DNA of 43,093 nucleotides from a virus, in the IMG/VR virus record IMGVR_UViG_3300045988_049952, positions 1 to 43,093 of that record. The stretch is one strand, 5' to 3'. The notes below the pieces were generated by a model that was not told where the DNA came from, searched no databases, and saw nothing but the letters and a program-made list of their open reading frames with translations. A program made the position numbers and the translations under genes. Below, piece by piece: positions 1 through 43,093 of the stretch; position 1 is the first letter of the stretch; the number at the start of each line of letters is the position of its first letter.

Positions 1-55
1 CTCGCGCCCTCGCGGCTGCTCAGGCGTTCGTTCTTCCCGGCTGCCGCCATGCGGG
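1..55. repeat. Terminal direct repeat identical to 43039-43093 (circular-contig overlap; unit genome about 43,038 bp)
   Basis: Exact 55-nt identity between the first and last bases of the window, seen directly. The length matches a k=55 assembler overlap. Confidence 0.9.
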
Positions 56-157
56 ATAAATAGTACCTGCTGGATGCAGTTGACGGGGCTACTTTGGTCA
101 TAGTCTGCTTCACCTCCTTGGAGTAGGCTATTCTTGAATGATCTACATCCTCACAAA

Positions 158-400
158 TTAAATACAGGTATTTCCGTCATTCTCCTTCAAAAAATTAAGG
201 TCAATGTTCAGAAGCACTGCAAGTCGCGAGAGCAGCTTAAGGCTGGGGGTGTACCGCCCCCGTTCTACGTCTGCATAATAAGCCCTAGACACACCAACAG
301 CATCAGCGATCTGGTACTGTGTCATTCCAGACCGATCTCGTGCTTCCTTAATGACGGCTTCAATTCTTCCCATCAATATCACCCCCTCGATTCCTTGCAT
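158..400 (-). CDS. Cro/CI-type XRE-family HTH transcriptional regulator (first gene of the minus-strand early operon)
   Basis: 80-aa ORF with HTH motif QYQIADAVGVSRAYYADVERG. Divergent from the plus-strand repressor. SD GAGGGGGTGA lies upstream of the ATG. Confidence 0.8.
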   Translation of the reverse strand: MQGIEGVILMGRIEAVIKEARDRSGMTQYQIADAVGVSRAYYADVERGRYTPSLKLLSRLAVLLNIDLNFLKENDGNTCI

Positions 401-515
401 TTCCGTCGTCTTTTTTAGACTACAGTATTTCCGTCATTTTGTCAATAGTATTTCCGTCAAAAATGTTATATAATCAAAAAAGACGGAATAACCGCACAGC
501 GAAAGGATCTTCTTT
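401..515. promoter_or_regulatory. Divergent early/lysogeny promoter-operator region with direct repeats of TATTTCCGTCA
   Basis: Copies at 427-437 and 448-458, plus a degenerate copy at 398-408 and one at 169-179 inside the 3' end of the cro-like ORF. A TGTTATATAAT extended -10-like element (about 464-474) lies upstream of the 516 ATG. AAAGGA RBS. Confidence 0.65.
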
Positions 516-956
516 ATGAGTATTGGAGCTAAAATCCGAGAGGCGCGAAAAGTGGCGGGATTAACACAGGTGGAGCTTGCTCAAAAAACAAGCTTGTCTC
601 GCTCCTACATCGGAGATATTGAAAAAGATCGGTACAATCCAAGCCTTTCAACACTGGATTTAATTGCAAAAGCGACCGGGGTAGCTTTATCTGCTTTGGT
701 AGATGGTGACGATGTAGCTACTCCTCCTGCTCCTCCTGCTTCACTTCCTCCACTCACACCAAAAGATGAGCGCCAAATCACACGTGATTTAGAAAACATG
801 GTCGATTCGCTCAACGGCGCTGCAGCGATGAGCGACGATCCGGAGGATGAAGAGGATCGCGAGATGTTGAGAGCTGCTCTTCTGCACGCCATGACACTTT
901 CAAAACGCATGGCAAAGAAAAAGTTCACGCCTAAAAAGTATCGTCACGAGGATTGA
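516..956 (+). CDS. XRE-family HTH repressor (CI/ImmR-like) with a Pro/Ala-rich linker and C-terminal domain
   Basis: N-terminal HTH LTQVELAQKTSLSRSYIGDIEKDR. Divergent from the cro-like gene and immediately followed by an ImmA-like protease. Confidence 0.8.
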   Translation: MSIGAKIREARKVAGLTQVELAQKTSLSRSYIGDIEKDRYNPSLSTLDLIAKATGVALSALVDGDDVATPPAPPASLPPLTPKDERQITRDLENMVDSLNGAAAMSDDPEDEEDREMLRAALLHAMTLSKRMAKKKFTPKKYRHED

Positions 957-959
957 ACC

Positions 960-1385
960 ATGAGTCCGCGACAGGTTGCTATAGGGATAGCGGAACGTTA
1001 CAACACAAACAATCCATTTGATATCGCTCGTGAGCGCAACATCGGGATCCTGTATGAGCCGATGAAAACGACCTACGGGTTTTATGTTCGGTATCGCAGA
1101 TTTCAAAATATCATCTTGGATAATGCACTCGAGGAGCTGCAGCGATTTGTCTGCGCTCACGAACTTGCGCACTCGATTCTGCATGCCGATCTCAACGTGC
1201 CAAAACTCACACGCTATACGCTCTTCTCGCGAGACAAGTTCGAGGTGCAGGCAAATACTTTTGCTGTTGAACTGCTCCTGCCGGATGAATTGCTTCGCGA
1301 GTATGAAGGCTGCTCAATCTATCAGCTGTCGGCATCGATTGGCGTTCCGCAGGAGTTTGTCGATCTCAAGCGAATAGATCGTTGA
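960..1385 (+). CDS. ImmA/IrrE-family zinc metallopeptidase (anti-repressor protease)
   Basis: HEXXH motif HELAHSILH. Sits directly downstream of the repressor, the typical ImmR-ImmA arrangement. Confidence 0.75.
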   Translation: MSPRQVAIGIAERYNTNNPFDIARERNIGILYEPMKTTYGFYVRYRRFQNIILDNALEELQRFVCAHELAHSILHADLNVPKLTRYTLFSRDKFEVQANTFAVELLLPDELLREYEGCSIYQLSASIGVPQEFVDLKRIDR

Positions 1386-1400
1386 TGCGGAGGATTTCTT

Positions 1401-2207
1401 ATGCACACAAAGAAAAAAGCCGTCGAATTCCTTCTCTTCGACGGCTCAATGGATGGAATTGTTCTCGCATCGCGGAAAGGCTCGAATACGAGGGCTCTGA
1501 AATTTCCGCGCGATCATCTGGCAGATGCTGCCGGAGATATCCAGCAATGCAACATCGGCGTGTACTTTCTCTTCTACGAGAGAGAGCTGCTGGGCGTGGA
1601 GACGCTATACATCGGCGAATCCTCCAACCTATACAACCGCCTGCTGAATCATGCGAAGAATAAGGAGGATTGGATCACGGCGGTCGCCTTCTGCTCCGCC
1701 GATCTGAACAAGTCCATTCTGCACTTCGCGGAGCATGCACTCTGCCAAACGATCACGAACAACGGGCACACGGTAAAGACGAAGCAGTCGAATCAGAACA
1801 TCATGATTAGTGCCGGTGACGCTTTATTCGCAGAGGAATTCATGGATGAGATCAGCCTCTTTCTCAGTGCGTTCGGCTATAATGCTCTGCGTACTGTGGA
1901 GAAGAAAGGGGAATCCTTTTTCTGCAAGGCAAAGGACGCCGATGCGACCGGCTTCAAATCAAACGAGGGGTTCACAGTACAGAAGGGATCTCGCATCGCT
2001 TCAACTGTCGCCCCTGCCTTCACGACTTCAAACTACGCCATCATCCGCGATGCGCTGGAGCAGGATGGCGTCATCAAGGGCGGTGTGTTCCAGCGTGACC
2101 ATGGATTTAGCTCACCGTCTGCCGCAGCGTCCGTCGTCCTTGGAAACAGCAGCAACGGACGCCTCCTATGGAAGACAGCGGGCGGCGTGAAGCTGGGAGA
2201 TTTGTAA
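1401..2207 (+). CDS. GIY-YIG nuclease domain protein with C-terminal DUF4357-like domain
   Basis: GIY-YIG motifs VYFLFY...LYIGES.NLYNRLLNH and a downstream HFAEH. The C-terminal region resembles DUF4357 (KGSRIAS...SPSAAASVVLGNSSNG...WK). GCGGAGGA RBS. Confidence 0.6.
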   Translation: MHTKKKAVEFLLFDGSMDGIVLASRKGSNTRALKFPRDHLADAAGDIQQCNIGVYFLFYERELLGVETLYIGESSNLYNRLLNHAKNKEDWITAVAFCSADLNKSILHFAEHALCQTITNNGHTVKTKQSNQNIMISAGDALFAEEFMDEISLFLSAFGYNALRTVEKKGESFFCKAKDADATGFKSNEGFTVQKGSRIASTVAPAFTTSNYAIIRDALEQDGVIKGGVFQRDHGFSSPSAAASVVLGNSSNGRLLWKTAGGVKLGDL

Positions 2208-2220
2208 GGAGGTTATTGCC

Positions 2221-2682
2221 ATGAAAAAGTTGTTTCTATCGTTCCTGTTGGCTGCCTTTTTATCGCTGTCCATGGTATCAACAGCTTCTGCATCGTGGAT
2301 ATGGGCTGGATCGGATGACAAGGTAGGTATATTTTTCAAGCCAGAAAGCATAGAATTCGAGCATAAGGGCACCTTAATCAACGGAGATGTCGTTTACGTA
2401 TGGTGGTATATGTTATACGACGATGCCTATGCTCAAAGCCATCCATTCATGGGAAGAACTCTGAAAAAGGTCGTTACCTACGACAAACTGAACCTTGAGA
2501 AAGCGATGAGCAAAAGTCTAGACATAATTGCCTACGACGAGAACGGAGACGTTATTTATCAGGGCTCGGATGAGACGGTACGTCGCATTATCCCTGGATC
2601 GCATCATGAAGTCCTGTTTAATGCGGTAGCAAAATATGTACACGAGCACTTCGAAGAAGTAAGTGATCGTACGGTGAAATAA
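2221..2682 (+). CDS. Secreted protein of unknown function (signal peptide MKKLFLSFLLAAFLSLSMVSTASA)
   Basis: N-terminal Sec signal with an ASA cleavage motif and a strong AAGGAGG RBS. No recognisable domain. Confidence 0.6.
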   Translation: MKKLFLSFLLAAFLSLSMVSTASASWIWAGSDDKVGIFFKPESIEFEHKGTLINGDVVYVWWYMLYDDAYAQSHPFMGRTLKKVVTYDKLNLEKAMSKSLDIIAYDENGDVIYQGSDETVRRIIPGSHHEVLFNAVAKYVHEHFEEVSDRTVK

Positions 2683-2683
2683 A

Positions 2684-3790
2684 ATGCTCAGCAAACGCAA
2701 AGATGGACGCTATCAGTCAAGTGTCATCCTTGAGAACCCGATCACGGGCGAGAAGGTGCGGCGTTATTTCTACGCCTACACGCTGCAGGAACTTGAGGCT
2801 GAGCGGCGGCGCATTATGAATGCGAATATCTCGGACTTTCTGCTGGTTGAGACGTTCCACCGTTTCGCCGACGAGTTCCTCGCCATGAAGCGCGACGTGG
2901 ATAAACTCGAGGCTTCGACGCTCTCCACCTATCAGGGCTTTCTCACACGACATATCCTTCCGCGGATCCCACCGACCATGAAGATCGCCGATGTAAAGCC
3001 CGCCCTGCTGAAGCATGTCCTTGCACAGATCGACGGTGATCGGACAAGACAGGCAGTCTATACGCTCCTTCACTCCATATTCAAGGCGGCAAAATTTGAA
3101 CAACTGGTCGAGAACAATCCGATGGAGTTCATCCGTAAACCCAAGCACAAGGCGACGGCTGCGGGCATTGTCACGCCGGAGATCTATCACGCTCTCCTTG
3201 ACGTGATCCGCGGATCACAGACCGAGCATCTCTTTAAGTTCGCATGGGATACAGGCCTGCGCCGGGGTGAGATTGTCGCGCTGCGCTGGTCGGATTTTGA
3301 CGCAAAAGCAGCGACGATCCGCGTCTCAAAGGCACGCAAACGTGCAGCCGATGAGTACGAGGGTACAACAAAGACGGCATACAGTGCCCGCACGGTCACG
3401 CTCTCCCCTGCTGCCGTGCAGAATCTCCTCGCATGGAGGAAGACGCTCACGGCGATCCTCCTGCGGCAGGGTGTCCCTCTCACAAAGGACAGCTATCTTT
3501 TCCGCTCTCTGCGTGACGAGACACAGCCAATCACGCTGACGGCGGTGACGCATCTCTTCGCCGACCTCAAACAGCGGCTGCAGCTCCCCGCGGATCTGCG
3601 CTTTCACTCGTTCCGCCATACCCACGCGACGCTCCTTGCAGAGCAGGAGATCAGCGCGAAGAAGATACAGGTGCGTCTCGGTCACGCATCAGCCTCCTTC
3701 ACAATGGATAGATATGTGCACAACACGGAGCAGATGCAGGAGGGCGTCACCGAAAAAGTAGTCAAGTGTGAAGAGAAATATGGCCGATAA
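2684..3790 (+). CDS. int: Tyrosine site-specific integrase
   Basis: C-terminal catalytic signature R...HSFRHTHATLL...LGHASASFTMDRYVH (R-H-R-Y). An N-terminal SAM-like domain is present. Confidence 0.9.
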   Translation: MLSKRKDGRYQSSVILENPITGEKVRRYFYAYTLQELEAERRRIMNANISDFLLVETFHRFADEFLAMKRDVDKLEASTLSTYQGFLTRHILPRIPPTMKIADVKPALLKHVLAQIDGDRTRQAVYTLLHSIFKAAKFEQLVENNPMEFIRKPKHKATAAGIVTPEIYHALLDVIRGSQTEHLFKFAWDTGLRRGEIVALRWSDFDAKAATIRVSKARKRAADEYEGTTKTAYSARTVTLSPAAVQNLLAWRKTLTAILLRQGVPLTKDSYLFRSLRDETQPITLTAVTHLFADLKQRLQLPADLRFHSFRHTHATLLAEQEISAKKIQVRLGHASASFTMDRYVHNTEQMQEGVTEKVVKCEEKYGR

Positions 3791-3795
3791 ACGCC

Positions 3796-3826
3796 ATGAT
3801 GTCAAAAATGATGTCAAAAATAAAAA
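3796..3826. repeat. Integrase arm-type direct repeats (ATGATGTCAAAAATGATGTCAAAAAT), P arm
   Basis: Tandem ATGATGTCAAAA units. A second copy set at 4038-4063 flanks the tRNA-derived core. Confidence 0.55.
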
Positions 3827-3837
3827 TAGAACAGAAA

Positions 3838-3875
3838 AGGCCTCCGAGGCAAAACCTCGGAGGCCTTGATTTTAC
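3838..3875 (+). terminator. Rho-independent terminator after int (GGCCTCCGAGG-CAAAA-CCTCGGAGGCC then TTGATTTT)
   Basis: Perfect 11-bp stem followed by a T-rich tract. Confidence 0.7.
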
Positions 3876-3933
3876 TGGCAGAGAGGGTGGGATTCGAACC
3901 CACGGTGGCTCATCACCACACTTGATTTCGAGT
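3876..3933 (-). other. attP core: 3' fragment (about 58 nt) of a tRNA-Ser(CGA)-like gene, not an intact tRNA
   Basis: The reverse complement reads ...CUCGAAA(anticodon loop, CGA)...long variable arm GTGG-TGATGAG-CCAC...GTGGGTTCGAATCCCAC-CCTCTCTG-CCA. No matching 5' half (AGAGAGG...) lies nearby. Confidence 0.75.
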
Positions 3934-4037
3934 TTGTTATTCGGATTTTTAAAACGCAGGTATTTTGTGCGGTTGCTGATATATAAAGGAAACAGCTTTT
4001 GCGTATGGCTCGATATAACATCATCTAATCACCGTAT

Positions 4038-4063
4038 ATGATGTCAAAATGATGTCAAACTCC
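4038..4063. repeat. Integrase arm-type direct repeats (ATGATGTCAAAATGATGTCAAAC), P' arm
   Basis: Second copy of the ATGATGTCAAA motif seen at 3796-3826. Confidence 0.55.
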
Positions 4064-4068
4064 ACCAC

Positions 4069-4114
4069 GAAAAAAAACAGAGGGAGCGGCGCACGATACG
4101 CTGTCCCCTCTGTT
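4069..4114 (-). terminator. Rho-independent terminator ending the late/lysis operon (stem ACAGAGGGA...TCCCTCTGT then T8 on the minus strand)
   Basis: Inverted repeat 4077-4114 adjacent to an A8/T8 run. Confidence 0.7.
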
Positions 4115-4139
4115 CACTTATTCAGTTCTCCTTATGCAG

Positions 4140-4427
4140 TTATGCCTTGACCGTCGGCGTCAGCGACTTGTCGAGCACGAGGTGCACAAGCCACACGCCG
4201 CCCTGCATCACCGCAGGGAGGACGACGGCATCGCGCCAGTAGCACCAGCCGTGCTCATCCTTCGCCTGCTCCTTGATCTGCGTCACGAACTTATCGACCG
4301 CCTGCTCGATGGCGGGGATGCACTCAGAGAGGATCGTGCGCGTCACGCGCTGCTTGACCTCCTCGGTCACCTGATCGACGTTGATCTCCTTAACGATTGT
4401 GTCTCTGATGTCTGTCCACTTACTCAT
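4140..4427 (-). CDS. Small protein with C-terminal hydrophobic segment (tail-anchored; possible lysis accessory)
   Basis: ORF with AAGGAGAATCTATC-ATG RBS at the MSKWTD start. C-terminus AVVLPAVMQGGVWLVHLVL. Last gene of the lysis cassette. Confidence 0.45.
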   Translation of the reverse strand: MSKWTDIRDTIVKEINVDQVTEEVKQRVTRTILSECIPAIEQAVDKFVTQIKEQAKDEHGWCYWRDAVVLPAVMQGGVWLVHLVLDKSLTPTVKA

Positions 4428-4441
4428 GATAGATTCTCCTT

Positions 4442-5080
4442 TCACGGCGTTCCGCCGTTGTCCTTCCAATACTGCCTATACCAGTTTGCCTTGCCACGCA
4501 GCACGTCGCCGCCGCGCGTACCGTCTTCTGCCCACGGATTATACGTCGGGCTCTCCTCTGTACCGAGATACTCGAGGTCCCAGCGCTCGCAACCGTTTTT
4601 CGGCCCGTAGGGCTCGTGTGCATATACGCCGTCCTCGTTGTCCGCCGCCTCACCATGTGTCAGGACGCGCTGCTTGTCGATGGTCAGCCAGAGGCCGTTA
4701 CAGAGTGCGGCGATTGCCTGCGCCATGCCGTCGATCTGTAGAGACGTCGGAGACTCCTGCCCGAGATCGTCGGCCGTTGCTCCAACGCATCCGAGGATAC
4801 TGATGCTGACGCTCCCACTGTTGCGTTTCCACGTCGCGGCTAGCACGTCATCCAACTCACCGTCACCGATGACGTAGATCTCACCGTCCTTGTCAATCTG
4901 GACATGGTAGTCGTCCCAGTATTGACCGTAGTGCCCCGCCGACCAATGCAGGTACACTTTGATCTCGCGGCCAATATATTCGGCGGCCGCTTGAATGTTC
5001 TCCCGGTACTCTCCCGCGAGTGCCTCAAGTTCTGCCGGCGTCACCCGCCGCATCGCGGACTTACTCAATACGTGTGCCAT
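4442..5080 (-). CDS. Endolysin, N-acetylmuramoyl-L-alanine amidase (Amidase_2/PGRP fold)
   Basis: Motif KVYLHWSAGHYGQ... and T7-lysozyme/PGRP-like zinc ligands. Adjacent to the holin. Confidence 0.8.
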   Translation of the reverse strand: MAHVLSKSAMRRVTPAELEALAGEYRENIQAAAEYIGREIKVYLHWSAGHYGQYWDDYHVQIDKDGEIYVIGDGELDDVLAATWKRNSGSVSISILGCVGATADDLGQESPTSLQIDGMAQAIAALCNGLWLTIDKQRVLTHGEAADNEDGVYAHEPYGPKNGCERWDLEYLGTEESPTYNPWAEDGTRGGDVLRGKANWYRQYWKDNGGTP

Positions 5081-5538
5081 TATTTCTGCTCTCCTTTCTT
5101 CTCATTTTTCAGCTGTTCCAGTGTGTCACGCAGTTTCTTTGGGACAGGTACACCAGAGTTCGCGGCGTTCTCAACAATCGAAAGTCCCTCATTGCCGACG
5201 AAGAACCAGATCACAAGCACCCGCGCCGCCTCACCGCCCGTGAGATCGGAGATAAAATGTGCGAGGGCGACGATGGAGAGGATGAGCACTTTCTTGCAAA
5301 TCCCCCGAAAGCCGACCTTGCTGCTCCATCCACCAAGTTTGGGGTTGACTTTTGCGGCAAGCAAGCCGGTCACATAATCCATCCCCATGAGTACAAGAAG
5401 AGCTTCCATCGCTTTGTCCCATCCGCAAAGGTAGGCTATTAGCCCACCAGCTACTGCTACCATGCTCCCTGTCTCCACCTCCGTTCCTGTCGGCACGCAA
5501 TCTGCGAGCCATGTCAGCACACTCTGCATAGGCACCAC
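5080..5538 (-). CDS. Holin (phage_holin_4-like, multi-TM)
   Basis: 152 aa with several hydrophobic TM segments and a charged C-terminus KKLRDTLEQLKNEKKGEQK. Directly upstream of the amidase. Confidence 0.7.
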   Translation of the reverse strand: MVPMQSVLTWLADCVPTGTEVETGSMVAVAGGLIAYLCGWDKAMEALLVLMGMDYVTGLLAAKVNPKLGGWSSKVGFRGICKKVLILSIVALAHFISDLTGGEAARVLVIWFFVGNEGLSIVENAANSGVPVPKKLRDTLEQLKNEKKGEQK

Positions 5539-5597
5539 TCCTTTCTAAGCATTGAAAAAGCCGCCATGCCCTCATGACGGCTATTGTGCGCGCTGTC

Positions 5598-5763
5598 TTA
5601 TCCTGCGGTGTGTGTGACAACCCATTCCGCGACCTTTTCACGGTAGGGCTCTAGTACGACTGGCAAGTTTTTCTCGTTATCTTCCGGCGTGAGCGCGTAC
5701 TTCCCGCCTTTGACAAGGACGCCGTATGCGACGATCATCCAGCTGTAGATGACTGCTGCCATG
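5598..5763 (-). CDS. Small membrane protein (54 aa; XhlA-like position), not in the ORF track
   Basis: Starts with AGGAGGTGAATAAC-ATG. Hydrophobic N-terminus MAAVIYSWMIVAYGVLV. Sits between the XkdX-like gene and the holin. Confidence 0.45.
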
Positions 5764-5765
5764 TT

Positions 5766-6126
5766 ATTCACCTCCTTTCAGCTTTGCTTCGAGCGCGGCG
5801 AGGCGCGTCTGTATATTGACCATTCCCTCCATGACGGCAAGCTCCGTTTCGGGGATGGGCTGCACGTCCATTTCCTGCGGCTCCGTCTCCGTTGGCGGCG
5901 CAGAGACGGGCTTGCCTGTCTTAGCGTCGCGAATGTAGCCCGTGCCGTTGTCACCCGTGCCACGATTGCCGATATAGGTCTGATAGTCCTCATCGGAGAT
6001 GGGGATGTATCCGTCACCAATATATTTTTTGCGCTCCGTGTCCGTTGTGTAATGCACGCCACGGATAACTGTGCTCTTACGACGTCCAGCATCGTCAAAT
6101 TTTGCAAGATATTCCATAATCATCAC
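5766..6126 (-). CDS. Hypothetical phage protein (XkdX-like position downstream of tail fiber)
   Basis: 120-aa ORF at the fiber/lysis junction with a coiled-coil C-terminus. Confidence 0.4.
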
Positions 6127-6129
6127 TCC

Positions 6130-7026
6130 TTAAATGCCGATAGCGATATAGTCGACCGGGTAGATATCTGTGACCTCGCAAAAAATCTTGAAACCATGCA
6201 CGTCGATTTTCCGGGCTATCATACTGTCAGCCCTCGCGGCAGCGCCCATGGTATCCACCCCGTTACGCGATGCATTAAGAATGAATACAGCTGTCGGAAA
6301 AGCAATAGGATATGGTTCAACAATCCATTCCCTATTTCGGTTGATAATAGTCCCCCACTGCACAATTAACCCGTTGGCAAACTTGACCCATCCATTCTGC
6401 GCGAGGTTCCCTGCAACGATGCCCTGTTTCTCGATCTTGCCCTCAATCGCTTTAGCAAGCCCCTCTATAGAGTCCAGTCCGTTAAGTGCCGCGACCGCCT
6501 GTGCCACGAATGCCGTGCTTGCAATCTGATCGGTGCTCGTCCCCTTGCTCGCTGTCGGTACCGTCGGTGTGCCCGTGAGTGCAGGCGATGCGATTGGGGC
6601 TTTGTCGTCGACTACCCCGTCCTTCAGGTGCTCTTTTCCGATTGCTTTGTTGGCGATCTTTGCCCCTGTGACAGCCGCATCACGCAGTTTTGGCGTGGTG
6701 ACGCTCCCATCAGGATGATCGAGTTCGGCAGCGGTGCGGTGGGTGGTTATTCCTGCCGTGCCGCCGCTCTGAATGGCCTCCTCGAGGTTCCTTGTGATCC
6801 CCTCGACGTCACTGTCCATGCAGTCGCGCCCGCGATTAACGATCAGGTTAGCAATTGCCTTGCACATTGCCGACCATTGGTAGTACATCTTGTTGTGCAT
6901 CCGAGAGAGTGCCATGCCGGGAATAACCCCGCCGACGCGCTGCGTCGCCTCCTTGTACTCAGAGTCGTTGTACGTCCGCTCGGGCGTGTTTTCTTCGTTG
7001 AAAATCTGGAAGTTTGTTTTTGCCAT
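6130..7026 (-). CDS. Putative tail fiber / receptor-binding protein
   Basis: Position after the baseplate genes. Gly/Thr/Ala-rich central repeats and a C-terminal globular domain. Confidence 0.5.
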   Translation of the reverse strand: MAKTNFQIFNEENTPERTYNDSEYKEATQRVGGVIPGMALSRMHNKMYYQWSAMCKAIANLIVNRGRDCMDSDVEGITRNLEEAIQSGGTAGITTHRTAAELDHPDGSVTTPKLRDAAVTGAKIANKAIGKEHLKDGVVDDKAPIASPALTGTPTVPTASKGTSTDQIASTAFVAQAVAALNGLDSIEGLAKAIEGKIEKQGIVAGNLAQNGWVKFANGLIVQWGTIINRNREWIVEPYPIAFPTAVFILNASRNGVDTMGAAARADSMIARKIDVHGFKIFCEVTDIYPVDYIAIGI

Positions 7027-7040
7027 TATTCTGTTCCTCC

Positions 7041-7685
7041 TTACGTCCAGTAGCTGCCGTCGTATCCACTCATGCCGCCCGCAGGATCCTCGACATCGTA
7101 GGAAAAGGACACATCAGGCAGCGCGTTAGTCCAGTCAGCGTGATCGTATCCCTTGATCGTGTCTGTCTCGATGTCGTAGCCGAACACCGCACGATCAGCA
7201 AAATAATAATTAACGTGCACGCCCTGCGGCTTCGGGACGATCAATCCCTGCTGCACCATCTCTTTGGTGATCTGATCGTTGATGCCAATGGCGAGCACAT
7301 CGATGCTCATGTCTTGGTTATCCTGGATGATGATTCCTTTCCCAAAGAGCGCATTCCAGAGTTCTTTGATGTCGTAAATGCCGCCCTTCCACTGGTTCTT
7401 CGCGATCTTTGCCAACAGGAGTTTTCGATATGCGGCGTTGTCCAGTTCAGGAGAAATTCCTTTTCTCGGCTGGTACGGAAGCGTTCGCTCTGCCCCCACG
7501 AACTCGCCGAGAACATCCTCCTGCACACCTGTGGCATGGTCGATATCAAATTCATCATCCAGCTCGATCGCCAGCGCAAAAATATCATCCGACGGTGTAA
7601 GCAGTGCCGTAACTGTACGCATGAACTTCTCATGCACACGGTGCTGCGATGTCACGAGACCGAGGTATTCATCCATGAGTGCCAT
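7041..7685 (-). CDS. Baseplate/tail protein, DUF2313 (XkdU/YmfQ-like)
   Basis: Size and position after the baseplate J gene. Sequence features are consistent with the YmfQ family. Confidence 0.5.
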   Translation of the reverse strand: MALMDEYLGLVTSQHRVHEKFMRTVTALLTPSDDIFALAIELDDEFDIDHATGVQEDVLGEFVGAERTLPYQPRKGISPELDNAAYRKLLLAKIAKNQWKGGIYDIKELWNALFGKGIIIQDNQDMSIDVLAIGINDQITKEMVQQGLIVPKPQGVHVNYYFADRAVFGYDIETDTIKGYDHADWTNALPDVSFSYDVEDPAGGMSGYDGSYWT

Positions 7686-8851
7686 CAGACCACCTCCACC
7701 GTAACGGTTCCGCTCTTTGCTATGGCATTGTACGGGATATCTACATCAGCCACACCAAGTGCGCCATCTGTCCGTCCGATCTGCACGCTCTGCAAAGCAA
7801 AAGAGGGCTGCAGCGCGTCATCAACGGCGACAGCGATTGCGGTCAGAACCCCTGTCGTGGTAACATTTGCCCCTATGCCGAGGCGTCCTATGTACGACGC
7901 AATATTGCGCTTGATGTTCTCTTCCACCAGCGTCGTATACCCTGCGCACCTCCTTACTGTGACTTTCACAGCGATTTCCATGTATGTGGGGCGGAAGAAT
8001 CGAATTTCATTTTTCAGCCCGTCAGAATTGGTGTAGATCGTCGTTGTTGTCCCATGGGTCCCGCAACCCGGCCCTTTGCGCAGATAAATCTGCTCGGCGA
8101 CCGCCTCATCCAGTCCGCCCTCGACGACAGCGGCGATGCTGTGCCCTGGGACGCCGTTCTCATCGGCCTTGTTCGTGTCATTCTCGTACACTTTGTACCG
8201 CGATACTCCAGCGACGCTTCCAATGCCCGCGAGTGTACTGTTTACCATATTTTGGCTTGGAATTGCCACCGAAAATGCCTGACGGCGGCGCAGCTCCTCA
8301 TCTGTCTCGATGGGGCGTCCCTTTACGGCGGGCACCTTGTTTGTAACCGACAGCCACCCATATTGAGGGTTGCTGATCTTCGTGATCGTGCCGACAGGTG
8401 CTTCGACTGCGCCGATATCCTGGCACTGCGCCGTAATTTCGACGATTTCGCGGTCAAAATTGACGTTTTCGGGCAAATTCCACCGCTTTCCCTGCGTATC
8501 CTCGACAATTCCGGCGGCGATGGTCGTTCCCGGCACGCCTGTCAGCGTCAGAACGCAGGTGGAGTAGCTTGCTGTCTTGCGGCGCAGTCCGTTGAGCTTC
8601 ACACGCGAGGACAGCCCCGTCCCGACCGCTGTCTTGACGCTCTGGTTATTGTAGACGATCTGCAGGAGCTGTATTGTGTCGTATGTCTTGAGCGCAAACG
8701 CGGAGATCATCTGATAATCCTGAGAATCGTTGCCGAGGTAGAGGTCGTCCCCGTAGATTTTCTTAAAATCATCAACCAAATCATCTCGTATGTCGGCGTA
8801 GGTCGGGACGTGAAGCCCTGCGTCGTCAATGTACGGAGCGAAGTATGCCAT
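7685..8851 (-). CDS. Baseplate J-like protein (XkdT-like)
   Basis: 388 aa with baseplate_J-like N-terminus MAYFAPYIDDAGLHVPTYADIRDDL and conserved gene order. Confidence 0.7.
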   Translation of the reverse strand: MAYFAPYIDDAGLHVPTYADIRDDLVDDFKKIYGDDLYLGNDSQDYQMISAFALKTYDTIQLLQIVYNNQSVKTAVGTGLSSRVKLNGLRRKTASYSTCVLTLTGVPGTTIAAGIVEDTQGKRWNLPENVNFDREIVEITAQCQDIGAVEAPVGTITKISNPQYGWLSVTNKVPAVKGRPIETDEELRRRQAFSVAIPSQNMVNSTLAGIGSVAGVSRYKVYENDTNKADENGVPGHSIAAVVEGGLDEAVAEQIYLRKGPGCGTHGTTTTIYTNSDGLKNEIRFFRPTYMEIAVKVTVRRCAGYTTLVEENIKRNIASYIGRLGIGANVTTTGVLTAIAVAVDDALQPSFALQSVQIGRTDGALGVADVDIPYNAIAKSGTVTVEVV

Positions 8852-9201
8852 TATCCCACCTCCTCATCGATGCTGAATGCACCGTACTCACTCTGGATCG
8901 CCACACGTATCATCAGCGTGCGGTTCTCATTGTCCCAGACGGGGTCAAAGGACAGAATCGACAGTACGTGCGGCGTCTGCTGAATCCGTTCGCGGATGAT
9001 CTGCTCTGCTGCTGCGACGTCCCTGCTGGCAATGATCTTCTGCCAGTATGGCACGCCGTCGTTGATGTCCTCCCACCACTCGTAGACGAGAAGCCGCAGC
9101 CTTGTTATGACAGCCTGCCGCACGGCATCCACCCCGTCAATGTAGGCGTGTGCATTCCCGAGGGTAAAATCTCCATTTTCGTCCAGTGCGCGGTATCTCA
9201 C
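8851..9201 (-). CDS. Baseplate wedge protein, DUF2634 (XkdS/gp25-like position)
   Basis: 116 aa immediately upstream of baseplate J. Confidence 0.5.
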   Translation of the reverse strand: MRYRALDENGDFTLGNAHAYIDGVDAVRQAVITRLRLLVYEWWEDINDGVPYWQKIIASRDVAAAEQIIRERIQQTPHVLSILSFDPVWDNENRTLMIRVAIQSEYGAFSIDEEVG

Positions 9202-9812
9202 GAGACACCTCCCGTTGTTCCTCCACCTGGCTGAACGCCTCCGTGCGTATGTCCGAGGAAGCTGCGCCCGTCGATGGTCGTCCCTCCGTCAATGTGGACA
9301 CCGCCTGCTGCGCGGATATTGATGCTGGATCCGCTGATCTCGATGCAGGCATCCCCTGCCGCGTTGCGCATCTGCGCTGCGCCGCCGGAGTATCCGCTGA
9401 CCACATGGGGCTGGCTGCGGAATCCAACCAGGGCGAATCCATCCGAGAGATCGTGTCTGCGTTTTTCGACCTGGTTCTGCACGCCGCCGCTCTGCCACCA
9501 CGCATCCATACAGTTATCTCCAAAGACCACGAGGCAATCGTCGCCCGGCTGAATAGGAAGGGTCAGGCAGTAGCCGCCGCCCGAATACACGAAGAACGGC
9601 ACATCGGGCAGAATTGGAATCTCCGCCCATGTGAGCACACCGCCGCGATTCATCCGCTCGCGGATCGCCAGCTGCACGGTACACGTCTGTCTGGCGTAAT
9701 CGACCGAGCGGATGATGCCCGGAGCGGCAACGCGCAAGTCCAGCCCGAATCCGTCCAGCTCGCGCTTGCTCTGCTCGACCTCCTCGGCGAGCCGCTCTGA
9801 TACTTTCAGCAT
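9198..9812 (-). CDS. Baseplate spike / gpV-like protein with Gly-rich C-terminus
   Basis: Beta-rich sequence with C-terminal GHTHGGVQPGGGTTGG. Position between the hub and wedge genes. Confidence 0.45.
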   Translation of the reverse strand: MLKVSERLAEEVEQSKRELDGFGLDLRVAAPGIIRSVDYARQTCTVQLAIRERMNRGGVLTWAEIPILPDVPFFVYSGGGYCLTLPIQPGDDCLVVFGDNCMDAWWQSGGVQNQVEKRRHDLSDGFALVGFRSQPHVVSGYSGGAAQMRNAAGDACIEISGSSINIRAAGGVHIDGGTTIDGRSFLGHTHGGVQPGGGTTGGVS

Positions 9813-9821
9813 TCTGTCACC

Positions 9822-10907
9822 TCATTTCATCGTCTGTCCTTTGCCTTGTACCGCTGTCAAGAGCCCCATGCGGCCGTTGCGGCTGACGCCGACGACCGAC
9901 GTCGTCCACTCATCGCCCCACGTGTCGCCATGATGCTCGACGGAGAATACCTGATACTCGCCGTCTTGGTCGAACTGTGCCGTCTGTGGGAGCTGGTCGC
10001 TCTTTTGCTGTCCGCTGCTGGGGTCGATCTGCAGTGCCTGCCGCTGAATGATCTCGTTGTCGATCTTGATCATGGAGCGAAGCTTTACACGTGCATCGAG
10101 GAGCATCTTGATCTGGATGCCCTGGTCGGTGTAGACAGGCGTGCCGACAAGCCCCGTATTTGGCGTGAGCACAAGCACACGGTCGGCGGGTATTTCCTGC
10201 TCGACCGTCTCCACGGTGAGTTTGCCGTCTTCACCCTCCCAGTAGACGGCATCATTCCACGTGCACAGGTCGCGCAGGTACTTCGCGGGCGTACCAAATA
10301 GCACTTTGCCGCGCGGGAGCGGCTGGTCGGGCAGATCCTCGCTCACCTCGCCGACGCCGACTTTTTTATCCGCCTGCCCAGCCACAGCATCCACCACATC
10401 GCGCGGCGTACTGCCGGCGGCGATGGTGCTGCGGACGTGATTCATGAAGAGGCTCTGCATCCCCTTGAGTGCGATAATCTCGAGGCGGTAGTCCGTGCCA
10501 TTCTCGCGATTGCGGAAAATCTGGACGATGTCCCCCGTGAAAATCTCTCCGTACTGTCCCTCCTCGTACCCGCCGAAAACGGAGATCTGAAAGCCCTCCT
10601 CGATGACCTCCTTCTCTGTCTTGGCGTTCATGTTGTAGACGACAAGCGTGCCGATCTGAACGGCCGTCTCGGTCGTTGCCTTAGTCTGGAACTCACATTT
10701 GAGGAGAGATACATCCATCTCTGTGTCGTGTTCTGGATCTCGCTCATCAGTAGGATTCCCATCCTCACCCGTCTTGTAGGCGGGTTTATAAATGGTGATC
10801 TTCCATTTCCGTCCATAGAGGCGTCCTTTGCGTGTCTGCTGCTCTGGCTGCGCCTGCTCATTCCCCTGCGCCTCTGCGCCGTCATTTGTCTCCGCCATTG
10901 CTGTCAC
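9822..10907 (-). CDS. Tail/baseplate hub protein (XkdQ / late control D-like)
   Basis: 361 aa at the conserved position downstream of TMP. The N-terminal 60 aa is low complexity, so the true start may be later. Confidence 0.45.
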   Translation of the reverse strand: MTAMAETNDGAEAQGNEQAQPEQQTRKGRLYGRKWKITIYKPAYKTGEDGNPTDERDPEHDTEMDVSLLKCEFQTKATTETAVQIGTLVVYNMNAKTEKEVIEEGFQISVFGGYEEGQYGEIFTGDIVQIFRNRENGTDYRLEIIALKGMQSLFMNHVRSTIAAGSTPRDVVDAVAGQADKKVGVGEVSEDLPDQPLPRGKVLFGTPAKYLRDLCTWNDAVYWEGEDGKLTVETVEQEIPADRVLVLTPNTGLVGTPVYTDQGIQIKMLLDARVKLRSMIKIDNEIIQRQALQIDPSSGQQKSDQLPQTAQFDQDGEYQVFSVEHHGDTWGDEWTTSVVGVSRNGRMGLLTAVQGKGQTMK

Positions 10908-11253
10908 CCCAGATCACGTACCAGTCCGATGTGAGTGTTGCCGAGCTCGGCCACTGCTCCTGCACACGGCTGCGCGGTGCGATCCACGCGCTGCCGATGC
11001 CAAGGTAGCCGACCTGCTCGAGAATGTTCTGCCCCGGCACGAGCGGCAGCCCTGCGTATACCATCGTATCATTCTTGTAGATGTCGACGAGCCAGTACTG
11101 CGCGAGCTCGTTGTATTTCATGTGGAATTTGAGGAGCGTGTTGCCTCCGTCGATTGGCACCTTCGCGCTGAATTTATGATTTGGGATCCCTTGGAATGGG
11201 ATGATCGAAAACACCGCCGCACCTCCTCTATGTAAAGATACTGCCGCCTGCAT
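10882..11253 (-). CDS. Hypothetical tail protein
   Basis: 123-aa ORF with coding-like composition inside the tail module. Confidence 0.4.
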   Translation of the reverse strand: MQAAVSLHRGGAAVFSIIPFQGIPNHKFSAKVPIDGGNTLLKFHMKYNELAQYWLVDIYKNDTMVYAGLPLVPGQNILEQVGYLGIGSAWIAPRSRVQEQWPSSATLTSDWYVIWGDSNGGDK

Positions 11254-12025
11254 CTTTTATGACACGAGCGGCAGTCTTATTTACGTCATCGCCCGTCTGC
11301 ACAGGGGTCTGTCCTGATGCAGATTCCCCGGCGGACGCTGATGCCCTTGCGCTGACCGCTGTCTCTGCTACCGTTGCGAAAATGATCTCCCGCATGCGCA
11401 CCGTGCACCGCAGCGCATGGAGTGTGTTGACATCATCCGGTGCAGAGAGCTCCTCAATCAGCATGTTGTGATAGGTCTGCAGGCGTGTCTCGACCGTAAT
11501 CGGAACACGCGCCATCTGCAGAGCACGCAGGCTTTTCCACGCGTCGATGGAGCGTCCCTCCCCCGGCGTGGTCACCATCGTTGGCATGCAGGGAAGGTCG
11601 GCAAAATTGCTGTACATCGTCCCGACGGTTTTGAGGATATTCCCGATAGCAGGCGGCGTCTGCAGGTAGCTGTCTGCCTTTGCATCCGTCATCATGATCT
11701 CGACGGTGACTTCTGCCGGCTCGATGATGGCGTGGTCGGTCATCGTCACGCCCGTCTGCACGGGGTAGTTCGTCGGGCGAACGCGGCTGATATGCTCCGT
11801 GCGCATGATGCCGTCGAAATACATGCCTCCGATCGGCCACTTCGGTGCGCGGAACAGAAACTGCTCCATGTCCTTGTAGCCGCTGAGGAAATTGACGATC
11901 TCATAGTGCCCCGTCATCTTGCCGATCTCAACGCCGACCTTCATCCAGTCGGGCTTTTTCTTGGTCGATACGAGATCGGAGAAATAATTCAGGCCGTCAA
12001 TCGACAGCCCCTTTTTGATGCCCAA
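11228..12025 (-). CDS. Hypothetical tail protein (XkdP position, no obvious LysM)
   Basis: 265 aa directly downstream of the tape measure gene. Confidence 0.4.
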   Translation of the reverse strand: MGIKKGLSIDGLNYFSDLVSTKKKPDWMKVGVEIGKMTGHYEIVNFLSGYKDMEQFLFRAPKWPIGGMYFDGIMRTEHISRVRPTNYPVQTGVTMTDHAIIEPAEVTVEIMMTDAKADSYLQTPPAIGNILKTVGTMYSNFADLPCMPTMVTTPGEGRSIDAWKSLRALQMARVPITVETRLQTYHNMLIEELSAPDDVNTLHALRCTVRMREIIFATVAETAVSARASASAGESASGQTPVQTGDDVNKTAARVIKDAGGSIFT

Positions 12026-12037
12026 CGTATCACCTCC

Positions 12038-14476
12038 CTATACCAGCACGGGCGCGCCGGTCATTGTCCGACTGCGCAGGATATGTGCCCCCTTTTGCTC
12101 GAGCTGTGTCATGGTCTCACGCCCGACGCTTCGCCCGATCTCTGCTGCGTTCTGGTTCGTGCCGTTGACGGTCACACCGCCGACGTTGACCTGATAGACA
12201 ACGCTTCCGTTGCCGGATCCTGTCGGCTGGTATCCGCCGTATCCCGTCTGCCGCGCCCCTGTCATCAGCCCTGTGTAGAGGAGCGGGTCGATGCTGTAGG
12301 ACGGTGCGGCAAACGTCGACACAGGTGTCGCCCTGTAATGTGGGCGTTCCAGCTTGTACGTCATATTCCCTGCAGCGGAGCTGGCGTCTGCTGGGGCGGA
12401 TACAGGCTGTGTCGGCTGGGCTTCAAGAATCCTGCCCGATTGAATGTCTGCGTATTGTTCTGCGGTGTACGCCTGCTCATCTCCGTGTTTACCGACTTCC
12501 CATTTGTCTGTCCACACGGTTGTTGACTCCGATGGAGACAGCTGATTCATATATTCGGGGCCAAGTCCACGCTCTCGAGCTTCGATGATGGCGTAGTCCG
12601 TCTGCACGCCTGGATCCTGTGGGTCGAGCCCATGTTCTTCCGCCCATGCGAGAAATGCCTTTGTCCGTCCTCCATTCCATTGAAACATGCCATATCCGCC
12701 GACGGTGCCAATTCCGGGCACATAATGCTCTGGGACATCGCTAGTATCAAAGTTGTTCTCTTGCTGCATTCGACCAAGAATGCCCGCGATTGCCTCGTCT
12801 GAGTATCCCGCCGCTTTGAATCGCTGATAGGCGACCTTGCGGTTCCAGTCGCGGTCGCCTTTGCCCGCAGGAGAACCATCTCCATCGCCGCTGATTATCT
12901 CCCACGCGCCCTTAAAGTCTCCATTCTTCAGCGCGATGAGCGCCCTGCCGAACTTGCCGGCCTTCTCAATCGCGCGGTCAATCATCCGCCCGAGCTCTTC
13001 CCAGAACCGCCTGAACGGACTGCTGTCGCGCATCATCGTGAGGAGCTCGTTGAATACCTTGACCGCCCCTGTCACTACGCGCAGAAGGGCGGTGAATATG
13101 CTGAACACCGCGCGGATAGCGTCGCGGAAGCTGTAGACGTGATCGGTCTTGCCTATCTCGCCAAAGAGCCCGCTGAACGCGATGTTGATAAGATCAAGAA
13201 TGACGTTGAACGTCTCCGTCAGCGCACCTGCAAGTTCACCCACCGCGTCGATGAGGTCGTGGTACTCCTTCGTTCGGCGCACCTCACCTAGAAGGCGCTT
13301 CCACCATCGGAAGAAGTCCTTCACCGTGCCCAGGAGAGATTCGAACATCCCCCAGAGCTTTCCGATTGCTTCGCGCAACCCGTCGACTGCGCCGTGTTTC
13401 TCCATGGATGCGTAGAGCTCTTTTGCTTCCTCAACCCATGCGGCAGCATAGGTCTCTGCGAGCTCCCAGATGACACTGCCGAGATCCTTGACCTCTGCGA
13501 TGAAATCATTCAGCGCACTCGACCCCTGGACGCGGTCGAAGAAATCTGACACCGCGCCGGAGAACTCCTCCCACTTTTTCTTTGCCGTTTCGATGTACTC
13601 GTTGAGCTTGTCCCAATACTCACCGAACGCCGACTGCTTGCCCTCCATGTGCCCGTAGTAATCGTCAATGAGGAGGAGCAGGGTACTCACGAGGAGCATC
13701 ATGCGCGTCAGCGGGTTCGCCTTCATGACCAGTGCGAGCCCCGCCAGTGCAGCGGTGGCTATCTTCACCCCCTTGGGGAAGCTCTCCCACATCCGCCAGA
13801 GGGCTTTCCCGACGCTCAGAACAAGCATCAGAAAATGTTTTCCGATGTTGATGATGTAGACGAGCATGCGCGCGGCTTTCTCCGTCCAGACGCTCATGTT
13901 TTTGACGAACATGTCGTTGAAGCTGCGGAACTTCTCCCTCGCCTCTGCAAGCGGGCGGTTCAGGTACTTCATGAGATAGTACCCGACCCACGTCATGGCA
14001 TAGCTGACCTCCTGCTTGAGCCGTGTGAACTCAAACATGAGGTCGCGGAACCCCTTCATGGTCGCCTCAAAGTCACCGCCGACCTTCATTCTCTGCCCGT
14101 CTGCGGTGAGCTTGTTGAATCGCTCCATCAGCTCCGGCGTTAGCATAATGTCTTGGATGGATTCGCCGAGGGCATCTGTCGCTGCCTTCATCGTCCATGC
14201 GGCATCCTTGCCGACCATCATCTGGCGGGACAGCTTCTGCATGGCGAGGTCTTGCGATGCGGCGGACTTCATCAACCCGAAAGCGGAGGCGGTCACGCCT
14301 GCAATCGCTGTGCTGATCATCGCCGAAGCGCGGACGAAATTCGCCGCCATGTGTCCCGTCGCCGTCTCTACGGTACGGTCAAGGCTGTTAATCGTCGCCT
14401 CTGCCTGCCCAAAGCCCGGCTTATCCAGGCGCACACCAAGTCCGACCAGGTATTCCTGGATCATCTCGCCGATCAT
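12038..14476 (-). CDS. Tail tape measure protein with C-terminal lysozyme/transglycosylase-like domain
   Basis: 812 aa with a long helical/repetitive core. The C-terminal region ...ILGRMQQENNFDTSDV...GGYGMFQWNGGRTKAFLAWAEEHGLDP resembles a PG hydrolase domain. GGGAGGTGAGACA-ATG RBS. Confidence 0.75.
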   Translation of the reverse strand: MIGEMIQEYLVGLGVRLDKPGFGQAEATINSLDRTVETATGHMAANFVRASAMISTAIAGVTASAFGLMKSAASQDLAMQKLSRQMMVGKDAAWTMKAATDALGESIQDIMLTPELMERFNKLTADGQRMKVGGDFEATMKGFRDLMFEFTRLKQEVSYAMTWVGYYLMKYLNRPLAEAREKFRSFNDMFVKNMSVWTEKAARMLVYIINIGKHFLMLVLSVGKALWRMWESFPKGVKIATAALAGLALVMKANPLTRMMLLVSTLLLLIDDYYGHMEGKQSAFGEYWDKLNEYIETAKKKWEEFSGAVSDFFDRVQGSSALNDFIAEVKDLGSVIWELAETYAAAWVEEAKELYASMEKHGAVDGLREAIGKLWGMFESLLGTVKDFFRWWKRLLGEVRRTKEYHDLIDAVGELAGALTETFNVILDLINIAFSGLFGEIGKTDHVYSFRDAIRAVFSIFTALLRVVTGAVKVFNELLTMMRDSSPFRRFWEELGRMIDRAIEKAGKFGRALIALKNGDFKGAWEIISGDGDGSPAGKGDRDWNRKVAYQRFKAAGYSDEAIAGILGRMQQENNFDTSDVPEHYVPGIGTVGGYGMFQWNGGRTKAFLAWAEEHGLDPQDPGVQTDYAIIEARERGLGPEYMNQLSPSESTTVWTDKWEVGKHGDEQAYTAEQYADIQSGRILEAQPTQPVSAPADASSAAGNMTYKLERPHYRATPVSTFAAPSYSIDPLLYTGLMTGARQTGYGGYQPTGSGNGSVVYQVNVGGVTVNGTNQNAAEIGRSVGRETMTQLEQKGAHILRSRTMTGAPVLV

Positions 14477-15107
14477 TGTCTCACCTCCCTCTGCTCTGCT
14501 GCGTATACATCCGCACGGCGGCGGTTCTCTCCCTCAACGAGCATGATCTCATGGACATCGAGCAGGTCATTAAACGTGTACGTCCCATCCCACAGCTCGT
14601 GCTGCTGCCACTTCCCTGCGATGACGGGCGCGTAGACCCATGCGTTTACGTTGCGGTATTCGCAAAGCTCAAACTCTGGAGACCGGCTTTCAATTCCTTC
14701 AAGCCGTCTCCGCTGAAAAAACCCGCGATGTTGAAGACCAGCGCGTGGATCGTCAGCAGAATGACGAGCATCGCGTTGTCTGCGACGTCCTCCACGCCCC
14801 AGCTGCCGTTGTCGTTGATAATCGGAGCAGTGCGCCCTGGCAACACCTCCCCGACGACCGAGAGTACGTCCCGCTGGAATGCGATGAACTCTCCTTTGCT
14901 CATGAGCGCGCGGTTCGGCGTTGGCAGTGCGTCGACATCCTTCCCCTCGGCGCGGAGTGTATTCATGACCCTCGCCTCCATGCCCATGGGGAGCATTTTC
15001 TCCATGAGCGTGAACGCGATGTAGCTGCCCGTAAAAGCATCAAAGGAGCGGATTTCAAATTTCCGCCCCTGAATCTCAACGATCTTCTTGGTTTCTCTTT
15101 TCATCAT
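14474..15107 (-). CDS. Tail assembly chaperone (XkdN-like). The 0-frame product spans 14646-15107. A predicted -1 frameshift product extends to 14474.
   Basis: Slippery heptamer GGGTTTT (plus 14718-14724) lies near the 3' end of the 153-aa ORF. The -1 frame stays open for about 81 codons and terminates in an ATGA overlap with the TMP start. Confidence 0.6.
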
Positions 15108-15117
15108 CTACCTCCGA

Positions 15118-15558
15118 TTAAAGCTGGATGCGCTGAATATCCGCGAACAAAATCTGCCACGACACGCGCTGACCTTGGCTCTGCAGCGGCTCGTCCGGCT
15201 CCTTGACGAACGACCCGCCCGAGCAATAGTACGTCTTGCCCATCTTCGGGGCTTCGACAGTCATGGAGATTGTTGTCCATACCGAGGTGTCCGCCTGCCA
15301 GCAATAATTAAAAAGTCCCTGCAGGAACTTATGCAGGGCACTGGTCTGCTGCGCATTGATGGACACCGTACCGTTGTTGCCGGCAATCTTGCTGACCATG
15401 ACTGCACCGTCCGATGCGACATCATGCACCGAGCGGTCGGTCGCCTTCGAGACAGTCATGTCGCCGATGCCCTCCCCCTGGATGGAAAACGACCCATACC
15501 CTGGACAGTTGATCGTCGCGTTGACATCGGTAAACGAATAAGTACTTACCGTTGGCAT
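15118..15558 (-). CDS. Tail tube protein (XkdM-like)
   Basis: 146 aa between the sheath and the chaperone. Confidence 0.6.
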   Translation of the reverse strand: MPTVSTYSFTDVNATINCPGYGSFSIQGEGIGDMTVSKATDRSVHDVASDGAVMVSKIAGNNGTVSINAQQTSALHKFLQGLFNYCWQADTSVWTTISMTVEAPKMGKTYYCSGGSFVKEPDEPLQSQGQRVSWQILFADIQRIQL

Positions 15559-15579
15559 ACTCTATATCCTCCCTTCTTC

Positions 15580-16716
15580 TTAGCGGTTGACGTCCACCTG
15601 AATGGTGACGTGGTGAATCGCACCAGCGAGCTTCAGCGACACATAGATCGGCGGCGCGTTGCGTGCGTCACGCTCTGCCTGCGCCTGCTCACTGATCGGC
15701 TCGCTCTGGATGAGATAGCCGCCCGGGAGCACCTTCCCGTACTCAAGCGCCATAAGCTCTTCGCCCTTCCAGACGCCCTCCTTGATGAAGCCGATGCGGT
15801 TCATGTCGTCGCAGACCTCTTTGATCGCCGTCTTAATGCGTCCCATGCCCGCCTCGGTCTGCGGCACCTTGTTGGCGTTGACGAGCAAATCCATAATGCC
15901 GAGCTGCATGTCGTTCTTGAACTTGTCGAGGTAGATGATCTCGTCGAACCACGAGCCATCACCGACGCGCCCTTCCTCGAACACATTATAGAAATTGCCA
16001 CGGTTGACGTAAACGTTCCCGTAGTTCTTCTTGATGTTGTTCAGGTCATTCGACGTGAATGTCTGCATGTAGTTCTCTGCCTGTACACCGACCTCCCGTT
16101 TGTAGGCTAGTGTAAATGCACTGTTGATGGTCGATGCACTCATCGCGCCCATCGCCCATCCAATCGCCGCGCAGATCGCGTCCTTGTGTGCAGTGGAATA
16201 CTGCCCGATGATGCGGCGGTAGCCCTTGCCATTGATCGTGCCAAAGATACCGCCGTCGCTTGCCTTGGCTTTGCTATCGCCCGTTGTAAAGGCAAACATC
16301 GTGGACGGTGTGCATGCTTCGACAAACTCCTGCACCTCGAGCAGCTGCGCGTCTGTCATATCACCGCAGTAGATGCCGACGTACCACTCAGAATCTTCCT
16401 GACGGCATGCCTGAATCGTCTTGATCGGCGCCTCCTTGTTGGCGATCTTCCCGATTGCGACGAGAGGTGGTTTCTTGCGCTGTCCGAAGATCAGCGCTGC
16501 TGCCTTGTAAAGACGATCCTCTGTCGTGAATCCAGCCTGCAGCATGGAATTGAGACTATCGTAAGTCACGATCCGCTTGTCACTAAAGTCTGCGACAGAA
16601 CCGACATCGCCCATGAGCAGGGCAAGGTTGAACTTCTTGCGCGTCGCGGAGACAGCCGCAAGATTGACGATAATATTGACCACAGGGTCAAGCGGCAGCA
16701 CGTTTTTGAGTGCCAT
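15580..16716 (-). CDS. Contractile tail sheath protein (XkdK-like)
   Basis: 378 aa directly upstream of the tube gene. Confidence 0.7.
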   Translation of the reverse strand: MALKNVLPLDPVVNIIVNLAAVSATRKKFNLALLMGDVGSVADFSDKRIVTYDSLNSMLQAGFTTEDRLYKAAALIFGQRKKPPLVAIGKIANKEAPIKTIQACRQEDSEWYVGIYCGDMTDAQLLEVQEFVEACTPSTMFAFTTGDSKAKASDGGIFGTINGKGYRRIIGQYSTAHKDAICAAIGWAMGAMSASTINSAFTLAYKREVGVQAENYMQTFTSNDLNNIKKNYGNVYVNRGNFYNVFEEGRVGDGSWFDEIIYLDKFKNDMQLGIMDLLVNANKVPQTEAGMGRIKTAIKEVCDDMNRIGFIKEGVWKGEELMALEYGKVLPGGYLIQSEPISEQAQAERDARNAPPIYVSLKLAGAIHHVTIQVDVNR

Positions 16717-16728
16717 ATTGTTCCCTCC

Positions 16729-17256
16729 TTATGGATTCGCCTGTGCACCAAGTCGAATGTTGGCAATTCTGCCGACATCCTCCGGCGCAAGGCGATAGAG
16801 CTCGTTGAATCGCAGGGTAATATCCCACCTGTCCCACCACTTCCCTGCGAAAAGTTCGGGTGCTTGCATACACGTCGGGAGATTCGGGACGATGAACACA
16901 TCCTTTTGTGCGAGATTTCTGCGCACCGGCTCGTAAAAGAAGCCGTCCTTCAGGGCATTCGCGATCTCGTACGACCTGCGCCCGTAGGCAGTCGCCTGCA
17001 AATCCCACACGCGCGTGCGAGTAGTGTCACGATAGACGGTTTCATCTGCCTCCCGATATAGGCTGTCTCTCTGCTTCGCGTAGTCGTCATCCGCCTCCGC
17101 GAGGTACAGAAAAAGAATATCGTCGCTGATCTTCCAGTCGGGCGCACCACCTTCGGGATAGCGCCAGCGGATGAACTTGTCGGGCTTCTTGATGACGTCC
17201 GACGTAATGGCTGACGCTGCATCCCAGAACAAATCCTGGAGCTCACTGTATGTCAT
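16729..17256 (-). CDS. Hypothetical head-tail joining protein (XkdJ position)
   Basis: 175-aa ORF in the conserved position. Confidence 0.35.
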   Translation of the reverse strand: MTYSELQDLFWDAASAITSDVIKKPDKFIRWRYPEGGAPDWKISDDILFLYLAEADDDYAKQRDSLYREADETVYRDTTRTRVWDLQATAYGRRSYEIANALKDGFFYEPVRRNLAQKDVFIVPNLPTCMQAPELFAGKWWDRWDITLRFNELYRLAPEDVGRIANIRLGAQANP

Positions 17257-17621
17257 CCGCTGTCCTCCTCTCCCATGAGTGCGCCGATTGCTTTGTAGTA
17301 TCCGTTCGCGGCGTAGTCAAAGGTCTGGATCAGCTTGTACCGCTGCCCCTTCCACACGCACACATCGGAGGTCTTCTCGGTGCTAGACACGTCAAGGCTA
17401 ACCTCGTCCGTGATGAAGGTCTTCATCCCATTTACCCGGTCCGCCGTATCGAGCAGTTCGAGATCCTTGCTGGATGAAGGCTGCACGATTCCTTCGACGG
17501 TTGTCTCCGTCGTTTTCCTCTTCAGCACACCTCGCACCCATTCGGATTCTCCCTGCTTGATAACGGTGAACGTGGTGCAGAAATCGGGGTCATGGACGAT
17601 CTCCGAGACGTCGATTGCCAT
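17253..17621 (-). CDS. Hypothetical head-tail joining protein
   Basis: 122-aa ORF in the conserved position. Confidence 0.35.
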   Translation of the reverse strand: MAIDVSEIVHDPDFCTTFTVIKQGESEWVRGVLKRKTTETTVEGIVQPSSSKDLELLDTADRVNGMKTFITDEVSLDVSSTEKTSDVCVWKGQRYKLIQTFDYAANGYYKAIGALMGEEDSG

Positions 17622-17625
17622 CTGA

Positions 17626-18210
17626 TCACCCCTTATCTCTGATTACATAGGTAATGGACTTTCGCATCTCACCCGTGTCAATGAGCGGGCTGTTGCTTCC
17701 CTTTGCCTTGATTGTTCGCGCCGAGTTCGGCGGCCATTGGTTCTTTGGATTCTCAAACCATGCACGCGCGGCATTCTGCGCGACCATACCGGCGAGCTCC
17801 AGTCCGCGCTCTGCCCCTGCCATATCCCCGCGCATCGCCGCACAATACGCTCCTGCGACCTGCTTCCCGATCGCCTCCTTGCTGTCCCTGATGGCAGGTT
17901 CGAGCACGGGACGCGGGGGTATGGCATAGGCGGGGCTTCCATGTGTCTGCACATAGAGGCTGTGCGCTGCACTGTAGAGCATCCCTGCGTCGATGTTCTG
18001 CTTCATCTCTGCACGCATGACAGGTGCGCGTACACCGTGCGTGTGGACATAGAGCAGTTCAGCGTTGTTCACCATGTCACCGCCCGGACGCTGCGCCTCC
18101 TCCTGTGGGATTCCTACGAGGACTTCCTTTTTCGTCAGAGATCGGAGCTTATCTACCATCGCAGAAAAGCCCCTGCCTGACTTTGTGACGGTCGCTGTAC
18201 CTGTTACCAT
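17626..18210 (-). CDS. HK97 gp10-like head-tail joining / tail completion protein
   Basis: 194 aa in the conserved position. Sequence resembles the gp10 family. Confidence 0.45.
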   Translation of the reverse strand: MVTGTATVTKSGRGFSAMVDKLRSLTKKEVLVGIPQEEAQRPGGDMVNNAELLYVHTHGVRAPVMRAEMKQNIDAGMLYSAAHSLYVQTHGSPAYAIPPRPVLEPAIRDSKEAIGKQVAGAYCAAMRGDMAGAERGLELAGMVAQNAARAWFENPKNQWPPNSARTIKAKGSNSPLIDTGEMRKSITYVIRDKG

Positions 18211-18680
18211 ACGACCATCCCTCCGACTGCGTGCATCCGTGCGAGGGTAATGAACTGCTGCCCGTAGGCGGTCAGCTTGTACGTCCCCCAGCCTGCGAAG
18301 TCCTCGTTGATGCTGCCGAAGTCGTAGGACACAGAGATGTCACCCGCGCTCTTGGAGCTCTGCAGCCCCTTGGCGAGTCCCGCAGAGATTTTCTTCTGCA
18401 CAGGATCATCCGCACTGCCCGCCGTCTGCAAGTACAGCGTCAGCCAGTGCGCGATGTAGAGGCCCATGCAGATTTCCCATGCGTCATGGTATCGGGCCTT
18501 GTGAATGGATGCCTGAGCCATATTGACCCATGCTTTCAGCACAACATCCGAAACAGTCCCGCCGCCGAACTGCGGATAGGCGGCGAGAAAATCCTCGGCT
18601 GTGTATTCGGGATTGCCGCCCGTGCGAATGTTCGACGCGGAGGCGATAATCCCGAAGACGTCCACTCCTTCGTAGAGCAT
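18204..18680 (-). CDS. Head-tail connector protein (DUF4054/gp6-like)
   Basis: 158 aa downstream of the capsid genes. Confidence 0.4.
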   Translation of the reverse strand: MLYEGVDVFGIIASASNIRTGGNPEYTAEDFLAAYPQFGGGTVSDVVLKAWVNMAQASIHKARYHDAWEICMGLYIAHWLTLYLQTAGSADDPVQKKISAGLAKGLQSSKSAGDISVSYDFGSINEDFAGWGTYKLTAYGQQFITLARMHAVGGMVVW

Positions 18681-18683
18681 GTC

Positions 18684-18935
18684 TTACTCCTTCTTGTCGC
18701 CATCCTTCGGCGGCTTCGGCGTCTTGTCATCCTTTACGTCGCCATCCTTCGGCGTCTTGTCATCTTTCGGCTCGCTGCCGATCTCAATGCTGCCGTCAGC
18801 AAGAGCCCATCCGTACATCGGGTCTTTCTCGACCCAGTCGGGGAGTGACGCGAACGCGTACGGCTCCGCCGTCACGATCTCGCCCGTCTCCGGGTTGCGG
18901 AATCCGATCTTCTGTTTCGCCACGAGTTTAATCAT
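18684..18935 (-). CDS. Small head protein with Lys/Asp/Pro-rich C-terminal repeats (KDDKTPKDGDVKDDKTPKPPKDGDKKE)
   Basis: 83-aa ORF between the capsid and the connector. Confidence 0.4.
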   Translation of the reverse strand: MIKLVAKQKIGFRNPETGEIVTAEPYAFASLPDWVEKDPMYGWALADGSIEIGSEPKDDKTPKDGDVKDDKTPKPPKDGDKKE

Positions 18936-18948
18936 GCTGTGCCTCCTC

Positions 18949-19962
18949 TCAGATGCCGTCGCGGTAGATGAACGGCTCGATGTAGTGAATCTTGACCTGC
19001 CCGACGTTCGCCATGTAGAGGCTGTCGTAGGACGCCGTATTGACGTTCGGCTGCGTCATGACGCGGCTCATCGGTACGGGCACATCCATGCCGACAAAGC
19101 GGCGCTGGTTAACGTAGGCGACCATGCGGTTCTTCTTGCCGACGCCTGCGCCGATGCAGAACCGGCACTCAGCGATCACGAGGTCGACGCCCTTTGCCTT
19201 GGCAATGTTGTGATCGACAAGGTACTGCATGATGGATACGGGTGTTGGATATCCGTTGACGCTCACCATCGTGCGGTTGATGTACGCGAAGTTCGCGGGG
19301 TCAATGAGGATGTGGTTCGGGATGGCACTGTTGTCGTACTGCGCGCCTGTCCATCCGGCGATGATCGCCTCGTCGATGTCATTGAGGATCTCGGTCGGAG
19401 TTTTGTGCGCCCAGTCCGTCTGACCGCTTGCACCAGCTGTGACAGCCGTCGCCGTGATCTCCTTGTCGTTGAGCAGCCCCGTCGTGCCGTACGCCTCCTG
19501 TCCGAGGTAGGTGTTGATGTCCATGTACTTGTCGTAGTCGAGGCGGATGCCGTCGTTGTAGATGTCCTCGATGCTGCGGCCGGTAACCGCGCCGCGCAGC
19601 TGATCCTGAATCTTAATGGACATGGAGACCTCATACGGGAGCACCTTGTAGAGGTCCTTCGAGAGGTCTGCCTGAATCCGGCGCACGGCATTCTGGACGC
19701 CGCCGACGCCGTCTGCCTGTCCGCCCGTGACGCTGTACTCGACGTTGAACGCGGACGTTGCCTCAACCCAGCCGCCGCCGCTCTCGATCTCAATATCGCA
19801 CGGATAAGTCGTGCTTGTGAGAGGCTCGCGCAGAAGCGGATCGAGTTTTTCGAGCTCGCTCTCAAGGAACGCAAGCCCGCTCGATACGGCCGCTGCATCC
19901 ATTGTCAGCAGCGGCGATCCGCCGCGCTGCGGTGCAATCGCAAGATTATACTGTTTCTTCAT
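18949..19962 (-). CDS. Major capsid protein
   Basis: 337 aa downstream of the scaffold and decoration genes. Strong RBS. Composition typical of a major capsid protein. Confidence 0.6.
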   Translation of the reverse strand: MKKQYNLAIAPQRGGSPLLTMDAAAVSSGLAFLESELEKLDPLLREPLTSTTYPCDIEIESGGGWVEATSAFNVEYSVTGGQADGVGGVQNAVRRIQADLSKDLYKVLPYEVSMSIKIQDQLRGAVTGRSIEDIYNDGIRLDYDKYMDINTYLGQEAYGTTGLLNDKEITATAVTAGASGQTDWAHKTPTEILNDIDEAIIAGWTGAQYDNSAIPNHILIDPANFAYINRTMVSVNGYPTPVSIMQYLVDHNIAKAKGVDLVIAECRFCIGAGVGKKNRMVAYVNQRRFVGMDVPVPMSRVMTQPNVNTASYDSLYMANVGQVKIHYIEPFIYRDGI

Positions 19963-19977
19963 ATCTGTTCTCCTCTC

Positions 19978-20496
19978 TTACACGCCCTGACGCATGATGA
20001 TCGTGAGCTCTGCGACGTTGCGTGCATCTGCTCCGCTCGACCACTTAACGCCTTTGAGTTCGACGCAGTTGCCTGCCTCGTTTTCCGCACCGAGATCGCC
20101 GACCTTCGCCCCTGCGGGGCTTGTGCCGCTGACGACCTTCGTGCGGACGTAGACCTTCGCGCCGACCTTTGGCGTTCCCCATGCACACGTTGCGGAGATG
20201 CCGCCGCGCTGGAGCACGTCGCACGCCTCGCCCGCTGCGTAATATCCGAAATTCTGATAGGGGTACACCTTCGCCGCCTTGACCTTGCGCATGGCAATGC
20301 CCGCGAAGTCGTCGGCGGTATTCGTCGCGCCGAAGATTGCGACCGAGCCGTCCTCCTTCTGGATGACGGGTGCCCCGAACGGGATATCTGCCGCCCCTGC
20401 GGCAACAGGGCGCGTGCGGCTGACCTCATCGCCCTGGCGGGACGCCTGCCCCGGATATCCATAGGTCATGTTGATTCCGATTGTAGTTCCCGGCAT
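19978..20496 (-). CDS. Capsid-associated structural protein (DUF2190-like / possible decoration protein)
   Basis: 172 aa, Gly/Ala-rich and beta-rich, between the scaffold and the major capsid gene. Confidence 0.4.
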   Translation of the reverse strand: MPGTTIGINMTYGYPGQASRQGDEVSRTRPVAAGAADIPFGAPVIQKEDGSVAIFGATNTADDFAGIAMRKVKAAKVYPYQNFGYYAAGEACDVLQRGGISATCAWGTPKVGAKVYVRTKVVSGTSPAGAKVGDLGAENEAGNCVELKGVKWSSGADARNVAELTIIMRQGV

Positions 20497-20498
20497 AA

Positions 20499-21755
20499 TT
20501 ACTTCTCCTCCTTCTTGCAGTGCGGATTACGCTTACGGCAATTCTCGCCGTAGGCACGCATCTCTTTCTCCCGCGTTGCAGCATCCGCCGTTTTCCGACG
20601 CGAGAGGACACCATAGCCCCCGGGGAGCGGCTGCGTGTCCCGTGTGCGCATGGCCTTCTTGAGCGTGCGCGAGAGTGCATCCGACGCACGTCTCTGCTGA
20701 CGCGGCGGCATAGCGGCGATGAACGGTCGCATGGTGCGGATCACCGACAGCGCAAGTGCGCGGTCTGCCGCAGTCACAGGCTTCTTTTCGTCTGCCGGCA
20801 CATCCTCGGGATCCTCATCCTCTTCGAGCTGCTCGGGCGGCACGGTCACGCTCTCCTCCTCGGATTCGTCATCCTCCGTTTTGGCAGGCTTATCACCGCC
20901 CTCTTCCAGCTCCTCTTCGAGGTCGTCCAGTGCCTCGGTCTCCTCGACCTCATCGCCCGGCTTTTCATCCGGATCGTCGTCCTGCGCCTTCTGTTTCTGG
21001 AATGCGTCCACCTTGGCGCTGAGTGCCTCCATCGCATCCACGATTGCCTGGACGTCCTTCTCCATCGTGTTTTGCTGCGTCTCAGCAGGATCACCGCCCT
21101 CTGCCTCGTCGACAGCGCGTGCCGCTTCGCGGACTTCCTCCGGCTCTGCATCTTTTGCGAATGCCGCAAACATGCGATGCAGAATACTACCTTTTTTTGC
21201 CATCTTTTTTCCTCCTTCTGGCTTTGTCTTGGCGTCGCGAATAGACACATCGTGCCCCGCACGCCCCTCCTCGACAACGGCGACATGATTGCCGATGATA
21301 TCCATCTGGCAGTATGTTCCGTCGTCCCTCTCGATGTATTTGCACTCGTACCCGCACGAAATTTCACGCTTTCCTGCGTCAATCTTGGCAATGAGCGCGG
21401 CGTCGTACACGACGAGATCGCAAATCAATTTGTCCCTGTCCGCCCCGCTGCCGCGCCGGACGTTCTGGACTGTGCCCTTGGTGTAGCTCGCGTAGTTCGA
21501 GGCATCCACACCGACGGGCGGGTGATCATCTGTCACAGGCTTTCCCTCGAAGGACGCGATCGCTGCTGGCTTAAAAACTTCATCCTCCTCGCGGTACACC
21601 TTAAGGAATCCGCCGCCGTCGTCTGCAACGCCGAGTTCCTGCGGTGTGTATTCCTGCATCCCCGTGCGGCAGATCGGGACGCTGTGACACACGAGGAATC
21701 CTTCGGGCGTCTTGGTCATGTGGGCGGAGAATCGCGCCCCGTAGAATGCTTTCAA
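20499..21755 (-). CDS. XkdF-like (DUF2213) prohead protease / scaffold protein with acidic coiled-coil C-terminal half and a nested internal start near 21203
   Basis: N-terminal globular domain. The C-terminal half is Asp/Glu-rich. An internal AAGGAGGAAAAAAG-ATG (MAKKGSILHRMFAAF...) is in frame. Confidence 0.55.
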   Translation of the reverse strand: MKAFYGARFSAHMTKTPEGFLVCHSVPICRTGMQEYTPQELGVADDGGGFLKVYREEDEVFKPAAIASFEGKPVTDDHPPVGVDASNYASYTKGTVQNVRRGSGADRDKLICDLVVYDAALIAKIDAGKREISCGYECKYIERDDGTYCQMDIIGNHVAVVEEGRAGHDVSIRDAKTKPEGGKKMAKKGSILHRMFAAFAKDAEPEEVREAARAVDEAEGGDPAETQQNTMEKDVQAIVDAMEALSAKVDAFQKQKAQDDDPDEKPGDEVEETEALDDLEEELEEGGDKPAKTEDDESEEESVTVPPEQLEEDEDPEDVPADEKKPVTAADRALALSVIRTMRPFIAAMPPRQQRRASDALSRTLKKAMRTRDTQPLPGGYGVLSRRKTADAATREKEMRAYGENCRKRNPHCKKEEK

Positions 21756-21782
21756 TGGACATCCCCCCTCAAAATTGCCATA

Positions 21783-21810
21783 AGAAAACCCGCCCAGAAT
21801 GAGCGGGTTA
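21783..21810 (-). terminator. Hairpin AACCCGC-TCATTCTGG-GCGGGTT with flanking T-run, possible attenuator inside the late operon
   Basis: 7-bp GC-rich stem directly downstream of the 21812 ORF stop. Confidence 0.4.
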
Positions 21811-21811
21811 T

Positions 21812-22384
21812 TTAAGAGTTTTCCTTTTTAGGCTTCAGCTGCATTCCCCAGCCGCCGCATTCCACAAGCTCAAACCGCCCGTGTTTATTCGCCAACGCCT
21901 TTATGCTGCTCTGCTGGTTGCGCGTAAGATCATCCCATTTGACAATGACCTCCCCGCGTTTCTCACGCTTTGTATTGCGGTGCTCTGACAAATCGACGCC
22001 CACCTGCTCGTTGATATAGGACATCAGCTTTTCTGCCTCTGTCCCCTTTTTCTTTGGTGCGGGCTTAGGCTTCTCCTTCGGCGTGAACTCATGCTTTGTC
22101 TTTCCCGTCCACTCCTTGCCGGTGAACTTCTCGCCAGCACCGCCGTCGATCTTTCCCTCCGTCAAGTGCACCTTCGAGCCGTTAATCGTGCGCCAGTTCT
22201 TGGGGTCTGGGTCTTTCGGATGCGCAGCGTCCATCGTCAGCCCCTTGTGCATGGCGTAGGCATCCAGGCGCATGGAAAGTGCCATCAGTCCGATAGCGAT
22301 GCGCTTTAGTTTGTTTGCCACATCAGAATCCTCCTTCAAGCCGCTTCCTAGACATACGCTCAATGTTCCCACTACGATACACAC
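21812..22384 (-). CDS. Hypothetical Lys-rich head protein
   Basis: 190-aa ORF between the MuF and XkdF-like genes. The start is uncertain. Confidence 0.35.
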   Translation of the reverse strand: MCIVVGTLSVCLGSGLKEDSDVANKLKRIAIGLMALSMRLDAYAMHKGLTMDAAHPKDPDPKNWRTINGSKVHLTEGKIDGGAGEKFTGKEWTGKTKHEFTPKEKPKPAPKKKGTEAEKLMSYINEQVGVDLSEHRNTKREKRGEVIVKWDDLTRNQQSSIKALANKHGRFELVECGGWGMQLKPKKENS

Positions 22385-23195
22385 GCATCGGGAAATTCAG
22401 TAAATCCAAATCAACGACAGGCTCTGGGTAACATCGGCAATTCGGGCACTGCCCTGCATGGTAGTGCCCGAGCGTGTTCTTGTACGGTGTTCCATCGACG
22501 TGGCGCAGAGGGAACAAATCCTCGGGCGCGGGCGGGTCGCTCCAGCGCACCAGCACACCACTCATGTGGCGGTGGCTAGATCGCGTCCTGCCATCGCCGT
22601 TATTTCCTCCGCATGCCCGCCACACATACCAATGGAGCCCTAGGTCTTCTGCGCGTGCCCGTACGATGTTCGTCTGCGTCATGGACACCTGCGTCCGTGC
22701 GATCAGCTGCGCTCGCGCCGTCGTGTCGTCGGGAAACATCCGGACAATCTCATCGGCGATGTCCGACGCCCTGCGCCCCTTCATCGCCTCTCGATCAACG
22801 TAGGACGCCACGTCAGAGGCGATGTTCTTCGGCAGTGTGCTGATAAGGTCTGCATTCTGCTGCACAAGCGCTCGTATTCGCCCCCCACGCGCCCCCTGGA
22901 GCTCCTTTTTCAGGGCTTGGTATATCTCCCTTCCCCTGCCGTTATTCCGCGCCGCCTCGCGCCACGTACGCGCCGTATCGTCGAATAGCCCTGTCACCAT
23001 CTTCATGGCGATTGCCTCCGAGAGACGGATAAAGTCTGGCGTCCGCGCGATGTGTTCGAGCGTCGCGACAATGAGCTGCGGGTCGCTCGTTTCACCGACA
23101 CGCGAGACGATCCTCTTTGCCATGTCGAGAAGTGCTCTGCGAAATGCCACCTCAATCCTGCGCTTCGGCATCCATAGCGGCTGGTTCACATGCAC
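22323..23195 (-). CDS. Minor head protein, Mu F / SPP1 gp7 family
   Basis: 290 aa with the MuF-like central region ...TQVSMTQTNIVRARAEDLGL... and C-terminal Cys cluster CPNCRC. Downstream of the portal. Confidence 0.65.
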   Translation of the reverse strand: MHVNQPLWMPKRRIEVAFRRALLDMAKRIVSRVGETSDPQLIVATLEHIARTPDFIRLSEAIAMKMVTGLFDDTARTWREAARNNGRGREIYQALKKELQGARGGRIRALVQQNADLISTLPKNIASDVASYVDREAMKGRRASDIADEIVRMFPDDTTARAQLIARTQVSMTQTNIVRARAEDLGLHWYVWRACGGNNGDGRTRSSHRHMSGVLVRWSDPPAPEDLFPLRHVDGTPYKNTLGHYHAGQCPNCRCYPEPVVDLDLLNFPMRVYRSGNIERMSRKRLEGGF

Positions 23196-23317
23196 CCCTC
23201 CTCAAAATGGGTATCAAAAAACCGCCTCTTTCGAGACGGTTCAGTTATCGGATTTGTCTGCCCTCTTTGTATACTTATCGAGTTTCGTTGAGTGGCATGC
23301 GATCTTCGATGCCCTAC

Positions 23318-23524
23318 CTACTTCGTTTTTTCTCCACGCTTATGGGCTTCACGTGCCTCATTGAGGGACATCTGATTCGCCCCTCCTTTGTAGTCTGGGT
23401 GTTCAAATTGCAAAGGGTCATCTTCCCAGTGGCACACCATACATACATCATACTGGTGTCCGCTTTCCACCTTTCCTTCTCCGCAGCAAGGACACGCCAC
23501 GAGGACTTCATTGTTTTCCGCCAT
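23318..23524 (-). CDS. CPCC-family cysteine-rich small protein
   Basis: Motif ACPCCGEG...CMVCHWEDDP. Confidence 0.55.
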   Translation of the reverse strand: MAENNEVLVACPCCGEGKVESGHQYDVCMVCHWEDDPLQFEHPDYKGGANQMSLNEAREAHKRGEKTK

Positions 23525-25373
23525 TTTTCAAATCCCCCTCTCTCATCGATTGGTAATATTTCTCTCCTGCTGTTGGCTTGAACATTGTCAGAATTCCCTT
23601 TTGGACATTCGCCTTGACGAAGTCGTTTTCCTTGCGGTCATACCGCACAATGATTCCGTCCTTGTCGATGTGCCCGAGGATGTCCCCGCCCGTCGGCATC
23701 TCCGCAAGGCTCACTGCCCGCTGGACGTACTGCTCCATCGTAAAGTCTGGGTATTCGTCTTGATGGGTTCTGCCGTTCTTCCAGTGGTTCATCAGCTTCT
23801 GCCGACTGGCAAATCCGCGCACTTGCAGGCGGTTCGCCCCGCTGGGGCTCGGTGTTACACTATCACTTTTTTCTGCGTTTGTCGAGCCCTCACCGAATCG
23901 CCCATCTGCCCGCCGTGGATGCTTCTCTTCCTCCCACTTCGCATCAGTCGTCTGCTGCGGTTCTCCACCGCCGAACGCTCCATTCATCAAATCGCTCATG
24001 CCTTCATCGGGCTGCATTACCGAATCGTCGGCTTTCTCTATGTCTTCGTCAGTGATATTGCTCCACATCCCCGTCATCTCCGCCTGCTGGCGCAGCTCCT
24101 TGAGTGCTGTCCGCTGGCTGACCATGCCCGCTTGGAATGCCTTTGTTACGCTGTCCGTGTTCTTCGAGGCCAGGTCTGCCATCTCATCGTCACGCGGACG
24201 ACGAACGGGATTGAACTCGTAGTCCCAGTCGTCGGGAATCCCGCCGAGCGTAGAGATGAACATGATCGGCAGAATCTTATCGTACACCGGGCGAAGGTCA
24301 GCTTCCTGCTTTTCCTCGATGGTGTCGTAGTAGTTCTGCATGTCGCTCTCGCCCGTGGCGTTCATTCCTGCGGGACTGCGTCCGAACAACTTCGTCACGG
24401 GTGTCTCTGCTGCGCCTGCGACGTCCATCATAAAGCGGTCGTAGGTCTCTCCAATTCCTCCGAAGGTGTACTGGTGCGTCTCGTAGCTGTCATTCTCGCC
24501 AAGCACCTGCAGGCTGTTGTTGTTCATCATGGCGTTCATTCCCTGGATGGTGTTGTAGAGCTGCATCTGCGCCTGCTCGTTTCCTGTCGCGAGCAGCTGC
24601 CCCATCCCGTCCATTTTCATCACGCGGAGGTTCGCCATGAACGTCAGCATGGCAATGTTCCAGCTGACGTTGTCTCGCTTCTTGAGCTCGTCGATGACGT
24701 GCTCGAGCTCGGATGCTCCCCAGTATGTCTCTGCGAGCTGCTCAAGGTACGGAAGCGGCCGCCCCATGAATCGAATGATGCGGCTGTGATGCACACGGAT
24801 ACCAACAGTCAGCGCATCGCTAGAAACGGTGTAATACTCCGGCATTCCAAACTCAGGATCCGAAATGTCGCTGACGAGTTTATCCTCGGGCGTTACCCCC
24901 GACCATCGATCGAGGACGAGCAGGCCCTTGTACGAGCCCGGCATGATCATGTCGTAGTCGAGGGGTTGATCGAGCTGGTTTTCGTGCCCCTCAATCATGA
25001 TAAGGGCCCCTGCGCCGCCGTAAAGCCGTCCCCATTTCAGTCCTTCGAGGATGCGGCGGCTGGTGCGCGTCGTGCGGTCACAGCGGACGATCTTCTTGAT
25101 CTGGTCGGGAGAGAGCTGCGTCAGGATGTGGTATCCGTTCTTGATCATGTCCTCCGGGATAACGTCGATAATGCGTCGCACGATCCAGTGGGAGCGATAG
25201 AGCGCGTTGATCGTCTGCCAGTTCCGCGTGAACCGTGTCAAGGTATACTCTGTCGCTTCCAACGCATTCGGCATGAACACACCGGAGCGAGTCATTGGAT
25301 TCTGGAACGAATCGTTCGTTCTCTGCTGCCGCACGGCGGTCTTTTTCTTCTTGCTCATTCTCTCCTCCTCCAT
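23508..25373 (-). CDS. Portal protein with about 110-aa C-terminal extension domain
   Basis: 621 aa at the portal position downstream of terL, with a portal-like core. The C-terminal segment after EEEKHPRRADGRFGEG is a distinct globular region. Confidence 0.7.
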   Translation of the reverse strand: MEEERMSKKKKTAVRQQRTNDSFQNPMTRSGVFMPNALEATEYTLTRFTRNWQTINALYRSHWIVRRIIDVIPEDMIKNGYHILTQLSPDQIKKIVRCDRTTRTSRRILEGLKWGRLYGGAGALIMIEGHENQLDQPLDYDMIMPGSYKGLLVLDRWSGVTPEDKLVSDISDPEFGMPEYYTVSSDALTVGIRVHHSRIIRFMGRPLPYLEQLAETYWGASELEHVIDELKKRDNVSWNIAMLTFMANLRVMKMDGMGQLLATGNEQAQMQLYNTIQGMNAMMNNNSLQVLGENDSYETHQYTFGGIGETYDRFMMDVAGAAETPVTKLFGRSPAGMNATGESDMQNYYDTIEEKQEADLRPVYDKILPIMFISTLGGIPDDWDYEFNPVRRPRDDEMADLASKNTDSVTKAFQAGMVSQRTALKELRQQAEMTGMWSNITDEDIEKADDSVMQPDEGMSDLMNGAFGGGEPQQTTDAKWEEEKHPRRADGRFGEGSTNAEKSDSVTPSPSGANRLQVRGFASRQKLMNHWKNGRTHQDEYPDFTMEQYVQRAVSLAEMPTGGDILGHIDKDGIIVRYDRKENDFVKANVQKGILTMFKPTAGEKYYQSMREGDLKNGGKQ

Positions 25374-26626
25374 TTCGGCAGCATGGTATGCACATAATAG
25401 CGTAGGGCGTCCATCGCGTGATCTTCCTGCTTGACGGGCTTCTCCTCGCCCATCCGTGCCGCTCGCTCATCCCAGACGTAGCTCTGGAACTCGTCGATCA
25501 TCGGCTGGCAGTTTCTGCGGTGGATGCGAATTTTCTTCTTCGTCAGTAGCTTTGCGACCTCGCGGATGCCATCGTTGACGCTGTTGTCCGCGTCCTTCAC
25601 GCGGAAGCCCCGCCCTTGGCATTCGAGTTTGAAGCTCGCCGCCGACGGGTCAATGACGATAAAGTCTGGGTACTCCTCGCCGAGCATCGCCTCGAGGTCG
25701 TCTGCATATTGCGCGTCGGTTTTCTGCCGTTGCTCTTTACGGCTGTTCCAGTAGTAGAGATTCGGGATCCAGATCGTCTCTCCGTCATCGTAGATGTCAA
25801 GAAAGACCATCGGATTCTTCGTGCCGTAGTCACACGCGATGAAGCGGCGGCAGCTGCTTTTGAGTGTATTCGTGAATTCTGTATCGTCAAAGAGCAGATC
25901 GTCGCTGAACATGTCGTATATGACGCCCTCAGCGAGCACCCACAAACCAAGTACCATGCGCTGAAACCACATGCCGGAGTATGATGTTTTCAGGTTGTTC
26001 TTGAACTCCTCGTCCAGATTCGGATTGTCGTCCAACTCAAAATGCACAACTCTCACAAGCCCATCACGGAGCTTCTGCTCGCTTGTGACGTACTCCTTGT
26101 AGAGGTAGTGCATGGGGGAATCGGGGTTTGTGGTACTGTAGAGCTTCGCCCCTGGCACACTGAGGCGATTGAGGAGCTGCTTGAAGAACCGCTCGGGCAT
26201 CAACGTCAACTCATCGCAGTACGCCCCCGCGAGTGTCTTTCCTCGGATGAACTTCTCCGAGCCCTCGTCCTTCGCGCCGACGACCTTGATGCGTCGCACA
26301 TGCTCGCCGTCTGCGTCTCGCCAGAATACGTCCAGCGATCCGCTTTGTCTGTTGTAGTGGTAGTTCTCCTCGCCGATGGTGTCGAACAGGTCGTTCAGCA
26401 CGTTATCATAGATCGTGTCCTTGGACACACCAGTCATGAGCAGAAGCCCGGGCGGCCCCGTCATGATGTAGTTCAGCCACTTCGGAATCATGGCGACGGT
26501 CTTGCCGCTGCGGACGCTGCCCTCAAGGATATTGATGAAGGCGTCCTCCTCAATGGGCTTCTCGATGAAGTCCAGCGCCTTTGTACCCCAGTCCTTAAAC
26601 TCCATTAGGGCGCGTCCTCCTCTCAC
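25355..26626 (-). CDS. terL: Terminase large subunit (XtmB-like)
   Basis: Walker A-like GSVRSGKT and a C-terminal nuclease region. Position upstream of the portal. Confidence 0.85.
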   Translation of the reverse strand: MRGGRALMEFKDWGTKALDFIEKPIEEDAFINILEGSVRSGKTVAMIPKWLNYIMTGPPGLLLMTGVSKDTIYDNVLNDLFDTIGEENYHYNRQSGSLDVFWRDADGEHVRRIKVVGAKDEGSEKFIRGKTLAGAYCDELTLMPERFFKQLLNRLSVPGAKLYSTTNPDSPMHYLYKEYVTSEQKLRDGLVRVVHFELDDNPNLDEEFKNNLKTSYSGMWFQRMVLGLWVLAEGVIYDMFSDDLLFDDTEFTNTLKSSCRRFIACDYGTKNPMVFLDIYDDGETIWIPNLYYWNSRKEQRQKTDAQYADDLEAMLGEEYPDFIVIDPSAASFKLECQGRGFRVKDADNSVNDGIREVAKLLTKKKIRIHRRNCQPMIDEFQSYVWDERAARMGEEKPVKQEDHAMDALRYYVHTMLPKWRRRE

Positions 26627-27164
26627 GAGCCTTTTTTAGAGACTGCACAAGCTGCACCATTGTAGATTGCTCCGGCTCTTCGAGTGCTGCGATGGGACTT
26701 CCCTTCGTCGCACCGGGTCTGCCGACATCCGCCGCCTCGAGGCGAGCCTGACGCTCGAGCTCGATGCCCTGTGCGAGGTAGTCGAGGATATTCTTCGCGG
26801 ACAGGCTCTCATCGTCCAGCCGCAGGAGTGCGGTCATCGCCTTCTTTTGTAGTGCCTGTGCCATCGTCATGTGGTCTTTGAGCATCTTGCGGACGGCTTC
26901 GCGCGTCTCCTCCATGCTGATGCGCTGCAGCTCGTTATCGTATGCCCGCGCCCGCTCTACCCAGTCCCATGTGAAGCTCCATCGCTCCATTAAAGCAAGG
27001 GATTTTCCTAACTTTTTCGCGACACTTGCCAGACGACGTTTCTTCTTCTCTCCGTCCGGCTCATGGCTCATGTTTCGGTAGAGCAGAAAGGCTTCGTACG
27101 CGACCGAAGATTCACCCGCCTGGCGTTCCCATGGTTCCTGCTCGTTCGATATCTTCCTGCTCAT
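26595..27164 (-). CDS. Putative terminase small subunit
   Basis: 189 aa immediately upstream of terL. Helical and basic. No strong motif. Confidence 0.4.
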   Translation of the reverse strand: MSRKISNEQEPWERQAGESSVAYEAFLLYRNMSHEPDGEKKKRRLASVAKKLGKSLALMERWSFTWDWVERARAYDNELQRISMEETREAVRKMLKDHMTMAQALQKKAMTALLRLDDESLSAKNILDYLAQGIELERQARLEAADVGRPGATKGSPIAALEEPEQSTMVQLVQSLKKARERRTRPNGV

Positions 27165-28684
27165 GCATCAACGTCACCTCCTGCGGCGGCCTCCATGACC
27201 TCATCGATTGTCATCGTCACGCCGTCCCGCTCTACGGTAACGGTCTGCTTACCGCTGGTCTCGATGTACCGACGGATGATGGCGTCAACGTAGCGCGGAT
27301 CAAGCTCCGTGCTGTAGCAGATGCGCCCGGTCATCTCCGCTGCGATCAGCGTCGAGCCGCTGCCGCCGAAGAAGTCAATCACGAGGTCGCCCGCCTCCGT
27401 GCTGTTGGTAATCGCACGAATCGGAAGCTCTACGGGCTTCTGCGTCGGGTGTACGGTCTTGCTCTCGCGTGAGACCTCCCCGACGGTATTCTCACGGCTC
27501 TCTTGATAAAGACAAATGCTGCGCCCCTCGCTCAACCTTACATAGCGCACCTTCTTGCCCTTTGGCATCTTGTCCGTGAGGTAGAGCTTGTTGCCCGTGC
27601 CATCCGTCAGAACCACACCGCCCGTGAGCGTTGTCGCCATGCCATCTGCACCGCGCAGGACGACGTTCCATGTCGTACGCTGCGCACGGTCGCCGCACCA
27701 TTTTGCCTGTTGCCCCGCTTTCTCGGCGTAGAAGCACGGCTCATGCGCCCACTGATAGTCAGCGTGCCCGAGGACGGGCGCGTTCTTGACCCAGATGATG
27801 TACTGCTTCTCCATGATGCCCGCTGCAATCATGGCGTCCTCGAAGTCGCGGCGCGTACTCGATGCATGCCAGATATAGAAAGCTGCATCATCAACCGTGC
27901 TGCGCATGTAGTTTTTGAATGCCGGGATGAGCAGCTCTGTCATCAGATCGTCGTGCGTCTTGTCGTCGTTGGCGATCATGTCAAACCTTCCGCTCTGCGT
28001 CTTGTAGCTAACGCCATACGGCGGGTCTGTGTGTACGAGCTGCGCCTTGTGCCCGTCCATCAGTCGATCGATCGTCGCCGTATCTGTTGCGCTACCGCAG
28101 ACGAGGCGATGATTCCCGAGGTGCCACAGGTCCCCGAGCTGGGAGAACGGCTTGTAGTCATCATCTACCCCCGGCTCTGCGTCTGCCTTATCGTCAACGG
28201 AATCATCCGCGCCCTCCATCGAGGCGATGATCTTCTGCAGGTCTTCCTCCGTGAATCCGGTCAGCTCCACAGGTACGATGCCCGTATCCATCTCCTCTAC
28301 CATGTCCATCAGCTTACCCATATCGAGGTCGGCGAGCTCTGCGATGCGGTTGTCTGCGATGAGGTCAGCGTGCTCCTCCTCCTCGCTCGCGTAGTCTTGA
28401 TACTCCACGGGAGCGGACTTCCACCCCTTTGCCTCTGCCGCCATCCTGCGTCCGTGCCCTTTCGTAATAAGCCCGCTGCGCTTGCTGACGGTGATCGGTG
28501 CGCGCCATCCTGTCGCTTGGATGATGTCGCCGAGCAGACGCACCTGCTTCTTGTTGTGGCTGTTCGGGTTGCCGGGATTCGGTCGAATATCCCTAATCGC
28601 AGCGATTTCATCATACGCACAGAACACCGGCACGCCGTCAGCAGTCGTGCCGCGTGGCTCTGCGGGTGACTTGTAGTCGATCAA
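27161..28684 (-). CDS. ParB-like N-terminal domain fused to a DNA methyltransferase (N6-adenine/N4-cytosine, beta class)
   Basis: ParB-N-like N-terminus. MTase motif IV DPPY (LVHTDPPYGV) and C-terminal motif I FFGGSGST. GAGGAGG RBS. Confidence 0.75.
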   Translation of the reverse strand: MIDYKSPAEPRGTTADGVPVFCAYDEIAAIRDIRPNPGNPNSHNKKQVRLLGDIIQATGWRAPITVSKRSGLITKGHGRRMAAEAKGWKSAPVEYQDYASEEEEHADLIADNRIAELADLDMGKLMDMVEEMDTGIVPVELTGFTEEDLQKIIASMEGADDSVDDKADAEPGVDDDYKPFSQLGDLWHLGNHRLVCGSATDTATIDRLMDGHKAQLVHTDPPYGVSYKTQSGRFDMIANDDKTHDDLMTELLIPAFKNYMRSTVDDAAFYIWHASSTRRDFEDAMIAAGIMEKQYIIWVKNAPVLGHADYQWAHEPCFYAEKAGQQAKWCGDRAQRTTWNVVLRGADGMATTLTGGVVLTDGTGNKLYLTDKMPKGKKVRYVRLSEGRSICLYQESRENTVGEVSRESKTVHPTQKPVELPIRAITNSTEAGDLVIDFFGGSGSTLIAAEMTGRICYSTELDPRYVDAIIRRYIETSGKQTVTVERDGVTMTIDEVMEAAAGGDVDA

Positions 28685-28711
28685 TCTTCCGCCTCCTCTC
28701 TCTTTCTTGCA

Positions 28712-28752
28712 AATAAAAAGCCCTCCGCCGATACGGCGAGGACTGCTTGCGC
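28712..28752 (-). terminator. Hairpin (CCTCGCCG-TATCGG-CGGAGGGC) plus T5ATTT on the minus strand, downstream of the late-activator gene
   Basis: Near-perfect inverted repeat followed by a T-run. It lies only about 28 nt upstream of the MTase RBS, so it may sit in the late leader instead. Confidence 0.5.
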
Positions 28753-28794
28753 TCTATGCAATTTTCGACATTACAATCATACCACGTTTGCCAG

Positions 28795-28860
28795 CGAAAA
28801 ACGCGCAGAAAGTGCGCAAAAATCTCGCAAAGAATGCGCAAAAAACGCGCAAAGATTTTA
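28795..28860 (-). promoter_or_regulatory. Five phased TTTGCGC repeats (10-12 bp spacing) plus TGGTATGAT extended -10-like element: candidate late promoter / activator binding array
   Basis: Repeat starts at about 28802, 28813, 28825, 28835 and 28846. On the minus strand a TGGTATGAT element lies just downstream of the repeats. Located between the ArpU-like gene and the packaging genes. Confidence 0.5.
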
Positions 28861-28869
28861 GGCTTCAAG

Positions 28870-29397
28870 TTATCCACAGTTTTCCAGAAACACGAAGTCA
28901 AGGCTGCGCTGACCCTCCACGGCTTCTGGGAACAGCGTCTTTGTGAGCACTGTGATCGCCTCCCGGGCGAGGTACTGACAGCTGCGCTCGCTGTAGCCTG
29001 TCGCCTGTGCCACCTGATACCACCGCTCCCCGTCCACGAACTTCCTACAGAGGATCGTGCGGTGTGCATCGCTCATCAGCTGGAGTGCATTGTCAATCCG
29101 CCGCAGGAGCGTCTGGATGCGGATGTAGTTCTCGCGCAGGATCGGCAGACGCTCTTCGAGCTTCATGCGTCGGACGACGGCACGCTCGACCTCGGATAAC
29201 TCATCGTACCCGCCGACGGGTGCATCGCCATATTTCGATATTTTCGCATCCCCAATGCTGCGAATTTGCTCTTCCACGCCTTCGATCTCGATGCGAAGGC
29301 TGGCGAGCTGCCCCTTGAACTGGTGATAGTTCCGGAGATATCCGTATACCGTCTTTTCGTAATCGTTGTAACTGTGCACCTGCTGCCCTCCGCTCAA
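28870..29397 (-). CDS. ArpU/RinA-family late transcriptional activator (sigma-70 region 4-like)
   Basis: 175 aa with C-terminal HTH ...YSERSCQYLAREAITVL. Canonical position upstream of the terminase genes. Confidence 0.55.
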   Translation of the reverse strand: MSGGQQVHSYNDYEKTVYGYLRNYHQFKGQLASLRIEIEGVEEQIRSIGDAKISKYGDAPVGGYDELSEVERAVVRRMKLEERLPILRENYIRIQTLLRRIDNALQLMSDAHRTILCRKFVDGERWYQVAQATGYSERSCQYLAREAITVLTKTLFPEAVEGQRSLDFVFLENCG

Positions 29398-29453
29398 TAA
29401 CGAGATAGAGAGCGCGAATCGCTCCGCGCTCTATTTACCTACAGATCATCGTT

Positions 29454-29599
29454 TATTTCTTCTGCTTCGCTTTCAACGCCTTAATCCGCGCTTCCTGAAG
29501 TTGATCGGGGTCTACAATTGTTGTGTGACCACCGCCACCTCCGCTTCCGCCAATACCTATAAGCAGAAAGCAAACGGCTATCACGATGAATATCTCCAT
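29454..29599 (-). CDS. Small membrane peptide (48 aa, Gly-rich), not in the ORF track
   Basis: MEIFIVIAVCFLLIGIGGSGGGGGHTT... Starts 5 nt after the RusA stop. Confidence 0.3.
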
Positions 29600-29604
29600 A
29601 TCGC

Positions 29605-30030
29605 TCACCCATCCAGCTCCCGCATCATGATCTCGATCCTCGGTCGCTCATCGTACCATTTCCCGAGCACTCCGTATCCGACGATCTGACTGTCGTCCTT
29701 GTACCACACGCCCTTGAGTGCATCCTCCACGCCCTTCAGGACGTTCGATACGTCGGGCTTCGTTACTGGCCGCAATGTCCCTGCCTTCGCCGCCTCACGC
29801 TTGTATTTCGGCAACCCTTTTGGTATGGCGCGATAGATACGCAGGGAGAACTCGATTGCGCCCTCTACGGGTGAATCTGGGGCGTGCTGCGCTGCGATCA
29901 TCCGCACGTAGCTCTTGTAGTCACGGCTCTTTGCTGGGTCATACGCCTTGACGAATCCGCCCTGCCGGGAAAAGCGCGGGCGCCCCTGCGCGACCGGATC
30001 ACCGAGGACGACAGCGGTATAGGTGCTCAA
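29605..30030 (-). CDS. rusA: RusA-family Holliday junction resolvase
   Basis: Motifs VSNVLKGVEDALKGVWYKDDSQIVGY with catalytic Asp residues. Confidence 0.8.
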   Translation of the reverse strand: MSTYTAVVLGDPVAQGRPRFSRQGGFVKAYDPAKSRDYKSYVRMIAAQHAPDSPVEGAIEFSLRIYRAIPKGLPKYKREAAKAGTLRPVTKPDVSNVLKGVEDALKGVWYKDDSQIVGYGVLGKWYDERPRIEIMMRELDG

Positions 30031-30440
30031 AATGGTATATCAGAGTCGGCTACCGCTCTGCTCCCATCAAACATGCCCTGCTGCTCGGGCGGTGCTGCTG
30101 GACTTGTGCTGGCGTTCTGTCCGCCGCCCTTGTTGTCGCAGAACTCCATGCTCTGGACGACGACCTCCGTCGCATAGCGTTTCGTCCCGTCCTTGGCGTC
30201 GTAGCTGCGCGTCTGAATGCGCCCCTCGACGGCGATCTTACGTCCCTTCCCCGTGTACTGGCTGATTACCTCGGCGGTCTTCTCCCACGCGACGCAGGGG
30301 ATGAAGTCCGCCTGCTGGTTGCCGTCCGAGCTCTTTCGGCGGTCAATCGCCAGCGTGAATCTCGCACACGACTTTCCACTCTGTGTGTATCGCACCTCCG
30401 GATCGCGTGTCAGGCGTCCAATTCCTACGAAGTGGTTCAT
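30027..30440 (-). CDS. ssb: Single-stranded DNA-binding protein
   Basis: OB-fold MNHFVGIGRLTRDPEVRYTQSGKSCARFTLA... and acidic C-terminal tail DSDIPF. Confidence 0.9.
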   Translation of the reverse strand: MNHFVGIGRLTRDPEVRYTQSGKSCARFTLAIDRRKSSDGNQQADFIPCVAWEKTAEVISQYTGKGRKIAVEGRIQTRSYDAKDGTKRYATEVVVQSMEFCDNKGGGQNASTSPAAPPEQQGMFDGSRAVADSDIPF

Positions 30441-30451
30441 TTGGATTCCTC

Positions 30452-30646
30452 CTATCGTTTGTTGAACCATTCTCGCGTCATGCAGCAGAGGCTATCTTCA
30501 GCCGATTCGGCGATCCTACCTAACGCAGCAATCCCACCGAGAAAATATGATAAAGGACATATCAGAAGAATCACGATGAAGAAAAGCACCTTCTGCCAAA
30601 AGCACCACTCTGTCCACAATTTCCAGCAGTGTTTGATCTCGCTCAT
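30452..30646 (-). CDS. Small membrane protein
   Basis: 64 aa with central TM segment FFIVILLICPLSYFLGGIAALG. Confidence 0.4.
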   Translation of the reverse strand: MSEIKHCWKLWTEWCFWQKVLFFIVILLICPLSYFLGGIAALGRIAESAEDSLCCMTREWFNKR

Positions 30647-31116
30647 TTGGAGCCCTCCTCCGGAAATTTCATAAACACCATCCAGATTGTCTTACCCCTC
30701 CGGTTTCCGAACAGCGGCTGCACTGGAAGTAGTTTCAGAACATCTGCTGTGCTGATCTGATCTTCCGACCATTTGAAGATCAACACACCGTAATCTTTCA
30801 GGACGCGCATGCACTCCTCGAATCCTCGGCGCAGATCATCCTGCCATGTGCTTTCGAGCACACCGTACTTGATGCCGAGCCATGAACTCTTTCCAGCTCT
30901 GCACAGGTGCGGCGGGTCAAATACGACAAGACGGAAACTCTCGTCGGGAAATGGAATCTCTCGGAAGTCCGCGATCAGATCGGGCTTGACCTCGAACCGT
31001 CGGCCATCACACAACGTTTTGGCAAAGCTGCGATTGTCCATGAACACGGTTGCAGGATGCTCCTTGTCAAACCAGAACATTCGAGAGCCGCAGCATGCGT
31101 CAAGTATTTGTTTCAT
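30643..31116 (-). CDS. Small SAM-dependent methyltransferase (putative DNA MTase, DPPH motif)
   Basis: 157 aa with motif VVFDPPHL and an upstream MFWFDK nucleotide-binding-like segment. Confidence 0.5.
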   Translation of the reverse strand: MKQILDACCGSRMFWFDKEHPATVFMDNRSFAKTLCDGRRFEVKPDLIADFREIPFPDESFRLVVFDPPHLCRAGKSSWLGIKYGVLESTWQDDLRRGFEECMRVLKDYGVLIFKWSEDQISTADVLKLLPVQPLFGNRRGKTIWMVFMKFPEEGSK

Positions 31117-32086
31117 TGCTCACCTCCACAATCCTACGTATCACATAATCCGCGCACGGCTGCGCCATCCCATTACCTAACGCCTTATAACGCGCCGTAT
31201 CGCTCCCGCCCTCGGTGTATCCGTCAGGCAGTCCCTGCAAGCGTTCGCACTCGGTCAGCGCAAGTCTGCGCACCTTTCCTTCCGTGAGTACGACGGGGAC
31301 TTGATTCCCGCCTGTTCCCATGCGTGCGTTGAGTGTCTGGATAATGCCGTCTTTGACGGGACGCATGACTTCATCCGCATGTGTCATGTCGTAGACTGCA
31401 ATTCGAGCGCAATTCTCAGCTCCTCCGGCAGCTTCTTCCCGCGCTCCCTTGCTCTCCGCAGAATTCCAAGGCACGCCCTCTGACTCAAATAGTATTTCTC
31501 CTGCACATCTTGCATCGGCTGCAAAATCTGCGACAAGGAAGATTCGACGGCGGCGTTGGGGCACTCCCCAATATTGTGCGTCCAATACCCTCCATGCGAT
31601 TTCAGCTCCGGGGAATTGCACCAATCCAGCGGGAGCCCATCGATTACCTTGAGGCATTGGAATTTCACTTTCTCCGATTTCTTCGAGCACGGCTTGAAAA
31701 TCCATCCCGCGGTTGGATGAAAAAGCACCGGAGACGTTCTCCCACACAAAGAATCTCGGATACTCTCCTGCGCTGCACTCTCGCATCCGTCGAACAATGT
31801 TAATTGCTGTTCGGAATAAGCCACTGCGTTCACCACATAGCCCCTTTCTTTTTCCTGCGATGGATAAGTCCTGACACGGACTGCCCGCGCAGATGATGTC
31901 AACAGGCTCGATCTTATCAGGGTCAATCTTCGTGATGTCACCGAGCTGCTGCACGTCAGGAAAATGCCGCGCGGTCACCGAGCACGGGAACGGCTCGATC
32001 TCGCTTGCCCATACAGGCGTAACCCCCGCATGACGCGCCGCCAGTAACCACCCTCCGATTCCGTCAAACAAGCTGCCGAGCGTCAT
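31100..32086 (-). CDS. dcm: DNA (cytosine-5)-methyltransferase
   Basis: Motif I LFDGIGG, motif IV GSPCQDLS, motif VI ENV and motif VIII QRRRR. Confidence 0.85.
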   Translation of the reverse strand: MTLGSLFDGIGGWLLAARHAGVTPVWASEIEPFPCSVTARHFPDVQQLGDITKIDPDKIEPVDIICAGSPCQDLSIAGKRKGLCGERSGLFRTAINIVRRMRECSAGEYPRFFVWENVSGAFSSNRGMDFQAVLEEIGESEIPMPQGNRWAPAGLVQFPGAEIAWRVLDAQYWGVPQRRRRIFLVADFAADARCAGEILFESEGVPWNSAESKGAREEAAGGAENCARIAVYDMTHADEVMRPVKDGIIQTLNARMGTGGNQVPVVLTEGKVRRLALTECERLQGLPDGYTEGGSDTARYKALGNGMAQPCADYVIRRIVEVSNETNT

Positions 32087-32427
32087 GATCGCACCTCCTC
32101 GACATACTCATGCTTCTGCGCGTCGTAGAAAAACACGGGGATGCCGTTGTGCCGCGCACATGTGAGTTCGATTACGCATCCCTTGCTGGCGCGGTAGTCC
32201 CCTGCCATCGTGACACCATCACACCGCGTCAAAAGCTCGAGGCAGTAGCCCATGATCTTGTCATACTCCATCCCCGCCAGCGCCTTGAAGTTTGCCAGCG
32301 GATTGACGTAGATTACACGCGGATGTTTCTCCTGCAGCTCTCTCTGGATTGCCTCTGCCGCTGCTCGGTTCTTCTCCTCGTCCCCCGTAAAGAGATGGGA
32401 CAGATAGTGCATCAACATTATTTTCAC
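32083..32427 (-). CDS. DUF4406 / nucleoside 2-deoxyribosyltransferase-like protein
   Basis: N-terminus MKIMLMHYLSHLFTGDEEKNRAAAE...VIYVNP fits the DUF4406 pattern. Its first 167 nt overlap the HNH ORF 3' tail in another frame. Confidence 0.5.
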   Translation of the reverse strand: MKIMLMHYLSHLFTGDEEKNRAAAEAIQRELQEKHPRVIYVNPLANFKALAGMEYDKIMGYCLELLTRCDGVTMAGDYRASKGCVIELTCARHNGIPVFFYDAQKHEYVEEVRS

Positions 32428-32857
32428 GCTCCTCGAAATAGAATTTGACAGGTCTGCCCGTGATCTGAATCAATCCATATGCCAACGCGAGGCGAAACGT
32501 CAGGAGCTTTTCGAGCCGTCCAACGATAAGTCCCAGCTGTTCACGCACCCCCTCAACGCTCATGGTCGACTTGTAGAAATTACACGAGCGGCACGCGGGG
32601 CGGTAGTTTTCGATCTCATCCTCGCCCCCGAGATAGACCGCCTGTACATGGTCGACCTGCATTTCTGTGATGTCGATCTCCCTGCCGCAATAGGCGCAGT
32701 GACCGCCGTACATCGCGTATACCTGCGCCCGCATCTCCTTCGACAGGGCTTTCCGTCGCCGCGCCCCTGTGATTTTGTGCCTTGTCTCCCGCATCACATT
32801 CCCGATTGCCTCCCGCGCCGTCGGGTCGGGCTTCTTACAGGGCGTATACTCGTCCAT
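32261..32857 (-). CDS. HNH endonuclease
   Basis: HNH motif HCAYCGREI...DHVQAV...N...CRSCN. The C-terminal about 70 aa (low complexity) overlaps the downstream gene. Confidence 0.7.
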   Translation of the reverse strand: MDEYTPCKKPDPTAREAIGNVMRETRHKITGARRRKALSKEMRAQVYAMYGGHCAYCGREIDITEMQVDHVQAVYLGGEDEIENYRPACRSCNFYKSTMSVEGVREQLGLIVGRLEKLLTFRLALAYGLIQITGRPVKFYFEERENNVDALSVPSLYGGRGEEPSSGRGNPERAAGETSACNLRQSAGKLQGAGGDGV

Positions 32858-33035
32858 CCTTCCCCCTCCTCACCAAGAGCAACGTATCATGTTCATTGAG
32901 TTTCTTGATTTCCTCGACAAGGTCTGTCGCTTCCTGTCCGTCCATGTACAGGATTGACTCCTTCGTAGAGTCGTACCCGAGTTCATGCAAGAACTTGAGT
33001 ATAACCGTAGCTTGTTCCTCCGTCGCATAAGCCAT
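32835..33035 (-). CDS. Hypothetical small acidic protein
   Basis: 66-aa ORF with an upstream RBS. Confidence 0.35.
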   Translation of the reverse strand: MAYATEEQATVILKFLHELGYDSTKESILYMDGQEATDLVEEIKKLNEHDTLLLVRRGKDGRVYAL

Positions 33036-33047
33036 GTTGCCGCCTCC

Positions 33048-33476
33048 TCAGTCGATGCCGAAGTACCCGCGCTCACGATTCTTCTCGTTCACGCGCCGAT
33101 GCAGTTCGCCGCGTGCCTCCTCATCCCAGCCCCAAGCATCCAGCCACGAGACACACACATGGATAACGTCCGTAAGCTCCATGCTCAATCTTTTCTTTAC
33201 ATCCACCAATCCATATTTATCATGGTCTACTGTCCCATCTTCATCTGCATTCTCTTCGAGAATCACCGCCTCCTGGATTGCCTCGTTTGTCTCCTCCGAG
33301 AGCTTCGCAATCCACTCCACCGTACCTGCGTTCCGAAACCTCGTGCACGGCTGCGGCTTTGTCATATTGGACTCTTTCCTGTTGTCGCATTCTTCCAACA
33401 AGCCTTTCAAGCGCTTGTTCTCATCTTCCAGTTCATGTACCCTTTCTGCCATCTGCGTTATCCACTTCAAATCCAT
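33048..33476 (-). CDS. MazG-like nucleotide pyrophosphohydrolase
   Basis: C-terminal MazG helices ...EEARGELHRRVNEKNRERGYF. GGAGAGGAG RBS before MDLKWITQ. The longer ORF upstream is arginine-rich noncoding-like. Confidence 0.6.
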   Translation of the reverse strand: MDLKWITQMAERVHELEDENKRLKGLLEECDNRKESNMTKPQPCTRFRNAGTVEWIAKLSEETNEAIQEAVILEENADEDGTVDHDKYGLVDVKKRLSMELTDVIHVCVSWLDAWGWDEEARGELHRRVNEKNRERGYFGID

Positions 33477-33501
33477 CTCAGCACGCTCCTCTCCGAATCG
33501 C

Positions 33502-33714
33502 TCACTTTTCTTGTTCTCGCAACCATTCCTCGTGTTCCTTCTCGAGGTGCTCCTCGTATTCCTTATCGTATTGCTCGTATTCCTCTCCCTCCTCCCTCTG
33601 GTATCGCTTGTTATCCCAAAAGCAATCTTCGCAGACAACCCCATATACACTGCTCGGCTCTAATTCCCGCTCAGGCACATACCTTCTGCAGCAGCCACAT
33701 CTTTCAAGCCCCAT
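33502..33714 (-). CDS. Small Cys-rich (zinc-finger-like) acidic protein
   Basis: 70 aa, CGCC...C..C then an E/K-rich tail. Confidence 0.4.
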   Translation of the reverse strand: MGLERCGCCRRYVPERELEPSSVYGVVCEDCFWDNKRYQREEGEEYEQYDKEYEEHLEKEHEEWLREQEK

Positions 33715-33715
33715 C

Positions 33716-34777
33716 TCAGCACGCTCCTTTCATGCGCCAGTCGGCGGCCTGAATGTTGACCGGTACTGTCATCTCTGAGAGCCGGCTCACGATGCGCCTC
33801 CCGAATACTGCCTCTAACTCCTTGCCTCCGCAGTTGGTCGTGATGACCGTGGGGAGCATGTGCTCGTATCGGTGATTGATCAGCACGTAGATCAGCTCCG
33901 GCACCCACGGTTTTGGATCCTCAGCGCCGAGATCGTCAAGGACAAGTACCGCTGCATCTTTTGCTGCTTTCAAAAGCTCATCTGCCTTGCCATCCCGGAG
34001 GCTGAAACTTGCCCGCATTTTAGCGAGCAGGTCAGGGACCACCACGAACATTCCTGGGATCCCCGCCTCTGCGATTTCGCGCAGAATCGACACCGCTAGG
34101 TGTGTCTTTCCGGTTCCGCATCCCCCTTTCAGGAGAATGCCCGGCGTCTTTGGATCGATCTTGACGCTCTCACAAAACCGCTTGCACGCTATGAATGCAT
34201 GTCTTGTTTCGGGCGTCTGGCGAAACGTCGCGAAGCTGCGCGACCGGAACCGCTCACCAATGCCGCTGCTTCCCATGAGTTTCGCGATCCGCTTCTGCTC
34301 CTGCTGCGCTTTGTGTTTAGGGCAAGCCGGGACGCAGGAGAGAAATGCGTTGTGGTATCTGAGATTCTGGAACTCCTGCCCGTTGTATCTGCACTCATGG
34401 CAATCATCCACGCGATACGGGCAAGCTGCACAAGCCGCATCATGCGCTTGCTTGATCTGCTCCGCCTCTGCTGCCAGGAGGAGGGCTCGTCCGCTGCGGA
34501 TCGCCTCTCTCGGTGCTCCAATCGTCCGCAGAATCTCTTTCCTCCGGGGGCGTGCTGCCCAGATCATCTGAGCCTCTCTTGACCGTATCTCCGTCAAGGT
34601 ATGCAGCATACGCGGATTTCTCCGCGCCATCTCCTGCCATGTGCTCTTGACCGCTCTTAATGCCATATTGTGTCCCGCCTTTCTTTCGCTCCGCCTTGAA
34701 ACCGTCCCGCTTCCAGCGCTCGAGAATCGCCGTGATATAGCGCAGACTGCGCCCGTTGGAGAGGGCTGCCTCCTCAA
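33716..34777 (-). CDS. DnaC/IstB-like helicase loader ATPase
   Basis: Walker A GGCGTGKTHLA and Walker B VLVLDDLG. N-terminal Cys-rich region. The N-terminal extent is uncertain and overlaps the upstream gene. Confidence 0.8.
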   Translation of the reverse strand: MRRQPSPTGAVCAISRRFSSAGSGTVSRRSERKAGHNMALRAVKSTWQEMARRNPRMLHTLTEIRSREAQMIWAARPRRKEILRTIGAPREAIRSGRALLLAAEAEQIKQAHDAACAACPYRVDDCHECRYNGQEFQNLRYHNAFLSCVPACPKHKAQQEQKRIAKLMGSSGIGERFRSRSFATFRQTPETRHAFIACKRFCESVKIDPKTPGILLKGGCGTGKTHLAVSILREIAEAGIPGMFVVVPDLLAKMRASFSLRDGKADELLKAAKDAAVLVLDDLGAEDPKPWVPELIYVLINHRYEHMLPTVITTNCGGKELEAVFGRRIVSRLSEMTVPVNIQAADWRMKGAC

Positions 34778-35495
34778 TTGCCGAGGTCACCCAATGCGCC
34801 CCATATTCATCCGTGAGGTCTGTGAGCTTATCTCGCTCAATCTCTCCTGTGACGGGATGGATATTGTCAGAGAATGCTCGGAATACTGCTCCATGATCCG
34901 GTCCGTCTTGATCTTGAGGATCATCGCGCGTGTGCGCGTTAGCTGCAGCAGCATATATCCTATCCTTACCTATCCTATCCTTACCTATCCTATGCGGTCC
35001 CATTTGCGTCCCGTGGTTGTCCGTTGGTTGTCCATGGGACGTCCCATCCGTGTCCCGTGGTTGTCCCGTGGTTGACATCTGGTCGTCCACGGGTTGTCCG
35101 TCCTCTGTCCCGTGGTCGTCCTCTGCAATGTCAGGACGCACTCGGTCAGCCCTCTGACGCGGCTCCAGTAGCGGAGTTTCGGGCATGACCTGAAGGAGCA
35201 AATCCTTATAGATGCTGTTGACTTTTCGGTCTGCCCGTATCTTATTGTTCTCCTGCCAGTCGAGGATGTAGGTCACGAGATCCTCATTGAGAACTTTCAC
35301 GAATCCCTTTGCGGCCAGAAGTCTGAGATCATCCTCCGAGGCATTGACCATCTGCATGATCGGATATGCCTCGACGATACCGTCATCATCCGCTGCCATA
35401 CCGAGGTGGAAATAAAGCGCCTGTGTGGACCCAGGCATGCGGAGGAATCGGGCAGAACCGATGATCCTCTTAGAGAACATTCTGCGTTCTGCCAT
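34440..35495 (-). CDS. Phage replisome organizer (DnaD-domain-like) with internal repetitive linker
   Basis: N-terminal replisome-organizer-like region. The C-terminal segment RSLRYITAILERWKRDG is DnaD-like. The central region is encoded by DNA iterons. Confidence 0.55.
   Translation of the reverse strand: MAERRMFSKRIIGSARFLRMPGSTQALYFHLGMAADDDGIVEAYPIMQMVNASEDDLRLLAAKGFVKVLNEDLVTYILDWQENNKIRADRKVNSIYKDLLLQVMPETPLLEPRQRADRVRPDIAEDDHGTEDGQPVDDQMSTTGQPRDTDGTSHGQPTDNHGTQMGPHRIGKDRIGKDRIYAAAANAHTRDDPQDQDGPDHGAVFRAFSDNIHPVTGEIERDKLTDLTDEYGAHWVTSAIEEAALSNGRSLRYITAILERWKRDGFKAERKKGGTQYGIKSGQEHMAGDGAEKSAYAAYLDGDTVKRGSDDLGSTPPEERDSADDWSTERGDPQRTSPPPGSRGGADQASA
34958..35122. repeat. Origin-like iterons inside the replisome organizer gene: 15-bp TATCCTATCCTTACC x2.6 and about 6 copies of GTCCCGTGGTTG (one inverted, GTCCACGGGTTG)
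   Basis: Direct and inverted short repeats seen in the sequence. The arrangement is analogous to lambda O ori iterons. Confidence 0.6.
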
Positions 35496-35499
35496 TTCC

Positions 35500-36063
35500 T
35501 TACCCCGCGATCTTCTTAATTGATCCGCCCGTAATTGCTACGAGGCGTGTTGGTGAATCCTCCGGTGTTACGTTGCGTGGCTCGCGCTTATCATCTGCAT
35601 CCTCATCCTCGTCAAAAAGATTTCCCTGTCCTCTGTGGACGAGCAGGTAACGCAGCGCCTCATCCTGTAAATCCTTGAGATTGCTGGCGGCAACAAGGCT
35701 AAACGCCCTTGAGGAAGACGATCCATTATCGCCAGGAATCCTGAAGAGTGGCGTGTTGATGGCTGTTGTCGCACCTGAACCCGGCATCTTGTAGTTGCAC
35801 ATGATGACCGCATCTGTACCGCACTCTGAATGGGAATAGGCTACGCCCGTCGGGATGATGCGCTCTGCGTACTGTCCGGGGTCAAGCTCGAGAATCTCGC
35901 AGACGTCGATCTTGAGACGAGAAAGAACCTCCCAAAATGAAGGATCCGGCTCTTCCTGAAATTTCGACGTGTGGCTGCTGATATGCCCGTCCTTGTCCTT
36001 TTTCTGGTAGTCAAGGATGAGTTTCCCGCCGTGAATTTTGATTTTCTTGAATGTGTACTCCAT
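35500..36063 (-). CDS. Hypothetical protein of the recombination module
   Basis: 187-aa ORF between the MBL hydrolase and the replisome organizer. Confidence 0.4.
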   Translation of the reverse strand: MEYTFKKIKIHGGKLILDYQKKDKDGHISSHTSKFQEEPDPSFWEVLSRLKIDVCEILELDPGQYAERIIPTGVAYSHSECGTDAVIMCNYKMPGSGATTAINTPLFRIPGDNGSSSSRAFSLVAASNLKDLQDEALRYLLVHRGQGNLFDEDEDADDKREPRNVTPEDSPTRLVAITGGSIKKIAG

Positions 36064-36075
36064 GATTATCCTCCT

Positions 36076-36762
36076 CTATGCGATATAAACCTCTGCGCCC
36101 GTCTCCTGCTGCACCAACTTCTTGAACACCTCTGCGTCGCTGTTGTTGTCCGAGAGATGCAGAAGGTAAATTTGCCGCACCTTCGTCATGTCATTTGCTT
36201 GCAGAAGATCGAGCAGGGTCTCGATGCTCATGTGCGTTTGGATGACGCGCTCTGCCAAATAAAGCGGGATCCGCTCATGCTTGGCATTGTCAATGATGAT
36301 CTCCTGCGCGTAGTTCGCTTCGATCATGATGTGGGTCAATCCAGAAAATGTGTATTTGACGTAGGCACTATCGGTGATGTAGACGAGCTTTTCGCCCGTC
36401 TCCACCGATGTTGCTTGATACCCATAGCATTCTGCGTCGTGCTCTACCTCAAATGGCAGGATCCGGAATGTGCCGATGGTATGCTCCTGTAATGGTGCCA
36501 AGGCCCGTACTCCCTTGTGAAGCTCTGCAACGTCAGCGTTGCTGTAGACCGTGATTCCGCGTTGCAGGAGCTTTGGGATTGCCATTGCGTGATCGCCGTG
36601 CCGGTGTGTTACAAGGCAGGCGTCAATGCTGCTCGTTTGGAATCCGCATCCGATCTGGATGCGTTTGAACGGGATTCCTGCATCAAGGAGGAGGCGGGTA
36701 TGCCCATCCCCGATGAGGTAGGCGTTCCCGCTGCTCCCCGACGCAATGATCTTGATGTCCAC
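36076..36762 (-). CDS. MBL-fold metallo-hydrolase
   Basis: HxHxDH motif VTHRHGDH. Confidence 0.8.
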   Translation of the reverse strand: MDIKIIASGSSGNAYLIGDGHTRLLLDAGIPFKRIQIGCGFQTSSIDACLVTHRHGDHAMAIPKLLQRGITVYSNADVAELHKGVRALAPLQEHTIGTFRILPFEVEHDAECYGYQATSVETGEKLVYITDSAYVKYTFSGLTHIMIEANYAQEIIIDNAKHERIPLYLAERVIQTHMSIETLLDLLQANDMTKVRQIYLLHLSDNNSDAEVFKKLVQQETGAEVYIA

Positions 36763-36764
36763 GA

Positions 36765-37631
36765 TCAGAAGCTCATGCCCGCATAAAGCCCTGCGCTCGG
36801 TGCTGTTGACGCAGCTGCTGCGACGGCTTCAACGGGGGCAACAGGCGCGGATGCGGCGGGCGGTGTTGCTGCCTTTTTGCGCGGTGCGGAGGTGATTGCC
36901 CGCGTCTCCTCTCGCACATCCGCAGCAGCTTCGATGGTCTGTACGGGCGGTGTCACATTCTGCGGCACTTCCAGCTGCGGGGCAAGTTCCTCGGTGTTAG
37001 CATTACGGCGGATTTCCTCGGCAAGCGGCGTTTCCATGATGGTCTGCGGGGTGACGTCGATCGTGTCTTTCACTTCGTCAACCGTCTGCAGTCCCATTGC
37101 CAGCTCCGGGGCGGTGGTACGAATGAACCACGCCGCCGCACGGTAGCGGAGCATCTGATCGGGCATGGTCTTCCACTTGCTCCCGCTCTTGCCGTACCAC
37201 CCCTCGTCTTTGGCAATCTTGATCGTGACCTCGGGTCCTTTGATAACTTCACCCGTGGACTTCTCCTTTGCCCATGCGACCACGCCCTGCGTATCCGTCC
37301 CCTTCTTTCCCGTCTCCTCGTAGTGGATGGATTCGTACCGCCCGCACTGGTTGAACATGGCGATCATGAACTTGCTCGACCAGCTCGGCGTGCCGTAGAC
37401 CACATAGAGGTTCTGCATGACCATGAGGGGGTCTGCGCCGAGCCTTTGCGCCATGTTGAGTGCGATGACGCAGTTGCCGAAGTTCTTCTCTCCCCGAAAC
37501 TGCTCCGGCACAAGGGTCGAGCCGACAAACATGTTCGCCATGCGCTGCAGGAGGGCGAACCCTTCCGCACTCTGGAATCCTGCGGTGACGCCCATCGGAG
37601 CGGTTGCAACCATCTTCATTTCATTTTCCAT
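36765..37631 (-). CDS. recT: RecT-family single-strand annealing recombinase
   Basis: 288 aa with a RecT-like core and an Ala/Pro-rich C-terminal tail. Confidence 0.75.
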   Translation of the reverse strand: MENEMKMVATAPMGVTAGFQSAEGFALLQRMANMFVGSTLVPEQFRGEKNFGNCVIALNMAQRLGADPLMVMQNLYVVYGTPSWSSKFMIAMFNQCGRYESIHYEETGKKGTDTQGVVAWAKEKSTGEVIKGPEVTIKIAKDEGWYGKSGSKWKTMPDQMLRYRAAAWFIRTTAPELAMGLQTVDEVKDTIDVTPQTIMETPLAEEIRRNANTEELAPQLEVPQNVTPPVQTIEAAADVREETRAITSAPRKKAATPPAASAPVAPVEAVAAAASTAPSAGLYAGMSF

Positions 37632-37644
37632 TTTCTTTTCCTCC

Positions 37645-39603
37645 TTAATCCTTGAGCTCTACTCTTATCGCTTGATCCTCTGCTGATACAATCAGCCGGA
37701 TCAGCTGTGTATCGACATTGAGCGGCTCTGTGACGCTCTCTCCCTGATCCATGATGATCGGGAGATGTACGCCATAGTGCTTGGAGAGCGTCGTCACAAT
37801 GTCGAGCTTGGCATTGACCTGCGCGGCGTAGTTCGCGCTGCGGTACTCGACCCATGTGCCGTCCTTGCTCTCAACGGTCGGCTCGCAAATCTCGCGCAGC
37901 CCGCCGTTGATCTGGTCGCGGAAGAGGACAAAACGCACGTAGCGGAAATGTGCGTTGATGCTGTCCGTGACCATCCGCGCTTTCGTGCGGACGAACTCCT
38001 CGCACAGGTGAATCCCATGCTCGAGGTATTCCATCTGTTCCGCCGCATGTTTGAGCTCCTGCTTGAGCTCTCCGACGCGCATCCGGCTGTCCTCGGAGGA
38101 CTGTGCCTTTGCGATGCGCAGGTTGACCGCTGCGATCTCGTCTTTGACGCTCTGGATGTCGCGGTCATAGGCGTTCATCGTGCCCTCTGTCGTACTCTGT
38201 CCGAGACGCTGACGGTTACGCAGTTCCTCCATGCGGGCGGTGATTTCTTTGTATTCCGCCGTCTCCTCGAAGGGCGGCGGTGTAGCAAGCTCTGACTTCC
38301 GCTCGTAGATGAGCTCATCGATATCCTCGATGTAGCTCTTTTTCGCCTCAATCTCCGCCACCTGTGCATCAATCTCTGCTGTGAGCGCGTCGATCTTGTC
38401 CTTGCTGCATGCTTGCCCCCGGCGGTTGATGTCCTCCTTCGCCGTAGATTTTTCTGCGTTAAACTCTGCACGCAGCTCCTCGATCTTTTCGGCCGGAAGC
38501 GGCTGATGGCAGGTTGGGCAAATCTCCGCCCCTGCGTCCCACTGCCGCGCCTGTACTGCCGCGTACTCCTCCATGAGTGCCTTACGCTGCTCCTGCATGC
38601 GTGTCATCTCTCGGAGATTGTCTTGATGTTTGCGATTGAGAGCGTCGAGCTTGTCTTGCACGCTGCGTTTTTCTGCGATCATGCAGTCAATCATCGCGTT
38701 GGTCTCTCGATTTGCCGCCATGCCCTGCTCGATGTATGCGGCACGCTTGGTCGCAAGGTCAACTTCAAGGCCCGCAAGGGCGGCGCGTGTTGCCTCCTGC
38801 TTTCCGTCCGGAGTGGAGAGGCTGCGCTTCTTTTCCTCAATGGAGGCTTTCTTTTCCTCCAATGAGCGGAGCTGCGCGTTCAGGGTCTCCACATCCTCGA
38901 CATTCTCGGCGACGTTCTTGCTCGCCTCGTCAATGCGGGCGGGAAGTGTCTCAAGGTCTTTATTCAGTTTCTTTTTCTGTTCAGCAGCGATCTTCTTCCA
39001 CTGCTCGACGGTATAGTGCTTGTCCTCCGTTCCCGGCATGAGAAAGAAATCCTCGATTCCTTCCAGTTCCTCATTCGCCGCGATGACATCCATGTCCGTG
39101 AACTCACCCGCCATCTCAAAGAGGATGCGGCGCTTCTCGTCGGTCTTCATCGTGTCGGCAAAGTAGCCGAGAACCATCAGCATCTTGACACGCTCAAGGT
39201 CAATCCCGCACGCGGTCTCAAGAACCTCCGTGTACTCCTTCTTCTTGGACTTCACACCGTCGATGTAATAGTCCGTGACATTGCCCGTGAACTCCTCAGT
39301 GGATGAACCTCGCTTGCGCGTCCACTTCTCGTAGAAGTCTTTCGCGAGCGTCATGCGCCGACCGTTCGGAAGCTCGACGGTCATTTCCGCCTTGTGGTTC
39401 AATCCGTGCGTCCCCTCCGTCTTTGGCGTAAAGTCCGACTCCTCTGTAGCGGGACGGTCAATCAGGAGCCAGCAGATCGCATTGGCGATTGTGGTCTTTC
39501 CCGTCCCGTTTGCGCCGAGCACATCCGCATCCTTGCCGTCAAAGTTGACGGTGAGGTTCTTGATACTGCGAAAGTTCTCAAGCGTCAGGCTCAGTATCTT
39601 CAT
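37645..39603 (-). CDS. SMC/SbcC-like AAA ATPase
   Basis: N-terminal Walker A GANGTGKTT. Long coiled coils. C-terminal signature/Walker B region. Confidence 0.75.
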   Translation of the reverse strand: MKILSLTLENFRSIKNLTVNFDGKDADVLGANGTGKTTIANAICWLLIDRPATEESDFTPKTEGTHGLNHKAEMTVELPNGRRMTLAKDFYEKWTRKRGSSTEEFTGNVTDYYIDGVKSKKKEYTEVLETACGIDLERVKMLMVLGYFADTMKTDEKRRILFEMAGEFTDMDVIAANEELEGIEDFFLMPGTEDKHYTVEQWKKIAAEQKKKLNKDLETLPARIDEASKNVAENVEDVETLNAQLRSLEEKKASIEEKKRSLSTPDGKQEATRAALAGLEVDLATKRAAYIEQGMAANRETNAMIDCMIAEKRSVQDKLDALNRKHQDNLREMTRMQEQRKALMEEYAAVQARQWDAGAEICPTCHQPLPAEKIEELRAEFNAEKSTAKEDINRRGQACSKDKIDALTAEIDAQVAEIEAKKSYIEDIDELIYERKSELATPPPFEETAEYKEITARMEELRNRQRLGQSTTEGTMNAYDRDIQSVKDEIAAVNLRIAKAQSSEDSRMRVGELKQELKHAAEQMEYLEHGIHLCEEFVRTKARMVTDSINAHFRYVRFVLFRDQINGGLREICEPTVESKDGTWVEYRSANYAAQVNAKLDIVTTLSKHYGVHLPIIMDQGESVTEPLNVDTQLIRLIVSAEDQAIRVELKD

Positions 39604-39606
39604 TTG

Positions 39607-39774
39607 CTATTCCTCCTCGTCATCTACATATGCGTATGCAGAAAAGCGCATTTCTGCTCCCTCTTCAAAAAGTTCAGAACGCTCCATGTGCCGTACGATA
39701 CGTTCAGCTGCTTTCTTGCTCTCCGCCTCGACCTCGATTTCTCCCTCAATTTCAAACTCAACCTTGTAGGTCAT
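39607..39774 (-). CDS. Small acidic protein (55 aa), not in the ORF track
   Basis: MTYKVEFEIEGEIEVEAE... GGAGGAAAG RBS. The start overlaps the upstream gene stop in an ATGA. Confidence 0.4.
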   Translation of the reverse strand: MTYKVEFEIEGEIEVEAESKKAAERIVRHMERSELFEEGAEMRFSAYAYVDDEEE

Positions 39775-40112
39775 TGTCTTTCCTCCTCATCCGTTGTATG
39801 GGTTTTCTTTCCGTATTTCCGTAGATAGAACTTTGCCATCTCCTCAATCCCGCGCACCATCTCCGCGTCCGGCCGACGCGGCGGGTCAATGAATATGACA
39901 CCGCCGCCGGGGCACACGTGGTATCCGCTCTCAGACTGCGTTTCCTCCTCCGGCTCGTCCTCAAAGTCCGATAGCTTTTCCATGAACTGAATCCACTTGT
40001 CCACATCTGCTTTACTCTTGAAATCCGGCCAGTGATAAGGAACGACGCAGAAGTCACATTTCCTGTACCGCTCCCAGAAGTATTTCCATACTTCATCCGT
40101 CATTGCATTCAC
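39771..40112 (-). CDS. Hypothetical early protein
   Basis: 113-aa ORF, translationally coupled to the downstream small ORF. Confidence 0.4.
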   Translation of the reverse strand: MNAMTDEVWKYFWERYRKCDFCVVPYHWPDFKSKADVDKWIQFMEKLSDFEDEPEEETQSESGYHVCPGGGVIFIDPPRRPDAEMVRGIEEMAKFYLRKYGKKTHTTDEEERQ

Positions 40113-40143
40113 TCCTCATCCGTGATATACTCACGGTGTAGAC

Positions 40144-40497
40144 TTACTCTGCGCCCTGTGCGGTTGCCGCCGCATCGGGCGTTTTTTCTTGTTCAATTCT
40201 CCACTGCTCCGGGATGTCTACCTGGAGACTGTAGCGGTCGTTTATCCCGCGCAGCCCCTTCATCTTGGCGACGATGTAGGCTTTCGCCTCTGCCGAGCTT
40301 GGAAACTTTACGGTTTCCTGATAGAAGGTCAGCCCCACGGCGTACTCTTCGATTTTCACCGTATCCCCGCCGTCCCAATCGTAGGACAGTTGAGATACCC
40401 AGCTCTCACTATCGGTGAGCAGGCGGAGGCTTTTCGTCCCCTCCGTCACTTTTTCTTCATGCCCCTGAGCCCGATAGCTCTGGATCCACTTTTTCAT
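40144..40497 (-). CDS. Hypothetical early protein
   Basis: 117-aa ORF. Confidence 0.4.
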   Translation of the reverse strand: MKKWIQSYRAQGHEEKVTEGTKSLRLLTDSESWVSQLSYDWDGGDTVKIEEYAVGLTFYQETVKFPSSAEAKAYIVAKMKGLRGINDRYSLQVDIPEQWRIEQEKTPDAAATAQGAE

Positions 40498-40670
40498 TTC
40501 TGCTTCTCCTTATCCAGTTCTCGCATAATGCCTTTCGCAAGTTTCCTTGCACAGGAACGGCATATCTGAAAAGTAACCGCAGCGGATCCGAGATTCATCA
40601 CAAATTGTTTATGGATCTCTTTGCCGCATGCAAAGCAATTTCCACGGCTATACCTTGTTGTCACCCTCAT
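40494..40670 (-). CDS. Small zinc-ribbon-like protein (58 aa, C-x2-C...C-x2-C), not in the ORF track
   Basis: MRVTTRYSRGNCFACGKEIHKQ...QICRSCARKL. ATGA overlaps at both ends. Confidence 0.4.
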   Translation of the reverse strand: MRVTTRYSRGNCFACGKEIHKQFVMNLGSAAVTFQICRSCARKLAKGIMRELDKEKQK

Positions 40671-40849
40671 TTCTGTTCCTCCTCCTTCCTTGCATTGAGT
40701 TCCTGCACGCGCTTTTGTGCCTCATCTCGTGTTCTATAGGTACAAGAATCAAATTCTATCCCTGGGGGTAGCACCATGCGATACGCCCGATATATTGGCG
40801 GTGTATCCTCTTTTGTTGTTTGTTGACAGGTTCCCCACGCGCTCTTCAT
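40667..40849 (-). CDS. Small Cys-containing protein, paralog A
   Basis: 60 aa. C-terminal motif RTRDEAQKRVQELNARKEEEQK is shared with the next gene. Confidence 0.4.
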   Translation of the reverse strand: MKSAWGTCQQTTKEDTPPIYRAYRMVLPPGIEFDSCTYRTRDEAQKRVQELNARKEEEQK

Positions 40850-41016
40850 TTTGACTCCTCTTCCGTCACATTCAGTTCATCCGCGCGTTCCTGTGCCGCC
40901 CGCTCCGTTCCGAAGATGTGTTCATCCATCTCCATCACGCCATCAATGGTGCGGCATGCACAGTACATCGGCAAAGATAGACTGTTGCGCTTTCGGCAAA
41001 CTTCCCACTTCATCAT
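40846..41016 (-). CDS. Small Cys-containing protein, paralog B
   Basis: Start taken at MMKWEV, an ATGA overlap with the DUF3560 stop. C-terminal TERAAQERADELNVTEEESK. Confidence 0.4.
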   Translation of the reverse strand: MMKWEVCRKRNSLSLPMYCACRTIDGVMEMDEHIFGTERAAQERADELNVTEEESK

Positions 41017-41801
41017 TTCCTCACCTCCATCTCGTCCAGTTGTCTCCTGACCTGCCGGGCAGCATAAAGCCCGTTCCCGGATGCCTGACGCACCCACGCG
41101 CCCCTCGACGGCGACCACTTGAACGCGTTTCGCTTCAAGATACTCCGCACGTCCTCATCCGGCTTTCCGTCAAAGATGAACTGCACGCGGTTGTCCTCGA
41201 CTTTCAGCTCGTATAAATCGGTCACGATGTGCTCTGGTTCTCGCTCGGCACGCTGTTCCAACTCCTTGATGCGGGCTTCGATGCGGCGGATATTCGCCCC
41301 GTTGTTTGAGATTTGCCACGCAGGGAAGCCAACGTGCCCATACTTAGGAGTGCGTAGCGTTGCAATATCCTCTGTGGTATAGCCCATCTCTGCGAGTTTT
41401 GCGTCGCCTTTCGCCGTATCCTTCATGCGGATTGCACGATTTGTGGCTTTCATACGTTCTTGTTTGTCTTTCAGGTGCTCAACTTCTTTTTTGAGTTTTT
41501 CGATAGCGTCGGGATCGTCCGAGCTGATTCCACCTGTTCCAACACGCGCCGCCTTCTGCTCGTAGTAATCTGCTTTCTCGTCCAATCGAAATGCCTTTTC
41601 AGACGTTGCACGAATCTTTGCCCGAAAGGCACGATCTCGTTTTTCTGAATGATGCCCAACGTGAATCGGCTGCCCGAACGGAATTACCTCGCTCATTTCC
41701 CTTGCCCGCTGCCAACCTTCACTGGATTCAGTACGCGCCCTTTCGGCACGCTCCAAATACCGTTCGCGGCGTGCTTCCTGCCGCTCCTCATAGCTGTTCA
41801 T
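41013..41801 (-). CDS. DUF3560-like protein
   Basis: C-terminal motif ...RNAFKWSPSRGAWVRQ. Coiled-coil central region. Confidence 0.45.
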   Translation of the reverse strand: MNSYEERQEARRERYLERAERARTESSEGWQRAREMSEVIPFGQPIHVGHHSEKRDRAFRAKIRATSEKAFRLDEKADYYEQKAARVGTGGISSDDPDAIEKLKKEVEHLKDKQERMKATNRAIRMKDTAKGDAKLAEMGYTTEDIATLRTPKYGHVGFPAWQISNNGANIRRIEARIKELEQRAEREPEHIVTDLYELKVEDNRVQFIFDGKPDEDVRSILKRNAFKWSPSRGAWVRQASGNGLYAARQVRRQLDEMEVRK

Positions 41802-42145
41802 TCCTTCTCCTCCTCACCCTTGACCCAATAGGTCAAGGTCAACTTATCCCCGGGATATATCATCCCGTCCCTGTCGAGGAGCCACGGATTGTTTTCGTAC
41901 ATCCCTTCTTTATACTCAAGGATGTACCGCCGCGTCCCCGTATTCTTGGCGACGTACTCCTCTGCGATATCCCAGAGTGTGTCGCCCGGGCGCACCGTGT
42001 AGGTCTCCTCAACGAGCATGGCGTTCTTGCCGTCGTCCCAGGGGTTACACGCCCCAGAGAGGAGCGATGCTGCTGCGACGAATGCCCCGCCGATCAGAAT
42101 TGGCTGCCAAAACTCACGCATTTTCTGCCACCTCTTTTCAGGCAA
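41798..42145 (-). CDS. LysM domain protein with N-terminal TM/signal segment
   Basis: LysM signature YTVRPGDTLWDIAEEY...YPGDKL and a hydrophobic N-terminus. Confidence 0.6.
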   Translation of the reverse strand: MPEKRWQKMREFWQPILIGGAFVAAASLLSGACNPWDDGKNAMLVEETYTVRPGDTLWDIAEEYVAKNTGTRRYILEYKEGMYENNPWLLDRDGMIYPGDKLTLTYWVKGEEEKE

Positions 42146-42443
42146 TGATCCGTTTGCGCGGACGTCCGCGCCGCCGTGTCATCTCGAGCTGCTCCGCATT
42201 CTCTACAATCTTCACGGCGTGCTGCAGATCTTTGTGAGAGACCGCAGTGTCCGCGATCCATTGCAGGAGCGGTCCCCGTGCGATCTTTATGGATGTCCCC
42301 ACCCAGAAAGCAGGAAAGTCGTTCCTTCCGTGCCGCGCCGCGTGTGCCAGCGCTCGGATTAACTCAATGCGAACGCCGGTGTATGCGGCAGCCTCCTCGA
42401 CAGTGAGTGCTGCTTTTTTCCAAATTGGAATCAGTTTTTCCAT
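42138..42443 (-). CDS. Excisionase-type HTH (HTH_17-like) DNA-binding protein
   Basis: LTVEEAAAYTGV... wing pattern. Confidence 0.5.
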   Translation of the reverse strand: MEKLIPIWKKAALTVEEAAAYTGVRIELIRALAHAARHGRNDFPAFWVGTSIKIARGPLLQWIADTAVSHKDLQHAVKIVENAEQLEMTRRRGRPRKRIIA

Positions 42444-42455
42444 TTGGTCACCTCC

Positions 42456-42650
42456 TCACTTCGCGCTCGCCTTCCCCAGAAGGTAGGCTGCCGTGAGCGC
42501 CTCCTCGATCCCCCAGACGGAGACCTCGATGAAATCGAGGCTGTTGCTATTCTGCGGCTCGAAGTCCTCCCTCGCCTCCATTCCGACAAGTGTTTTCCGG
42601 GCAATCTCGAGAAGGGCTTCCTTCTCCTTGGTGCTGATTTCGTCCATCAT
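42456..42650 (-). CDS. Hypothetical small protein
   Basis: 64-aa ORF. Confidence 0.35.
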   Translation of the reverse strand: MMDEISTKEKEALLEIARKTLVGMEAREDFEPQNSNSLDFIEVSVWGIEEALTAAYLLGKASAK

Positions 42651-42662
42651 TGTTTCTCCTCC

Positions 42663-43093
42663 TTACCTGCGTTTGTCGAGATAAATCTGAATCTCAAGTG
42701 CTACTGTGGCGATCCGCTGGATGCCGATCAACAGATGCTCCATCTGCGGTACTTCGTCTGCCGTGAGCATCCCATCCCGCGCAATCTGCAGAAGCTCCTT
42801 GTCGGAATCCCTGATTGCATCGAGCGCGTTCATGAACTTCACCGTGATGCGGTCAAGCTCGTTCAGCTCTGCCTGCGGAACGGTGCGCTGCCCGATGGGA
42901 CAGCATTGCGAGCAGTGGTAGTTCAGGAGCTCCGGCGCGTGGTAGGTATCTGCCATCAGCAGAACCTCCTCGGGGTACGGGTTCAGCGTCCCGATCTCGA
43001 TGCGCTGCATCCGCTTGCGGTCGATGCCCGTCTCCTCGCTCGCGCCCTCGCGGCTGCTCAGGCGTTCGTTCTTCCCGGCTGCCGCCATGCGGG
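42663..43093 (-). CDS. XRE-like HTH protein with Cys-containing C-terminal domain. The ORF continues across the circular junction to a stronger start at window positions 99-101.
   Basis: HTH-like ...ASEETGIDRKRMQRIEIGTLNPYPEEVLLMADTY. Reading through the junction gives GGAGGTG 9 nt upstream of ATG(99-101) (MTKVAPSTASSRYYLSRMAAAG...). Confidence 0.45.
   Translation of the reverse strand, partial: RMAAAGKNERLSSREGASEETGIDRKRMQRIEIGTLNPYPEEVLLMADTYHAPELLNYHCSQCCPIGQRTVPQAELNELDRITVKFMNALDAIRDSDKELLQIARDGMLTADEVPQMEHLLIGIQRIATVALEIQIYLDKRR

Follow-up and report, generated by a model that had tools for sequence, protein, structure and literature searches.

The lysogeny operon of the temperate phage analysed here carries two cargo genes between its repressor-metalloprotease pair and its integrase, one encoding a GIY-YIG nuclease that matches a catalogued candidate defence family and the other a predicted exported protein with the fold of Haemophilus Protein E. 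We favour, at slightly better than even confidence, the reading that these are two independent genes expressed in the lysogen, specifying a restriction-like nuclease and an envelope factor that would serve either superinfection exclusion or lysogenic conversion.

The window, by which we mean the whole stretch of 43,093 nt that was analysed, carries an exact 55-nt terminal direct repeat (positions 1–55 identical to 43039–43093), and this terminal overlap points to a circularly assembled, complete phage genome of ~43 kb, with a GC content of 55.9%. The window is a temperate phage of a Selenomonas-like host, Selenomonas being a diderm Firmicute. Among genome loci, the nearest belongs to the MAG of an uncultured Selenomonas (L022; related loci are designated by L numbers throughout), and the sources of the related loci are human-associated metagenomes. 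A DNA search of a phage collection with window positions 1–4100 as query returned no match. The lysogeny operon, immR-immA-nuclease-exported protein-int, is the sole plus-strand transcription unit; all other long ORFs that fit a non-overlapping gene set lie on the minus strand, including terminase, RecT, DnaC-like, HNH and lysis genes as well as two DNA methyltransferases. The features of the region are as follows.

158–400, minus strand: Cro-like HTH regulator, divergent from the lysogeny operon (Pfam HTH_3, E = 1.4e-16)
399–488, no strand assigned: switch region with operator-like repeats, TATTTCCGTCA exact at 426–436 and 449–459, a variant at 399–412 and an inverted copy at 477–488
516–956, plus strand: ImmR-like HTH repressor, first gene of the operon (Pfam HTH_3, 4.6e-15; PHROG transcriptional repressor; PADLOC capH-like, 1e-15)
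960–1385, plus strand: ImmA/IrrE-type metalloprotease (anti-repressor) with an HExxH motif, AHELAH (Pfam Peptidase_M78, 2.1e-17; phrog_87 metallo-protease)
1401–2207, plus strand: GIY-YIG nuclease, 268 aa (PADLOC PDC-S14, Pfam DUF4357)
2221–2682, plus strand: exported (predicted periplasmic) protein, 153 aa, Protein E / Adhesin_E fold
2684–3790, plus strand: tyrosine integrase, last gene of the operon (Pfam Phage_integrase, 3.3e-25)
3837–3867, both strands: GC-rich bidirectional hairpin with a 13–14 bp stem, predicted operon terminator
3877–3933, minus strand: attP core, identical to the 3' ~57 nt of tRNA-Ser(CGA)

The two cargo genes lie on the same strand between the repressor–ImmA pair and the integrase exactly as the first-pass annotation had placed them, with gaps of 15 nt between immA and the nuclease gene, 13 nt between the nuclease gene and the exported-protein gene, and 1 nt before int. 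GGAGG-type ribosome-binding sites stand upstream of each of them. Their earlier assignment as cargo within the lysogeny operon was borne out, and a plus-strand terminator scan predicted none across 516–3790; the hairpin at 3837–3867 is the only terminator-like plus-strand site in positions 1–4200. In addition to the copies in the switch region, a third exact copy of the repeat occurs at 169–179, within the cro-like gene. Allowing up to one mismatch, the window contains five matches to the element, where chance alone would give 0.63, and these repeats are probably the operators of the repressor. No convincing operon promoter emerged from a sigma-70 scan; by eye, positions 469–474 read TATAAT, without a good −35 element. 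Together, the tight gaps, the lack of a plus-strand terminator before 3837 and the operator-like repeats upstream argue for a single lysogeny operon. Judging from the gene layout and by analogy with known ImmR/ImmA elements, this operon, including both cargo genes, would be transcribed in the lysogen.

Alignment to integrated relatives located an intact tRNA-Ser adjoining int (L022, 6962–7050; L005, 2863–2951), which identifies window positions 3877–3933 as the attP core. Since this core corresponds to the 3' end of the tRNA-Ser gene, the phage integrates into that tRNA and restores it. The two phage DNA methyltransferases lie ~25 kb from the lysogeny operon on the opposite strand, at 27161–28684 (minus) and 31100–32086 (minus); one scores as an N6_N4_Mtase (E = 1.5e-24) and bears a DPPY motif, the other as a C5 cytosine methylase (E = 1.6e-45). 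Some palindromic tetranucleotides are depleted genome-wide (observed/expected: GGCC 0.25, CTAG 0.41, CCGG 0.57), and this avoidance suggests GGCC/CCGG-type host restriction pressure. GATC is not depleted (observed/expected 0.84, 268 sites in the window).

The nuclease comprises an N-terminal β sub-domain (residues 1–45), a GIY-YIG catalytic domain (~50–160) and a RAMA-like/DUF4357 domain predicted to bind dsDNA (~170–268). Its AlphaFold model is confident (pLDDT 89.6) and adopts the α/β fold of GIY-YIG enzymes, and the protein is cytoplasmic, with no transmembrane segment. The combination of GIY-YIG and DUF4357 proposed in the first-pass annotation was recovered by profile search for one domain only: DUF4357 (PF14267) passed its gathering cut-off (55.9 versus 38.4 bits, E = 4e-15, residues 216–265), whereas Pfam GIY-YIG (PF01541) scored below its own (19.7 versus 22.6 bits, E = 1.1e-3, residues 53–95 only). 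Despite this sub-threshold score, the GIY-YIG assignment is supported by the fold and by the catalytic residues: in an alignment of 25 relatives extending down to 25% identity, G53-V-Y55, Y70-I-G72, R80 and E111 never vary, and H84 rarely does. The same alignment revealed a FSSPSAAA...NG...W motif kept in the C-terminal domain.

This C-terminal domain matches the fold of both solved RAMA domains, those of MPND and CcrM. The nuclease itself did not reach the Pfam RAMA (PF18755) cut-off (15.4 versus 35.2 bits); 10 of 14 C-terminal domains of the family matched that model at E <10 (best 3e-5), on which basis we regard DUF4357 as RAMA-like. Unlike in CcrM and MPND, the domain is fused to a nuclease rather than to a methylase or a deubiquitinase, and Pfam files the region as DUF4357. 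Profile searches against PDB sequences with the nuclease family and with its C-terminal domain gave no meaningful match. Matches of the C-terminal domain to designed 'Bagel' propellers were rejected as spurious, as they rest on a short NGxLxWK repeat. PHROGs placed the two cargo proteins in families of unknown function only (phrog_12629 and phrog_32801, the latter covering only residues 1–47), and an NCBIfam search yielded nothing usable.

The nuclease had been described as not belonging to a named defence system; a PADLOC defence search instead assigned it to the listed single-gene candidate family PDC-S14. Residues 1–267 align to positions 13–293 of the 301 in model PDLC04925 (E = 1.3e-59), and four more PDC-S14 models also match. 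On sequence grounds, that is a full-length HMM match with the same size and domain order, the nuclease is a phage-borne addition to an already catalogued candidate family. The PDC set consists of 145 candidate families that were found by their embedding in BREX, DISARM or type I R-M operons (Payne et al. 2024 preprint). In one survey, PDC-S14 was not enriched in phage-resistant P. aeruginosa strains. The window gene departs from the family definition in its setting, a temperate-phage immR-immA-int operon rather than a chromosomal R-M operon.

Genomic context separates close from distant relatives of the nuclease. The close relatives (57–96% identity) always occur in an immR-immA-X-(Y)-int layout, in which the recombinase is of the tyrosine or the serine type. 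In L008–L010 (~6464–7909 in L008), the block of immR, immA, nuclease and exported-protein genes is joined, again by a 1-nt gap, to a serine recombinase in place of the tyrosine integrase; the cargo travels together with the immunity region rather than the integrase. The Clostridium phage CWou-2020b (L051, CP063968.1) contains a nuclease homologue at 3786–4660 that is annotated as a frameshifted GIY-YIG pseudogene; its neighbours are an IS3 transposase, a large HNH endonuclease gene and an HTH/ImmA pair.

The distant relatives (23–38% identity) are stand-alone genes in defence surroundings. One is embedded in a type I R-M operon (hsdR-hsdM-X-hsdS, L041) and another adjoins such an operon (L013); further homologues adjoin MazEF (L015), type ISP-like ResIII-Eco57I enzymes (L037 and L043) or a reverse-transcriptase protein (L033), or have GmrSD nearby (L017 and L020). 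These contexts fit a defence role, in line with the link to defence suggested earlier for the nuclease, and they argue against a homing endonuclease. A selfish, free-standing enzyme of the Seg/I-TevI type, which would spread the immunity-region cassette and play no part in host defence, is indeed highly improbable. The family is spread over bacterial chromosomes in R-M operons and defence islets, not in conserved phage genes, introns or inteins, and the intron or intein context that the first-pass annotation had named as a sign of homing was not found for the window gene. Furthermore, its DNA-binding domain is RAMA/DUF4357, which is common to GmrSD and McrB fusions, and not one of the NUMOD/IENR modules of homing GIY-YIG enzymes, and purifying selection on the family has been strong over deep divergence.

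The nuclease is most likely a soluble, stand-alone restriction-like enzyme directed against incoming foreign DNA, in which the RAMA-like/DUF4357 domain would bind dsDNA and the GIY-YIG domain would cut it. Self and non-self would most likely be discriminated by DNA modification state, in the manner of type IV enzymes. This mode of discrimination is favoured because the operon consists of immR, immA, nuclease, exported-protein and int genes only, with no cognate methyltransferase in the same unit, and because DUF4357/RAMA domains are common to the GmrSD/McrB type IV enzymes. DUF4357 has been described in fusion with GmrSD, GIY-YIG and T5orf172 nucleases (PMC4619093, PMC5714182) and is among the domain labels matched by McrB homologues (PMC11090510), and uncharacterised GIY-YIG-RAMA fusions have been put forward as possible 6mA-dependent type IV enzymes (PMC11037411). 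Like the type IV reader-nuclease fusions (the 6mA-dependent wH-fusion enzymes, and GmrSD and McrB with DUF4357), the window protein unites a nuclease and a reader-type domain in one polypeptide with no methylase partner; in contrast to them, its catalytic domain is GIY-YIG and not HNH/PD-(D/E)xK plus NTPase. The modification-dependent step is weakly grounded: work on MPND failed to confirm that RAMA prefers 6mA, and the contacts that the CcrM and MPND RAMA domains make with DNA are to the backbone and are not sequence-specific. A nuclease with broad activity against methylated DNA would moreover sit uneasily with a phage that encodes N6/N4 and C5 methylases of its own.

The main rival casts this enzyme as a DNase of the abortive-infection or toxin type. 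It would be inactive or low in the lysogen and be unleashed non-specifically once the cell is infected or its DNA damaged; cleavage of ImmR by ImmA, for instance, could de-repress the operon, in the way CapH/CapP do for CBASS. Binding of DNA by the solved RAMA domains irrespective of sequence or 6mA would suit such an enzyme, as would an operon that lacks a methylase or immunity partner, and ImmR and ImmA do match the PADLOC capH (1e-15) and capP (7e-16) models. However, ImmR and ImmA are clearly the phage's own switch, accompanied by the divergent cro-like gene and operator-like repeats, and the distant nuclease homologues stand alone in R-M operons with no regulator pair, so that we consider a non-specific abortive DNase unlikely. 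Compared with known phage-defence nucleases, the restriction-like enzyme proposed here resembles SNIPE / PD-lambda-1, a membrane-anchored DUF4041 plus GIY-YIG nuclease that cleaves injected phage DNA and whose defence needs the catalytic Glu, in being a single protein with a GIY-YIG-type nuclease. Unlike SNIPE, it has neither a transmembrane segment nor DUF4041 and carries a different accessory domain, and it did not match the PADLOC PD-Lambda-1 models.

The second cargo gene has a GC content of 43.5%, compared with 55.9% for the genome. Its 153-aa product, previously held to have no recognisable domain, adopts the Protein E / Adhesin_E fold, which is predicted with high confidence. Pfam Adhesin_E (PF16747) scored below the gathering threshold for the protein itself (19.5 versus 23.7 bits) and was matched by 16 of its 37 relatives (best 1.8e-8). 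Residues 1–24, read from the sequence and the model, form a signal-peptide-like N-terminus, with MKK, a hydrophobic helix over residues 2–22 and then ASA/SW, and this type of N-terminus is conserved among the relatives. The lipobox cysteine is absent: the signal peptide ends in ...STASA/SW, and in most relatives in ...A/ANW. The protein would therefore leave the cell interior as a soluble product, presumably via the Sec pathway, and because the host is diderm it would reach the periplasm. A profile search of PDB sequences with the exported-protein family gave no meaningful match, PADLOC holds no model for the protein, and no homology to any characterised exclusion protein was detected.

Members of the family occur in repressor-side lysogeny operons at each of the five levels of divergence that were sampled, with a downstream integrase visible in four; the remaining level, L050, is a 1.2-kb contig showing only an upstream HTH gene. 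The repressor-side lysogeny operon is the classical site of exclusion genes (Ltp, Sie2009 and similar). Ltp of S. thermophilus TP-J34 and Sie2009 of lactococcal P335 phages are superinfection-exclusion genes located between repressor and integrase. The exported-protein gene shares this position, is probably co-transcribed with the repressor and is predicted to be envelope-targeted. This combination of location and predicted targeting is that of superinfection-exclusion genes, and the gene occupies this position in relatives at four more levels of divergence as well as in the window. Ltp and Sie2009 come from monoderm hosts, where they are lipoproteins or membrane proteins, whereas the window host is diderm; neither their sequence nor their fold showed a relationship to the exported protein. 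At the envelope, the exported protein would most likely function in superinfection exclusion, either by receptor masking or by an entry block.

Alternatively, the exported protein may be a Bor/Lom-style lysogenic-conversion factor, comparable to Haemophilus Protein E or lambda Lom/Bor, which would serve the host in adhesion, in resistance to serum or complement, or in binding to host matrix, rather than exclude phages. In both fold and Pfam family it corresponds to the H. influenzae adhesin Protein E, making an adhesin its best-characterised structural relative; the host lineage is a human-associated Selenomonas, and the low GC marks the gene as a typical moron. Haemophilus Protein E is a lipoprotein. 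The exported protein has no lipobox cysteine and hence no lipid anchor of the kind that places Protein E on the surface, so the lipoprotein anchor and surface exposure associated with Adhesin_E are missing. It also differs from H. influenzae Protein E (PDB 3ZH5) in sharing only 15% identity with it and in being encoded in a phage lysogeny operon of a diderm Firmicute. Conversion is further disfavoured by the attachment of the family to the repressor-side operon in every sampled lineage and by the occurrence of Protein E-like proteins in a lytic Acinetobacter phage as well. Overall, the fixed repressor-operon position favours exclusion and the fold favours conversion; we rate exclusion slightly above an even chance and conversion as possible but distinctly less likely. 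A more ambitious reading, in which the Protein E-fold proteins constitute an undescribed periplasmic superinfection-exclusion family of diderm-Firmicute prophage repressor operons and the nuclease is a modification-sensing (e.g. 6mA-dependent) type IV enzyme, appears rather doubtful.

The two middle genes are independent cargo, not a two-component system. The first-pass annotation had implied a partnership, and this did not survive comparison with the related loci, since each gene is found without the other. In L005–7, and also in L022, the Selenomonas MAG with a nuclease 88–89% identical to that of the window, int directly follows the nuclease gene and no exported-protein gene is present. Conversely, L023–28 and L047–50 carry the exported-protein gene and no nuclease: the Protein E-like gene sits behind an unrelated 215-aa protein in L023–26, between a 76-aa ORF and int in L027–28, directly after immA or the repressor in L047–49, and after an HTH gene in L050. 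Where both are present, the identities of the two genes are discordant (88% versus 69% in L029, 60% versus 81% in L031, 74% versus 51% in L030), which points to independent shuffling.

A single two-gene system, with the nuclease as effector and the exported protein as its sensor or anchor, is accordingly very improbable. The two genes are adjacent, with only the 13-nt gap between them, and they co-occur in the window, L001–4, L008–12 and L029–31, including elements with a serine recombinase. Against these observations stand not only the solitary occurrences and the discordant divergence, but also the predicted locations of the products, one cytoplasmic and the other exported and soluble, which make direct contact unlikely. 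In addition, the exported-protein neighbour is never found beside the distant nuclease homologues.

The slot between immA and int is variable, as had been anticipated, with differing content in related prophages. In L023 (5305–5952), L024 (5303–5944), L025 (210–857) and L026 (5305–5952), the place of the nuclease is taken by the unrelated protein of 213–215 aa. This protein was considered as a diverged nuclease homologue and rejected (hhalign probability 0.7%); Pfam and PADLOC searches gave no match for it, and it represents another lysogeny-operon cargo gene. Both the nuclease and the exported-protein gene of the window are under purifying selection (dN/dS 0.08–0.14). This range, together with dozens of homologues, identifies them as real genes and not chance ORFs, and it indicates that both are maintained by selection.

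The outcome is a well-supported annotation and not a new mechanism, and it is mechanistically unsurprising. If the nuclease protects lysogens, this phage would be a compact natural system in which to examine PDC-S14 and the GIY-YIG-RAMA architecture, whose reader domain also occurs in eukaryotic MPND, and it would bear on whether RAMA domains really sense modified DNA. Of the two genes, the more promising and fresher lead may be the exported-protein family, given its place downstream of a phage repressor in every lineage sampled, its high-confidence fold and its origin in an under-studied human-associated group of bacteria; its members are possibly new envelope factors in prophages of diderm Firmicutes. 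Should the more ambitious, two-part reading hold, the lysogeny operon would supply a two-layer barrier against competing phages, one layer at the envelope and the other in the cytoplasm.
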